NCBI RefSeq assembly: GCF_000150275.1
Contig: NW_002060958.1
Location: forward strand, 1,382,088 to 1,446,087
Origin: Trichoplax adhaerens
Taxonomy: Eukaryota > Animalia > Placozoa
DNA: 64,000 nucleotides
Reading direction: 5' to 3'
Shown here: piece after piece, positions 1-64,000 of the stretch
How the letters are laid out: the number at the start of each line of letters is the position of its first letter
Numbering within the stretch: the first letter of the stretch is position 1
Notes under the pieces: generated by a model
Database searches by the model: none
Told to the model about the DNA's origin: nothing
The model's input: the letters and a program-made list of their open reading frames with translations, nothing else
Position numbers and translations under genes: made by a program

Positions 1-1294
1 TTATCAAGTATGTTCTGTTCCTATCTAGCTATCGAAACACTGACGGCCTTAATCAGGAAGTTACCTGTAGGATAAAGCGTAAAGGTAGTACCAATAATAT
101 CGCTATAGAAACTAGTACTAGAAGGGCAGTTCAAATTTATAGCATGCTACGAGATAGAGATATCGAAGATGGGTAAAAGTTCTTAATGTTTTGTAATATC
201 TTTCTATATAATAACCTCCGATACGACGTGTACTATAGTCACAGAATCTTTAGGATTTTATGACGATTTGGAGCGTCGACAGTTTGTCTACAATTAAAAT
301 AAAAATTGTCATGATAGTTATTGTCTGTACTCCTAAATCTAACTACACTTAATGCTCTGATGGTCAGCCATGATGCATATGCGAGCTGTTCAGCAATAAT
401 GGCAGTTGCTCTATTGAAACCCTTATTTCATCGGTAAGGCGACAGTAGGGGTTTCAGTTTAAATAGCACGTAAGATATGAAAAGCACAACTTCACATAAT
501 TCTAAATAAACCGTCACTTCACTGTATACTTTATATGCTATCCAACAGGTGTATTATAGATGTAAAGTATGAGATACTATAGTCTGTAGCAGAGTTTAAT
601 AATTACCTGTATGATTAATTCAAGTATGAGAGCAGATTAAGCTCGAAATAGATTGCAATAATCTTAAAATTAAATCGTGCACAAGATTAATATTTAATTC
701 ATGCTGAAATTGATGGTTTATATTGAAATGTCAATTGTTTACCCAGGCAAGGCTAATAATGTATTTGTATGAGATAATATCAATTCAGTCGCTTTAGAGA
801 ACAAATATTTGTGCAATTATCATCGCCAGACGAAAAGGGATTGACCCACTGACTAGGTCTTATTGATTTAATCCAACAACGTTAATTTATTATATCTTCA
901 TATTTAACTTATTTTAACGACCAAACTTTATAATGAAATGACATTTAGAAAGTAGCTGTAATAAATGATCTTGTGAAATTAGAAGCATTGCCGATTACAA
1001 CTACTAGTTGCAATGCTTACTGTCTAGTTAAAACGTGTATAAGTAACTACTGAAAATTACTATTTAATTCTTTGTGTTGCAAAATATTAGGTATGGGAAT
1101 TAAAATAATTTTGACAACGTCATAGCGATGTTTCTTCAAAAATATCTGTACGAAATAGAACTTTCTTTTAATGTGATTGTAATCTTACTGCATAAATATA
1201 ATTTAAAAGGGGTACATTATTGATCAATTGTACCGTATATTGCGGTGTTAGATTTGTGTTTAAGGAATATTGTTGTTATTGAATGTGGCTCAAA

Positions 1295-1430
1295 ATGAAT
1301 TCCAAAATTAGCTTTGATCGCTTACTTACTCTATATTCGCTATGGTTTATGCCGAAATACACGATGAAATCTCAGAGAGATTAAAAAAGAATTAGCAGAT
1401 ATTCAAAATCCCACTAAGGATCGTGATTAT
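1295..1430 (+). pseudogene. Frameshifted, truncated paralog of the acidic prepropeptide exon at 3594
   Basis: atgaattccaaaattagctttgatcgct...tatgccgaaatacacgatgaaatctcagagagattaaaaaagaattagcagatattcaaaatccc aligns to 3594-3725 (MNFKL...YAAENDEIPEEIEKELADIEHP) with indels; similarity stops near 1430. Confidence 0.85.
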
Positions 1431-2299
1431 ATGCGAAGTGAGAAGAACTTGACTTCAGTATTATGATTGTGTGTATGCTAGTTTCTCATTGATGAAACCA
1501 ATAAGCGTTCGGCTTAGTACTTGGATTAACTCGAACACAAGCTTGGTAAGTGATGAGATATCCATGAGTAAATTAGAAAAGACAAAGACTACTAGGGACC
1601 TTCACAGAGTTGATTTTGCAGAACTATACCAGCGTTATCAAAGTCTTATTCAATTACGGGTGTAGCGATGCAACCATATTTGATTATACGGATAGCTACA
1701 TTTGATATAGTTAGGTTACTTTGAATAGATATTACCGTGAAGCTAATATTAGATAATTGCTAACTACTATATTAGAAATTGCTGATGACTAATAGTAGCC
1801 AGTTGACTAATTATGGTACAAGATTTATGTAGCTAGAAACACTATAGTTGTTGAAATGCCCTTCGGAGAACGGGCCTAGACATTAATAGAAGAGTAGTGA
1901 CATCTCGATTAAAATGATTTAGATTGTAGAAAATAATGATGTCCTATTAGAGAAAAGTATTTTGTTTGATGATTTATGTCTGATTGTAGATTAATCAAGT
2001 TGTCATAAATGGATTTAATGAAATATTTATAAGAACTGCAGAGATGAGCTCACAGGGGAGAAGAGACTTCACTTCGCTTTGAGCTTGGAATACTTTAAAT
2101 TTTAGACTAGATTCTTGTAGTAATTAATTATTGCTCTACTACTCCTAAAAAATTGTAATAAAAGCCTTTTAGAAAATACTATATGACTAAGATAGTTATT
2201 GTGAGATATATTTATTACATTGGGTATCCATGTAATTACAGATTATTGTATTGATACTACAGTATGTAGAGAAACTGCTTGACTTTGATATGCAAGTGG

Positions 2300-3258
2300 T
2301 AAGGGTTATATTTAAAAGCTTTTGATTAACAAATTTAACTTATGCCTAGATTGCGGTAATTCTACAACTGATTTGTCAGTTTAATAGGTATACAAGAATA
2401 AAATTTGAATAAAAAGTCTTTGTGAACAAATATAACATGCGGCAGTGAATAATTTATAGTTTATTCAACAAGTGTGCAATTAAGTTAGAGTACTTTATAC
2501 ATTTTAACAAGTAAAAATTTAACTACAGGTATGAGTTAGAAAGGGATGGCTGTAGTCTCTGAATGAAGTATGGTACTAATTCGAAATCATAGATAGAGAC
2601 GACCTATGCTTCCATCATCCATTTAAGACTTACTGGATTATCGGAGCAAAATTACTATGTTTGATTTAAGCAACGCCTCTAGATCAATTGACCTGTTTTA
2701 GCATAACAATATCAAGTCCTGTTTATAATTCGAATTTTACTTTTATTAAGGTCGAAATAATGGGTTATTAGAATTGCAAAATCATTCCAGTAAAAGAACA
2801 AACCCTACGCAGGACCACTATCCATTCAATTAACTTATCAGGCACTATGGTTTATTACTAATTAAATATAACTTAATTAGATCAATCCACTTGCCTTAGC
2901 ATAGCAGCGTCAATTTACTGCTCATTATTCGAATTTATTTTCATTAACATCGAAATAATAGGTTGCCACAATTGCAAAGCTTCTGATAAGTAAAGAATGC
3001 TTACTATAGATTACTACCGGTTCAATTGACTGATCAGACACAAAGACTTATTACTGATTGTAATGCATACAATTGCTAGATAAATGGCTGTTGGCTTGTG
3101 TTCATCCTTTGAAAACTCTTTGTCGGGATCAAAAGTTTTCACAATCTGTCTATCAAATACAATCATAGGGTAAAAAGGGTTACGTGAATTTAGCTTCTCT
3201 TAATATAACAATACTGCTGTACCGACTTTCATTCACGAACCCTTTCTTTTAATATCAA
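2300..3258 (+). repeat. Upstream part of a ~2.9-kb tandem duplication unit; second copy at ~5220-6190
   Basis: Collinear matches, e.g. aggtatgagttagaaagggatggctgtagtctc (2528) vs aggtatgaattagaaaggggtggatgtagtctc (5426), and ggatcaaaagttttcacaatct (3127) vs ggatcaaaatttttcacaatct (6059). Confidence 0.85.
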
Positions 3259-3306
3259 AAAGATAGATAAGTATAATTGCGAAATGAGGTAATATCATCA
3301 ATTTAG

Positions 3307-3415
3307 CTGATTGGTTATTTTATTAGTAATCCCGCAGGGGATATCATTAACCATAGTCTATATAAAGTCCGTTGCAGGCTTGTTATCCAGTTTTCATGTG
3401 CTGAAAATTTTCCAG
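3307..3415 (+). promoter_or_regulatory. Core promoter and short non-coding first exon of the prepropeptide gene
   Basis: Reverse CCAAT (ctgattggtt, 3307), TATATAAA (3359-3366), Inr-like ccagtt ~30 nt downstream, donor CAG|GTAAG at 3416, acceptor tgtag ending 3586 just before ATG 3594. Confidence 0.65.
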
Positions 3416-3593
3416 GTAAGTTGCTCTTACGATCATAACGATTTCTTCTACAAATTTTAAGATAACATTGAACATCGTTTACGCTGACTTTAGATAAAGA
3501 TACTTATAGAAATAGAGTTTAATAGATAACTACATTTGAAAATAGATGATTTCTCTTCTAAATATTTTATTTTCTTATTAATGTAGTAAGAAA

Positions 3594-4152
3594 ATGAATT
3601 TCAAATTGGTCTTGATTGCTTGTTTGTTGTTCGTCGCCACGGCTTATGCCGCGGAAAACGATGAAATCCCAGAGGAGATTGAAAAAGAATTAGCGGATAT
3701 TGAGCATCCCATTGAAGATCGCGAAGATGAAGAAAACGAAATCCTAGCAAAAGAAGCTGAACTTGAAAATCTGAAAGAAGATGAAATGAAAGAAAACGCA
3801 GTCAAAGCAGCGGTAAACATCTTAAAATTAACTCTACCTATTCGGACACAGTACATTATTGATTATTAGATTTGATAAACTACAAGATGAAAATTATTTG
3901 TTACTTACTAAGTTACTGATAAAATACGATCGTTTACACGCTGTTTAAACCCATTTAGAAGAATTTAAACTGTCAATTTTCAATTTTTTAACAAATTTGA
4001 ATAAGATTAGTAAAGGTTCTTAATGAAAATTTTTTCCTTTCATTTGATTTGCTGATTAGTGGTGGAGAAGACGTCGACGCCGTAGACGAAGAATTTTCCT
4101 TACCCGACGTTCGTGGTGGAACCAGCGTGTTCCAGGATATTACGGCCGTTAA
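3594..4152 (+). CDS. Secreted prepropeptide (103 aa): signal peptide, acidic pro-region, Trp/Arg-rich amidated peptide; antimicrobial-peptide-like. Exons 3594-3812 and 4060-4152
   Basis: Signal MNFKLVLIACLLFVATAYA; D/E-rich pro-region; phase-0 donor GCG|gtaaac at 3813; pyrimidine-rich tract and tag ending 4059; exon 2 reads WWRRRRRRRRRIFLTRRSWWNQRVPGYYGR*. The paralog at 6242-6785 has the same splice layout. Confidence 0.85.
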
Positions 4153-6241
4153 TCGGAAGTAATGAAACAATACTAGTCTAATCTTATAATGATGCGGGAG
4201 TTCACGTATTGAACTTTTAATGCTGTTAATGGTTACTAGAATTAAATTGTTCTATTGTAGAGCACCATTTTCATTATAGTTTTCAGTATTAGCAATACAT
4301 ATAGAGAGATTAATAAATTGCATATTCTCGAAACAACCGGCGTATATATTAATTCATGAACTAACATGATTATGTGATACAGTAAAATCGTAAAGGTAAT
4401 ATAGACGCATGATTTAGGATAAGATAATGCCTATGGATAAATAGCTACGCATGAAGGATTATTTTAAGGTCTATTCTGCTAGTGTGACCTGTGTAGTGAA
4501 TAAATGATATTAGCTATCATATTCATTATTGCCCCAAAAATGAATGAAGTTGTAATGGTAAACAAAGATCGGATAGGAAATAATAGTAGGCGTGAATAAA
4601 ATGAAATAATTATCCGAAAGGGCTCGTTAATAATAAATAGTGTTGCATGCGATTGGTAGTTCCTCGGATATAAGCTTACCTGGAAGTGTACCACCAGAAC
4701 TACCCCGTCATTAGCTTTATATGTGTTATTTATATCTATGACGATTCAATGGAGGGAGTTAAAAACGATTCAAAGTTGATAAATATGACTAAAAATAAAA
4801 TTACTGTAGTTTAGACAATAGGATTGTGTATTAGAGAATGAATGTAAATAGGATTCTTTAATGACGTCCATAGAATTACGCACAAAATTATTTATTATTT
4901 TACCCGTATGCGGAAGATAAATAACAACTTGTTGATGATTTCTTAAATCCTTACGGTATAATTATTATATTTTTTGTAGAAATGATACCGTATCTACCAG
5001 ATATAGCATACCATAATAGGCGTATATTGCTAAAAGCAAGAGGTAGAAGGAAACTAAAGTTAACTAACAGTACTGCAATTAAACCTTAAAACTTTTTACA
5101 ATAGACGCTTTGCAATTACTAGGGTAGAATTAGCTACTATGGTGTTGTTTAGCTAAGAATCACCTTGTCCTTGTATGCTGTAGCATCAAAGTTAATATTA
5201 ATAGTATGTGGTTTAATTAAGATACTTATCCTTATAATATAGTCGATATTCGTGAGATGATGAGACCTTCTAAATAGTACTAATAGAAGAAAACTAGGTC
5301 AGCAATACGATATAATTTTATGCGTAAAATTAAATAAGTGAGTCTTTGACGACAATTATAGCATATGCCAGTAATTAATTTGCAGCTTATTTAACAAGTG
5401 TTCAATAGAAGTGGAGTATTGTATAAGGTATGAATTAGAAAGGGGTGGATGTAGTCTCAGAATGAAGTTAATCTAAAATTATAGTTAGAGATGATTTATG
5501 TTTCCATTGTATATTGGAGCGTTAATGGATTCTCGAAGTGAAATTATTCCATTTGACTTAGGAACCCCATTAGATCAATCGGCATGTTTTAGCAAAACAA
5601 TATCAATGCACGGTTTATTATTCAAATGTTTCCTTTATCAAGGTCGAAATAATGGGTTACTACAATTGGAAAATCTTTTTCGTAAACGAAGAAATTTTAC
5701 GGAAGACCCCTACCGTTTCAAATAGCTGATCAGATACAATAATCTATTACTGATTAAATTCAATCAGAGACTAGTCACTTTTTTCGAGTAATCCCTGATA
5801 TAACTTAATTAGATCAATCGATTTGTTTAAGCATGGGAATGGCAAGTACAGTCTATTATTTGAATCTTACCTTATTATAGACGAAATAATAGGTTACCAC
5901 AATTGTAAAACCCTTCCATTAAATAATGGAACTCCACAGTAGGCCTCTATCGGTTCAATCGACTGATCAAACACAAAGATTGATCACTTATAATAACGTA
6001 TATAATTGCTGGATGAATGGCTGTCAACTTGTATTTATACCTTGAAAATTCGGTGTTAGGATCAAAATTTTTCACAATCTATTTATTGAATACAATCATA
6101 AGGTGAAGAGGGGCTACGTCAATTTAACCTCTGTTAGTATAACAATACTACCTTACTGTCAATTATTCGCGAATCCTTATTTTAATGCCANNNNNNNNNN
6201 NNNNNNNNNNNNNNNNNNNNNNNNNNNNNNNNNNNNNNNNT

Positions 6242-6785
6242 AAGGAATAAACGGATAGTCAAAATTCGTTAGAGGACGGTGAAGATGAAGAAGGCGAAAT
6301 CATGGATAAAAATGGAAATCTCCAAAATTTGAATGAACAAGACTTTAACTCTGAAGTACATGAATCGGCGGTATGGAAATTAAAAACTAAAATAACTATG
6401 TAAATTCGATATCTAATAGATTGTTTATAATTCAATTTTGATAAATTCTAGATGTTGTCATACCTAGCGTAGATGATTGTGGACGAGAATATAATTATTA
6501 CAGTTTACACAAGAGAGGTGTGTTAAAGTGAATTTAATTGCATTAAGAGAAGTCGACCTTAATATTTTGCATAGTTGCCATTTAGAATCTTAGAAAAATT
6601 AGAAAATCAATCGTAATTGTTTTCTTAATTGCTACAACCTTTGATAATTAAATTATAATTATAATATGCTAACAGTGGTGGAAAAGACGTAGATGATACT
6701 ATATTAGACTATGAAGAAGCTATTATCATGATGCAGAAGATCCGAAAGCTGGTAGTACAGACGTTCTAGTTCTATTGGTAAATGA
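6242..6785 (+). pseudogene. Disrupted paralog of the prepropeptide (exon ...6370 and exon from 6676); 5' part lies in the N-gap
   Basis: KE*TDSQNSLEDGEDEEGEIMDKNGNLQNLNEQDFNSEVHESA|gtatgg aligns to the pro-exon. After cag at 6675 it reads WWKRRR*YYIRL*RS..., and a shifted frame ends ...RRSSSIGK*. Multiple stops. Confidence 0.8.
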
Positions 6786-7784
6786 AATGGCAATGCGAAA
6801 ACTATAAAATAAATCTAAGGCTTTCTGGAATAGTTCAAAATTTTTACAATTGTGTCTTTCGATGGTCTTAGCGCTAACTGCGTTCCATGATCTTATTTTA
6901 TCTTAGAATAATCTTATGGTAAGTGGTCGTATAGATGTTAATTTAAAGTAGATAGAGCATTACATTATAATACCAGAATCGAATGTATTTTGCAGCAAAA
7001 GATCCGGCTAATTTTTGGACCAAAAAGATCATACATAAATACATCGCTTTTTATTCTTAAACTATTCCAGAATCTCTTGGATAAATAGTGGCGGTGTAAT
7101 AGACCAAAATATTAAAAAATATTAAAACTATCAATACTGTTGATTTCTGCCTCAGATTTATTCAGTTGCACTTGTTCATGTTAGTTTCTACACGCGTAAC
7201 TTCACGACAGCTTCCACGCTAATCTACTAGTAACTACCACACTGCACCTAGTTATTCTCTACAATAAATATCTCTCTTTCTCTTAACACCTCAAATCATT
7301 ATTGTGAAATGCCTAAGAAGTCCACGTCCACCGATTCTTCCAGCCCTTCATCATTAAAGGATAAAATTGTACGATTAAATACGCCAAGCAAGTGGAGAAA
7401 AAGAAAGCAAAAGTGTCCATTTTGAGCCATGCTTGTTCAATCTTAACACTGTTCCAAATAGTAGACGATAATGCATACAAAACGCTATCTCAAGCTAGAG
7501 CCAATCCCGCTATCATAGCAAGCACCATCCAGTCTCCATTCTTGTGCTGTATAACCATGATTTGTAGCCGAAAAAGCTAATCGGTAGACTGGAAAATCCC
7601 ATCATACAGAGGATAGTACCACATTGCAGATGGTGGTCCTGATCGCAGTCTGTCTCTGCGGTATTTGGTCTCTCTCACTCTCTCTCTCTATACTTTCTGG
7701 ATTATAGGGCAAGCTGTGAAAAGCATCTACGTCAACAAAGTCAATAGTAAAGGTAAATTTCGCTTCAAGAGAGAAGTAAGAGAA

Positions 7785-10700
7785 ATGGCAAGTGTAGGCG
7801 CTAGCAACCACAATCCTTCATCATCGTATCAGTGGGATCCTACTCTAGATAAAGCCAATGATGAAAAGCCCAAGCATACGTGTGTCCTACGGATTAAAAG
7901 GTATTGATGATGGATAGGTACTACACCAAAACGGCAAGAGGTAGACAGTTTAGCGTTGACAAGAGATCACCCATCATTCCTTGATTTCTCCTCGATCAGG
8001 CAGTCTGTTAAGTTTGAAAAGTATTAGTACTGTAGCCCAATGAAATTGCAGTAGTCTTATTCGTTGCTAAGGGAGACGATCTAAATTCGAGAGGTTTTTG
8101 ATGTCTCATCTCTCTGATCGAAATCGATCGATCAACGATACTGAGTTGTACTCTTCAATACTATCCCAATCCGATTGCATCAATCAATCCATTCCTTCTA
8201 GGGTAATCAACTCTGTAGATCATATTATATTATTATTTCCTACCATCGTCCAATGACGATGGCCACTGTAGATCTAAACCCTAGACGTTTATTACCTCTC
8301 TGATCGAAATTGATAGATCAACGATTCTGAATTGCACTCTTCAATACTATCCCAATCCGATTGCATCAATCAATCCATTCCTTCTAGGGTAATCAACTCT
8401 GTAGATCATATTATATTATTATTTCCTACCATCGTCCAATGATGATGGCCACAGTAGATCTAAACTCTAGACGTTTTTTACCTCTCTGATCGAAATTAAT
8501 AGATCAACGATTCTGAATTGTACTCTTCAATACTATCTCAATCCGATTGCATCAATCAATCAATCAATCCATTCCTTTTAGGGTAATCAACTCTGTAGAT
8601 CAATTATATTATTACTATTTCCTATCATCGTCCATGACGATGGCCGCAGTAGATCTAAACCCTAGACGTTTTTGACCGCTCTGATCGAAATCGAAGGATC
8701 CACGATACTGAGTTGTATCGTGTAATGCTATCCGGTTGCATCAATCAATCCATTCTTGCTAGAATAATCGACTCTCATAAAGGTCAATTAATATTTCCCA
8801 CCATCGTCCAGGACGATGGCCACAGTAGATCCAAACCCTAGAGGTTTTACCTCTCTGATCGAAATCGATGGATCAACGATGCTGAATTGTATCGTTCAAT
8901 ATCCTATCCCAATCTAATTGTATCAATCAATCCACTCCTACTAGGGTTAAATACACTACTCTAGAGATCAATTTTAATTTCCTACCATCGTCCGTAACGA
9001 TAGCCACAGTAAATTAATTCATATTCTCAGTCTTTAGCGTCAGCTTGAGATTGGAATAGGTCAAAAAGAGATCATGATCAAGGGTGTAGCATTGATGAAC
9101 TGGCAAGTTCTCTTCTACAGTAAAGTGATCCCAATTCTACGATTGAATACACTGTCTTACTATCCAATCTGATAACTAGGCTTTGTCCATTTTTTTTTTA
9201 TAGTATTAGATAGAGGAGTAATAGGCTATGTCTGATCGAAGATAATACTCAACGATCCATATCATACAATTTGTTTGCAGCCTTACGTCATGGAATACAC
9301 ATTTAGCAGTCCCTGATACCCACTTCGTCGATAGAATAGCGAAATGTCTTCAGAAACAGGATGGTCAACACTATCGATTGATTGCCGTCTATCATTTTGC
9401 TAATAGTACGTGTTGATAGGGGAATGCAATTTTAAAATGCTTCTCCTTCTGTTCATGAGAAATGACTGTAGTCTAAAGTAAGCTGAACTAAACCAAATGT
9501 TATAGATGCTAGAGTTGCCGACTAAGTTTACATTTGCTAAGTTTGAACGTTGACTGCTTTCTCAACAGCTGCTCGATCTAGTGGCTAGTTTTAACACAGT
9601 ACAGTAATATACTAGTCGAATTAGTCATGATACTTCGTCTACTATACTCGTACTTTTTGACTTTACCTTATCACTGTCAGCCTGGCAATCTATCATCATA
9701 CGAGTATGCTTAATCAGATTCTATCGTCTTAACAGACACACAGTAAATTCTCGGTTCATTACACGATTTGGATAGAATGATTCTGTAGTAACGTACATGG
9801 GTGGTAATTCGACAAGGCAACATTTGCAATAGAGATTACAATTCATTTATTGAATTACTATGCCTATCGACTGTAAGGGCGCAATATCGTCCGACCATTT
9901 CTCCTTTTATTTCTTTTCTGGACAACTGTACTACTGGAAAAGCAAGAAGCTTTTGCCGAAAAGCATCTTACACTGCAATGGCCCAATACGGCAAAACTTG
10001 TATCTTTTACGCTATCGGTTTAATAGCTATATCATCAATGTGTATTCTACTGTAATGCATACTATTGCTCAGAAATGAAAATCATACAAATCCAATCATG
10101 AGCCTGATCAACTTTCATTGATCACGCTGATGACTTTCAATCATGATGATACCTTTCTGCTTGTATGTTGATGGATTTTAGAGATTTAGCAGCGATATTG
10201 ACGGATCCACCTCCCGGAATGTTTATTGTACCGGATGACGACGATATTACGAAGGTAACCAACTGTCCTCTATTGCCTATCATTACCGCTAATGGTGTTT
10301 ACTCTATCGTAATATCAATACAATATTCTATAAGCAATGATGCTAGTCCAAGATATAAATAAAGGCTTTTATCATAGTGTATCATTTATCTGTAACATAT
10401 TACTTTATCTTGGCAATATAGTGTAACCAGTGTGAAAATAGGATACTTACAATTTGATTCTTAGGATTAACTTACGCGTATGTTAATCCCATTTTGATAC
10501 GCAATGCACGCGAATAAATTACTCTGAAAGCCTTCTACGTCCAAATGTTGACTAATTTCGATTCAATTTCACCGTATTTGTGTTATGTCATGAATGAATA
10601 TATTGTAGATAAAGAGAAAAAATATACTGAGTGTCCTTGCTGCCGTGTTATTATGGCAAACGACTGTATACTGCATATAAAACACTAATTTAGCCTACAT

Positions 10701-12505
10701 TAAATTGTTTTATATATATATATATATATACCATTTTCTATTTATGACTTAGATGCACGCTTTAATCCTTGGACCTTTCGATACACCTTATGAAGGCGGA
10801 TTCTTTTATTTCTTCCTAAAATTTCCAGTGACTTATCCCATCGAACCACCCAAAGTAAAACTGATGACCACTGGTGAAGGCTTAGTACGATTTAATCCCA
10901 ACTTTTACAAAAATGGCAAAGTCTGCTTGAGTATTTTAGGGTAATTTAATGACACAGAGAAATTATTGATTCATAATGATATTAACATTCAACATGACAT
11001 GACGTAAAAATTCAAAGTGCTGGTTTATACCCGTTTACTAATTATATCATTAAAATAGAACATGGCTTGGACCGCAATGGAAGCCGACACAAACTTTATC
11101 CAGTGTTCTTATGTCAATACAATCACTAATGAATGCAAGACCATATCATAACGAACCAGGATACGAAAATGTGAGTAGCGCGATACCATATACAAGTGAA
11201 TTTAGTATTTAATGTGACGAGCTTAGATTTAAAATTATTGCCAGAAAAAATAGCTTCACTTTTAATGAAGATACAAATCGTACTAAAGAATAAGCGTTGA
11301 TTGAAATTACTGCATAGATTGCTGTATATTGATTAGCCATCGTTTACTTATTGGTAGGAACGTCGTCAAGGTGATAGTCATCGATACAACGAATGTATTC
11401 GACATGAAACACTACGAGTAGCAGTTTGCGATATGATGGAAGAAAAAGTTGATTGCCCTACTCAACTAAGGTTAATTGAAAATAGCTTTTCGATAACTTA
11501 CATAGTAAAGATCTAACGTATATTCACTATTTATACCTGCAGTATTGATCTTGTCATCTTCATATTGAAAAGATAGCATTTTTAAATACAATCCAATTTC
11601 TGCTTAGTTTCTACTACTGCTCCCTTCAATGCAAATAGTATGTATAACATTGGCAATTTTAAATTTTTAGCGTAGTCTCAGGCGGTTAAATTTATATTGA
11701 GCCACAAGGAATTAAAGTGTGCAATACCGCTTGGACGTTATCGCAACAGAAAGAGCATTAAAAATAGAATTAAAACTGCTACTATGTCGTCAATTTTATT
11801 CGCTTTAAAGAAAATCGTAGGTTCTCAAGGAGTTAGACTGTAAAGACGTCCATCACTAACTAACCAACTACTTTCATAGCAGGCATTAAGCCATAAAATT
11901 TCATCGTCATACGTCATAATACGCGACGTTGTCATTGATTTCACTCTTTTAGTAACAATTTAAGTATTTGAAATTACTCAATCTTCTAACAATCTCCCAA
12001 ACTCTTCTGTTGTATAGACATTGTTGTTGGTGTAACAGCAATCACATTTTCAAAGTCTTTTCAGATCATATTCGAAAGCCTAAGCTATTGAATATAATTT
12101 CTTATAGAAATGTTATGATAGAAAATTTTAAACTATTCTACCCGCAATATAACTCTTTGGCAAGCGATCGTATATGTTTAGATGGCTCTCAAATGCAGGT
12201 AAATTTCAAATGAACTAGAGTAATCTTATTGTTGCAAAATATTGCTTAACTTCTGGAATAATTTCAGACTACTATCGTAAGCATATTATAGCTACTTATT
12301 TAACTTTTGATAGTCTTTATCCATTTATCATCAATTAAGAATTTTCCTATTCTGTATGCCGCGTATTACCATTCATCTATTAATAGATTTTCTATGAACC
12401 TGATTTACAATTTGATTTTAGGACCCATTTATGCAAAATACTGGAACTTTCAATTATCAAAAAATTTTGTCTCGCCTTACAAATTTAAACGCAACGTACC
12501 AGTGA
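7785..12505 (+). CDS. UBE2Z: Ubiquitin-conjugating enzyme E2 Z (USE1), 258 aa. Exons 7785-7900, 10182-10254, 10753-10940, 11059-11170, 11358-11470, 12108-12198, 12422-12505
   Basis: WDPTL...[42 protein letters not shown]...[21 protein letters not shown]...NEPGYEN/ER...[19 protein letters not shown] match UBE2Z. All introns are GT-AG and in frame (777 nt total). Confidence 0.95.
8078..9012. repeat. Tandem array of ~5 units of 174-195 bp in UBE2Z intron 1
   Basis: ctctgatcgaaat recurs at ~8112, 8298, 8484, 8679 and 8853; each unit also has caatcaatcc and a ccatcgtc..gacgatgg-type inverted repeat. Confidence 0.95.
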
Positions 12506-14585
12506 CCAACAAACTCCGATATGATTGTAATGATACTGTAACTGCACGATTAGGATTACGAGATTAATTTATTAGCCATACATGTCGTTATTGTTTACAT
12601 TAAAAAGCCTTATTCAAAGATATTTTAATTACAACCGTTTATATTCCTTATTTGTGACTAACGTCAGGAAATCTACCCGTCTCAGCCTTTCATTAAAGTG
12701 CTCATCGGTGAACATGTTATATCGAATATTAATCATTAGACTTCAATACATCGGTTTTACCGATTTTCGTATTTGAAATTGCAACTCCTCTTGTATATAT
12801 ATATATGTGTATGTGCATTATATGAATCGATGTTACTTGCTGACTTCTTATCTATGCTATATCATTTAGAAATAGTCTCGATAATGATGAAAATATCTTT
12901 ACATATATTTATTTGCAAATATCGAAAATTTCTCCAGTTTAGCAATTATATCTTCATCACTATCATTAGTGTATTTAACCCCAATAATAACGGAAGCAAT
13001 CTATGATCATTTTAGCACTATATACATGTGACGTATATGACTAGATTACTGATTTATCGTTGAATGGAAATAAAGTACAAGATTTCAAATGATGAAATAG
13101 TAAGGATGTTAAGGATATAACACTACGGGTTTATTTCACACTCAGAAATCTTAATCTGAAATTGGCTTATAAAATTATTATAATCAGATCAATCGATCAA
13201 GGACAAATTGCTTCTTTCCGTCAACTTCCTGAAAAACTTGAGTTCTTACTAAATAGGCACAAAATTCTTAGTCATTGGTCTGTTTTGCTATGCCTGCGTA
13301 ACCTTGTAAAACTACAAATTCACATTTCGAGCGTTTCAACGCCCATGAGCTTTAAAACTTGGCAAAAATTTTTAACAATTTCAATTTATAGTCATCAAAC
13401 AAGTGAAACTGCATTTAGTAGTAAACGAAATAAGTCTGCTAAAGTTTAGTAGAGCTACAGATCAATTTGTATAAATACAACTTTAGTGGTTGCAACAAGT
13501 TAGTTAATATCATATTTCAAATAATAGCACCGTATACACTATACTTTGCTTGAACTTTGCTGTATTTTAATTATGCTCGTATAAAGAAACAGCGAATACA
13601 GCAATCCGATATATTAATGATCACTGTATTGATTTGACTATTTGAATCAGGCATAATATGCTGTAATACGTAAATGGATTCCGGTAGTAAAAGGAATTCT
13701 AAAAAGTCGCATTTATTTGTTCATGCTAATCAAGACAAATTCATGCAATTGGACCACAACGCTTAAGTAGATCAGGAAACGGGTAATGAAAGGCCATTTC
13801 CACGCGTAATGTGATTTGTAGTGACGTATTTTGTTGATGATGATTGATGAATAAAGTAAAAATTAAAAGCAATTGCTTCTACATCGGTAATAAATGCAAA
13901 ATTATATGTGGTGTATTATGCGAATATTATTTTTCAGCAGCTGCACAATACTAGGAACAATTATACCGTACTGTATATATAAACCGCGTTAAGGTATTCA
14001 TAATATAATAGCAATACAGTACTTTCAATTAACGAGTATAACGTGTAAGTGTCTTGCGTACTGTACTTCAGCAGTAATCAATAGTTCTGTTGTAGTAAAT
14101 AATTAAAATGGCCGCGCGGATACGTATCACAATTAATTACTGTTTTCCTAAACTTTGCGTGGTACTGCAGTTTTGTATTATTTAGCTGCCTATGAACTGA
14201 GGTACAGTATCTCTGTCAGCAAAGTGGCAGGACATTAAGCTAGTATTTACCTAATAGCATTAACATATTGGGCAAATTTAGTAAAATTGTAGGATTAACA
14301 CTTTTAATTTTTGAACAATCACGATTAAAAAGCATTACATATAAATGAAAGACAGGAATGTCAACAATTTATGTTAAGAAATGACTACCAATTATCCAGA
14401 ACGTTACTTTTACTGGTTACCTGTAGGAATTTAAATTTATGATTACGAATAAAATTTATACCAACATACGTTGACAGCAATGCACGCCATTATAAATTCA
14501 ATGGAACAGCGAATCCAAAGCTTGCGCAACTACTGCCCCTAGGAGGCAATCATAGTACTGTACGTGTATAAATAAGCATATTCTC

Positions 14586-17500
14586 TTAAAGCTTTGCATG
14601 AGTACTTGCTTCACGCATCGCATCTATAATAGTTTTAACGGGCCTATTGTGGTAACAGATTTCGTAAACAGCTGTAAAGATCGGAAAGCTAAAATAGCAC
14701 CAAAAAAATACAGCCATATGAATACAACCATAGAAAATAAAATAATGATAGCTTTAGAATATTCTACGAATAGAAAGGATACTTACTCCTTTTCTAGGTT
14801 TTTTTCTTGTAAGAATTTATTCGCCTCCATTGCTGTTAATGGACCTTGCAAATACTGTCCTTTGAGCATTTCCTTTTCTAGTTCAGCAAGTGTCTATTAT
14901 ACAATATAGAATGATAGCGTGTTTTAAAGCCACTACTTTCAACTGCTTATATTCACAGTACTACACATTTAACCAATAAGTATCATGGGATACCTTGCCA
15001 CTTGACACAAACGCTTCTGCAACTCTTTGATTTCTGCCCATACTGCAAGTGGTGATTAAATCAGCAATTCCACAACTTTCAAAGTAAGTCTCTAACCGAG
15101 CTTCGCCATAGAATTCGGTTATAAATCTTATCATTTCAATCAGTCCAAGGCGAATCATTGCAGCTCTGGTGTTGTCACTGTGGCTGCAATGAGGCAAGTA
15201 AATACTGTTTGTGTATTCAAATTTTGCACGAGCTTTTCATCAAATATTACAATTACATACCATAGACCCATCACGAATCCGGAAGCTACTGCAATAATAT
15301 TCTATGATAGGAAGAAGAGTCGGCAATGTTAGATGGAAGTTAGTATGTGATTAATTTATTCTTAAGTAAAAAGAATATCACAAATCCTAACTTTAAGAGC
15401 GCCACACAATTCAACCGTTTGGGGATCAAGAACAATACTTGTGCGAAAGTAACTTGCAGTAAATAGTTCTTTCCAAACAGTTCCTATTTTGCGGTCTTTA
15501 CAACCTACATGTAAGATAATGTGGGTGTGCATGCAGTTAAGACCAGTATTGGTATCAAGTTCCAATGCCATAATGAATTCGCAACAATGCTAAATAGTAG
15601 ATGCAATGAATTTAATGAATTATAAACAAGCCAAGATAGAACTAACCAATAGTTGCTTCACAAAAGCTTTCATCAGCAACTTCCATTGCAATATTAGCAC
15701 CCATAAGAACGCTCATCTCAATGTTTAATAGACGTGAGATGGCAGATGAGATAAGTTCAATCCCTCTTCCACGACAATCAAAACCCTGTATGAACATCAC
15801 GAAGAATAGAGTTCAATCGCTTGAAATAGCCTCAGTAATCCTCAATTATACATTCGCTAATGCGACAGAAACGAACTAATTAAAGTCTTATTCTATCTAC
15901 ATTTCATGATTTTCTAATATGAACGAAATGGCATTAATAGGTTACTCGCAAAAACTGCATTATCTGTTCTTAGAATAAAGTATTCACGCGTAAATAAATA
16001 TTAATGGTAAGTTTTCATCATCAAGCGGCCAACCTTAATGAGCGAGATACCGCAAGCATCCGACCTAAGGCTCCCTTTGATTTGGTTGCAAATTCCATCA
16101 ACAAACTGTAATAGAATATAGAAAATGTGTTTAAACGATATAACTGTAGCTTGCAGTATATTTTAAGCTATTAATTTATGTTGTTTTGCGGACAATCGCA
16201 TTGAATAACAGCATCGCTACGTAAAAACAATCCATCTACACCTAAATTATTTAGTTCCGTACTATGTCAATAAAACTGCTGTAATTGCCAAGCGCTAAGC
16301 ATGAAAATGCACAAAGAATACTAGCACTTTATACAACGAAAGCCATGACCGCACTTCAACTGGAATGATATATTCATATTTAATATACATAAGTTTAACT
16401 TAGACTAGTATTGATACCTGATGAGGAACTACAAATATCAGAAGGTTAGAATTCCTTACGGCTTCCTTGATATCTGGTACAGCAACCTAATTTATTTAAG
16501 ATACAGATCAAATGGAAAGTTGATCACTTTTTCCATGTTGAAGCACTATTTTTAGTCTTAAATCGAATGTCGAGCTCCTAAATATATCTAACTACGTCCA
16601 ATACGATCTATATGGAGTTCGTCAAATAGTAACCTCGATAAAAATTTAACGGATCATTCGATCTATTTTCAGCAAGAAACATGCATCAATTTCTTATTAC
16701 AAACGCATTGTTGCATAATGCTAATTCAGTAGGTCTACTTATTCATATTTTGCATAACATTAAAATAAGATAAATAGTGATACATCAATTCTTACTATAT
16801 ATAATCAATGGAGTTAATAAGGCTAGTCGACAACATTAGGCCATCATGACACTACTGTTCCTAATTTGTAACTAATCCATGGGTAATTAATGAGAATCAA
16901 CATCATCGTAACGTCGATTAGTGCAATACGATGAAAGAAGAAAACAAACAATTGTGTTACAGAAACTGGATACATCTTCAAAATTAAGTACTAACGACAA
17001 GAAAACAGTTACTGAATTATCAAGAATGCATCCATTCTAAGGCAAAGAAACAAAGTTGAATGGAGAAAAGAAATAAGGTATCCTTACGATATTCTCTGGT
17101 AATTTGCGACCAGGTAGATATTTAACATTTTCATGTTCGGTATTGATAATTTCAGATAGTTTGCGTCCATCAACCATCTCTTCATAAACATACATATTGA
17201 CGGAATTGTCAAATTTGTCAAATTTTGTGACTGTACTGCCGACAATGCGGGCTATAGCGGAACCCCTATATAGGAAGGAAGAAGTTTCACCAGTCAATAC
17301 ACGGTCACCATTTAACTGCAGCATTTGCAATTTTCTCTCTTGTAAATACAATATAGAGATCACCTTGGGCCTGACTCAGATCATTGGATAATCAATGACT
17401 TAAAATTACCCTACTCATCATTGTACAGCGTTCAAAAAGTAAGGGAAATTATTACCCTATCTACTTATCAAGGTGGAAGCAGTATACAGTGTTTATTTAT

Positions 17501-19336
17501 TGACCGGATTCCGCTTCGAATGTAATTAAGCGAGCCTGTAATTCTATCAACGCAATCTAATTATAGAATATATTGAGTGGATTATTGTAACAATTCAAGT
17601 GCATCATAATGATGTAGCTTGTATTATTCTTATCTTAACATTGTCTAAAAGTCATTGAAATAAAAGCACACCGGGTATGCCGGGTACACAATATTTTTTT
17701 GCCGGTTGATAGTATTAATAAGCAAATTATAGTCTATCTATGATCATTCCGTCCTGTACAAACTTGCTGAACTTTAACTATAGCGATTCTGCCGCATATC
17801 AACTCTGATTAACGCATCTTATATAGGGATGCAACATCGTGAGACTACCGAAAAGGACATGGAAATCATTATCTGATTAGCCGCGATGCCGATTTAATCT
17901 GATGGAAAAAATCGACATCATCAGGCCAAATATAATCCATCATTGCACGAAATGATTAGGCTCGATTAATGTACTGTACGCCTAGAGATACGAGTTGCGT
18001 GCGTTGCAACGATAATCAAGTAGGAAAAATGATGAGATAACTGTAGCAGATCCTATTTAAAAAGCAAAAGAAAGTCGGAGAAAAAGAATGGCTCTGTTAC
18101 AATGGACAATATTGATTATTTCATCTAGGAATCATCATCAGTGTCCTACAAGTACTGATGCATTGGTGATAACTATTTTATACCGCTGCTCGTTTTTCTC
18201 CCTTTCACAAAGTAGCCTGATTGAGAAATGTCTATCTCAACAAATACCGCAGATAATAATTCAAAGTTGATATCCAATTGAATTTTATACTGTACAGTAG
18301 ACAAGGGTTATCATTGGTGTATAGAGAGGAAAAGAAATTATTCTTTTTCAATTAACAATATCATTGAACAAGAAATGATGACCAATATAGTACAATACTA
18401 CTGTATGGATGATTATTCATGCTACGGCCATCCAGTTTGTCTCCATTGGGCAAAAGGTCTGACAAACGGACGTACAAATGAATACGGAAGATAATAATAA
18501 GAGCCGATGCCCAACTGAACTCATCATCATCAGTCTGTAAAGTAGTCAAAGAATTGTTGTCATTTTTTAATCGATAACCTTTGAAGAAGGAATTCAAGCC
18601 GACATGCTACAAGTATAGATCGTTGACAAGTTATTGAAGCTATAGCAACTACTTATTTCTCTCCCATGAAGATGTACGAGTCCAATAGAATGAGCCGTTG
18701 CTCTCGGGCATTGAATCCAAATTGTCAATCAGGTTTTGCAAAAGTAAAGTACAATCTAGTTTAATCACCCTATCCAACTGAACATTTCTCTATTCTAGCC
18801 CGTCTTATACAAGTACTGTACTGATGCACGCATGATTTTATAGAGGCAATTGGAAATTTCTCACTCTTAGACAACGGATATCACCATTGGATATACAAGT
18901 GCATCCAGCTGTTGAGCTATCGAATGCAAATGGTCAATCCAATTCAAGTAGACAACAATCCAGTTGGATCACTACGTCCAACTGAACTTTTCTCTCTTGT
19001 GATCAGTCTTGTAGAAGTCATGATCTACGAATCATTCTATTCAAGTTATGGGACGTTTCTCTTGCTTCTAACACGATGGAAGAATCCTACAAGCGCATCC
19101 TACCCCTCTCCATCATTGCCAATATCCATGCCAACGTCGCGCTTAGAATAGCAGATTGCAGTACGCCCTAGCACCTACAGTACTGTAACTCATCTCGCTT
19201 GGTTTATCGCTCCTTGCAAGCGAATTTTCCTCTACCCTAAACAAGTATTACATCATCGTTGATTGAAAGTGTAGACGATTAGCTCGACTTACCAATTGCC
19301 AGAACCCACAATACAAACTTTATATAAATTAGCCAT
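14586..19336 (-). CDS. GPD1: NAD-dependent glycerol-3-phosphate dehydrogenase (GPD1/GPD1L family), 351 aa. Exons 19336-19293, 17265-17088, 16486-16418, 16105-16034, 15785-15647, 15504-15392, 15301-15261, 15183-14994, 14893-14787, 14688-14586
   Basis: [96 protein letters not shown]. All introns GT-AG; total 1056 nt in frame. Confidence 0.95.
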
Positions 19337-19925
19337 AATAATGCAATGATATTGACTGATTCTTGATGGATGTGGATGGAATATGGATAGGAGAGCTTGT
19401 TGTTGTTTTCGTCGGTGCTGTGGTTCCCTCGGTAGGCCAGCAGCTGCAAGGTCCAGTAGGTGACACTTGGGGATGCGCTTGGCCCTTTAAGTACTGCCAG
19501 GGTACCGCTTGACAGCCCACAGGGGCAGATAAACAATGCGGTCGTGTGCCGTAGCCCTTGACCAAGGAAGGGGTCTCATGGTCTTGTTTAACGCCTATAC
19601 TGTATCAGTATAAGAGGGTAAACCAGGGGCTAGGGGTGGTTATGCTGACCGGTGTCTCTCACCACCGGTGTTACCATGCTTTAGCGTGATGACGGTGGAA
19701 GCCCTGGATGAGGGTCACAGGTCAAAGTAGACTGGTCCATGTTGTACGATACTGTAGCATGGACGAAGCCTGAGTAGGTAGCAACTCACTGTTGACTAAT
19801 TGGGGTATGGTACAGTCTACTGTCGGTGGGCTGACAGGGGGTGAGTCAGGGGTTAGACAGGGTTAGTCAGGGACTTGTGGGTAATGACAGTATAGTGGTA
19901 CAGTATCAGCCGATTCCATAGTGTA

Positions 19926-20120
19926 CAATGTGATTATTTTCGATGTCTCCTTTTCGTTCAAAAATTAAACTTGTAGTCCGTTGAAATTCCTGTATAGTAT
20001 TTATCTCTACCCATAGAAGAATTATTAGGCTACAACCAAATATAGAATTCATCTAGTTTGGGCTTGATTTAGCTTATACAATTATATGTTTTCTGGGTGT
20101 CATCGAAAATAATCACACTG
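19926..20120. mobile_element. MITE-like element with ~26-bp terminal inverted repeats (Tc1/mariner-like CAGTG end)
   Basis: caatgtgattattttcgatgtctcc (19926) vs gggtgtcatcgaaaataatcacactg (ending 20120; reverse complement cagtgtgattattttcgatgacaccc). TA on the left flank. Confidence 0.6.
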
Positions 20121-23048
20121 GTAGAGTATTAGTTTAAAAGACCCTCACGACATGGTCATGGCCGCGGGGATCGCCTTTGCTAAGCCCTGTTTTGCAATGA
20201 CCGCTACCTTTTACAGCAGTCCAAGGTCTCATCGACTCGTTGTACAACTAGGTCTGTCGATTCTATGTCAACAACGATTCCACTCGAGATTTGAAAATAA
20301 ACTACACAAACCTTGAGAGGTGTATTGAGGTGTCCATCATTGGACTTGGTATCTATGGAAACTGCCAATGAATGCATTCATTCCCCCAGGTGGACAACAA
20401 CTATTTTGCTAACGACAACCTTGCATCAGCAAAGACGGATATCAGATAGCTGATGAAGAGGATGATACAGCTTCAATCTGCAATTTTAGCCGTATCTTCA
20501 AAATAACGATCATAGATCAACAGTAATAGCCGACTCCTACAATACACATTGGATTTTTACAGTATTCTAATATCGCTCTGATGTAGTATATTGCTCTATT
20601 CAAAGCATTTTAGTACAAAGTTCATGCATTTTCCATATGGATCGCAAGTAGAAAGAGATCAATACCCACAAGATACAATATTGAATCAGTTACTACGCAC
20701 AACACATAGTAACAAGTCAAACAATAACTCTTCAGCATTATTCCATACTTTACCCGTCAAATCGGCTATTTTCAGTTCCGTTTGGATCACGCTATCTGCA
20801 AAAACAACCTCAAATAAATTAATAACGAATTACTACAGTATTGCATATCTAAATAAAGTAACACAGACATCCACATGAAAAATTAATTTTGTACGATATT
20901 AATGGACTTGATTGCAGCAACAATAGAGCAATAATGAACAAAAAATGAGACATCCTTTTTTTATTCAGCGGATGAAATAATAAATTACTTTATACGATAC
21001 AAGATATCATATTAAATGATTAATTCATTATTTTAGTCCAAGGAAGTTGTAAATTAAAGCTCAAAATTTCACTATTGTAGCCTTTTTCCATATGGGTTGT
21101 TGCACTTTGGTTGAATTGACAGAGATGAATACAGGAAAGGATTCAAGACTTGTGTATGTCGCAATTTTGGACACATGTCATATTTACTGTGGATGATAAC
21201 GCGACCAATATATTTACCATGAGTAAGGATAAATAAATGGAAATTGGTATAGAGGTGTAAACAGTATAAACATTTTCAAGAAGTGTTTTTGCATATTACA
21301 AGTAGCTCGATATTTTTATGGCCTCAATTTCCAACAAAGGACACTTTTCTAATTTTTCATTCACAAAATAATTTATAGATTGACAATCCCTTAACAAATA
21401 TGTAAATCTAAAGTGAAAAGAATTCATAATAAGTTAGTTAATAAGGTAAATACTGTTATAGCCTATTGAAACTCTTGACAATGACTATCCTTAGGTAATA
21501 TAATGCTATAGTGCTTATGTAGAGAAATAAGATCATCACTAAAATAATTAGGTGTAGGAGAACATTATTTAACAAATTCAATTAATTATTATACTATTAA
21601 TTCTTTTCATTCATTTACTATCGGTCACAAACCAGCTTGGTGATAAAGATAACGTAAAATAAATCTCTAAATAACGATAGTCTCCGGGAGTCAGTATCCC
21701 TTAGCTATCTCACAAGAATTTAGACGCCTTTGCTTCTACGTTGAACAACTATAGAACTCTTATTTTATTCAACTATCTGCCGAGCTTAAATACCCTTCGG
21801 TAGCTGCTATCATGTATGAGCCGTAACTGTTCATCAAATTCAGTTCATATTGGATAGCTAAATTAATACAGAAATTATTCATAATCTTAGACATGTACAG
21901 AACGATTCTAGATGATTAGATTACAGTATGGTCATACACAGAATTATTTATAATATCATCTATAATTGAATATCTTTAGGATATTCATCACAAGTGTTAC
22001 AAGACATAACACTATAATCAATTAACATTAGTTACCGTATAAGAACTTTTACTACAGCACAGCATAATTTACTGTGTCAAAATAATAACTACTGTAGTTC
22101 TTACTGTAAGCCATTATTAGTTATCTCCATATATAAATGTTAACTACTAAATTTAGTCATTTACTCTTCACGGCGGTTCGTACCGCGACATTATCATCTC
22201 ATTGCCTTTTTTTATTATCATGCACTTAGACTAGGTTTCAAGTATATTGCCACATACTGTAGATATCTCCAGAGAATGAATAAACAAATAAAATTACGGA
22301 ACATTGTTTGAATAAGTTATTCCACGCAAAATGAGGCTTATTCATATTTATTCATACTCGATCATTATGTCGCAACCAATCTTATGCCTGCTCCATCTCA
22401 AAACACACCCAGGAGGGTTGGTTATAAATTGTTAGCTTCTAATAAGACTTTACATCTCAATGAATTATACATTGCCTTATCCTAATAAATACTGTAGGTA
22501 ACAGTCCGCATAGATGACTTAAGATTAAATGTTGTACGAATATTTTCAGGGTATCTTAATAACATTAAGGTTCTAAAGGGTACTTTATCGTATTGTCCTT
22601 TACAAGAAAAAACATGTGACACCAGCATCAAGCAATATACACATCTTTCATTATCAATCGATACGTCCGCAAAATTTTTTTTCCCACGCTGCTAATATAG
22701 CTTAAAAGCACCTACTCCAAGTGCGAAATCGGATTACATTTGCTGTTGTCACTCTATCAGAATAGTACTGATACCATAAAAATTATTCCTGTGATATCAA
22801 ATACTTCTTTTTGGGAGGAATAGTGTATCTCTCAAAGGTTGTAGTCGGTAATATAACATCATGAGTTAAAATCTGACAAATTGTTTTTGAATATAGGTTA
22901 GATATGAATAGAATCGATTATATTATAGAAGGGTAAAAATATTAGAATAATCAAGTATTTTTTTATCAATAATTCATTATCAAGAGTAACATTATATCGC
23001 AATTAATTAATGAATTAATAATTTAAACGAGTCGTCCGATCGAATTCT

Positions 23049-25137
23049 CTATTGACGAAGGGTGTGACCACTATTTTGGGATCTTCTATTTCTTGCTGAT
23101 GCGGAAAGCGCTATGTATTTGTGATACAGCATATTCATTTGGTTATAGGGCTAGAAGGAATTTAAAGAAACATCTTTTACACTAATGCAAAGCAGTATAA
23201 GAATAGAAGCTTTCTTTTATTATATATATATTTATATATTACATACCTCTAAAAACGTTTGAATTTGATAAATGAATAATACAAGTATAGCTAAAATCAT
23301 ATAACAGGTCCGGTTGTATTGTGGTTCAATTTCTACTATAGAATTAAAAAAGAACCAACAATCAGATATAATAGGTTATATTGATCTGTTCTGTTAATGA
23401 ATATATAACAGTGATAATCGTTGACAATAGCTATTCATAACAACTATTCAATTCCGTTTAATCAGCTTACCATCAGGCTTAGGATATAATGAAGGATTTT
23501 CGCTCGATGATTTGTTTGAAAATATACGAAAAAATTCATAACCCAGTTTACTAGTGATTCTATCAATATTTAACCGAACAGTATCGGTTAACTTTCCAGC
23601 AGTATCTGGTAACCCTTTCTTTAATAGCAATTTTAAGGATTCCTGCATTGCAATGAACTGACTGCGCAATGGTGATGGTTGTAACTTGGTAATTAAATCA
23701 GATATATGGCTACCCAACCTATAACAACCGGAAACCATGTAATTAAAAATAGAACTATATTTAGACCGTACAATCCTCTATTTATAACTAGTACTATAAT
23801 ATTGCCGTATGATAGAAAGCTGTTAATATATATCTAAATTAATTAACACTAATCTAAATTTATCTCCATACATTCATGAAAGTTCATTGTCAAGACTACA
23901 AGATAGTGTTGATGAAAGCATTATCAATGAAACAGTTCATAGTATTTTTACATCATAAAGAATTTATCTTCATCCTAATAATAAGTTCATACCTCCCCGC
24001 CAATCCTACATTTAGCCTTTGATCCTTACTATTATAAAATCCCTGAACTAAAATTCTTACTACGATCTTATCCTGCCTATAATAGAAAAAAAATTGAATA
24101 CATTAGCAACCGCGTCATTTAGAATTTATACTTTAAATGATAAAGTTATTGCAATATTAGAATTGTAAAGTCGCAACTAGCCGATCAAGGTTATTATCGT
24201 CTGCATTACTGTTATTACAAAGCTGAGTTTGTTGCCATTAATAGAGTAATGTGAATCGCAGTTGCATTGTAAGTACTTTATTTTTGCATCTATGTTGATC
24301 AGTTACACAGGTAGTAAATGAATATTCCACTTTTAATTGAGAAATTTTCAAGACATTCTAATTTCTTGATATAGATATAGGATAAATTTCCCGTTAGGTT
24401 AAGGATCGATCGTAAATCAGGAACGAGTATAAATAACAATGTAACTAAAATACAGACGTATATGAAATATGGCCATTTTGCATACAATTGAGATCATTTT
24501 GAATCGTTTCTCACACTTACCTAAAAATGTAAATGACATGACGAGAAATGGCTTTAATTTCGTCAGTTAATAGAGATTGTCGATGTTCATCTGGATCATT
24601 TTTTGCGACCAAATAATCCCACGAAAATGCCTTGTGTTCATCACCAACTTTCGGGGCATTTGATGTTTCATTGTTATACAATAGCATGGGCAATAATTCG
24701 TAACTATAATTCCCCCAGCAACTTGCATAATACTGTTTTGCGGCACTGGCGTTAACAAAGGACTTGTATACCGAATCAATTTTACTAACGTAGCGATTTT
24801 CTTTTTCTGTCTCAGCATTACTTTCCCATGCTGCTTGTGCACATTGCTGGCCGTCCAATTTTGCAAATAGATCATCCTTTTCCATGCCATAATTTTCACA
24901 TGAAACTGGATTTAATCTGGTACGACGTCTAAGTTTAGGTCGTAGTCCTTGACCAGGAGGAAAATACTTTTGAGTTAAAAACATTTCCGATAATGGTGTT
25001 ACCTCCACGTCTATATATATAATCATGGCTACCAATACTGAGCATACAGCAATAGCTATTCCTACAATGATCCATCGTAGGCCAGGTATAGGTAGCTTCG
25101 TGGAAGCTGTAGACGTTGCAGGTCTCCTTTTCGCCAT
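23049..25137 (-). CDS. Uncharacterised type II membrane protein. Exon 25137-24521, exon 24076-23993, probable further exons at ~23777-23470, ~23336-23246 and ~23151-23049 (3' structure uncertain)
   Basis: Short basic N-terminus, TM segment WIIVGIAIAVCSVLVAMIIYI, Cys-containing luminal region with N-x-S/T sites, donor AG|gtaagt at 24520, open second exon RQDKIVVRILVQGFYNSKDQRLNVGLAG. Confidence 0.6.
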
Positions 25138-26659
25138 GAAAATTTCTAGAAATTTTCTATTTAATCAATACGTCGATGGTGGTTATTTCAGTGCAGTACG
25201 TATACTTGGGAACCTTAACACGTCAAAAATTGCAATATTAGAGTTTATAGGTTGCTATCGTATTATTGAAAATGTTACCATTCGACTCTGGAATGCCTAC
25301 TTGTGTGTAATTATTAGCAATATATTTTTTATGTCTGTGGATATAACAAATAATGAGATTACTAGTTACTCTTCATAACCTTCGATTGTCAATTCACGGC
25401 ATGAATGTGAAATTGATACTCATATATGAATGCACGTAATCATAATGTAGACTTTTATTATAGAACCTTTTCTCTAAACTCGTACCGCAAACGCTGCCTA
25501 GCGTATGCAACAATGTGAGAAGGGTATGAATTAAGTTTCAAAAATGCGTATACACTGAACTGGGATCAGGTGCATTAGACGGACCTAGAATATTCAAAAC
25601 TATATCATGTACTGCTGATGGGAACATTGTCGAATTGACAGTTAGTCGACTTTAGGCTATCCTAGTATCTAATATGTATAAACTTTGACAAAATAATTAC
25701 TTTTAAATGCGTTTGAGATCAACGGTTTCATGTATGGTTACAATGAATGAATACACTGCAATCTTACAGTAACCTATCATAATAAACAAACGTTTACTGC
25801 AGTAAGACTTCACTTGCATTCTACAAGCATAGGTAGAAATTTTTTATAAGCAATACACGTAAGAAAGACCTCGCTACAACGTTGAAAATGGATGATTGAT
25901 CTATGATGCTCTATGACATTCATTCATCCTGCTGCAATCGTGCAGTATGAGTCAATGGATTATTTTAACGTTGTCGTCAGTATGGTAGTATATCACATAA
26001 TGTAGCATATATATAGCCTATGGTATTGGTCAACAGGAATATATCTAGACCTGACATATATCCCTTCCATTTGAAAGATACCTTGTCACTATTTTTGAAA
26101 TTAACTTTATTCACATTGAACTTGGGCCTCATCACTTACTTGGAAGCTCTTTTTTTACTGCAATTTTGTAGAAAGCAAGAGGCAAAATACAGTAGGTAGT
26201 ATTCCAGAAAAGGACGATCCAACCGTTGTTCATTAATATGATATCATTTACTTCCCAATTACAAAATGGAAATGGACATATTGGATGGATGTAAGGTTGG
26301 AATTCAATCTTGTTCAACTCTTTTCAATCCCTTAAGCCTGGTATGAATGATGGCAACGAAAAGATGAAAATGGACAGTAGACAAGGTGATTCTTTGTTCC
26401 AAGGCAACGGTAACAAAAGTTACGATTTGAGGTGCATCATCTTTTAATCATTGGTAGTGTCTTGCCTGTCGTAATTAATTATTCCTTCAACCTATAAAGT
26501 CATATTGAACGCTTGTATGGCAATCTATTATGGCTAATATCGATTCTGTATTTATTCGAATTCAGTTACACGATCATTTTCAGAAGCTTGTTGGAAAATT
26601 TCCAGTTGGTTTTAGCCTGAAAGTTGGAGAATTTCTTTCACCACTGGAATCAACTTAAC

Positions 26660-27165
26660 ACGTACAGTATAGCACTGGACGATACTTCCCATTTCAGTAT
26701 ATAGTACTGTACCATCCCAGCCAACTCCGGTACGGTACAGTACCGTACAATGTACAGTGAATCGTTTGCAGTATATAGTATGTATGTACTGTACTGTATA
26801 CTGTAGTACAGCGTGGAGTGTACAGTGAATCGCTTGCAGTATACTGTACTGTATAGTACAGTACACTGTATTGTGAAGCATGTACTGTACTGTACTGTAC
26901 AGTAGTACAGTACTGTACAGTGCAGTGTGGAGAGTACAGTGAATCGTTTACAGTATATAGTATTGTAAAATATGTATTGTAGCTTTAATTTGTAGCCAAC
27001 AGCGTACAGTACAGTACAGTGTACAGTGAATCGCTTGCAGTATATAGTATTGTAAAGTATGTACTGTACAAAGAAGTCCCTCGACAATGGGTATCCACTA
27101 TACTGTACAGTGTATAGTATCCATTCACCATGAGTCAGTAAGTATACAGTATACAGTATCAGCTT
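26660..27165. repeat. Low-complexity TACAG/TACTG minisatellite
   Basis: Dense gtactgtacagtac motifs; the higher-order block gtacagtgaatcg(c/t)tt(g/a)cagtata recurs at ~26752, 26820, 26934 and 27021. Confidence 0.85.
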
Positions 27166-27929
27166 GGAGAGTGGATTGCAAAATAATAATAATAATAATA
27201 ACATCATTCGGATCTTCATTGTTAGTTGTTGAACAACACAGTCTACGATGCATATTGTGCGCTCCAAAGTATTGGCATAATCGATGAGTTACGGGAGATT
27301 GGTAGCACTTGTTCATCTCTATCTTGTTATAGACGTACAAGCGAAAAAAAAAAAAAGTGCTACCCATGCCATATAATGTCTTTACCGTATTAGTACAACA
27401 ACGAGTATTTCTTGTATAATTTCACCTTATCGCATAAACTTGGATCTTCTAATAATACCATAAACTATCTATCTTGAATCGACCATGAACTAACGGATGA
27501 CTGCATAATCGATCCATTTATTATTCTGAACGAGGTTGACAACTAGTCGTGATACTTGACGTTGTATACTTGACTTTCCACAGCAATTTAAAAATTTTCA
27601 GTTCCGTTAGCCTCCAAAGCACATTTGGGGAAACCAATACAACTTTTTAACGAACTCCCTGCGATATTATAATATATTGTATCTATTTTCGTGCTATCTT
27701 ATCATTACAATCATGAGCTAACTTATGGCTGCACTACAGGAAGGATTGCCGGTGGATAGCGTCATAGATAAATTCATATTATTAACCCATTCCTAGATAA
27801 GCAAACCTTCTAAAGGAAACTATGTTACGACAGCATGCAACAGTTACTCTTTAACAATTCCATCTACGGTTATGCTAATAATATTGAATGATTATTATGA
27901 TTATTATAATTAATTGTTCTCCTTAGTTG

Positions 27930-28185
27930 TCGTATGCAAAGCATCCAGCGTAGAGGTAAGGGGAAATACCTTTATCTGGATGGTATCTGTATACTCTACT
28001 GGTAAGAATATTGGTGCAGTTTACTCAAGCACAGTATCACAAATGGAACTTACCAATTGTGCTACTTAGCTGTCGTATTCAAAGTATCCAGCATTGCGAT
28101 GAGGGAAAATACCTTACCTCTATGGTGCCTAGATACTCTACTAGCGAGTACACTGGTACAGAATACTCAAGTACAACGCTACACC
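27930..28185. repeat. Two diverged tandem copies of ~140 bp
   Basis: aaagcatccagc...gggaaatacctt...atactctact...tactcaagcaca is repeated as aaagtatccagc...ggaaaatacctt...atactctact...tactcaagtaca. Confidence 0.6.
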
Positions 28186-31100
28186 AGCAACTAATGAAAG
28201 AAGCAACATGCAAAAATAATAATTGCCTTCTTTCTTTGTGTCCCTTTAATTTCTACAGAAAATGATCTATCTGTACATTCCATACAGCTATAGCGATGGT
28301 AAAATAGTTTGGATAATGATAGAGGAGAAATAGAATTTTAATTGATGAATTGTTGCCTATGTAGGTCGATAAAATCGAAATAAATTAAAGTAAGCCAAAA
28401 GACTTTTCTTATGCACAACAGAATACTGTATGCAGTACATGGCCGTTTTATGTATCCTATGTACAATTATTGTACAGTTGTTTTGCCAAAGTATTGCACC
28501 CCCCCCCCCCAACCAAAAAATGGAGTAAAACTGGTTAGAAGGTAAGACGTAGTCGTCCTTTCCTAATTTAGACACTGTAAACTAGACCTAAGTTGGCTTA
28601 TGCTGTAAATTAGATCCAATAGATACGGCTTACGTAAGATCTGTTCTAGTCTTCCTTTCTAGAAAATTTCAAATAGTCCGTGTGGACTAGATCCTCTTTC
28701 CAAATTTATCTGTGTACCTGTCACTATCACGGGCTACTTATGAGCAATTATTTACTCTCCTCCCCCCCCCCCCCCCTGCTGCAGTCATATACTGAAAGTA
28801 TTGACTGCTTAATAATTAATTAATTTTTGTAGTCCCTATGGTAGTGGTAGTATACCGTATGCCGCGTTTGTAGTTAGTGCCCAGCATCTGCAGATGGACT
28901 TAAAAACTTCATCTACGAATAAATAAATAAACTATAAAGTGCTTATAATGATTCACACCTACGTCAAAATTTCATCGTTCTATATTGACGGCAGGTTTAG
29001 GCTATATTTACTTACATTATTTGCAGTTTACTGTCATTAACTATAGGAGAAATAGTGTCGCAGTTGTTCGTCATTTCCGACAAATGATCGATTCGACCAT
29101 GTACGCATAAATTCAACTATCAATGCAACTGCAGTCTGATTCAGTTGTAAGGATACTCTCTGAAAAATGATCTAATTCATCAATGTTTACTAACAGAAAG
29201 TACCATTACATGAAGAAGAAGGTATTAATGCATGGAAGTTGTTTAGTGTAACCGTGCGCCAGCAAAACACTGGAAAGATATATAAAGGGTCACGGCCCAA
29301 ACACATACAGAGTTTTTTTACAGTTGATCTAGTTAGTGATCTGAGCTGATAAATAATAAAGTAACTCTAAACGCTATCAAATAGTCTGTCACTGTGATTA
29401 AGAAAGTTAGTCTTAGTCTGTACTATTCATCAAGAGTTAGTTTGAAGAATAGTCGGTGACAGTAAGTAGGTTAGTAGTTGCTAGCCTTGATAGTACAAGT
29501 GTCGCAGAGGAGATTTGTGACAATGGTATTTCCAATCAATTTCCTAAAACGATGTTTATAGTTCTTCCATACTAAATAAATAAACTAACAATCCAAATTC
29601 TATATTGTTGTTGCGAGCCAACGTTTTACGTACTGTATTAATACCGGAGCAGTCTTATCAGGATATAATTTAAATTGCAATTGGTACACGAGCTGGTCCT
29701 AAGCGAACAATTTATCAGTAAGCCAAATTTGTTAATAATCAAGAATTAAACAAAGTCAAATGAAGATAGAATTACGCCAATTCTTTTTAATAAACCGTCC
29801 TAAATTGCCAACCTATATCGAAACTGAATACGATGGCGGATTAACGGATGAAATATCGGATGACATCTCTAACTAGATGAAAGTTACTTCATGTAGCAGA
29901 ATCCAGGCAAACAATGTTTTAGCTTAAATGTTTCAAGTTTAAATTATTGAGACTTACCTATGCCGGGTATCTTGTAGCATTATCTAAAAAGTACTGCAGT
30001 CACTAAGCAGGATAGATATTATTAAGGTAATTCCACGTTTATTTCATTATTATACATTAATAGCAAAATGGCTGCAACCTCTGTCTAATATATTCTTATG
30101 CGTAATTGAAGACCAGCAGGTCCAGAATTTCAAACTGTTTGTCATCCTTAACTCATTTCTTTAAAATGCTTATGCCGGATAAAATATCTAAAGTGAACAA
30201 GTTTCACTTTTATTTATCCATTTAGACTGTATTAATAGTTTGTTAATAAACATCTTGCATACCCATCTTGATTATACTTTACTTTCATCACTAATTGAGA
30301 GACCTCATGACTTAGTTATTCCTGTATTGCTTTTATTTTAAACCATCATCAAGTATTTAATGAGATTAAAGTATCCGGAAATTACTATTTCACATAGAAT
30401 ATCAACATATACTAATATCATTACCTTACATATTAAATAAAAGCATCAGAACAAAATTATTGACTAACAAATGATGTAAATTTGTTTCACGTGATCTTAA
30501 CGATAATTCATTTTTTTCTCCTATTTCTAAATCTCTATCTAGCATAATTTTCAATAAAGCAGACCTAAAATTGCGTAATATTCCACTTGTTAGATTTCTA
30601 TCTTACTCATATTAATAGGCCATTGTTACATTTATTAATTATTTTAGTAAAGAAACACTATATAGATTGAGCTTGACAGTGACAATAATACTTTAGAAAA
30701 TTATGTGTTTTTACACATATTTGATAAAAGCTACCACTATGTACTTTAAGAAAATGAATGTGGCAGAAAACTAGCTGATTGCATAACAGTATTTCTTAAT
30801 ATACTGAGATTATATGCAAAAAAGGTATAAGTGAATTCAAGATAGTAACCTACTTAACTAAGCGCGCCACATTATCTTGTACGAAATTAAAATCGTTACT
30901 ATACTAGTATTAAGCTGACATTTTTATTTTAGTTGGTGGTGAAATATTTAATATTCTACAGAATTTTGCAGAAAAATTTCTACAAAGTAATAAATTATAG
31001 TTTTCAGGTTATCTTGGCATCCTTATGTCAACCGGCATTGCTCTATGGTACAGCCGCATGAACCATGTACAATTCGAATGATTAAAGTTACTTCCAGCAA

Positions 31101-32356
31101 CAACAATTTGTATACTATGACACTTAGGTGCTATATTCATCAATTTATCGATAAGCGGAATATCCATAACTGACCTCTTTATCAACTGTAACAATTCTAT
31201 TTCTTAGTACAAGGTAACACCGATTACGAAATTATTTTTATTTAGGAACTCGAAGTAGTAAAGGTGTTTACAGCATTACCTCGTTCGATTACTATTTCAA
31301 ATGAGATTAAAATAATAAATAATAGCTTGACACTTGTGAATTTTGTTAGCAAAATCAATATCCCTATCAGAAAAAATATTTTAGCAATATACCAATTTGT
31401 GAAGATAACAAACTGCAGTTGTTAATCTATTGGGCAGGCCAATTTGAGTTCATGCGTATAATTTACCTGTGGATTAAAAACATTTTGTCGGTTCATAATG
31501 TGTCGCATTCACAGCATTACCGAATCTATTTCGCTAAGCAGAAGAACTATAAGTATGTGCCACGTGACTTCTAGGAAATACAAAAATTACGTAATTTTAA
31601 TTATGCTTACTTGACGAAAAAATTGGTAAATAAATTATAGCAAATTAAAGAATTAGCAAAGTAAGAGTTTAAAAGTTCTATAATGTACTGCAATCATGAA
31701 TAATTTTAGATTTTAAAGGATAAAGAATTATGGCATTTTAGGCGCAGATATAGGTTTACTGAGGAATTTTTTTTTAATTTTAATGATATAAAATGCGAAA
31801 GACTATTTTTGGCATGATCTTAATTAATCTTGTAACATCAAAGCAGATATTTTTCCTGAAAATAGACAGCATGATCTGTCGTAGCCATATCATGTGATTT
31901 GTCAGCAATAAGCTTTTGCGAAATTTACTCTAATTAGTTATGCTACCTTCAATTTAGTAAATTAAAGATTAAGTGAAGTGATGGTTATCATACAATGTTA
32001 TATTATGTTAAAATTTGTAGGATAATCTTTAAACTACAAATACTCAATCTTGAATATTGCTCGTAAGCATCAGACAAGCATACAGGCTTTCGAATAATGG
32101 CTTCTTGTTAGGCCATATTAAATCGATTAAAGATTGCAATTTCAAAGTAATCTACTGTATAGAATTCTAAACGACCATTTTAGATCTAAATAAAATTTTA
32201 ATCGCCTGCTGTATGTCAATCTACCGATGATATTTAAAACATTTTGAGATATTGCCGATGTGATAACTTATAGAAATTCGATACTATTACAAACTGAAAT
32301 GCTGACTATGTCTTATCGACATTTACTAATACAAATCGCTGGCTTCATTTTGACAG

Positions 32357-33039
32357 TTGGCCCGTAGACCAAGAAGCTGTAACAAAGTACAAGTTTAAGG
32401 TAAACGTAACCGTGAAAATGGTATTTACATTATTTATGACCGGTCAAATACTCCCCATCGGATATATTGTGATTTTACATCAGAGCCTGGCTACGCTTAT
32501 ACTTCAGTGACTTTTTGGCAATTTCGAAATCGCTATTTCAAATCATTTTATACCCTTGGATATAATATCAACTGTCTAGTTGATGAATGTAATCCCAATT
32601 GGATAAGCTATCGAATGTCTTATTATCATATGCGACTATTGAGTCAACAGCAGGAAATAATCCATTGGAGAATGATTTATAATTTGGATAAAATGAATAT
32701 GACGGTAGATTATTACGATTATCCTCGATCTCGATTCTCTCTATTTAATTTCTTACGGGAACGAAGTATTAGCATTGCATGTAAACGGGTCGACTATGTC
32801 AACATTCACGAATCTGGTTGCTCTAAGTGCAGTATGGCATTTGCACAAAATAATGGTTACAATCTTGTGGCCGAACCATACGTCCGTTTAAAATGTGGGG
32901 TAAGATGCAAAGACTCAACTGCAGGTTCCCCGGCTATAGAGAAGACAGTTTTGGGCACTATTATATTATTAATCCATCATTTTGGTGCGTCCATAGCCCG
33001 ACATCTACTACAAGTATTTGGTTTGGTGGGCAAGTTTGA
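32357..33039 (+). pseudogene. Disrupted intelectin/fibrinogen-like gene, paralog of 53155-54028
   Basis: After cag at 32356: RPRSC..V*..NGIYIIYD...IYCDFTSEPGYAYT...CKRVDYVNI. In-frame TAA at 32396. The conserved tail EDSFGHY..NPSFWC..STTSIWFGGQV* is in a different frame from the listed ORF. Confidence 0.85.
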
Positions 33040-34476
33040 GTCTAATATGTAAACTATTTAATTTTTGATATCAGGCAGAAAAATACTTCTTGAATAATCT
33101 AAGCTAATAAAAGATAGCATAATATATACTTACTACAGCACCAGGCATTATTATTATTCACTCTTCACATTAGATTTAGTGTTGGTATACAAGTAGGAAA
33201 TACAACGCTTTCTTAATTGATAATGCACTATGTGTTAACCACCGCTAAGGAATTTCATTTTCCACCTTTTTTATGTTGAAATAGCCATCATAAATTTTTG
33301 CTGATATCGTTTGGGTCTATGATTCGAAATTGTAGATCCGTTGTCTTAATAAATGAGAATTTATAGGAATTCTATTGGCCCTATCTATGTGATAGAAGCT
33401 TAGTTATACTGAGTTAAATTACTCGAGTTAATAGTCTGAACGCTAAGCTAACCCTAAAAGCTTTTGTTATGATCTTAAATACTTGTAATCTACTACATCC
33501 CAAGTAAATAAAGAAATTGGACGGAGTTAAGATTGTCGTCAGTTGTTAGCCTTTAACTAGAGCTCCGCCTTTATCGTTGTGATAGATCCAAAATTGCAGC
33601 GAAGAAAATAAATTTAATACATAAATTATAATACTTTTCCAACGACAAGCTTAATGTCAGATCTATCCTCTCGACATCTACTTGCAAGGCCAACCTGATC
33701 ACTGACGGTTTCTCCATCATCAGGATTTTGCAGTGACTACAAGTCTCTCTTAGACAAAAATTGACCCAAATTTTATTGAAAAATTAATAAAGTTTCAGTA
33801 AATTTATGCAACTTCAATTATAGAAATGGAAAATTTAACCGTTAGATTGCTATAATATCCCACCTACGAGCAGCGCGGGTCGTATTTATACTACTGATAG
33901 ATGACTTTGATTATCGGTTCATTTCAATAAGTCAGAATAAGATTCTTACAGTACTTTTTACCTCAAGATTTCTTCATGTAAAACGAATAGCTCTAAAGTA
34001 GTCATTTCTGCAGAGTACTGATTATTAAAATAGTATTCGTTATATCGCTAAGGGTGGCCACTGGGCCTTTCAATTTTGATTTGATGTAATATTCTGATGA
34101 AAATTGAATAAACATAGAATTTTTATAGAGTTTTCTACACAGCCATTTTGATTTTTATATTTTCTTATAATGGTTGTTATCGACAAAGCAAGCTTTGCTT
34201 GCATACTCAAGCGATCCTTAGACACATTATAATGGTTGGTCTAGAATTGACCACAGTACTAAGGACATTGTACAGCACAGCATATATCTTACGGTACCTG
34301 CTAATCTTAACTTGGTATGTCCATCACCGTCCATTAGTTATCATAATGTGCTTTGGATGATTAACTAATCTTAATATAGCATTTCATCCGTCAATGCATT
34401 ATTGAAAAGTAATATTCTACAAGCATAGCTATGAATATAGTAGTGCCTGGCTATTACTGGGATATAAATAATGTCG

Positions 34477-34557
34477 AATGGTAATACTATCTGTTAATTA
34501 TGAACAAATAAGTACATTATCGTAAACTGTCAGCAAAGCGACGTGAGTTTGTACTAG
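34477..34557 (+). mobile_element. Helitron-like 3' terminus
   Basis: ~80 bp shared with 52585-52657; degenerate hairpin gtcagcaaagcgac, then CTAG|T; homology ends 3 nt after CTAG. Confidence 0.6.
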
Positions 34558-35358
34558 TAACATCCAATCGCTAGAAATCCTATTTAGGCAAATATTAATT
34601 CTTGGTAAGTGTAAAGCGTAGACTTTTTGAGGCAAATGCAATCAATTAATACTACATCATCCAAGGCATATCTTTTTTTTCTAAAATAATAGCTTGATAT
34701 CTTCAAATGCACGATTTCAAAACAAATTTGTACTACTGTTAACTTCGAGATTAATTTTATCACAGGTCGGCACAGATCATGATATGCAACACGGGATATA
34801 AGACACCTTTACCTCGACAAGAGAGCATTTTTATCTTCGAAATTCAACCATAAAATTTGGAGTATATGATGAGCTTTCTACCTTGCTGTATCTATACCAG
34901 AGGACCTTCAACGTACCACATGTAAAAAATTGCATCCAAAGCTATCAGCTAAGGATTCTTCACGAACTAATACCTACATCCACCAACTTTTGCTATGAAG
35001 CTACTTAGTATTACAAGTAGACTTACATATCGCATAAGTTCATTTTATGAAGTTACTTAAATATAACAATTTCAACTTATTTATAATCCATACATTCACT
35101 TGATTCTGGGGATGGCATAAATCGAATAGACTATTAATAATTATTTTATATACGGTGCTGTAAATCAAAGCATAGGATTTATTTGAAAACTTGCTATGCA
35201 AGTACCATAGCGAAAGATCATAAGAGTTTGAAAATTATTGCCTTTATTGTAAAATTTTACTTGAACACATTCTCTTTATCCAGAATTACTTAAGCAAGAC
35301 TACTATCTAAAAATTGTACAAAGTGGAATTATAATGGGATAATGATAGAATACACCTG

Positions 35359-36683
35359 TTATTGAGTAAAATATGCCGGAACGATATCAAATATCAGTTT
35401 ATACAAGTTTTTACTAAACAACATACAGTTTTCGGATCTAAGCAACTGATGTAATTTTATTCCTATATTGATTTCTTTCTTCTTGTGAACTTCTCTAAAT
35501 TTTCCTGTCTCGCATTCAAGATCGTGATATTCGAGAATGTCAACGACGTTAATTATTGCTGCCTCTCGTAAATCACTCCATAACTCTTCATGGCTGGCAA
35601 TTCTGTAGCTGTTAATTCGCTTATGTCTAACGCTACTAATCTGGCTAACATAGCTTTTTTCCGCGATTACAGCACCGGTCACATTATCTCGTCTAATAAA
35701 AGGACCTTTATCCAACAAGGAATCTTGAAACTTTGAATTACCTTCTATTTTCTGCGTATCGCCGCCACATAAACTAATCCTAACGTCACCCAATCCAGAT
35801 TCATTTTTATAATCAATTTTAGCAAACAATGTATCCTCTTTATTTGTCATCAGTTGCATGTCAGTATCATAATCGGCATAACGATGAATATTAAAATCAG
35901 TAGGTTTAAATGTAATTCTAAAACTTCTTTCTTACTTAGAAATGGTAAGGATAAATTATGGAGAGTATCCTTTTGATTATAATTAAGTTTGCAACAGACT
36001 GGATAGAATGAAGTTTTGATGGTACTATATTTCTTTGAAGGTGTCGTTGTAGGCTAAAATCCGTTAACAAAAGTTTTAAACTTATGGATGGGCATTCTCT
36101 TTTGACGCAAATCTAAACCGGTTACTAAAATATAACCGTATCGGATAGTTGCAAATAAGTTTTCCATAGCTACAGAATCAATCTGCTTATTCATAACATC
36201 ATTTATCCAGTGCTGCAATATAAGTGTTAAATCGTTAATGTCAACTTGGCTAGTATCCACAGTGTGTTTTAGATAAGGTGTATAAAATTGCTTATGGGTA
36301 TCACACTCATAACGACGGATGAAATTGTTGTCTTCCTTAATTTGCACCAATTGGTCGTCATCAATTGAACCTCTTATTAATAAGAACTTCCAAATTTGTA
36401 AATGATTAACTTGATCACCGTCTTTCGGTAAAGGCTGATGTTTGTTGTTGCTTTTTACATTCAGAGCTTCAAGATCACTAGTTCGCTTATTAAGTCTACT
36501 TTGGTAATTATCAACATAATTTGTTCTATAGCTATTCCAATTGTAGGCATGAGGATGAGAAGAACTTTTGTCATGTTTAGCCCTCCAACTTAATTGCTTT
36601 TCTGCACAATTTAAACTTTTCTTTCCAACTGAGTCTAAACCTATTTTCTTCAAATTGTTATCATCAACATCTTTAGACGCCAT
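35359..36683 (-). pseudogene. Pseudogene of the intronless unnamed-domain family (MASKDVDD...VPAYFTQ)
   Basis: ORFs 36054-36749 and 35359-35859 are the two halves of the 473-aa paralog. In-frame TAG at 36054-36056 is followed by IKTSFYP, then a frameshift near 35925 before SFRITF...YADYD. Confidence 0.9.
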
Positions 36684-39644
36684 TTTCTTTACGTGAGTTT
36701 TAACTATCAAGACTTCTTGAACCAATAACAATCCAGTACGTAGAAGCATATCGTTCCAAGGGATATTTAGAAAGCTTTTTGTTATTGTTTCTGGCCAGTG
36801 CTAACACAATAAGTTGCTGCAGTCGAATAAAATCTTGTATCAAGAGTGCAAACATCCTTATTAACTACTATTGTCACATTATTATAATCGTTAGACCGCT
36901 TTTGTCTAAATTAAGAAAAAAAATTCTCACTTGTGTTCTCATCTGTTCTCCTGATTATAGCATGTCAATTTTGCTATATTAGCTCAACTTGTGAACTTTT
37001 ACGTATACCATCATTCAATGAATTCATAGCTAGGATACATCTAATTATATAAGCCAAGAAATGGTTACTTAGTCTTACTACGATAATATATGGATTTATA
37101 ATACATACAGTAAGTACCGCTACGATCGGAATCTACTGTAAAAAAAGCACTATAGCAATTTCACAGCAACACTCGCTCTTTTCACGAATTACCCATAGTA
37201 ACAATAGGGAAGATAATTTTTCATTGCGATAATTAAGCCAACTGAAGCAAATTTCGAATATTTTATATTGCTGTCTTAAAACAAATATAATTATTTGGAT
37301 TCAAAAAACGTAAAAGTGTCCAGAGAGTTCCATCTTAAAACTGGGTTTATTTTCTCAAGAAAATTCCCATGATATAGAATATAGCCTGCTTGTAAACAAA
37401 TTTTTACTCATTATACAAACATTAATTTAGGCTTGGTCAAATTGATAAACATATCATCGTAAGCTCTTATATAATTATAATTTCGTATTCTTCTTGTCTA
37501 AATCAACTAATCATGCCTGTGCTATCGAACATATGTTTCCATCTATCGCAACAAAACAACTAATAACAGTTCATAGTAAACTTTATATCGTTAATTAAAC
37601 AACATTAGTCATACATATCCTCTCTAAACACATCCAGATCTAACTAGCGTACAATAATCAAGAAAGGTAGTGTTTACCATAAGTTATCTTATAAAATACG
37701 ACTATTGTTATGCTATGTTTTTTGGCTTTCCAAAGAAAAATACAATAGAGTGCTTAGTTCTTATTATGACTCCTTTTAACATTTCATTCTAGCATTATCA
37801 GGCTGCGTTAAACTAGTAACGATTTTAGTTCATCTAAACTAGCACAAAATTTCCAACCCATGATAACGGCAGTATTCATAATAATACGTAAAACTTGCGA
37901 TATTCTATAATCATGGTATCAATACGTGGAATAAATACTTATTTGAAGTACATCAGCTAGTTTTCAATATTTCTATGAGCTCCACTAAATGTAGTACATA
38001 GCTAAACAGCTTTATATTGAGTTATTAGCCGACTCATACCGTACTAAGAGCTTATTATTTACTTTTTAATTAGCACACTCATCATAAGCGCATTAGTAAT
38101 TTCATATCTTAATCATTTTGCAAATGACTTTACGTTTATTAAAAGCGTTACAAAATAGTAGCGAGGTATACAGCAAATAAAAGATCGATCTACACAATCT
38201 ACTTTACTGTATCTGCTATTAAAAGATCTATGCAGTAGCAAAGGGTAGCTTACGCCAATTGCTCGCAGCGAACAACTGGTGGCTCACGCATAGTAGTAAA
38301 TTGGAAGTGATTGTTGTATAATTATAATTATAATTAACAGTTTCCTTATACAATTTCAAAAGTTCCCATATATTCTGATTTTACTAAAGATAATCTTAGG
38401 TGCAGAATGATTTCAAAACGATTTAACGTGCCAATAAATTGTACTATACTAAAAGTATCTAAAGGATTATATCGCCATTTACAGAACATTACCCTTGGGT
38501 ATTAGCGGAACTTTTATAATCTATTCTGTTTCAAATTTTTAGATTATTAAAGCTGTTTAAACTTATCTTCATCAAATATACAGTAAACACAATATTCAGC
38601 AGTATATACTGCTCGTATTAAAGAATAATCTTATATTTCTTTCCAAATATTGAATAGCATATCGCATTAGCTATCTCGAAATAAATAGATCTGTCATCGA
38701 TGAAGCTCTTTATCTATAACTACTTCTAAGCTATGAAGAAAATGATTTTAAATAGATTTTAACAATACTTTCTCCGTTACAAATAGCTTAATTCACATTC
38801 GAAGCCTACCTAAGCTCGCTAATAGAGCCAGCTCAGTATCGGATTGATTGTTTTCATATATCCTTGAGGAAGAAAAGAATTAAAGAATTAAAGCGAAGAA
38901 TACATACGACAAATAAAATGGGATCTCGATTTATAGAAATTTATCCCATTTTATTTTCCTATTTATCCTATTTAGGCAAATACTAATTATTGGTTATAAT
39001 TTAAGTGTAAAGCGTAGACTTTTTGAGGTAAATGTAATCAATCAGTACTACATCATCCAAGGCATATCTCCATTTTTTCTAAAATAATAGCCTGATATCT
39101 TCAAATTCAGGATTTCAACACAAATTCGAATACAGTTGTAATAAAATTCAAATGCAAAGAAGACGTTAGTGTGGATAGCAATAGCTTAATTACAATATAT
39201 TGAAAGTTTAATGTTAAACGGAGGATAAAAGTAACTATTAACAGGAAGACTTCACTTCATATACAACGGGCAAACATCATTTGCCATCTTATAAGGTATA
39301 ATAGCTTCCTAAGTAATTCAGTCGGAGCTTCTACTAATACCAAAGTTTCTCATATTATAATTATCGTCTATCTTTCCAAATGCGGCATAGATAACAACTG
39401 ACTACATTATTCATATAATTTTAGTCGATAACACTATTATCCTTCGTTATATAATAGAAGTAAAGCTTACAGTAGTTCTTAGCATTCTTAGATACAGAAA
39501 CAGTATGGGAAACTCCATAGTGATTCTTTCAACTTGCTGTTGTGCATTCACATTGTAAGATAAAGGAACAGCATAAGAAATGGTACTGTACTTGCGCCTC
39601 TACATACTTCTACGATTTTACTGTCTATTACTGATCATCTATTA

Positions 39645-40275
39645 ATGGCTAGCTTGATTGGAGATGAGAGAACAGGTTCGATTTTGCCAATTCCAAGAAT
39701 GAATTTATCATCATCGGGTTTTGATGTGCCTGTTCGACTAATTAGGCATCAATTTCCCGTTCGGCTAGCATTTACATCGACTATTAATAAAAGTCAAGAG
39801 GAAATATTTCATCGACGCGATGTAATGTTAAGCGGAGATTTATTTACACATGGACAGCTATATGTTGCAATAAAGAGAGTCGGGAATCCAAGAGATTTAC
39901 TAATATACACAAGTCAGGCAGAACAGTTTATAAATCGAGATAGGCAAACAATTTACGATTCCTCAAGCGATTGTTTTTGAGCACGTAATGCCGTCTATCA
40001 AGAAGTTCAATGAAGTTCTGAAATTTGTGTAATTGAATGTAATAAAAATGTAATTGTACAATTATTAGGCATTATATTTGCATGATAATTTGTTATCTTT
40101 TTTGTCTATTACAGTACAGTATTAAATTAGTGCAAACGGCAACCCGGGGTAAAATTTAGTCACGATTAGAAATAGCATACTGAGATTATTCAATTATTAG
40201 AGTAATGTTTAAATAATAGTTAACGTGTTAACAGTACAACCGGGAGCAAGGTGGGGGGGGGGGGGGATGAGCTAG
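39645..40275 (+). mobile_element. Helitron remnant: C-terminal PIF1-type helicase fragment and 3' end
   Basis: IPRMNL...RHQFPVRLAFTSTINKSQ...LFTHGQLYVAIKRV, then RNAVYQEVQ* past a stop; AATAAA at 40041; GC-rich degenerate tract and gCTAG|T at 40272-40275. Confidence 0.85.
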
Positions 40276-40369
40276 TAATCATAATAGATAATTTATCGCT
40301 ACTAATATAGGATCTCCTATATCAACGTCAACAGCTATTTAAGTTAGTTAATCTCGCTAACCTTACAAC

Positions 40370-41730
40370 TGTTAACCTCGAAGTTAATTTCATCACATTC
40401 CAGCATAGACTTTTTCGAGGCAAATGCAATCAATCAATGCTATACCATCTAAAGCAGATATCCTTTTTTTTAAAGTAATGGCTTGATATTTTCAAATACA
40501 TGATTTATTCACAAATTCAGCATACTGTATAATTAACTTCAAAGTCAATTTTTTCCCTTGCCGAAATAGATTCTGATATTCAATACTAGAAATAAGACAC
40601 CTTTACTTCGACAAGAGTGAATTTTTATCTTCGAAATTCAACCATAAAGTTAAAGTCTAAGATAAATTGTCTGCCTTGTTGTATCTATATCTAAGGGCCT
40701 CAGCGTACTACATGTAAAAACTGTATCCAAAGTTTTCAGCTAAAGATTCTTCATGAACTTATACCTTCATCTATGAATTTTTATTATAAAGCTACGTAGC
40801 ATTTCAAGCAGACTTACATATCGCAAAACCACATTTATGAAATTACTTAGATATAACTTTCATATTATTTATAATCCATACATTCACATGATTCTAAGGA
40901 TAACCTCAATCGAATAGACAATTGATAATCATTTTTACATACGTTATTGTCAACTAAATAGCTACCTTCTACATTCTAAAGATAGAATTCATTAGAAAAC
41001 TTGTAATGCGAGTGCCAAAGTAAATGATCATAAAATTTGTAAATTATTGTTTTAATTACAAAATTTCGCTTGAGCATATTCTCTTCATCAAGAAGATTTA
41101 CTTAAGCAAGACTACTATCCAAAACTTGTACAAAGTGGAAACATTACTGATAAAATGTTAAGTAAAATATGCTGGAACGATATCAAATATCAGTTTATAC
41201 AAATTTTTACTAAACAAGAAAGAGTTTTTGTGACTAAGTAATTGATGTAATTTTATTCCTATATTGATTTCTTTCTTCTTGTGAACTTCTCTAAATTCGC
41301 CAGTCTCATAATCAAGATCGTGATATTCGAGAATGTTGAGTTATTAGCCAACACATGCCTTACTAAGAGCTTACTATTTACTCCATAATTAGTGCGCACT
41401 CATCATAAGCGCTTTGCTTATATCATATTATCATCACTTTGCAAATGATTTTACGTTTATTTAAAGCATTGCAAAATAATAGCAAGGCATACAGCAAATA
41501 CATTGTCGATTCCTACACAATCTACTCTACCGTATCTACCATTGAAAGTTCTTGAGCAATAGTAAAGAGCAACTTACGCCTATCTTTCGTGGCTGACAAC
41601 TGGTAGTTTACGCATGATAGTAAATTCGAACTGATTGCAGTATAATTATAATTAACAGTTTTTTTCTCCTTATACAATTTTGAAATTCCCTTATACTCTT
41701 ATTTTACAGGAAATAATCTATGGTGCAGAA
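40370..41730. repeat. Internally deleted duplicate of the ~34600-38410 block
   Basis: ~40400-41337 matches ~34620-35541, then jumps to match ~38019-38410 (gagttattagcc...ggtgcagaa). 38968-39125 is a further copy of 34580-34730. Confidence 0.85.
41158..41337 (-). pseudogene. C-terminal fragment of the unnamed-domain family
   Basis: Near-identical to 35362-35541; reads ILEYHDLDYETGEFREVHKKKEINIGIKLHQLLSHKNSFLFSKNLYKLIFDIVPAYFT*. Confidence 0.9.
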
Positions 41731-41964
41731 ATAGCGGGAAAATAGAAGTGTCTATAATAATTATTTAGTAATGCTTCAGTTGATTGATTGATTATTATAA
41801 ACTAATTATACACATTTAAAATCGCATCAACTTGATGAATATTATTTAGATAGCACTCTCTACTTTATTTACTAACTATATTGCAAGACAGAATAACAAT
41901 CAAAGGCATACAGTAAGTCATCAATTATTAGAAAGCTTTACCTTTATTTTTAATTTGCATTACG

Positions 41965-43386
41965 TTAATTATCACGCAGGTAAGCCGGTAAAATAGTATA
42001 GATTATACTATGTAAATTTTGAGCTAGCAACTGACAGTATTCACGTCTGAATATTGAGCTTAGTTGGATTCCCAAATTAACTTCTAATTTTTCATGAATT
42101 TCGTTAAATTTACCTGTTTTGCGATCTAATTGCAGGTATTCCGCAATTTTCGAAACATTGATGACTGTGGCCATTCGCAACTCATCCCATAGCTCCGCAT
42201 TAGCGGCAAACTTTAAGGTCTTTATTTTCTTATGCCTAACATTGCTTATTCTCTTAGTACAGGCTTTCTCTACTATTACAGCACCACTTGTTTCTTCTAG
42301 TTTTATAAGTGGAGATTCATCAGTTATAGTATTTAGCCTTTGGGCAAGAAGTGCTTCCGTGCATTCAGAATTATTTTTCGCGATCGAAATTCGAACATCA
42401 TTTCCTCCAGTAGGATCTTTGATATCCAGTTTTAAATAAGCTATGTCTTCCTTGCTACTTATTAGATTCATTTGGCTATCATAGTCTATATAACTACGAA
42501 TTTTGCTGTCTTGAGTGACAAACGAGATTCTAAATGTTTCCCATTCTTCATCTAAAACCAAGGATGAGCTTTTATCTAGGCTGTCATATTTACATGGATA
42601 CTTATTGTAGATGGGAAAGAAAGCAGTTTTAATACGACATATTCGCTTTCTTTTAGGATTACTACTGTTAGCTGAAGGTGACATCCAATTCAGATGCTGT
42701 TTCAATTGTTGATGTGACATTCGATCAACATATGGTTCTAGATTTGTTATATAGAAACAACCGTAACAAACTTTGATGAACATTTGGTCCATATCTGAAG
42801 GATCGATGCACTCAGTCATAACATTATCAATCCATTGCTGGAATATAGCGGAAAATTCTCGGATTTCTTTCCTGTCATCATTTTGAAATTGCGAAATATA
42901 AGGAGTATAATATATTATTTCATCACCGTCAGTACCATAACAAGCATCTAAATGCTTTCTAAATTCTACTATTTGGTCATCTGAGCAGGAACCACGCAAT
43001 CTAAACAATTTCCACGCTTTTACTTTTTCATTATGTGATCTTCGGTTACTTAAGCATTTGTTGCCACGATTTTGCCTAGATCCATTATTGAAAGCATTTG
43101 AATTGAAATTTTGATTGCGACTAAAGTTTTGTTCGCCACGATGGCTTCGACTTGAAGAATCATTATTTCGGTAACTACTATGATGATAGTTTTTACTATC
43201 TTGTGAATTAAAATTTCGGCTGTAATTAGGTGTTCTCCTGGTGTTGTTAGTTTGTCGTTGATTGCTATGTGGAGGGGCACTGTTACTAGCAGATTTTGGT
43301 AGTTTGATATTCTTTATTCCATCAATGCATTCATCGAAAGATTTTTCGTAACCATTGCCATCATTCTGATGTGAGCTGGAAGCCAT
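41965..43386 (-). CDS. Intronless 473-aa protein: N/S/R-rich disordered N-terminus plus one copy of the unnamed domain (possible CYTH/triphosphate-tunnel-like fold)
   Basis: Long ORF in AT-rich DNA, collinear with the three repeats of the 1290-aa protein and with the pseudogene at 35359. Confidence 0.9.
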   Translation of the reverse strand: MASSSHQNDGNGYEKSFDECIDGIKNIKLPKSASNSAPPHSNQRQTNNTRRTPNYSRNFNSQDSKNYHHSSYRNNDSSSRSHRGEQNFSRNQNFNSNAFNNGSRQNRGNKCLSNRRSHNEKVKAWKLFRLRGSCSDDQIVEFRKHLDACYGTDGDEIIYYTPYISQFQNDDRKEIREFSAIFQQWIDNVMTECIDPSDMDQMFIKVCYGCFYITNLEPYVDRMSHQQLKQHLNWMSPSANSSNPKRKRICRIKTAFFPIYNKYPCKYDSLDKSSSLVLDEEWETFRISFVTQDSKIRSYIDYDSQMNLISSKEDIAYLKLDIKDPTGGNDVRISIAKNNSECTEALLAQRLNTITDESPLIKLEETSGAVIVEKACTKRISNVRHKKIKTLKFAANAELWDELRMATVINVSKIAEYLQLDRKTGKFNEIHEKLEVNLGIQLSSIFRREYCQLLAQNLHSIIYTILPAYLRDN

Positions 43387-45711
43387 TTCTGCGTGTAAGA
43401 TAGTTTTTATAGTAGATAGTAGCCAATATGGAAATTCTTTGGCAATTATAGCCTAAGCCTAACCGCGGATTTACATATGCCTGTTAGAAAAAATGATGAC
43501 ATTGGTATGATCGATTTTCCGTGATTATAGTCTGTATTTATTCAACACAGCTGGGGTGCACTAATTTATTCATTCAACTATTATACATTCTATCCATGAA
43601 AGAATTGGTTATTGTTATAATTGATGTAATAATAACGCAGACTAAATTTATTTCCCTAGTTACTAGTATGTCAGCAGCTATACTTCTACAGATTATAATA
43701 CCAACTAATCAAACTTACTGATGTCTCATGGTTCAATTTCTCAACACGACCAGTAAAGTTTATGAATAGTGTTTCCTATAGGAAAGTATCATAACACTAT
43801 ATTACTTTTTATCTCTAACTCATATAGAATTGCTCTCATTAATTTATATCCAAACTGACGACGAAATCACATGAATAGGTTAGACGTAGGCATCCAATCG
43901 GAGATGATAAGCTACGCAAAGATTCACGAAATGCAAAATTGATTTAAAATGATTGTGGCCGAAAAATTCTATTTACTTAATTGATATAAGAAATCATTAA
44001 GAATCACAATTAACGCTTTTAGTATAAACATAGCAGTAAATCTTTCTAATAATAAAACAAATATTTTTTCTTCGTGCATTAACTAAACAGTTGTTACTTA
44101 ATATGTCCGACAGAATTTCTATCTATAACCACTTATTAAAGCAACACACCCAATATCGCAAAACTACAAATGTTACCCTCTAGGCTACTACAGAAATACT
44201 ATATTCTACCGTACTACTATCGGAATATTAGTAAGGATAAAGACCATTGCGTTACAGTCACTTCATAACATATGGGTTACAAATCGAAATTTATAACAAG
44301 AAAAAGTTAAACTACTACAGAAAACTAGTACTATAAGTCTATTATCAGATTTGTCTTCCACGACTTCTACCAGCAGTACAACTCTAAATAATAACAATCT
44401 CCTATCGTCATGAGAAATAGTAACTCTATCAGTCTCTTTTAGACAAAATTGAAACCAAACTTTATTGAAAAGTCAAGCAACAGATAGTAAATCGACGTAA
44501 ACATTTAATGTTTGTAGATAATATTCTACAGCAATGTAGATATCTATTAAAACGTCATAGATAATTTATTACTAATACATTCCTAGATAAGTTATCTTAT
44601 GGAAATTATGTTACGACAGTGATACAAAAGTTACTACTTAACAATAAGAAGGAAACAATATATGTGTTTGCTTAATCTGCTTTATGTCGGAAATTAATGC
44701 AAATTATGCTTACTCTTGCATAGTTTCAGTTATGACATCATGCAAATGCGGAAGTAAAATCTTACTACTTATTGAGAAAGCACGTAGCACCTACGTTGGG
44801 TACTACTATCGAAGCATTAACAATCTGTAGTAATTTCAGCTAATTACAGTAATTTTGTGTAGGCAATACAGCGATAGTATGTACACAATTATAATTTAAT
44901 CACATATTTCAAAGCAAAGTCGGTTTTGGATTCTAATTAGTTAAGCTGCCTTCTTAGTTTAAAAATAGTTTCCGCAAGTAATGACTTTGAACCAATTACT
45001 GAGGAAATTGAGTCAAATACTAACAGTATTAGAGTTTATTTGCAATATGTTGAGTGTTTACCACTAGATATTAAATAGAAGCAAAAATTCCAGTTGTAGT
45101 AACTAATAGGCAAGAAAGCAGCCAAGATTAAACTTCAGCATAAACGAAAAATAGATTTGCTCAAAAATAAGAATTGAAGTTTATTTCATAAGAATAGAGT
45201 TTAAGTACAAACCAGAACGTTAACTGTTAATTTACGATATTTAACTTTACGTACAATGTTCACCGCATGAATTTGCCATCGTGTTTCAGCTAGCGTTGAG
45301 CTATTAAATTATCATTTAAGACAATATCAACTAATACATTTCGTAGCAATTAATTCTGATACGTTTTGTTATTTCGTATAGAACTGTATTATGCATGATC
45401 AGACTTTGTAGATATTTGGGACAAGTTATAATCTATATTTACTCTATATAAAAGTGAGGAATTTGTTGTTGGCATCACTTTTTACGTATCATGTTCTAAC
45501 TTGACTATCTTAGCCTTTCAAGGATTGATAGTAAAGGCTTAAATTGCTTATTTATTTTTCTGTTAAGTAATGGATAAATAGCTGTCAGATGAAATTATGA
45601 TTGGATTATGTAAATACATATACCCGTACCTTTAATTTATAATAACTATAAATTATATGTGATTCATGACAATCCATTAAAGGATAGTGTTTCATGGCCT
45701 ATTATTGACCA

Positions 45712-48700
45712 TTATTGACTACTTAAATATCTCGGTAAAATTGTAAACATTAATTTGTGTAAATTTTCTGCTAATAACCGACAGTTTTCTTGACGTATCA
45801 TCGAATCCAATTGAAATCTGATGTTGACTTCTACTTTTTCATGCCTTTCATGAAATCGACCACTAGATCGATCTAACATGAAATATTCTACAACATCAGC
45901 AATTCTGACGGTAATTGCTTGTCGTAATTTATCCCACAACGGGACATTATCCGATAACTTGAAATGTCTTGCTTTTTTGTGTCTAACGTTATATACAAAG
46001 TCTGTATATACCTTTCCTACCATGACGTGATCAGTATATCGATCTCTAGTTAAAATGGCAGGCTCATCTGCTTCCATTTTGAACATCTTTGAGGAAAGTT
46101 TCTCATTTTCAAATTCATTATTATGAATAGAAATTCGCGCATCTCGTCCTTTACCGGAATTTTTGATATCTAGTTTTAAATACGTTTTATCTTCGTAATT
46201 AGCTATCAATTCCATCTGATCGTTGAAATCGGCGTAATCTAAAATTTTGCTATCACCAGAGTTAAAGGCAATTCTATATGTTTCACCGACATGATCCAAA
46301 ACTAACGCTCCACTTTTAGCTATATCATCGTCATAATTTTCGTAGGCAGGGTAAAAGCCCGTTCTTATCGTACGATGGAATTCATAGGAATTCTTCTTCT
46401 TCCTACGAGGTGGGAGCATAATCTTAAGTAGGTCTTCTTTAAATTCTTCAACTGTCATTCTATACGTGTATGGCTTTAGTTCGGTTAGGTAAACGTGACC
46501 ATAGCGAAGTTTCATATAAAATTTGGGTAGTTTTGAAGCAATAGCATAATTTCTCTCCGCTGTACTAATCCATTTCTGGAGCTTGTTCGATAACTCGTTA
46601 ATTTCTTCATAATCAGTATTATAATTATACGTGATATGTGGTGCGTAAAACGGATTACTATTATTCGCTAAAGCTCTATAATATCTATCCATTCGATAAC
46701 AGGCATCCTTATCATATTCATGAAATTCTACTATTTGATAGTCCATGTAAGAATGACGCAATAAAAGGAACTTAATCTTTGTATTGTTACGTCTGCGATT
46801 AGAAGGGCCTCTATTCCCGAAAAGTTTTCGAAATTTGTTCTTGAAGACACTTCGATAATACTGATTGCTACGTAGAGTTCGTTTTACCAAATATTCTGGC
46901 AATATTGTAAACATTATCTTGTGTAAATTTTGTGCTAACATGTGGCAATCCCCACTTTGCAGGATTGAATTTAATGGCATCTTAACGTTCAGTTCTTTAC
47001 TTGTAAATGATTTCTTAAATCGGCCAGTACTTTTATCTAATTGAGAATAGTTTGTAGTATCTGTAACCTGTATAATAATTAGCTGTCTTAGATCCTCTGA
47101 TAAATCTACTTGTGCCGAGAACTTGAAATATTTTGTTCGGTTGCGCCTAACATTTCGAATATACTCCGTATATGCCTTTCCCACAATGATGTCGCCAGCA
47201 GTTTTATCTCGTGTTATGATTGGACACTTATCTATAGCTATATCTTGCCATTTAGATGGAATATCTTGTGTATTCTGATAGTCATTTCCAATGAAAGAAA
47301 TTCGAAAATCTTTTCCATAGCCAGAATTTTTAACATCAAACTTTAAGTATGTTCTATCTTCGTTATAAGATATTAACTCTATCTCGTCGTTAGCGAATTT
47401 ACAATCGGCATAAGCACAAATTCTATAGTCATCGATATCGAAGGCAATTCTGAATATTTCCTCTTCATGATCCAAAACCAATAATGGCTTCTCTTGCAAA
47501 TCAGCGTAGTCGAGTAGATCTTTATGACAGTTAGAAGTAAAACCGGTTAAGATGCGATTATCAGGATTTACTTGACGACTGTTTAGACGTTCTTTAAATT
47601 GAGTAATTGGCATTTCTGTAACGAACGGTTGTAGTTTTGCTAAGTACATACGACCACATCGAATGCTAGCGTTTAAGTTGTCAAATACTGAAGGATCACT
47701 GCATTCTGCCACAACTTTACCTATCCATAGCTGGAACATTGTCGATAATTCCTCGATTTCATCATTGCAAGTATCAGGTGTAGGTAAAATCCGAGAATAT
47801 GGTAAAGGCCTGCTGCTACTATTTAATGGCTTATAATTTATTTTGAAATTGCAGCCAAAACCTTCACGCTCATAAAATTTTACTTTCTGACTATGCCCAG
47901 AAGAGTGACGTAGTAATACTAATTTCCATGTTTTGAATTGCTCGTGAGGTAGCCTACCGTTTAATAATTTCATTTTCCCATCATCCTGTCGATAACCGTG
48001 TTTAGACATTTTAGGGTTCCAATTTCGACTCCATTTCACTATTTGATGGCCATATTGATTTAGCTTTACAAAGTATTTAGGCAAAGTGATGAAAATTAAC
48101 TTGTGCAAATTTTCCGCAAATAGCGTCAAGTTTTCAAGCCGTAGTATTGAGTTTAATTTAATTCTAATATTTATCTCTGCCTTATCAAGTCGTCGATTAA
48201 ATCGACCGATCTTTCGATCTAAGTAAGAATATTCGATGATATCTGAAGCTTCGATGACGATATTCTGTCGTAGAGCTTCCCATATTTCGACATCTTTGGA
48301 TAATTTAAAAAATTTCGTCTTCTTACAACGAACATGACGAACGTCGCCATATTCTTTTGCTACAACGATATCATCAGTATCTCTATTATATTGTAGAATA
48401 GGAGTAGATTTTTTTATCGTAGTATTTTTTCTATACCCTGCGACAGTTTCCGTCCCATTTTGACAATTATTACCAGTAATGGAAATCTGGACATCGGGAG
48501 AACATGGAGAATTTCGGATGTCAAATTGTAAATAAGTCATGCTATTATCTTTACGTATCAATTCCATTCGATTATTATAGTCAGCCTGCTGGTATATTTT
48601 GTTTTTATCATAACCTGAAACGACTGTAAATGTTTGTTCTTCGTTATCCAAAATTAATGGTGGATTTCTTTCTAATTGATCGTACTTAGGCAAATAATTA

Positions 48701-49584
48701 TCATTAATAGGAGAAAAGCCAGTTGAGATGCAAATTCTCCGTTTCATTAAAGGATTATTGCCGTGAGCTGATGGCGAAATCTGATTGAGATGTTTCTTAA
48801 AATCCGGAGCTGGCATTTGATCGACAAACGGTCTTGGAACATCTACATAGACCAAACCATATCGAATATTGGCGTTTAAATGATTAAATGTGGAATCAGT
48901 AATCTTCCCCTTGATTTCAGTTAGCGATGACTGGAGCATTACTGATAAATCATTTATTTCATCTTGATTACTAGGACAGATAGGAGAAAGATGTGGAATA
49001 TAAAATGGTTCGCTACCACCTGATGATTTACTGATGGTATCCATACCATAACCAGAATCATTGTAAGTTCGAAGTTCTACCGTCTGCTTATCCCCATATG
49101 AATGGCGCAAAAAAAATAATGATTTGGGAGACTGGATTTCATCTCGAGATCGACCAACTTTTGTGTTGTAATTTTGTCTGGAATCATTATTAGAAAAATC
49201 GGAATTAAAACTTGGATTCCGATGAAAAGTCCGACCGCCACTTTTTTTCCAGCTTGATCGATCGTTACTCGGAGCACGATCTCGCTGTTCATGATAAGTC
49301 GAACTTGTTTTCAAATTTGTATTCCCATCAAGTAGCGGATTTCTACGTTGTCTCCAGTTCGAAGAATCGGACCGACTGGGGTTGGCATTATCGTAGAAAT
49401 TGGTGGTAGCCCCTGGACGCTTACCAGAGCCTCGTTCACTATTTTGCTTGCTTCGTTCATAAGTCGGAGCAAAGCGATGTCGACTAGTCGGTTGAGAAAA
49501 TGTTGAATCCGGTTTGTTATTAGCTCTATGATTTAAAGACCTTTCAGAGGAACTTTCCTCCCCGTGAGGTATCTTGGAGGCCAT
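45712..49584 (-). CDS. Intronless 1290-aa protein: R/S/N-rich N-terminus plus three tandem copies of the unnamed domain (~49125-48070, ~47935-46890, ~46780-45712)
   Basis: LRHS, IR(Y/C)G, TGF, LVLD..E..FRI, YLK.D.KN...D.RIS, VR.KK, LDR..GRF and NLHK..F..LP.Y each occur three times. Confidence 0.93.
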   Translation of the reverse strand: MASKIPHGEESSSERSLNHRANNKPDSTFSQPTSRHRFAPTYERSKQNSERGSGKRPGATTNFYDNANPSRSDSSNWRQRRNPLLDGNTNLKTSSTYHEQRDRAPSNDRSSWKKSGGRTFHRNPSFNSDFSNNDSRQNYNTKVGRSRDEIQSPKSLFFLRHSYGDKQTVELRTYNDSGYGMDTISKSSGGSEPFYIPHLSPICPSNQDEINDLSVMLQSSLTEIKGKITDSTFNHLNANIRYGLVYVDVPRPFVDQMPAPDFKKHLNQISPSAHGNNPLMKRRICISTGFSPINDNYLPKYDQLERNPPLILDNEEQTFTVVSGYDKNKIYQQADYNNRMELIRKDNSMTYLQFDIRNSPCSPDVQISITGNNCQNGTETVAGYRKNTTIKKSTPILQYNRDTDDIVVAKEYGDVRHVRCKKTKFFKLSKDVEIWEALRQNIVIEASDIIEYSYLDRKIGRFNRRLDKAEINIRIKLNSILRLENLTLFAENLHKLIFITLPKYFVKLNQYGHQIVKWSRNWNPKMSKHGYRQDDGKMKLLNGRLPHEQFKTWKLVLLRHSSGHSQKVKFYEREGFGCNFKINYKPLNSSSRPLPYSRILPTPDTCNDEIEELSTMFQLWIGKVVAECSDPSVFDNLNASIRCGRMYLAKLQPFVTEMPITQFKERLNSRQVNPDNRILTGFTSNCHKDLLDYADLQEKPLLVLDHEEEIFRIAFDIDDYRICAYADCKFANDEIELISYNEDRTYLKFDVKNSGYGKDFRISFIGNDYQNTQDIPSKWQDIAIDKCPIITRDKTAGDIIVGKAYTEYIRNVRRNRTKYFKFSAQVDLSEDLRQLIIIQVTDTTNYSQLDKSTGRFKKSFTSKELNVKMPLNSILQSGDCHMLAQNLHKIMFTILPEYLVKRTLRSNQYYRSVFKNKFRKLFGNRGPSNRRRNNTKIKFLLLRHSYMDYQIVEFHEYDKDACYRMDRYYRALANNSNPFYAPHITYNYNTDYEEINELSNKLQKWISTAERNYAIASKLPKFYMKLRYGHVYLTELKPYTYRMTVEEFKEDLLKIMLPPRRKKKNSYEFHRTIRTGFYPAYENYDDDIAKSGALVLDHVGETYRIAFNSGDSKILDYADFNDQMELIANYEDKTYLKLDIKNSGKGRDARISIHNNEFENEKLSSKMFKMEADEPAILTRDRYTDHVMVGKVYTDFVYNVRHKKARHFKLSDNVPLWDKLRQAITVRIADVVEYFMLDRSSGRFHERHEKVEVNIRFQLDSMIRQENCRLLAENLHKLMFTILPRYLSSQ

Positions 49585-49675
49585 TTTCTAGGAATAGAAT
49601 AATCTTTTAATCAAACTGTGATGTTTCAGAAAGTTGAGAGTTCGGCATTAGTCGCAATAAAGTACACGTATGAGT

Positions 49676-50018
49676 AACGACGTAACCAGTCGAATAACTA
49701 TAGTAGTATAGAATAACACTACCAGGACTAACGAATGAGATAGATGAAAGAAGATAGCTTTTGTAATGTTAAGACACAGCAGGAAGAAATTACTTCTAGG
49801 CACGGATGATTCATAATAATATGTTACTTTTATGGAAGGGTAATGCTAACGACATAACTAGTCGAATAACTATAGTAGAATAGAATAATACTACCATGAC
49901 TAACTAATGAGATAGATGAAAGAAGATAGCTTTTGTAATGTTAAGACACAGTAGGAGGAAATTACTTCTAGATACGGATGATTCATAATAATATGTTACT
50001 TTTATGGAAGGGTAATGC
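49676..50018. repeat. Two near-identical tandem copies of ~171 bp just upstream of the 1290-aa gene
   Basis: taacgac...gtcgaataactatagtag...ttttatggaagggtaatgc at 49676-49846 and 49847-50018. Confidence 0.95.
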
Positions 50019-51139
50019 TACGGCATAATCTAGCTAGAGTCTAAGACATTTCCACCGTGTAAATTGCTAAATAGAAGTATCGCAATCGAGATTCCAACAT
50101 AAAAATTAACGAGATTCTTTCCTCTAAAGTAGTCTTAACTATCTAAGAAACTAACTCTAAGTACTCTTTAATCTACCAAACTTAGATTCGAGTCTCAGAA
50201 GATAGAATACTCACGCTAAGAATCAAAACTTTATTCTAAAAGCTATGGATTAAAAATGTCCGATTGAACTCACAACTTACAATCTACTGCTAACCACCGA
50301 TAACCATCCGTTATCAACTAACTTATTAACTCCCTCAATTAAGAACTTTGAGGCTTTTCTATAGCCTCACAAACTTTGTCGATGCAATACGATAATAAAT
50401 TTATAGCCAAATCTGCATGCTAAATATACCAAGAATCACAACACACTTTCTATGACATTTAATATTAGTTAATTAATGGCTAGGTGTTAGCGTATGATTC
50501 ATTACTCAACAAAATTATATCATTGATGACGAAATTATTAATTAATTATCACAATAAGTTAAGCATATTTAGAGTTATATAACCTTCTAGTGGATATTCC
50601 GTTTCTCTAAAAATGGACTATACCGTGTTTAGAAGTAAACACTACACAAACGATTGCTGAAGATCCTGCCTATTCTGATATTTCAGTGTACAATATTGCT
50701 TGTTTTATTCTAGTCCTTGCAAAATTATTTTAGAGCTGCAAAACTGCTGACTCAGCAAAAATTTACTTTCAATGTCACGATTCATTCCTTCCGTTCTATT
50801 GATATAATTATGTTTGGGAAAACAATCTTATTAGACTGATGAATAGAGTAACTATTGGTAAACTACCCTATCTAAATAATTTGCTTCCAAGAACAATTTT
50901 AAATGTAAAGGAAGCGTTTTCAATCTTACAATCCGCTCATGAGATGGGATGAAAGTCGGAATGACTATCCCAGAGTAAATACTATGGTTTAACTTTGTAC
51001 TATGATCTATTCATTATGAAATTGTTCGTAATGAATGAAGTGTAGTATAAGAGTTAGCCGATTGCGGAAGTAATATTGCAGAATCAATAGCTGAACTTTG
51101 GACTATAATTTATTTATAATAGAAGTGATCACGGTTAAT

Positions 51140-51420
51140 GGACGATTAGAATTAGCTGATGGGTGTTGTTGCGAAAGGATATTGGCCAAAATGAAATCGT
51201 TGAAGGCTTTGATAAAAGAAGTATTTAACGACATAAGATCCAGCATACTTGATGCTCCATGTAGACGTGTTATTAATCCAAACAAAAACTATATTAACAT
51301 GCACGATATTACATCAAGTTAATGTATATGTTTCATATTCTTCAATGATATTTTACAATTTGTAATACTCTACAAAATTTTCATCATCCGACAACAACAA
51401 TTTAAAATTCTCCGCAAGTA
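51140..51420 (+). mobile_element. Possible degraded Helitron/PIF1 helicase segment
   Basis: LIKEVFNDI...RRVINPNKNYIN resembles the LI..VFP.I...RAIL.P.N..V..IN region of Helitron helicases; same strand as the CTAG end at 52657. Confidence 0.35.
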
Positions 51421-52584
51421 TTAATTACGAAAGATTCGGAATAGAACATAGTTTATTACGAGTTTTCGTTACTTAATTTCTACAACTACAGATTACAACT
51501 TTCATGATTAGGACAATTCTGACTGCATTGATGTGCTTATTATTGCGTGAATACTTAGCATGTTACGACTTCAAAAATCATAAACTAGAATTGCTGCATC
51601 ATATCAACTTGCTTGCAAGGCACGATATACAAATGTATTTCAGTAATAAATATAGCTTCCAACGATACTAGAATTAGTAGATTCTTTGCCTTAACAGAGC
51701 TATACTTTTATTTGTTACTGCTAACTTTAAATAACTCAAAGCTATTAATAACGGCTGGTAGAATAACCTCCACATTACAACATTATTTATGCTATCATTG
51801 CTTCTACAATACTGTCATGAAAGTAATCTTCGTGACGTATACTTTATTTCTATGCTACGTGTCACAACCCTCACTTGTGGCAAAGGAAAGTAAAGAACTC
51901 TAGTGTAGTTACTTAAAACTTGGGCTATTTCTCCCAGTACTTTCAGTTTCTATGAGAGAAGTATTTGAGAACTCGATTTCTCGGCTGATCTCCACAGACA
52001 ACTGACTAATTATTACACTATTCTTCACGATATGAGTCTTGCCGTTTCTTGAGCAATTACTTTCTTTATTCTACAAACATACGCGCTTAAATAGGTTTCT
52101 ACAGTGAATTCCAATATTAACGAGTGAGAATTCATGCTTTACAAGTTACATTAATTAGTATAATACCGTTACTAAATATACATGTCGATATTCTCAGACT
52201 TAGATAGCTACAAGCTATCAGGTGTTAAGACGCTTAATCTTCGTCCATATACAGCTCAATTTTTAGAGATTAACACACCTTATAAACCTACAGTAAATTA
52301 ACTGCTAACAACTTCCATTTTTATCTCATTTCTACCATCCTATTATCAGCTACAAGCGCATTAAAACATAGCACATAACCTTATCTTATCTATTCATAAG
52401 CTTTCATTAATTTGCAGTTACTTAATTAGTAACGGCGTACCGTGACATACGTTCTATATGTGTTTATATCTCAGAAATGTTTTTACGGTCTCCATAATTG
52501 TTATTCTAGTGGTTAACAGTTGATATCCTTGATTTAAGATTGTATACGGTATAAAGCTACTGAACCTCTGACAGGTCTACGACA

Positions 52585-52657
52585 AATGGTAATATACTAT
52601 CTGTTAAATGAGCACATTATCGTAAACCTTCAGCAAAGCGACGGGAGTTTGCACTAG
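52585..52657 (+). mobile_element. Helitron-like 3' terminus
   Basis: ccttcagcaaagcgacgg degenerate hairpin, 9-nt spacer, CTAG|T; second copy at 34477-34557. Confidence 0.6.
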
Positions 52658-53154
52658 TAATCCTTAAGTTTAGAAGAAATGTTTTTAAGAGGATAGCTTT
52701 ATACGTATCTGTTAAACTATTAATAAGCATTGATTATTTTAATACTATTGCAGTAAATTAATAGAATTAGACTGTATCTAATCCGTACAGATGGAATCTC
52801 TTTAGGGTATTAATTTGGTTAATTTCTAATAGATGAAGTGACTTGCGTAGCAAAACCGGTTTTAGGTCCGAAACCTATATAAACCGTGAGTTCGCCGACA
52901 ATAAATTAGATTGTGGTTTTCTAGTGAGTCTTGAAGGTCTCCCTACGTTAAACCCTATCTGTCTGGAATACCAATTGTCTGGTATTACACATAACAGTTG
53001 TAAAGGGTAGAAATTACTCTCAATGCTTGTTGCAAGTTAGGGCTATTCCTAGCTCGTAACAAATACAAAATCTAAAAAGGACAATTCTAAATTTAACTTT
53101 TACCAGACCGTTTTTCACTTCAAGGATTAATTCATTAATACATTAATTTGCATG

Positions 53155-54028
53155 TTATGCTATATATGAACCTCCTATCCACCAATTCGTTGTAGAAGTA
53201 GACGACTTCGAACATGAAAAATTCGGATTCTTAAATAAATAATCACCAAATGCATATTCATGTCCATTTAAGCCTGGAACTACCCATTTATCACATTTAC
53301 CTGCTGCGTAATTAACGTGTATCAATAGATGAAAACTATTTCCACCATCCCATATCGGTATACTACACTGTCTACAGGTATGACCACGAATGTTAACGTA
53401 ATCCACTTTAGTGCAATGGTAAGCTTTTGAACTTTTGAAGAACCATTGATAGTTGCAAGATGAAACTCGAAGATAGTCTCGATGATTACGGATTCCTTTA
53501 ATATCATCTGGATTAAAATTACAAGTCGCTCGATAATGAGTCGATCCTCGAGCATTTTTAATCGATTTCATTGTTGCAGTACTTAATCGATATTCTTGCC
53601 AATTTATACGAGTACAACTTGGCGTCGGAGCATTATAATCGAAGCTTTTACGATATTTAGCCTTTCTAGAATTAGTTAATGAAAGTGACTCAACAAGTGT
53701 CCAAACAAATCCAGGATCAGAATGAAAATCGCAAAATGTGGTATAGGGCTGATTATTTTTATCATATAAGATAAAGTAACCATTTTGCAGAGTTCCCGAT
53801 ACTAATTTCTCTTGTAAACAGGATTTTGGCTTGATAGCCTAATTAAAGCATAATAGCAATTTCCTCAATGAATTAGCGTTTGTACACTTTGAACTATTCA
53901 CAATAATTTCAATCCACTAAATATATCAAAATAAATAAAGTTTAAAATACAATCTTCTGTGTACTTACCGCTGGCATTGCAAACGCCAGCATACTAAGCA
54001 TGATGACTATGGAGAGCTGTGTAGCCAT
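53155..54028 (-). CDS. Secreted intelectin/fibrinogen-related-like protein, 247 aa. Exons 54028-53969 and 53838-53155
   Basis: Signal exon MATQLSIVIMLSMLAFAMPA|gtaagt; exon 2 KPKSCL...NGYFILYD...TTFCDFHSDPGFVWTLVES resembles the start of FReD/intelectin domains; Cys-rich tail ending STTNWWIGG; TATAAATA at ~54184-54177. Confidence 0.85.
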
Positions 54029-55929
54029 GATTTTTTATTTAAGTGAAAGTCTCTTGCACTAACCAGATACTTAATGAACAGAAGATAATCATATACAGCT
54101 AGTGCCACCAAGTAACGAATCTTGTCGTATCGAATAGAGAAGACTGTACTTAGCAAAAATAATGATTTTAAGGCTTTATTTATAGATTACAACGATATTA
54201 CTTTCATATTAAGAACATTCATTTGAAATCTTACCCTTTCACAACTTTATTGCAATGAATAATGTACGTGTATTAGAAAATTTCAATGCATTGTTCAATA
54301 TCACTGCAGGCTCTATAAACTGTGTATTCTCCAGAATCTGTTTGAATATACATATTCCGTATATTACTTTCGTAATTTTGAGCTTTCTTCTGATGGTCTA
54401 GTTCAGCAAGAGTAATTTACTTTACTTGCACAATCCTATTCTAAGCCAATATACATATAACATATGAAAGTACACAAGCATATACAGTTTATATTATGCT
54501 AGTACTTAAATTAATATCAGGAATACTAATAGGGTAGGTTAAATACGAGTAGGTTTATATCATCAACTAACCCTAAAAAATGCCCATTTCATTCTTATCA
54601 CTAATTACAGGCTTTATTGATAATTACCTTTAGGAACTAATATATACCTCTACCCATAAACTGCGAAATAAAATAATTTCATTTGTTCTCATAATCGTAC
54701 AATAAGGACGAAAATAGAACCTAAATGAGTCTTAGAATTGCATCTGTTAAATAAGAAGCATGACTGAAAGTACAATAGCATTATAGAGGCTATTGATCAG
54801 ATCATCGTAAATCTATAAATAGGGCATTTATTCGTATTTTAGCAATTACAATATAACCTACTTAAATAGCGTATATATGCATTTGTTATCAGTTATTTGC
54901 TCTTAAAATATAACAAATAATCTACCATAAAATAAATGTCACAAATATTAAATTTATAACAAATATAATTTGTTATAGCGCTTAATAATCCGATCATTGG
55001 CAGTGGAATCTGTCTATTTATAATTTGATTATTCTTTTACGTAAGAGTTGACAGAGACTAAGCAACTATAGAACTCAAATTTTATCTAACATACCGTTTT
55101 ATAGAAATGAAAATAATTTCTGATGAGCATGCAGTCGTGACTGTAAGACTATTTGGTTTGATAATTAATTGTTTGAGTATTAATATTTTCAGACACTTAT
55201 AACTCAACTCTAATATTTATTAGTGATGGTGTATGTTAGCATACTATGCATAGACTTCTATAACGTTGAAATGCTATACTCGTAAGTTATATGGGAATGT
55301 TACAGTAAATTGTTCGATAATTTTAACACAAGATAAAAGATTAGAATCTCTAGACACTCATAGCTCAACTCTAAGTAATCATCTGTTTTGATGTAACTTA
55401 CCATGCATGGATTTTCATAATATTAAAATGTTATAAGTGTTACAGGAATGTTATGGTAAATGGCACGATAATGTTAATGCAGAACAGAATTGCGCTTGGG
55501 TATCAAAGGAATAGGAAATAGAAAAAAATGGCCGCGGCTTGAGTTTGTAGCGTTTGCTCTTCAATTTAACGCTGGGAAAGTTAATTTAATGATTGATTTC
55601 CTTACAAAACAAAAAAGTGAAAAAGAAATTATTTGTGTGCATACTTCCGTCAAAGTACATCCCGAGTTACATAATATATTATTCAATCTCTTCTTCCACG
55701 TAGCTAAGATACTATAATTTTAGTTTAGGAAACTTTACGGAGTAAATTTATTGCATTTCTCCTACGCATTGCCAAAAATGATTATCAGTAACGTCGAATA
55801 TTACCCAATAGTCATTAAATAAAGAATGTATAAGATAAATGCTATTGTGTACGGTATACTCATAAAATGCAAGTTGTCTTCCAGTCAATAGCAGCTTTGC
55901 TAATTTGGAGTTATTTAACACGGAGTATG

Positions 55930-56370
55930 ATACCATATCTGTAACATAGTTGAAATATTTAATCTTACAGAGACATGCCATAAAACAATTTAAACCATCG
56001 CGTCGATTAGGAGATTTTTAGCGATGTTATTGAGCTGTTGTTGTTACAGAAATGTTAATCTATTCATTCATTAATTTACGATAATCTTTATATTAGGGAT
56101 TATTCATCAATAAAACCAAGTCAAGTAATGAACTATTGCAGTGATATTAAATAAAGCTATAACAATAAGTTAAATTGTTTAAAGTGAAGGGGAAATTGTC
56201 TGTAAGATAAAAGGCAGATTAGTACCAATAAATCAGTGCAGAAACAATCATTAGAAGGAAACTCTAATTCATAGCAAGCTATATTGTAGGTTTGCTAGAT
56301 CAACGAAATAGAAGGATAATTATAATTACCTTATGTCACAATCTAGGTCGTGAAATTTATATCTATAGAT
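55930..56370. repeat. ~430-bp segment duplicated at ~60050-60490
   Basis: catatctgt...agacatgccataaaa...catcgcgtcgattaggagatt...taggtcgtga.atttatatctatag in both places. Confidence 0.9.
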
Positions 56371-59300
56371 GGTGAGATAGCTTAAAATTAAGAATTGGTC
56401 AAATAAAGAAAGCGAACTTACAGCTAAAGGAAACATTTTTTTTAATCCCTGGGAACAGGTGTTGTTTCAGTTATCAACTTAATTCAAAGTTTTCTTCTTG
56501 TTATACTAATACATCAGGTTTTTATTTTTATTATATTATTACTTACGGTTCAATACTTAACTCATTTTCTTTAAAAACAGAAGGATAGTGACAATGAAGA
56601 TAGATCTATCTCGTTATATAGAAAGCCCATTCAAAATTTGTCTAGACTTGCCTATAAATTGATGTATTAGACATGCAATATTTCTCAGGAAATGCAATAA
56701 TGGAAATGCAGTATAACAATATAGTACCATCAACAAAATCTATATTACAAAGCAGAGTTATTGATAATTAAAGTTACCTAATTTTAGAAGAAAAGTTCGA
56801 AAAATAAAACCAGATTTTTATACATCAGATTGCTTGTACACGCTACATCTGTATAGTTTACTTGTTTACTTTCAAATTCTGTAGAATCAGTTATCGTAAG
56901 GCAATTAACAACTAAAAGGTTAAGCTACGACTTTGACTTTATAAGTAGACAGTTAATGATTAACCGGTATTAAAAGTTACAGAATAATAGTAGTACAGTT
57001 AAGCAAAATATCCCGAACTAGACATTTTATTAGTAAAATTAAAATTTGCCGCATCTATCTGCACTTCGCATCAGCTATTTAGTAATTAATGCCAAAGTAG
57101 CCCAAGTAATAACAAATAAATACTGTATTTCAAATTGGAACCTAATTCATATATCTCAATACTTCGCTCCAGCTTACTATTTGTTACAGCATATAATTAT
57201 AAATTATTCTATATTTCTGATTTATTCTAGAGATAAAATACCGTGATCCAATTTCGATTTCGATAAATAGTAAATAAATTGTGTTATAGCGTGGTTAACG
57301 TAGAAGCAACATTGTATTACACATTATAGATTGTTGAATCTGTAAATCATGGCTGGGTATCAATCATGCTTAAGTCTTATTCTCTTTAACGAACAATAAT
57401 ATCCAATTTGAAGGCGTTTACGCGAAACTGTACAAAGTCAAATAACAAGCATTCAGAAAAGAGAGAGAATTCAACATTCTCGGTGGATGCCGCTTGGAAG
57501 AAGTCACTGCTAATTTAGCTTATAAATTTAAGTTTCTGATACAATCATTTCATGGAACGAAAAGCAATCAAACAAACGATTTAAAGTGCTTGGGAATGGT
57601 TAGATATTGATTTTAATTAAAATATGCGAATTTTGGCTTGGATAAATCATAAGTAAAATTTATTCTGAAAGGAATCAAAAAGAAAGCAAACGACCTTTAA
57701 AAGATTTAAGCATAATACATTACGACATTCATTTTCTTACAATTATAGTAAACCGAAGCTGAGAATACTTCAGGTGGTGATATTTTTAAGGAACTGAATA
57801 ATTAAATAAAAGTGTATCGCACGAGTAAGTAGTACAAATTGACATATAGGTTTAAAGTGCCATCAAGGAATAAAGGCGTAACACTTTAACCTCTAATATA
57901 TTAATATATCGTTAATCGTACTTGACAGAGAGTACATACAAACGATGGAGCTTTTTCAGGATATTTTATTGAATCCATTTGCTGCTAAAATTGTCGATAA
58001 ACTCAATTTCTGACCTTATTGAATCAAATTGGCCCTTAAACTCTAATTTAAATAAGAGTGTTAAAAATCACTTTTCCTAGTACGTAACTATGTATTACAG
58101 GTCATAGATTTTTAGCTATTTGCCTGATGCTACCTCGTCTCTTAAATCAGCTAGCTACAGTTTTATCTAAAATTTGAATAAGATTTTAATCTGTTCCGGG
58201 CATTAATGCAAAAATATGTGTAAGCTCTTTCCTAGATTACTGATAGGCATTGATGTTAATATTCAGATAGAAAGAGTATGATAGAATACTAGAAAAAAGT
58301 ACNNNNNNNNNNNNNNNNNNNNNNNNNNNNNNNNNNNNNNNNNNNNNNNNNNNTATTCCATATAGAAACTTATTCTTCACTCTCAATTATCCCAATAGTG
58401 GATATTATTTAGTAGTAGGAATCAGTTAAATTACATATCTTAAAATTAGTGAGAATAATCTGAGAATTCTAGGCGAATATAGATAATTTTGTTAAATGAA
58501 TAAGAATTTCGCAGAAGATTCTTTAGTCCTATTATTATTCTCATCAATAATTTTTTTCTATGGCAAGGTTATTGATCAATTCACCGATTCCTCTTCTAGT
58601 ACATTTGATCGATTGCTGACCCTATGCATAAAACTGATACACAAGAAGAAATTGAAAATCAATTTAATTTACAGGAGTATTCCATCCGATCGCAAGCTAG
58701 TTAGAATTTATTCAATATACGCGTTAATCTAAGGACCGAATCGGCCTTAGAAGTGGCCGTAACATAAATATAAATATATATCCATACAGTCATGGTCAAT
58801 AAGAAATGTACAGTTACTAATATATTTTCTTCGTAGTATTATTACAATTCGCTGCTAAGTAACTTATCAACAACTTACCCATGGTAACCAGAGCATACAT
58901 ATCATAATAGATTAAAAATCTTGAATTTTAATTGAATTGATAAATTTAGAAATTCATTAGATTACGTAACTGTAAACAAGTTGTCATATAAACCAATAGT
59001 AATGATCTAATTGGGTACGTGAGCCAAATAGTTATGCTAATGGAGTAATTTTATATTCCCTGTTGTCTGCTATTCTTAAGTCAAATCATGATATATACTC
59101 CTCTAAATAATTTATATTATTATCATAATGTATCAGCAAAGACCACGTGATAGTAACTCAAATAAATAGTAAATCTATGCAAACTAATTTCCACCCGAAT
59201 GCCAAAGAGATATATATGATAACTTATACTCAAATTTTTATATTCATCCTATTCAAGTGGCAGGCTATAAACGCCCTATCACTAAGGACAGTTTCACGTG

Positions 59301-61029
59301 CAAGAATTACGTACTCTTGGCTACTGTAGGCAATGACTATTCCTCTTCCATGGTATGCAGTAGACTATTGTATACCAAGCCTCGAAATTTTGATATTGAA
59401 TAAATTAAGTATAAAAATACTACTATCTGAAAAAGAGTTTGATATGTCTTTCCTTGGTATAAATTAAGTTCGTTATTACTTTAGGAAGGTCTAAAAATAA
59501 ATGTTTAGAGCTTTTAATAACTGAATACAATTAAAAAACTTTAAATCTGGGTGCCTAACATCTGCCAATTTACCAGCAGTTTCTATGGACAAAAATCGTA
59601 CAATAATGTATGATGGATTTGTCGTCAAAACGATAGTGTTCCATTTAAGCTAACTCAATCAGGTCAATTGCAATTCACTTCTTCTTCATCCTCATTGAAT
59701 ATTGTTGTAGATAGTGTTAGATATTAGCTACGATATCAGTTACACTAGCCATTAGATAAAGTTAGGTATATGATCATAATATCATCTATAAAGTATGGTA
59801 AAAGATTATAATTTTAATATCAATTTTTATTTCTTACAACAGTAAACTTGGACACAAGTGCCAATTAAATAACCTACTGACTGACTTCCACAACAACAGC
59901 TGTGTAGTAGCTTGTATACTATGATAAAGATTATACAACGACTGTGATATGATTAATTAATAATCAGGTTGTGGTTCTGGAAGTTAATACAGTTCATCTA
60001 TTATAATTCGTTCCGAGATTGAAATGCCTTTCTGCCTAATAAGGAGTATGATAACATATCTGTAGTGTAGTTGAAATATTTTAGTTTTACATAGACATGC
60101 CATAAAATAATTTTAAATCATCGCGTCGATTAGGAGATTGTTAGCGATGTTATTGAGCTGTTCCTGTTACGGAAAAGTTAATCTATTCATTCATTAATTT
60201 AAAATAATCTTTTTAATAGGGATTATTTATCAATAAAAAGGACTTGAGTGATTAATTATTGCAGTAATGTTGAATAAAGCTATACAGTAAGTTAAATTGT
60301 TTAAAGCGAAGAGGAAATTGTCGGTAACATAAAAGGCAGAGTCATACCGATAATATCAGCGCAAAAAGAATCATTAGAAGGAAACTCTAATTCTTAGCAA
60401 GCGATATTGTAAGTTTGCTAGATCAATGAAAAAGAGGGATAATTATTATTACCTTTTGTCACAACCTAGGTCGTGACATTTATATCTATAGCATATCAAA
60501 TTATGCGATATTACATTCACTAAATAGAAGCGTTTTGTACTCTGTAAGTAATTGTAATAAAGGGCGTCGGTCTCCAAATACTTTTTACTTACACAAAAGT
60601 ATTAACACAATAACAGGAGCTTAGGATAAGCCTTTATTACAAATTCAATTATGGTCATACTGATTATGATCTCATAGTCTAGCATGGCAATTTGTTAGAC
60701 GACAGGAGAGTGCCAGAGAATCTAAAGAGAGTTAATTCCCTTTCACTTATATAATATCCGACATCTATCGATCATAACAATAACATAAAAAATCTACATC
60801 ACGTTACGCTAAATCTTATCTATGAGTGATAGCATCAATGTGAAGGCTACTTTACTACAGTAATACGTTCCAAAACGAAAGACTCTACATAATTTCCGAC
60901 TATCCGATAATGACGATCGGTATAGTAACTAAATTAGTTAATGCAGCAACTATTTACACTGCAATACTTATTATAACATCTATGTAATTATATCACATCA
61001 GTATTACACCATTTATTACGCAGATTTAC

Positions 61030-61262
61030 TGCATTTACTTGAAAATGAGGATGATAATGACTTCCATCATTCCATATCGGTATACTGCACGGTCTATATG
61101 TATGACCACGAATATTAACGTAGTCTACTGTAGTGTAATAGTTAGCACTATTAAAGAACCTTGGATAGTTACAAAATGAAACTCAAAGATAATCTCGATG
61201 ATTACAGATTCCTTTATTATCGTTTGGATTGAAGTTGCCAGTTGTTCGAAAATGAGTCGATC
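61030..61262 (-). pseudogene. Fragment of an intelectin/fibrinogen-like paralog
   Basis: Aligns to ~53320-53545 (ccatatcggtatact...tatgaccacgaat.ttaacgta...gaaactc.aagata.tctcgatgattac), with a frameshift. Confidence 0.85.
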
Positions 61263-62608
61263 TTTGTGTTTTTTTTTTTTTAATATATTATTATAAAACT
61301 TTGTAGAAAGGTTCATTTTACCTTCTTGTTTGTAAATAAGTTAGCGTTCTGCTAGCTTTACTTAGTGTTTCTAAACTTACTGATAGCCTCCAGCTGAGCA
61401 GATGAGATCTATTAATTTGACCTGTTGCCTAGATTCTCATAGTAATCGCTGTTTACTGCTAATCTTAATATACTTTTAGACGTTGATATCACACCGTCCA
61501 AGAACAATTCATAATCAACAAATTTCCCCTACATCGTATACTAATATTGACGGGTACTATCTGGGCACCTTTCTGCTGTATTTGATGGCAAAGTAACATA
61601 ACGTTTACTGCACTTATAGTTAAAAATAATATCAGATTTATCACTATTGAAGCTTAAGTGTTCTTCTAATTAACTAACTAGATCATTTAAATTACAATCT
61701 TGCTTGATATAATTCTTGAAAAAATTATGCTGTCAGATATTATTCAATTCCAACCCGAATAATGTAAACGGGCACACAACATACTAAGATACCAAGTAAA
61801 ATGTACAGCAATCCAATAAAATGAGCTATTTTTACAAGCTACGATACTAATTACAATATAAAATATTGAAGTAGAATTCTAAATAATAACCTTTATTACC
61901 TCTAACTAATGCTAGCTAAAAATAGCATAGTAGACTTCGCAGAATTGAAAAGGATATTACTAGCGTATTATCAAATAATTAATTAAGACACATGATATTA
62001 ATTAGCAGGAACTTTTAAGATATCCCTATAATTAGTACTGTATATTACATAACTATAATGTACTTAAGTCGGATAATACTGATCTTCACTTGAAACAAAA
62101 GTATAACAGCTACTGGTATCCTTAAAATTCTTTAAGTATAATAGTGCAACAGATTAACCAATAGGATTTATAAGAAGTATCAATATCACCACCCAAAGTG
62201 CTATCTTTAGCCACCGATTTGATTACATACCAAGCTTAATTGAGAGCTATTTTTCCAAAGCTATTTGCATTACAATGCATGAGGTTAAATCACAGTACCA
62301 TTAAGGAATTTAATTGCTTTATTATTCAAATAGATGTGAATAAAATTCCTTTACTATCTCACAATTCAATATTCTTCAAAATCATTATCACGTGATTGTA
62401 TTCGTTAGCTAAATAAATAACACATACTTAGGTATACGCAAGTAAATAAATTATGAAAGTTGAAATAGATAAAAAGGATAAGAATAACTAATTTATAGGC
62501 AGAAAAAAGCTAATCACGACTTACTGTAATAAGATATATTGATTATTTCGGATTACATCTTAAACTAACTTATCTGTAATTAAATCGAGAGAAATTATCT
62601 ATAATTCT

Positions 62609-64000
62609 ATGGATTCGCGTATAATCTATTTAGTCGTTTACTTAATATTGCCTTGCCTGTTCAGTTCAATTGGTTGTAATACTGCCCATCATGATTTTAA
62701 TTGGGCTTCACGATGTCTTGATCATTGCCATTGCCAAGATGAAAATATTCGATGTAAAGCTATACCTGCTTCGATTTCAGCTATACCAGAGGGCATAAAA
62801 CAACTGTAAGTTCTAATAGAATCATCAATAATGACCCACGATATTAATTTTCTATCACTACGAGTACTTTAGGTAACACTGCCTACTTCTAGTCTATTAC
62901 GATTCTTTAAATTATTATTTCTTCTTCTTCTTCTTTTTCCTGAGAAATTTGATCCTACGATACTGGAAATTATTTCTATTTGTTTCTTAAAGCCTTACAT
63001 TTCTAAATTTACTACAATTAGCATACAGTATTCGTGCAGTTAAAACTATTAAAGAAAGGGTACAATTATTTTATAACTAATTAATGTAATTAATAGTCTA
63101 ATAGCTTGCTGCTATTCTTTGTCGATTATATTGTTAAATTTTACCTTAGATTTTGTAAAATTACTGTACCATAGTCAAAAAAGGCAGCTAAAGGTGTTAT
63201 ATTTGCAGTCTGTAGTTATATTCAATCTTGTTTTTATTATTAAAATCTTAAATTCTCATACAGGCACAAAGCGATATAGAAAATATGTAGCAGTCGGAGT
63301 AACTTGTCTTGTTATAAAGCTAGTCTCTATGTGGTTTCGAGCAAATCAGTGATGCTAACTCTTTACGGACATTTTTGTAATCATCGTTGCGGGATCTTAA
63401 CACTAATGTCTGTATTCATAGATTTGTCGAAGAAGAGCCGATTTGTGATGAAAAAGGCGTCAAAAACTTAATAGAACTTGCTCTAAATGCCAACATAAAA
63501 CTAGTAGGCTACTGTAAATCTGCAAATTTGCGCCATAAACACTCCTTTAATGAGCTGCTAGTCAAAAAATTAGCAGATTCTCAAGGTAAATGAGCACAAT
63601 TATACAGTTTCACTAAAGTAAGAAAATATAATCTTTGTTACTTGATAGCCTTAGTTCATGCGTTATAACCAAATTATTTGAAATTGAGTTATTTCATCAT
63701 CTTGCTTTGAAATAACTCTGAAATCACTTTCACTACCAACATTATTGGCTTGGATTCTTGCTGCGCAGACATTTGAGCTAAATATTTTTGGGCAAAGTGT
63801 ATACTCTTACACTCGTAATTTTAGCTATCTGATTACTGTAATATCCGGTTAATCATTATTAGTTCAACATTTAAAATACAAGCATTGTCATCTGAGCCTA
63901 GACTAAGGTTTAGAAATAGATAAAAATAAAATTTTTTACTTGTTTCAGACATATATGATGAAACAAGTCATCAACGCGTCAAGAAAGCAGGATTTAATAT
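62609..64000 (+). CDS. 5' part of a secreted or membrane protein with an LRRNT-like Cys cap. Exons 62609-62805, 63422-63585, 63949->64000
   Basis: Signal peptide, then CLDHCHCQDENIRCKAIP...IPEGIKQL with a phase-2 gtaagt donor; the following exons splice in frame and run off the window. Confidence 0.65.

What the first reader, a model, noticed from the sequence alone, without database searches (positions are those of the whole stretch)
3594..4152. Hidden spliced precursor of a nona-arginine, Trp-rich, probably amidated peptide
Seen: the listed 91-aa ORF runs into an intron. Splicing 3812 to 4060 gives signal + pro-region (~23 D/E) + WWRRRRRRRRRIFLTRRSWWNQRVPGYY-GR*, with the intron exactly at the acidic/cationic boundary. 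Established: signal/acidic pro-piece/cationic amidated peptide is the layout of antimicrobial precursors such as Hydra arminins; terminal Gly-Arg is processed by carboxypeptidase plus PAM; Arg9 is a classic cell-penetrating motif; Trp/Arg-rich peptides (indolicidin, tritrpticin) are membrane-active. Inference: a natural antimicrobial, lytic or cell-penetrating peptide neutralised by its pro-region. Alternative: convertase cleavage at RR releases a signalling peptide SWWNQRVPGYY-amide.
Basis: partly seen in the sequence, partly recalled or inferred. Interest (0 to 1): 0.85.

Follow-up and report, generated by a model that had tools for sequence, protein, structure and literature searches.

The report
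Known Trichoplax poly-arginine peptide precursor
This is a real, spliced and transcribed gene of the placozoan Trichoplax adhaerens for a secreted acidic-then-arginine-rich peptide precursor, but it is already annotated (TRIADDRAFT_60631) and was published in 2025 as the putative antimicrobial peptide gene "AMP3".

Summary
Exon 3594-3812 joins exon 4060-4152 in phase 0. The product is a signal peptide, an acidic pro-piece (23 D/E, net -17), then WW-R9-IFLT-RR-SWWNQRVPGYY-GR. RNA contigs from three runs carry the 3812/4060 junction, a 5'UTR intron and a poly(A) site.

It is not hidden. Mayorova et al. 2025 (PMC12013895) call it AMP3, an arminin-like putative antimicrobial prepropeptide. They rank it among the three most expressed genes of peripheral ventral epithelial cells.

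It is also a paralogue of the trichoplaxin-2 precursor (Juretic 2020, PMC7436000; WW-R13 head). The synthetic tail of that peptide kills bacteria at 0.25-2 uM.

New here:
- At least 18 family loci were modelled; those resolved put a phase-0 intron before a Trp/Arg-run exon.
- The window holds a birth-and-death cluster of these genes.
- The 14-residue tail has 5 synonymous and 0 replacement changes against the paralogue 5 kb upstream.
- The tail is not an amphipathic helix.
- Several public models read the Arg exon in the wrong frame.

Function and mature form remain untested. This scan has already reported related family members on other DNA of this genome.

The parts
3359..3367 (+). TATA-like box (TATATAAAG)
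   Evidence: Sequence. It lies about 25-35 nt before the first transcribed letters seen in the spliced RNA contig. Promoter function is inferred.
3392..3415 (+). 5'UTR exon (start approximate)
   Evidence: table 5: an X5 RNA contig joins 3415 to 3587 (GT..AG, 171 nt skipped) with 24 letters on the short side.
3416..3586 (+). intron 1 (in the 5'UTR)
   Evidence: joint 3413->3585 with cut +2; GT at 3416-17 and AG at 3585-86.
3594..3650 (+). signal peptide, 19 codons, predicted cut after A-Y-A
   Evidence: hydrophobic core and -3/-1 Ala. This is the most conserved part of the family alignment. SignalP was not available.
3651..3812 (+). acidic pro-region, 54 codons, 23 D/E, net -17
3813..4059 (+). 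intron 2, phase 0, 247 nt, at the acidic/cationic boundary
   Evidence: loose ends on both sides match the other exon. The public model P0002 uses the same junction.
4060..4092 (+). Trp-Trp + nine Arg head (mixed AGA/CGT/CGA/CGC codons)
   Evidence: The motif AG|TGGTGG + six Arg-type codons occurs 4 times in the genome and 0 times in the control.
4093..4143 (+). tail IFLT-RR-SWWNQRVPGYY
   Evidence: The first 14 residues are identical in the paralogue despite 5 synonymous changes. Helical hydrophobic moment 0.08.
4144..4152 (+). Gly-Arg-stop (amidation-type end)
   Evidence: PHM-type monooxygenase and convertase P-domain genes are present in the genome.
4153..4333 (+). 3'UTR with AATAAA at 4312-4317 and a poly(A) site near 4333
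   Evidence: table 7 (A-run loose end at 4333 in X6).
1292..1426 (+). decayed relic of the signal/pro exon (no ATG, stops)
   Evidence: 76% nt identity to 3591-3724.
5855..6696 (+). decayed fourth copy: upstream flank, assembly gap 6191-6240, pro-exon piece with a stop (6251-6373), and a stub of the cationic exon at 6676-6696 (WWKRRR then stop)
   Evidence: 5855-6186 is 75% identical to 2924-3253.

Best explanation
The locus is the Trichoplax adhaerens gene TRIADDRAFT_60631, published as AMP3. It has three exons. The transcript is abundant and encodes a 103-aa secreted prepropeptide.

Shown: the splice, the reading frame and transcription. From the literature: very high expression in peripheral ventral epithelial cells.

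Inferred mechanism: after signal-peptide removal, the acidic pro-piece (-17) masks the cationic C-terminal exon (+13) during packaging. Proteolysis frees a Trp/Arg-rich peptide. There is no basic site before WW, so the first convertase-type sites lie inside the Arg run and at RR. A carboxypeptidase then removes the last Arg and PAM amidates at Gly. The peptide is released onto the ventral feeding and gliding surface, where it most likely acts as a host-defence (membrane-active) peptide against the biofilm microbes the animal lives on.

The gene belongs to a placozoan-only multigene family that includes the trichoplaxin-2 precursor. The family has a conserved signal/pro exon, a phase-0 intron, and a hypervariable exon that begins with Trp and an Arg run.
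For: - Splice and frame.
- Identical public model.
- Published identity, arminin-like reading and cell type: PMC12013895.
- Trichoplaxin-2: the paralogue locus L003 encodes WW-R13 followed by the published trichoplaxin-2 sequence. Its pro-exon matches ours at E 1.2e-4 and 0.003. Synthetic trichoplaxin-2 has MIC 0.25-2 uM.
- Family: 25 candidate loci. Arg-run exons lie downstream with a phase-0 AG|TGG start in the loci resolved. Alignment.
- Placozoan-only: all 24 hits among 1.84 billion representatives carry the family signal peptide.
- Selection: 5 synonymous and 0 replacement changes in the tail against the tandem paralogue, while the pro-region has pN 0.17 and pS 0.38.
- An RNA variant drops one Gly codon in frame and keeps YY-GR-stop.
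- Processing enzymes are encoded in the genome.
Against: - No activity, localisation or mass-spectrometry data exist for this peptide; AMP3 itself had no FISH probe.
- Unlike trichoplaxin-2 (helical moment 0.71), the tail is not amphipathic (0.08).
- Strict conservation of the tail between paralogues is more typical of a ligand than of a fast-evolving defence peptide.
- No cleavage site separates the pro-piece from WW, so the Arg run may be a processing site or spacer rather than part of the product.
- Similarity to the trichoplaxin-2 pro-exon is weak outside the signal peptide.
Confidence: 0.6

Rival explanations
1. Signalling peptide precursor. Convertase cleavage at RR plus amidation gives SWWNQRVPGYY-amide (SWWNQRVPV-amide from the paralogue). 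This would act as a paracrine signal, and the Arg run would serve only as a processing site or spacer.
For: An RR...G-R/K frame surrounds an 11- or 9-residue peptide. There are 0 replacement against 5 synonymous changes in the tail. The tail is not amphipathic. Convertase and PHM genes are present.
Against: The gene is among the three most expressed genes of the commonest ventral epithelial cell class, not of rare peptidergic cells. IFLT, which lies upstream of RR, is equally conserved. The peptide string and the gene number are absent from the held supplements of the placozoan neuropeptide/MS study, which is a weak negative. Only a single peptide copy is encoded per precursor.
Confidence: 0.15
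2. Prey-lysis or cell-penetrating effector. The Arg9/Trp peptide would be secreted to permeabilise algae and cyanobacteria during external digestion.
For: Arg9 and Trp/Arg-rich peptides are membrane-active (established knowledge). The gene is expressed in the ventral, feeding-side epithelium. The lytic agent of Trichoplax is unidentified.
Against: Published imaging assigns lysis to lipophil-cell granules. This gene marks peripheral ventral epithelial cells, which lie outside the central digestive zone.
Confidence: 0.1
3. Polyelectrolyte material. The acidic pro-piece and the Arg/aromatic peptide condense by charge and cation-pi contacts into dense granules, or into a secreted adhesive or mucus-binding film used for gliding and attachment.
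For: The propeptide is nearly charge-balanced (net -4). Family members carry (RRR + aromatic) repeats. Peripheral ventral cells have many dark granules. Expression is very high, as is typical of material proteins.
Against: There is no direct evidence. The peptide is short, and the Gly-basic amidation end and the convertase sites point to a processed peptide.
Confidence: 0.08
4. Chance ORFs, or a different reading frame (the acidic +1 frame used by two public models), are the real product.
For: The +1 frame of the Arg exon is open for 37 codons. It is used in TrispH2_012006 and TRIADDRAFT_64292.
Against: The RNA junction fixes the cationic frame. Differences between paralogues and between variants are synonymous in the cationic frame but change about six residues in the +1 frame.
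Confidence: 0.01

Closest known systems
Ta 60631 = AMP3 of Mayorova et al. 2025 (PLoS One 20:e0311271, PMC12013895); NCBI XP_002116576.1 / EDV20932.1, UniProt B3S8R0
   Same: It is this gene. The 103-aa protein is identical and the arminin-like reading is the same.
   Different: Nothing differs in sequence. The paper gives no family analysis, no link to trichoplaxin-2, no probe and no assay for AMP3.
Trichoplaxin-2 precursor (EST GR418172; Juretic et al. 2020, Molecules 25:3526, PMC7436000), at G000:C1378 about 35.7-36.2 kb
   Same: Same signal-peptide type, acidic pro-exon, phase-0 intron, an exon starting WW + Arg run, and a Gly-Lys end.
   Different: It has R13 against R9. Its tail is an amphipathic helix (moment 0.71 against 0.08) and is unrelated in sequence. 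Only trichoplaxin-2 has measured antimicrobial activity.
TRIADDRAFT_64292, the tandem paralogue 5 kb upstream
   Same: Exon 1 is 81% identical in nucleotides. The tail IFLTRRSWWNQRVP is identical.
   Different: It has R13 and ends in ...PV-GK. Its public model is in the wrong frame.
Hydra arminins
   Same: Same layout: signal, acidic pro-region, cationic C-terminal peptide with terminal Gly, and very high epithelial expression (established knowledge).
   Different: No detectable sequence relation: the profile search returned only placozoan-type sequences. Arminins have no Trp-Trp/poly-Arg head.
Trp/Arg-rich non-helical peptides (indolicidin, tritrpticin) and Arg9 cell-penetrating peptides; engineered polyGlu-linker-Arg9 'activatable' peptides (own knowledge)
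   Same: Similar composition, and the logic of masking an Arg run with an acidic stretch until proteolysis.
   Different: These are analogies only. There is no homology and no functional test here.

Membership tests
Placozoan Trp/poly-Arg prepropeptide family (trichoplaxin-2 / AMP3 type) | Signal peptide of type M-N-x-K-L-x-L-I-A-x-L-L-F | tested here: met
   M1, L5 and A9 are invariant and L12 is at least 90% conserved across 15 loci. Ours fits.
Placozoan Trp/poly-Arg prepropeptide family (trichoplaxin-2 / AMP3 type) | Acidic pro-region in the same exon as the signal peptide | tested here: met
   23 D/E in 54 residues, net -17.
Placozoan Trp/poly-Arg prepropeptide family (trichoplaxin-2 / AMP3 type) | Phase-0 intron at the acidic/cationic boundary, with the next exon starting at a Trp codon and an Arg run | tested here: met
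   RNA support exists for this gene. Matching public spliced models exist for other members (P0005-P0007, P0014).
Placozoan Trp/poly-Arg prepropeptide family (trichoplaxin-2 / AMP3 type) | Sequence similarity of the pro-exon to the trichoplaxin-2 precursor | tested here: met
   E 1.2e-4, 42% identity over residues 1-69. E 0.003, strongest over the first 27 residues. The similarity is weak outside the signal peptide.
Placozoan Trp/poly-Arg prepropeptide family (trichoplaxin-2 / AMP3 type) | C-terminal Gly followed by basic residue(s) | tested here: met
   (G-R-stop); family members (GK, GKK).
Hydra arminin family | Detectable sequence homology to arminins | tested here: not met
   the profile of 15 pro-exons against 1.84 billion representatives gave 24 hits, all with the placozoan signal peptide. 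No arminin sequence was compared directly.
Hydra arminin family | Signal / acidic / cationic / terminal-Gly layout | tested here: met
Antimicrobial peptide (functional class) | Measured killing or growth inhibition of microbes by the mature peptide | not testable with these tools
   Only the paralogue trichoplaxin-2 has MIC data.
Placozoan amidated neuropeptide precursors | Expression in rare peptidergic secretory cells | tested here: not met
   Literature only: a top-three gene of 'lower epithelial' metacells, equated with peripheral ventral epithelial cells.
Placozoan amidated neuropeptide precursors | Short peptide between a dibasic site and Gly-Lys/Arg | tested here: met
   RR-SWWNQRVPGYY-GR.
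Arginine-rich cell-penetrating peptides | Run of at least 6-8 Arg in the released peptide, and cell uptake | not testable with these tools
   The Arg9 run is encoded. Whether it survives processing, and whether it is taken up, are unknown.

The most novel reading that the evidence does not exclude
The Trp-Trp/poly-Arg head, kept at the start of the variable exon in the modelled loci of the family, may be a functional module in its own right. It could act as a natural protease-unmasked cell-penetrating or membrane-anchoring head, or as a polyelectrolyte partner of the acidic pro-piece. It would deliver diverse tails, here a sequence-constrained non-helical one, to microbes or prey at the placozoan feeding surface.
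Probability: 0.15. Interest if true: 0.6.

Novelty: already known. Interest (0 to 1): 0.2.

Why it matters
The gene itself is not news. It is annotated, and it has been published as a putative antimicrobial peptide gene that is one of the most expressed genes of the placozoan ventral epithelium.

Four points here go beyond the papers I read. First, AMP3 and the experimentally active trichoplaxin-2 are paralogues in one placozoan-only family with a fixed exon plan. Second, the AMP3 tail is under strict purifying selection and is not an amphipathic helix, so its mode of action may differ from trichoplaxin-2. Third, the precursor has no cleavage site before the WW-Arg head, so the mature form is open. 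Fourth, gene predictors often read the Arg exon in its open acidic +1 frame, so family members are mis-annotated in public proteomes.

These points matter mainly to people working on placozoan secretory cells and on peptide discovery.

Tried and rejected
- Known YYamide: the published YYamide is DYDDYYY-amide, a different peptide, so this reading is rejected.
- Gene-ID and accession searches of papers found nothing. The gene was found under the name 'Ta 60631'.
- Pfam on the public protein and on each exon gave nothing above E 0.06, far below the curated cut-offs.
- Supplements of PMC10580291 and PMC12013895 held no occurrence of the gene number, tail strings or Arg runs. This is a weak negative, because gene names differ and the files may be cut.
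The DNA of the Trichoplax sp. H2 orthologue and of P0009, a 59%-identical pro-exon from an unnamed ENA assembly, could therefore not be fetched. H2 differences were read only from the RNA-contig loose ends and the mis-framed H2 model.
- A literature search for poly-arginine plus placozoa gave nothing further.
- I did not test whether AMP1, AMP2 and AMP4 of the 2025 paper are the long family loci found here. They exceed the length window of the word-indexed search, and I ran no further search on it.
Exons were searched by reference. Full-length proteins were used only as database ids (P0002 etc.). Joined translations were made only inside scripts, to check frame compatibility.

Full report
**Observation**

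The window is AT-rich eukaryotic DNA (GC about 0.32). An ORF starts at 3594, and its first 73 codons end at 3812 directly before GTAAAC. After an AG at 4058-59, the frame from 4060 reads WW, nine Arg, IFLTRRSWWNQRVPGYY, Gly-Arg, stop.

The join is in phase 0, and the 91-aa ORF of the mechanical list simply runs on into the intron. The pro-piece has 23 D/E (net -17). The second coding exon has 13 Arg and 4 Trp (net +13). The nine Arg use AGA, CGT, CGA and CGC, so the run is kept at the amino-acid level and is not a DNA repeat.

**RNA evidence**

Twenty public runs from seven studies hold the stretch, three of them on record as RNA. I laid four runs on 2800-5200. All were Logan contigs, so depth is only a rough guide.

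- Contigs ending at 3812 go on with 11 letters identical to 4060-4070 in X5 (certain RNA), X6 (nine contigs) and X4.
- Contigs beginning at 4060 are preceded by 14 letters identical to the end of exon 1 in X4 and X6.
- No other acceptor appears.
- Exon contigs have depths of 10^4-10^5 in X4 and X6, against about 10^2 over the intron.
- One X5 contig joins 3415 to 3587 (GT..AG, 171 nt). This shows a 5'UTR exon downstream of a TATATAAAG box at 3359-3367.
- A contig in X6 ends in an A-run at 4333, 16 nt after AATAAA (4312-4317).
- A variant form after 4134 lacks the Gly codon of ...VPGYY in frame and swaps the two Tyr codons synonymously. It still ends Gly-Arg-stop.

**Identity**

The genome has 105,631,681 bases in 1414 contigs. 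Its accessions are EDV20932.1, XP_002116576.1 and UniProt B3S8R0. The precursor is therefore not hidden.

Mayorova et al. 2025 (PMC12013895) name Ta 60631 'AMP3', a third arminin-like prepropeptide. [quoted passage not shown] They equate those metacells with peripheral ventral epithelial cells, on the basis of FISH for AMP1 and AMP2. AMP3 itself was neither probed nor assayed.

The placozoan 'YYamide' of Varoqueaux et al. is DYDDYYY-amide, a different peptide.

**Family**

Exon 1 finds 25 candidate places in the genome. Downstream of most of them lies an exon with an Arg run.

One of them (L003, contig C1378) encodes WW, thirteen Arg and then exactly the published trichoplaxin-2 sequence. Juretic et al. 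2020 (PMC7436000) took that sequence from EST GR418172, described its context as signal peptide, acidic propeptide and 13 consecutive Arg, and found it active at 0.25-2 uM as a synthetic amide. Its pro-exon matches ours at E 1.2e-4 and 0.003 (mainly the signal peptide).

I derived exon models for 18 loci.

- In the loci resolved, the acidic exon ends in phase 0.
- The next exon mostly begins directly after AG with a Trp codon (WW, WWG, WS, W); a few begin one or two residues earlier. It continues with 4-13 Arg.
- The tails are unrelated to each other, and most end in Gly-Lys(-Lys) or Gly-Arg.
- Several public spliced models agree (P0005, P0006, P0007, P0014).
- The exact motif AG|TGGTGG plus six Arg-type codons occurs four times in the genome and never in the reversed control. 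The four are this gene, its upstream paralogue, the trichoplaxin-2 gene and one more.

A profile of 15 pro-exons searched against 1.84 billion representative proteins gave only 24 hits at E up to 0.001. All carry the family's signal peptide. Nothing resembling a cnidarian arminin appeared, so the arminin likeness is one of layout, not of detectable descent. Pfam finds nothing.

**Local cluster**

Four copies lie about 2.3-2.8 kb apart.

- The intact paralogue TRIADDRAFT_64292 lies 5 kb upstream, outside the window.
- A relic of exon 1 lies at 1292-1426, with no ATG and with stops.
- This gene is the third copy.
- A decayed copy lies at 5855-6696. Its flank is 75% identical to ours. Its pro-exon is interrupted by an assembly gap (6191-6240) and a stop. 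Its cationic exon has shrunk to WWKRRR-stop.

**Selection**

Against the intact paralogue, exon 1 has pS 0.38 and pN 0.16. The 14 residues IFLTRRSWWNQRVP carry five synonymous and no replacement changes. If the five changes fell at random on the 42 sites, the chance that all five are silent is about 0.001 (my own calculation from the site counts).

The Arg run differs in length (9 against 13), and so do the ends (...PGYY-GR against ...PV-GK). The same differences change about six residues in the +1 frame. Together with the RNA junction, this shows that the public models TRIADDRAFT_64292 and TrispH2_012006, which read the acidic +1 frame, are mis-framed.

**Mechanism**

Shown: a secreted-type precursor that is spliced and transcribed. 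Very high expression in ventral epithelial cells comes from the literature. The gene belongs to a family with one member of proven in-vitro antimicrobial activity. The genome also encodes PHM-type monooxygenases and proprotein convertases.

Inferred: charge masking by the pro-piece (the propeptide is net -4), proteolytic release, removal of the terminal Arg, amidation at Gly, and action on microbial membranes at the ventral surface.

Open: the mature form. There is no basic site between the pro-piece and WW, so the first convertase-type sites are inside the Arg run and at RR. The product could be the whole 28-mer, a 17-mer with a ragged Arg N-terminus, or the 11-mer.

The tail has a helical hydrophobic moment of 0.08, against 0.71 for trichoplaxin-2. 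If it is membrane-active, it is of the extended Trp/Arg type rather than helical. The strict conservation of the tail and the RR...GR frame keep a signalling role alive, but the cell type and expression level argue against it. Prey lysis is less likely, because lysis is assigned to lipophil cells.

**Limits**

- The RNA data were contigs, not raw reads.
- SignalP was not available.
Exons were searched by reference, and public proteins by id.

**Verdict**

The gene and its reading are already known. The residual new points are the family link to trichoplaxin-2, the conserved exon plan, the constrained non-helical tail, the undecided mature form and the mis-framed public models. Other members of this poly-Arg family were already reported by this scan on other DNA of the same genome (s1-772801, s1-771349).

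Noticed in passing
window 4049-4162 (+1 frame of the Arg exon); public proteins P0003, P0004, P0013, P0021: The +1 frame of the Arg-rich exons is open and reads as an acidic or Val/Ala-rich peptide. Several public gene models use this wrong frame or read through the intron: TRIADDRAFT_64292, TrispH2_012006 and other family members.
   Followed up: partly
G000:C1411:2806000-2910400: A tandem array of about nine genes with the Cu2_monooxygenase (PHM/DBH-type) domain lies within 105 kb. The domain hits are split by introns. This looks like an expansion of amidating-type monooxygenases.
   Followed up: no
L012 (G000:C1411:4719026-4719900 +): A family-type signal peptide is fused in one ORF of about 300 aa to dozens of GNYQTK/ADQETK six-residue repeats.
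   Followed up: no
L004 (G000:C1410:626091-626900), L025 (G000:C1411:7400896-7402500), L011: Some family genes carry two or three successive Trp/Arg-run exons, each ending in Gly-Lys. They would be multi-peptide precursors; the public model P0007 joins two such exons.
   Followed up: partly
window 4132-4152, RNA contigs of X4, X5, X6: A transcribed variant lacks the Gly codon before YY in frame and has a diverged 3'UTR start. It matches the Trichoplax sp. H2 model, and it is also present in runs labelled organism A, so it may be an allele, a strain mix or an H2 orthologue.
   Followed up: partly
PMC12013895, results versus discussion: The paper says in one place that Hoilungia H13 and Cladtertia H23 have a gene more than 55% identical to AMP3, and in another that they express only an AMP2 orthologue. 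P0009, a pro-exon 59% identical to ours from an unnamed ENA assembly, may be such an orthologue.
   Followed up: no
window 6191-6240 and 58303-58353: These are assembly gaps (runs of N). The first cuts the decayed fourth copy of the peptide gene.
   Followed up: yes

Follow-up and report, generated by a model that had tools for sequence, protein, structure and literature searches.

Cet1-type RNA triphosphatase tunnels are described as limited to fungi, protozoa and large DNA viruses (PMC10201420, PMC4791841), and animal capping uses a cysteine-phosphatase triphosphatase (PMC4791841). All characterised tunnel enzymes have an invariant glutamate in the last strand (metal site 1), by which the complex of substrate and metal is held; the chemistry is carried out by an acidic patch of three glutamates (site 2) (PMC4641920). 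In tunnel enzymes of fungi, viruses, protozoa and bacteria, catalysis suffers when either first-strand glutamate is mutated (PMC4641920, PMC10201420). RESC1 and RESC2 (GAP2/GAP1, GRBC1/2; PDB entries 8cdp, 8fn4, 8fn6) are RNA-triphosphatase pseudoenzymes of kinetoplastid mitochondria, which have lost two of the three patch glutamates and are inactive (PMC10201420). The 5'-triphosphate of guide RNA is bound by RESC2, whereas RESC1 shares the fold without binding RNA (PMC10201420). Both have been described as lacking homologues outside kinetoplastids.

Here we describe an uncharacterised animal family with a predicted Cet1-type fold and a RESC-like pseudoenzyme signature, which occurs in a placozoan and in amphioxus. 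The starting point was a window of 64,000 nucleotides from Trichoplax adhaerens (contig NW_002060958.1), to which all positions below refer.

Domain copies and genes in the window

The window was searched by tblastn with the domain (aa 116-473 of a 473-aa ORF, gene A), and the whole genome was searched in six frames. The following features were found.

41965-43386, minus strand: gene A, intronless 473-aa ORF with one predicted tunnel domain
43042-43386, minus strand: gene A tail (aa 1-115), N/S/R-rich, disordered N-terminus
41968-43041, minus strand: gene A predicted tunnel domain (aa 116-473; tblastn, AF2 model, fold matches)
45712-49584, minus strand: gene B, intronless 1290-aa ORF with three tandem predicted tunnel domains
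49153-49584, minus strand: gene B tail, S/N/R-rich, disordered N-terminus
48070-49152, minus strand: gene B domain B1 (tblastn)
46888-47955, minus strand: gene B domain B2 (tblastn)
45724-46794, minus strand: gene B domain B3 (tblastn)
35359-36749, minus strand: broken fifth copy (pseudogene or truncated gene), MAS start at 36683
41164-41334, minus strand: C-terminal fragment of a sixth copy (last ~57 aa; tblastn E 1e-10)

A first-pass annotation of the region had counted five full copies and a fragment on one strand. The fragment stands, and every copy in 35359-49584 does lie on the minus strand, but only four copies of the ~355-aa domain are intact, one in gene A and three in gene B; the fifth is pseudogenised. 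All three genes start with MAS, as had been noted (gene A at 43386, gene B at 49584, the broken gene at 36683), and the same start is seen in a copy on another scaffold and in three relatives from other assemblies.

The N-terminal tail of gene A contains 20% N, 18% S and 10% R (K+R 17 versus D+E 8), and the protein is 98% identical to the hypothetical protein TrispH2_009658 of Trichoplax sp. H2. In gene B the domains are joined by short basic linkers. They share 36-41% identity with the gene A domain (tblastn E 1e-59 to 1e-75), cluster together in the tree (90/90) and then join A (91/96). At the stop frequency of this strand (0.075 per codon), an open frame of 1290 codons has a chance of ~1e-44. 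For gene B, the database protein P0002 has three full-length matches to the profile.

The domain of the broken gene spans two frames (35368-35925 and 35997-36401) with one TAG, one TAA and one frameshift. Its N-terminal half is open until the TAG at 36054-36056, giving a 209-aa product that is the database protein P0007, and the C-terminal half (35368-35925) lies in a different frame and carries the extra TAA. The sixth-copy fragment has 90% nucleotide identity to 35362-35540 and belongs to a segmental duplication of 34606-35540 and 40394-41336 (81-94% identity over the repeat blocks found). Its flanks match 34606-35540 and 38014-38366. The fragment is the remnant of a duplicated broken gene with an internal deletion of ~2.5 kb. 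Overall, a protein family without a previous name has expanded locally in the window through birth and death of gene copies. Two further single-domain genes were found outside the window by the six-frame search.

Contig evidence points to transcription of both genes. In X2, X6 and X8, transcriptome-sized public runs from three studies whose RNA library type is only guessed, gene A is covered by unspliced colinear contigs of 2.05-2.23 kb without joints (~41268-43497, minus strand), which by themselves prove neither exact ends nor strand. They run past the gene A stop codon into part of the sixth-copy fragment, reaching ~41268. Depth is ~0-1 across 43600-43999 and stays well under that of the genes to ~44800, save for short repeat-like pieces. 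Over the compared part, the contigs of gene B (4.1-4.4 kb) run colinear with the genome. X16, a recorded RNA-seq run, contains a 248-nt piece of gene A (42254-42501) and, for gene B, a 1151-nt piece and part of a 3218-nt contig. The genes are under purifying selection (pN/pS ~0.23, 29 variants).

Predicted fold and distribution of the family

The first-pass annotation had named a Cet1/CYTH-like tunnel barrel from the order of its motifs, every one of which is present in the consensus of alignment A1, and had proposed AlphaFold and Foldseek as a check. The AlphaFold2 model of the Trichoplax domain (pLDDT 81.8, pTM 0.84) and three structural searches agree with that call: an eight-stranded antiparallel triphosphate-tunnel barrel of the Cet1 type with packing helices is predicted, and the fold had been called correctly from motif order alone. 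A Branchiostoma relative was modelled separately (pLDDT 79).

Structures were compared by Foldseek, by VIA-align on the Foldseek list and by a Foldseek-independent search of 48,161 chains. All three rank tunnel proteins at the top, and the rankings agree; Cet1, the CYTH protein YgiF and Med18/20 are among the matches. Foldseek gave an E value of 1e-7 to Pct1/Cet1 for the Trichoplax model. Only six of the 48,161 chains reached Z>=8, and all are tunnel proteins (RESC1, RESC2, Cet1, Pct1, T. cruzi Cet1 and the mimivirus triphosphatase). The Trichoplax model scored Z 16.2-17.1 to RESC1/RESC2 with aligned residues 2-358, reaching 17.1 to RESC1 over 267 residues. Its VIA Z values were 13.8 for Cet1, 13.3 for Pct1, 10-12 for T. 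cruzi Cet1, 8.3 for the mimivirus enzyme, 7.4 for YgiF and ~6 for Med18/20. For the amphioxus model they were 20.7 for RESC2, 20.0 for RESC1 and 15.5 for Cet1. Both models align with RESC1/RESC2 at an rmsd of 3.0-3.7 over 264-275 residues.

Among the structural matches, no fold of an unrelated characterised family competed. A Tubby- or scramblase-like barrel, suggested by the hydrophobic C-terminal helix, is absent from them. In the ESM Atlas the Trichoplax domain had no usable match. The amphioxus protein gave weak MACPF-like matches there (recognition 1870, 131/256 features), which conflict with the two confident models and were set aside as noise. RESC1/RESC2-type pseudoenzymes dimerise through a swapped hairpin; for the family, a homodimer prediction that made no use of the alignment scored 0.00 while the fold of the partner was itself uncertain, and it speaks neither for nor against dimerisation.

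Two observations had not been foreseen: RESC1/RESC2 are the closest structures, and the family is not restricted to placozoans. A profile search returned 12 matches among 1.84 billion proteins. Placozoan and amphioxus (Branchiostoma) proteins share ~15% identity. The placozoan cluster aligns with the broad group at a probability of 99.1% (hhalign, E 7.7e-19, 331 columns). The family is wider than the placozoans, with sparse and distant relatives that include amphioxus. P0004-P0006 and P0012 probably come from other placozoans, judging by 35-77% identity and the shared MAS start. A word-indexed protein search returned near-identical or already known members only.

Eleven family proteins had no match in a Pfam scan at E<=1, PF02940 and PF01928 included, only sub-threshold noise. 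PF02940 matches nowhere in the six frames of the Trichoplax genome, and PF01928 matches once, at an unrelated locus that is a canonical CYTH exon. Searches of PDB sequences with a single protein and with profile A2 found nothing relevant. The broad-group profile A4 retrieved RESC1 chains only (E<=10), at a non-significant E of 0.59 (12 bits) over the D-x-R strand. Literature searches turned up neither a paper that connects Trichoplax with triphosphate tunnels nor any mention of TrispH2_009658.

The origin of the genes is a question apart, as domestication of a gene from a virus or a mobile element, such as that of a giant-virus capping enzyme, would be compatible with any mechanism. Such an origin would suit the single-exon structure of all family members in the Trichoplax genome, the tandem copies with their decay products and the giant-virus capping triphosphatases, which have the same fold. 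However, viral structures match less well than RESC and Cet1 (best E 4e-6, TM 0.33-0.39), and the placozoan profile A1 found no relative among 2.9 million viral contigs. It found none in JGI metagenome contigs either. Relatives in other animals are located on large chromosome-scale contigs. Around the genes neither inverted nor long terminal repeats were found, which leaves a mobile-element origin without support. We consider a viral or mobile ancestry very improbable.

Conserved residues and proposed function

Residues are given in domain numbering, and 13 sequences were used in the active-site alignment (13-16 for E320). This alignment fits the earlier statement that the basic strands are kept while most metal-binding glutamates are lost, with one left in the last strand. 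The first strand, whose register was set via the K/R-F/Y-G motif rather than by superposition, reads x-x-x-x-R/K-Y/F-G and is devoid of the Glu-x-Glu metal motif. Positions matching E305 and E307 of Cet1 are occupied by F/Y/N/W/R and K/S/N/T/A/I/M, and a single Glu is found there in one of the 13 sequences (P0009). The last strand reads K-x-E-x-N/T. Its E320 is invariant, with N/T/S/H/Y/L at +2 and mostly K at -2, and may correspond to either canonical glutamate. Also invariant are G94, F141, D215, R269 and F312; D206, R217 and K271 are nearly so, and R/K92 and K/R208 are common. From the periodicity of the amphipathic strands and the motif order, the conserved Arg and Lys residues, on the polar face, presumably point into the tunnel.

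With moderate confidence we propose that the domain binds triphosphates without catalysis, 5'-ppp RNA being the preferred candidate ligand. The tunnel would bind a triphosphate-Mg complex via E320 and the basic residues R92, K208, R217, R269 and K271. Since the catalytic glutamates are missing, triphosphate ends are probably held and not cut: there would be no acidic patch to place the catalytic second metal. Most likely, the tunnel would hold an uncapped RNA by its 5'-triphosphate end. The basic N/S/R-rich tail, which is RG/RD-rich in one paralogue, may contribute unspecific RNA contacts, and three domains in one protein could provide avidity or bridging. An RdRP would be one obvious cellular origin of 5'-ppp small RNAs; a six-frame genome search for it (PF05183) gave no match and hence no support, but is uninformative, because the control profiles had no match either.

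The same residues could be read as an active tunnel enzyme with a rewired metal site, acting as RNA triphosphatase, NTPase, polyphosphatase or cyclase. The fold belongs to metal-dependent phosphohydrolases, and four conserved acidic residues (D206, D215, E301 and E320) lie on the polar strand face beside the conserved Arg and Lys, where they could form another metal site in place of Glu-x-Glu. Moreover, some tunnel proteins are catalytic without the acidic patch, the Vtc4 polyphosphate polymerase among them (PMC4641920). Against this, Vtc4 matched at Z 4-4.6 only in the search of 48,161 chains, both catalytically needed first-strand glutamates are missing family-wide, bar the one in P0009, and structurally the domain comes closest to the inactive RESC1/2. 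We regard a rewired enzyme as unlikely.

Binding or sensing of a phosphate ligand other than RNA, without catalysis, fits the residue pattern as well as 5'-ppp RNA does. NTP, inorganic tri- or polyphosphate, inositol pyrophosphate and a 5'-triphosphorylated oligonucleotide messenger come into consideration, as tunnel proteins bind many triphosphorylated ligands (PMC4641920, PMC9582702). This is nevertheless quite unlikely in our view. The closest structures are RNA-end binders and RNA triphosphatases (Z 17-21 and 13-15), as opposed to the small CYTH proteins (5-8), and the likeness includes the strands at the N-terminus as well as the additional elements that follow the D-x-R strand. In addition, the basic tails suit a nucleic acid.

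The tunnel might also be a ligand-free scaffold that now serves only contacts between proteins, as Med18/Med20 and the inert RESC1 do. The catalytic motif is lost, Med18/20 are among the structural matches (Z 6-7), and RESC1 binds no RNA (PMC10201420). Yet the alternating Arg, Lys, Asp and Glu residues are invariant between placozoan and amphioxus proteins at ~15% identity, which is hard to account for without a charged ligand, and the Med18/20 scores are far below those of RESC and Cet1. A scaffold therefore appears distinctly improbable.

Building on the proposed binding of 5'-ppp RNA, a broader and more tentative scenario is possible. The family, undescribed so far, may be ancient in animals and consist of 'dead' RNA triphosphatases, similar to RESC1/RESC2, by which 5'-ppp RNA ends are read, and the placozoan expansion into single- and triple-tunnel proteins may provide sensors or sequestrators of uncapped RNAs (viral, polymerase III, mitochondrial or other primary transcripts). 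A sensor or antiviral effector had been suggested in the first-pass annotation, and such a binder might have this role. If the scenario holds, animals would recognise 5'-ppp ends by a third structural solution in addition to RIG-I and IFIT, and kinetoplastids would not have invented the trypanosome guide-RNA binders but recruited them from a eukaryotic family that already existed. The family is a candidate for a new kind of animal 5'-triphosphate reader and a possible out-group for the origin of those binders.

Comparison with known tunnel proteins

The CYTH/TTM proteins (thiamine triphosphatase, YgiF, AtTTM3, archaeal SaTTM; PF01928) have the same superfamily fold (Z 5-8.7), and their invariant metal-site-1 glutamate may be comparable to the retained last-strand glutamate (PMC4641920). 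In contrast to them, the family domain is twice as large, with extra N-terminal strands and insertions, and has neither ExExK nor a PF01928 match. Med18/Med20 of the Mediator head show that the barrel exists in animals in a non-catalytic form. They match much more weakly and lack a conserved charged tunnel, whereas the family keeps its invariant Arg, Lys, Asp and Glu.

With Cet1/Pct1 (PF02940; PDB entries 1d8h, 4pn0, 6l7w, 2qy2) the family has in common the predicted eight-stranded tunnel with flanking helices and the order of charged strands, i.e. K/R-F/Y-G, D-x-K, D-x-R, R-x-K and the last-strand Glu. Across both models, Z ranges from 13 to 15.5 for the fungal enzymes, from 10 to 13.6 for T. 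cruzi and from 8 to 10 for mimivirus. Unlike Cet1/Pct1, the family lacks the first-strand Glu-x-Glu and a second last-strand Glu, does not match PF02940 and has no fused or adjacent guanylyltransferase.

RESC1/RESC2 are the closest solved structures for both models, N-terminal strands included. The two groups also differ. Identity is 9-14% without a significant sequence match (E 0.59), and the hosts are animals in one case and Euglenozoa in the other. U-indel editing is not known from placozoans. Instead of a mitochondrial presequence, of which there is no sign, the family proteins carry long hydrophilic disordered N-terminal tails. They are single- and triple-domain proteins, whereas RESC1/2 form an obligate heterodimer of two paralogues. 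In RESC2 the gamma-phosphate ligands are K311, R359, R402 and R424, some of which may have counterparts among the basic residues of the family. The order of elements is alike, judged from the secondary structure of the Trichoplax model and from helix D and strands 12-13 as published: a helix and two short strands are inserted after the D-x-R strand, and in the Trichoplax model a helix (229-238) and two strands (246-248 and 255-257) lie between the D-x-R and R-x-K strands. Like RESC1/2, the family has lost both first-strand metal-binding glutamates and kept one last-strand glutamate together with the presumed basic tunnel residues.

Domain copies in the window and contig evidence for their transcription

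The window is AT-rich (33% GC) with few long open frames, and the chance probability of an open frame of 1290 codons on the minus strand is near 1e-44. Domain copies were located in the window by tblastn with residues 116-473 of gene A (473-aa open frame, 41965-43386, minus strand) as query. All of them lie on the minus strand.

Domain copies in the window (tblastn)
41968-43041, minus strand: tunnel domain of gene A, the query's own locus
48070-49152, 46888-47955 and 45724-46794, minus strand: three full copies inside gene B, the 1290-aa open frame at 45712-49584
35997-36401 and 35368-35925, minus strand: broken fifth copy, in two reading frames
41164-41334, minus strand: C-terminal fragment of 57 residues

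The first-pass annotation had counted five full copies and a fragment. The fragment is present, but only four copies are intact. The fifth is a pseudogene or truncated gene, since it carries one TAG, one TAA and one frame change; its 209-aa N-terminal product is present in the protein database (P0007). The fragment shares 90% DNA identity with the broken copy's 3' end, and one flank of the fragment matches 34606-35540, the other 38014-38366; it is therefore the remnant of a duplicate that lost about 2.5 kb internally. Trichoplax sp. H2 has a hypothetical protein, TrispH2_009658, to which the gene A protein is 98% identical, as befits a Trichoplax-type placozoan genome. Met-Ala-Ser is the N-terminus common to all the genes, and the translations bear out this earlier observation for all three.

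A tandem pair of 172-nt units (49675-50018, 94% identical) lies about 90 nt upstream of the gene B start codon and so likely in the promoter or 5' region of this gene. A separate open frame at 17037-17363 (minus strand) matches PF01210, the N-terminal domain of NAD-dependent glycerol-3-phosphate dehydrogenase (E 5.8e-7), and probably represents one exon of a neighbouring gene that is spliced.

Logan contigs of four public runs were compared with window positions 41400-47399. Three runs are small and transcriptome-sized, come from three studies and are of a library type only guessed as RNA; the contigs give no proof of transcript ends, strand or expression level. In each of these three, one colinear contig (2.05-2.23 kb, about 41268-43497) covers gene A, and a second contig (4.1-4.4 kb, beginning at 44930-45319) lies on gene B. 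Two of the gene B contigs, if colinear, extend to 49589-49617, just beyond the start codon at 49584. No contig joints were found inside the two genes within 41400-47399. Depth is about 0-1 across 43600-43999 and, short repeat-like pieces excepted, stays well below that of the genes up to about 44800. The fourth run, recorded as RNA-seq, contains pieces of both genes. Unspliced gene A and gene B mRNAs would give this pattern. The gene A contigs run about 700 nt past the stop codon (41268-41964) and overlap part of the fragment at 41164-41334; the decayed fragment would therefore be transcribed within the gene A 3' untranslated region. Among 29 variants in the contigs, 15 are synonymous and 14 non-synonymous at a site ratio of about 1:4, and the resulting pN/pS near 0.23, a rough figure from mixed strains, indicates purifying selection on the genes.

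Two further features lie between genes A and B. At 44826-44883, many contigs from all four runs match over about 35-57 nt and then diverge, with depths up to 143-680; this short dispersed repeat is probably a small repeated element. Two runs each have one contig that lacks 286 nt at 44297-44584; its shorter side is only 22 nt. The AA..CC ends fit a canonical intron on neither strand, and the gap could reflect a polymorphic indel or an artefact of repeats.

Relatives and origin of the family

A profile of five Trichoplax domains, searched against 1.84 billion representative proteins, yielded 12 proteins, the window's own products among them. Three unnamed proteins, each starting MAS, matched at E 1e-88 to 1e-95, and five distant proteins, including the uncharacterised amphioxus LOC144870863, at E 1e-5 to 1e-3. 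A further match is a 431-aa protein (P0003) from another scaffold. Genome-wide searches used an assembly of 105.6 Mb in 1414 contigs.

Relatives elsewhere in the Trichoplax genome
G000:C1397:438057-439118 (L003:1501-2562), minus strand: intact single-domain gene of the MAS clade (proteins starting Met-Ala-Ser), encoding P0003; 432-aa open frame starting MASSRE
G000:C1414:7934982-7936364 (L009:1501-2886), plus strand: single-exon gene of the broad, distant group, 461 aa, found by genome search with a distant protein

The C1414 protein has an RG/RD-rich disordered tail, and its tunnel domain is a diverged version of that in the window's genes. In a profile-profile comparison, the placozoan cluster matched the distant group with a probability of 99.1% (E 7.7e-19, 331 columns); the two are one family. 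The maximum-likelihood tree gives full support to the MAS clade, on a long branch, and places the C1397 gene outside the window's cluster. The C1414 gene pairs with a 77%-identical relative inside the broad group with the amphioxus proteins. Support is 91/96 for a clade of the four intact window domains and 90/90 for a grouping of the three gene B domains, so the window cluster arose by local duplication and internal triplication.

An ordinary CYTH-type gene without relation to the window family is also present in the Trichoplax genome: an exon-sized match to PF01928 (26 bits, above cut-off) lies at G000:C1410:8444023-8444136 (L020).

Fold and active site

An AlphaFold2 model of the gene A domain (13-sequence alignment, no templates) reached pLDDT 81.8 and pTM 0.84. 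Foldseek against the PDB placed RESC1/RESC2, kinetoplastid RNA-triphosphatase pseudoenzymes, at the top (E 1e-11 to 1e-8). Next came Pct1 and Cet1, at E about 1e-7, followed by T. cruzi Cet1 with E values from 3e-5, and then by CYTH proteins, mimivirus triphosphatase and Med18/20.

VIA-align Z scores of the gene A model on the Foldseek list
RESC1: 17.1 (267 residues, model 6-357)
Cet1: 13.8
Pct1: 13.3
T. cruzi Cet1: 12.1
Mimivirus triphosphatase: 8.3
YgiF: 7.4
Med18/20: about 6

Independently of Foldseek, VIA-align over 48,161 chains gave Z of at least 8 for six: RESC1, RESC2, Cet1, Pct1, T. cruzi Cet1 and mimivirus triphosphatase. The model of an amphioxus protein (pLDDT 79) is closer still (RESC2 20.7, RESC1 20.0, Cet1 15.5). 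The modelled domain is a tunnel barrel, as the first-pass annotation had proposed from a Cet1/CYTH-like motif pattern, and no unrelated characterised family matched. On the predicted structures, the family belongs by fold to the triphosphate-tunnel superfamily. Matching viral predicted structures were all giant-virus capping triphosphatases and weaker; a viral or mobile origin, a question separate from the mechanism, is not favoured and seems highly improbable.

In tunnel enzymes, a last-strand site-1 Glu, invariant in characterised members, holds the triphosphate-metal complex, and a site-2 acidic patch, formed by two first-strand Glu and by a second Glu of the last strand, two residues beyond that of site 1, positions the catalytic metal; the basic residues serve mainly in substrate binding (PMC4641920). 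The Cet1 patch comprises E305, E307 and E496, and its gamma-phosphate ligands are R393, K409, K456 and R458 (PMC10201420). All motifs listed in the first-pass annotation are present in the alignment consensus. In the alignment, the strand ending R/K-Y/F-G has Glu at neither patch position, save for one Glu in a single sequence, while the last strand reads K-x-E-x-N/T with an invariant Glu. This fits the earlier view that most metal-binding Glu are lost, with the basic strands and one last-strand Glu kept. In domain numbering, G94, F141, D215, R269, F312 and E320 are invariant, D206, R217 and K271 near-invariant, and R/K92, K/R208 and E301 common; all conserved residues lie on the polar face of amphipathic strands. 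With residue orientation and equivalences inferred, this is most simply read as loss of site 2 with site 1 and the phosphate clamp retained. The family lacks the catalytic signature of the superfamily, and a Pfam scan of its proteins found no matching model. A rewired but active tunnel enzyme, which the invariant last-strand Glu might serve, is unlikely given the missing patch. A pure scaffold, for which loss of site 2 might speak, is rather improbable beside the conserved basic residues.

Proposed function and comparison with RESC1/2

The tunnel domain is predicted to be a non-catalytic triphosphate clamp, most likely for an uncapped 5'-ppp RNA end, and we put the chance of this reading at about even. 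RNA is favoured because the nearest structures are RNA-end binders and RNA triphosphatases rather than small-molecule CYTH proteins, and because every member has a basic low-complexity tail (rich in N/S/R for the window's genes and in RG/RD for the C1414 paralogue). Another phosphate ligand, which a retained clamp might equally hold, is on these grounds unlikely. As an RNA-end clamp, the gene B protein with its three tunnels could hold several RNA ends or link RNAs together. A part in defence or genome conflict, which is only a suggestion, would be in keeping with local duplication, copy decay and expansion specific to the lineage.

RNA tunnel triphosphatases are described as usually limited to viruses, fungi and protozoa (PMC10201420, PMC4791841), and RESC1/2 as without sequence homology beyond kinetoplastids; we found no link between Trichoplax and triphosphate tunnels in the literature searched. 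PDB sequence searches gave no significant match. With the broad-group profile against all PDB sequences at E<=10, only RESC1 chains were returned, with the D-x-R strand aligned; the E of 0.59, not significant alone, does agree with the structural ranking.

RESC1/2 are inactive, and two of the three patch residues are missing from them; in RESC2, K311, R359, R402 and R424 bind the 5'-triphosphate of the guide RNA (PMC10201420). The RESC alignments span 40-60 more residues than those with Cet1 and include the N-terminal strands. An insertion, 'helix D and strands 12 and 13', sets RESC1/2 apart from capping enzymes (PMC10201420). The gene A model has a helix (229-238) and short strands (246-248, 255-257) between its D-x-R and R-x-K strands, and, judged by secondary-structure order, these elements correspond to helix D and strands 12/13. 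While RESC membership is unestablished by sequence, it is RESC1/2 that the family would work most like.
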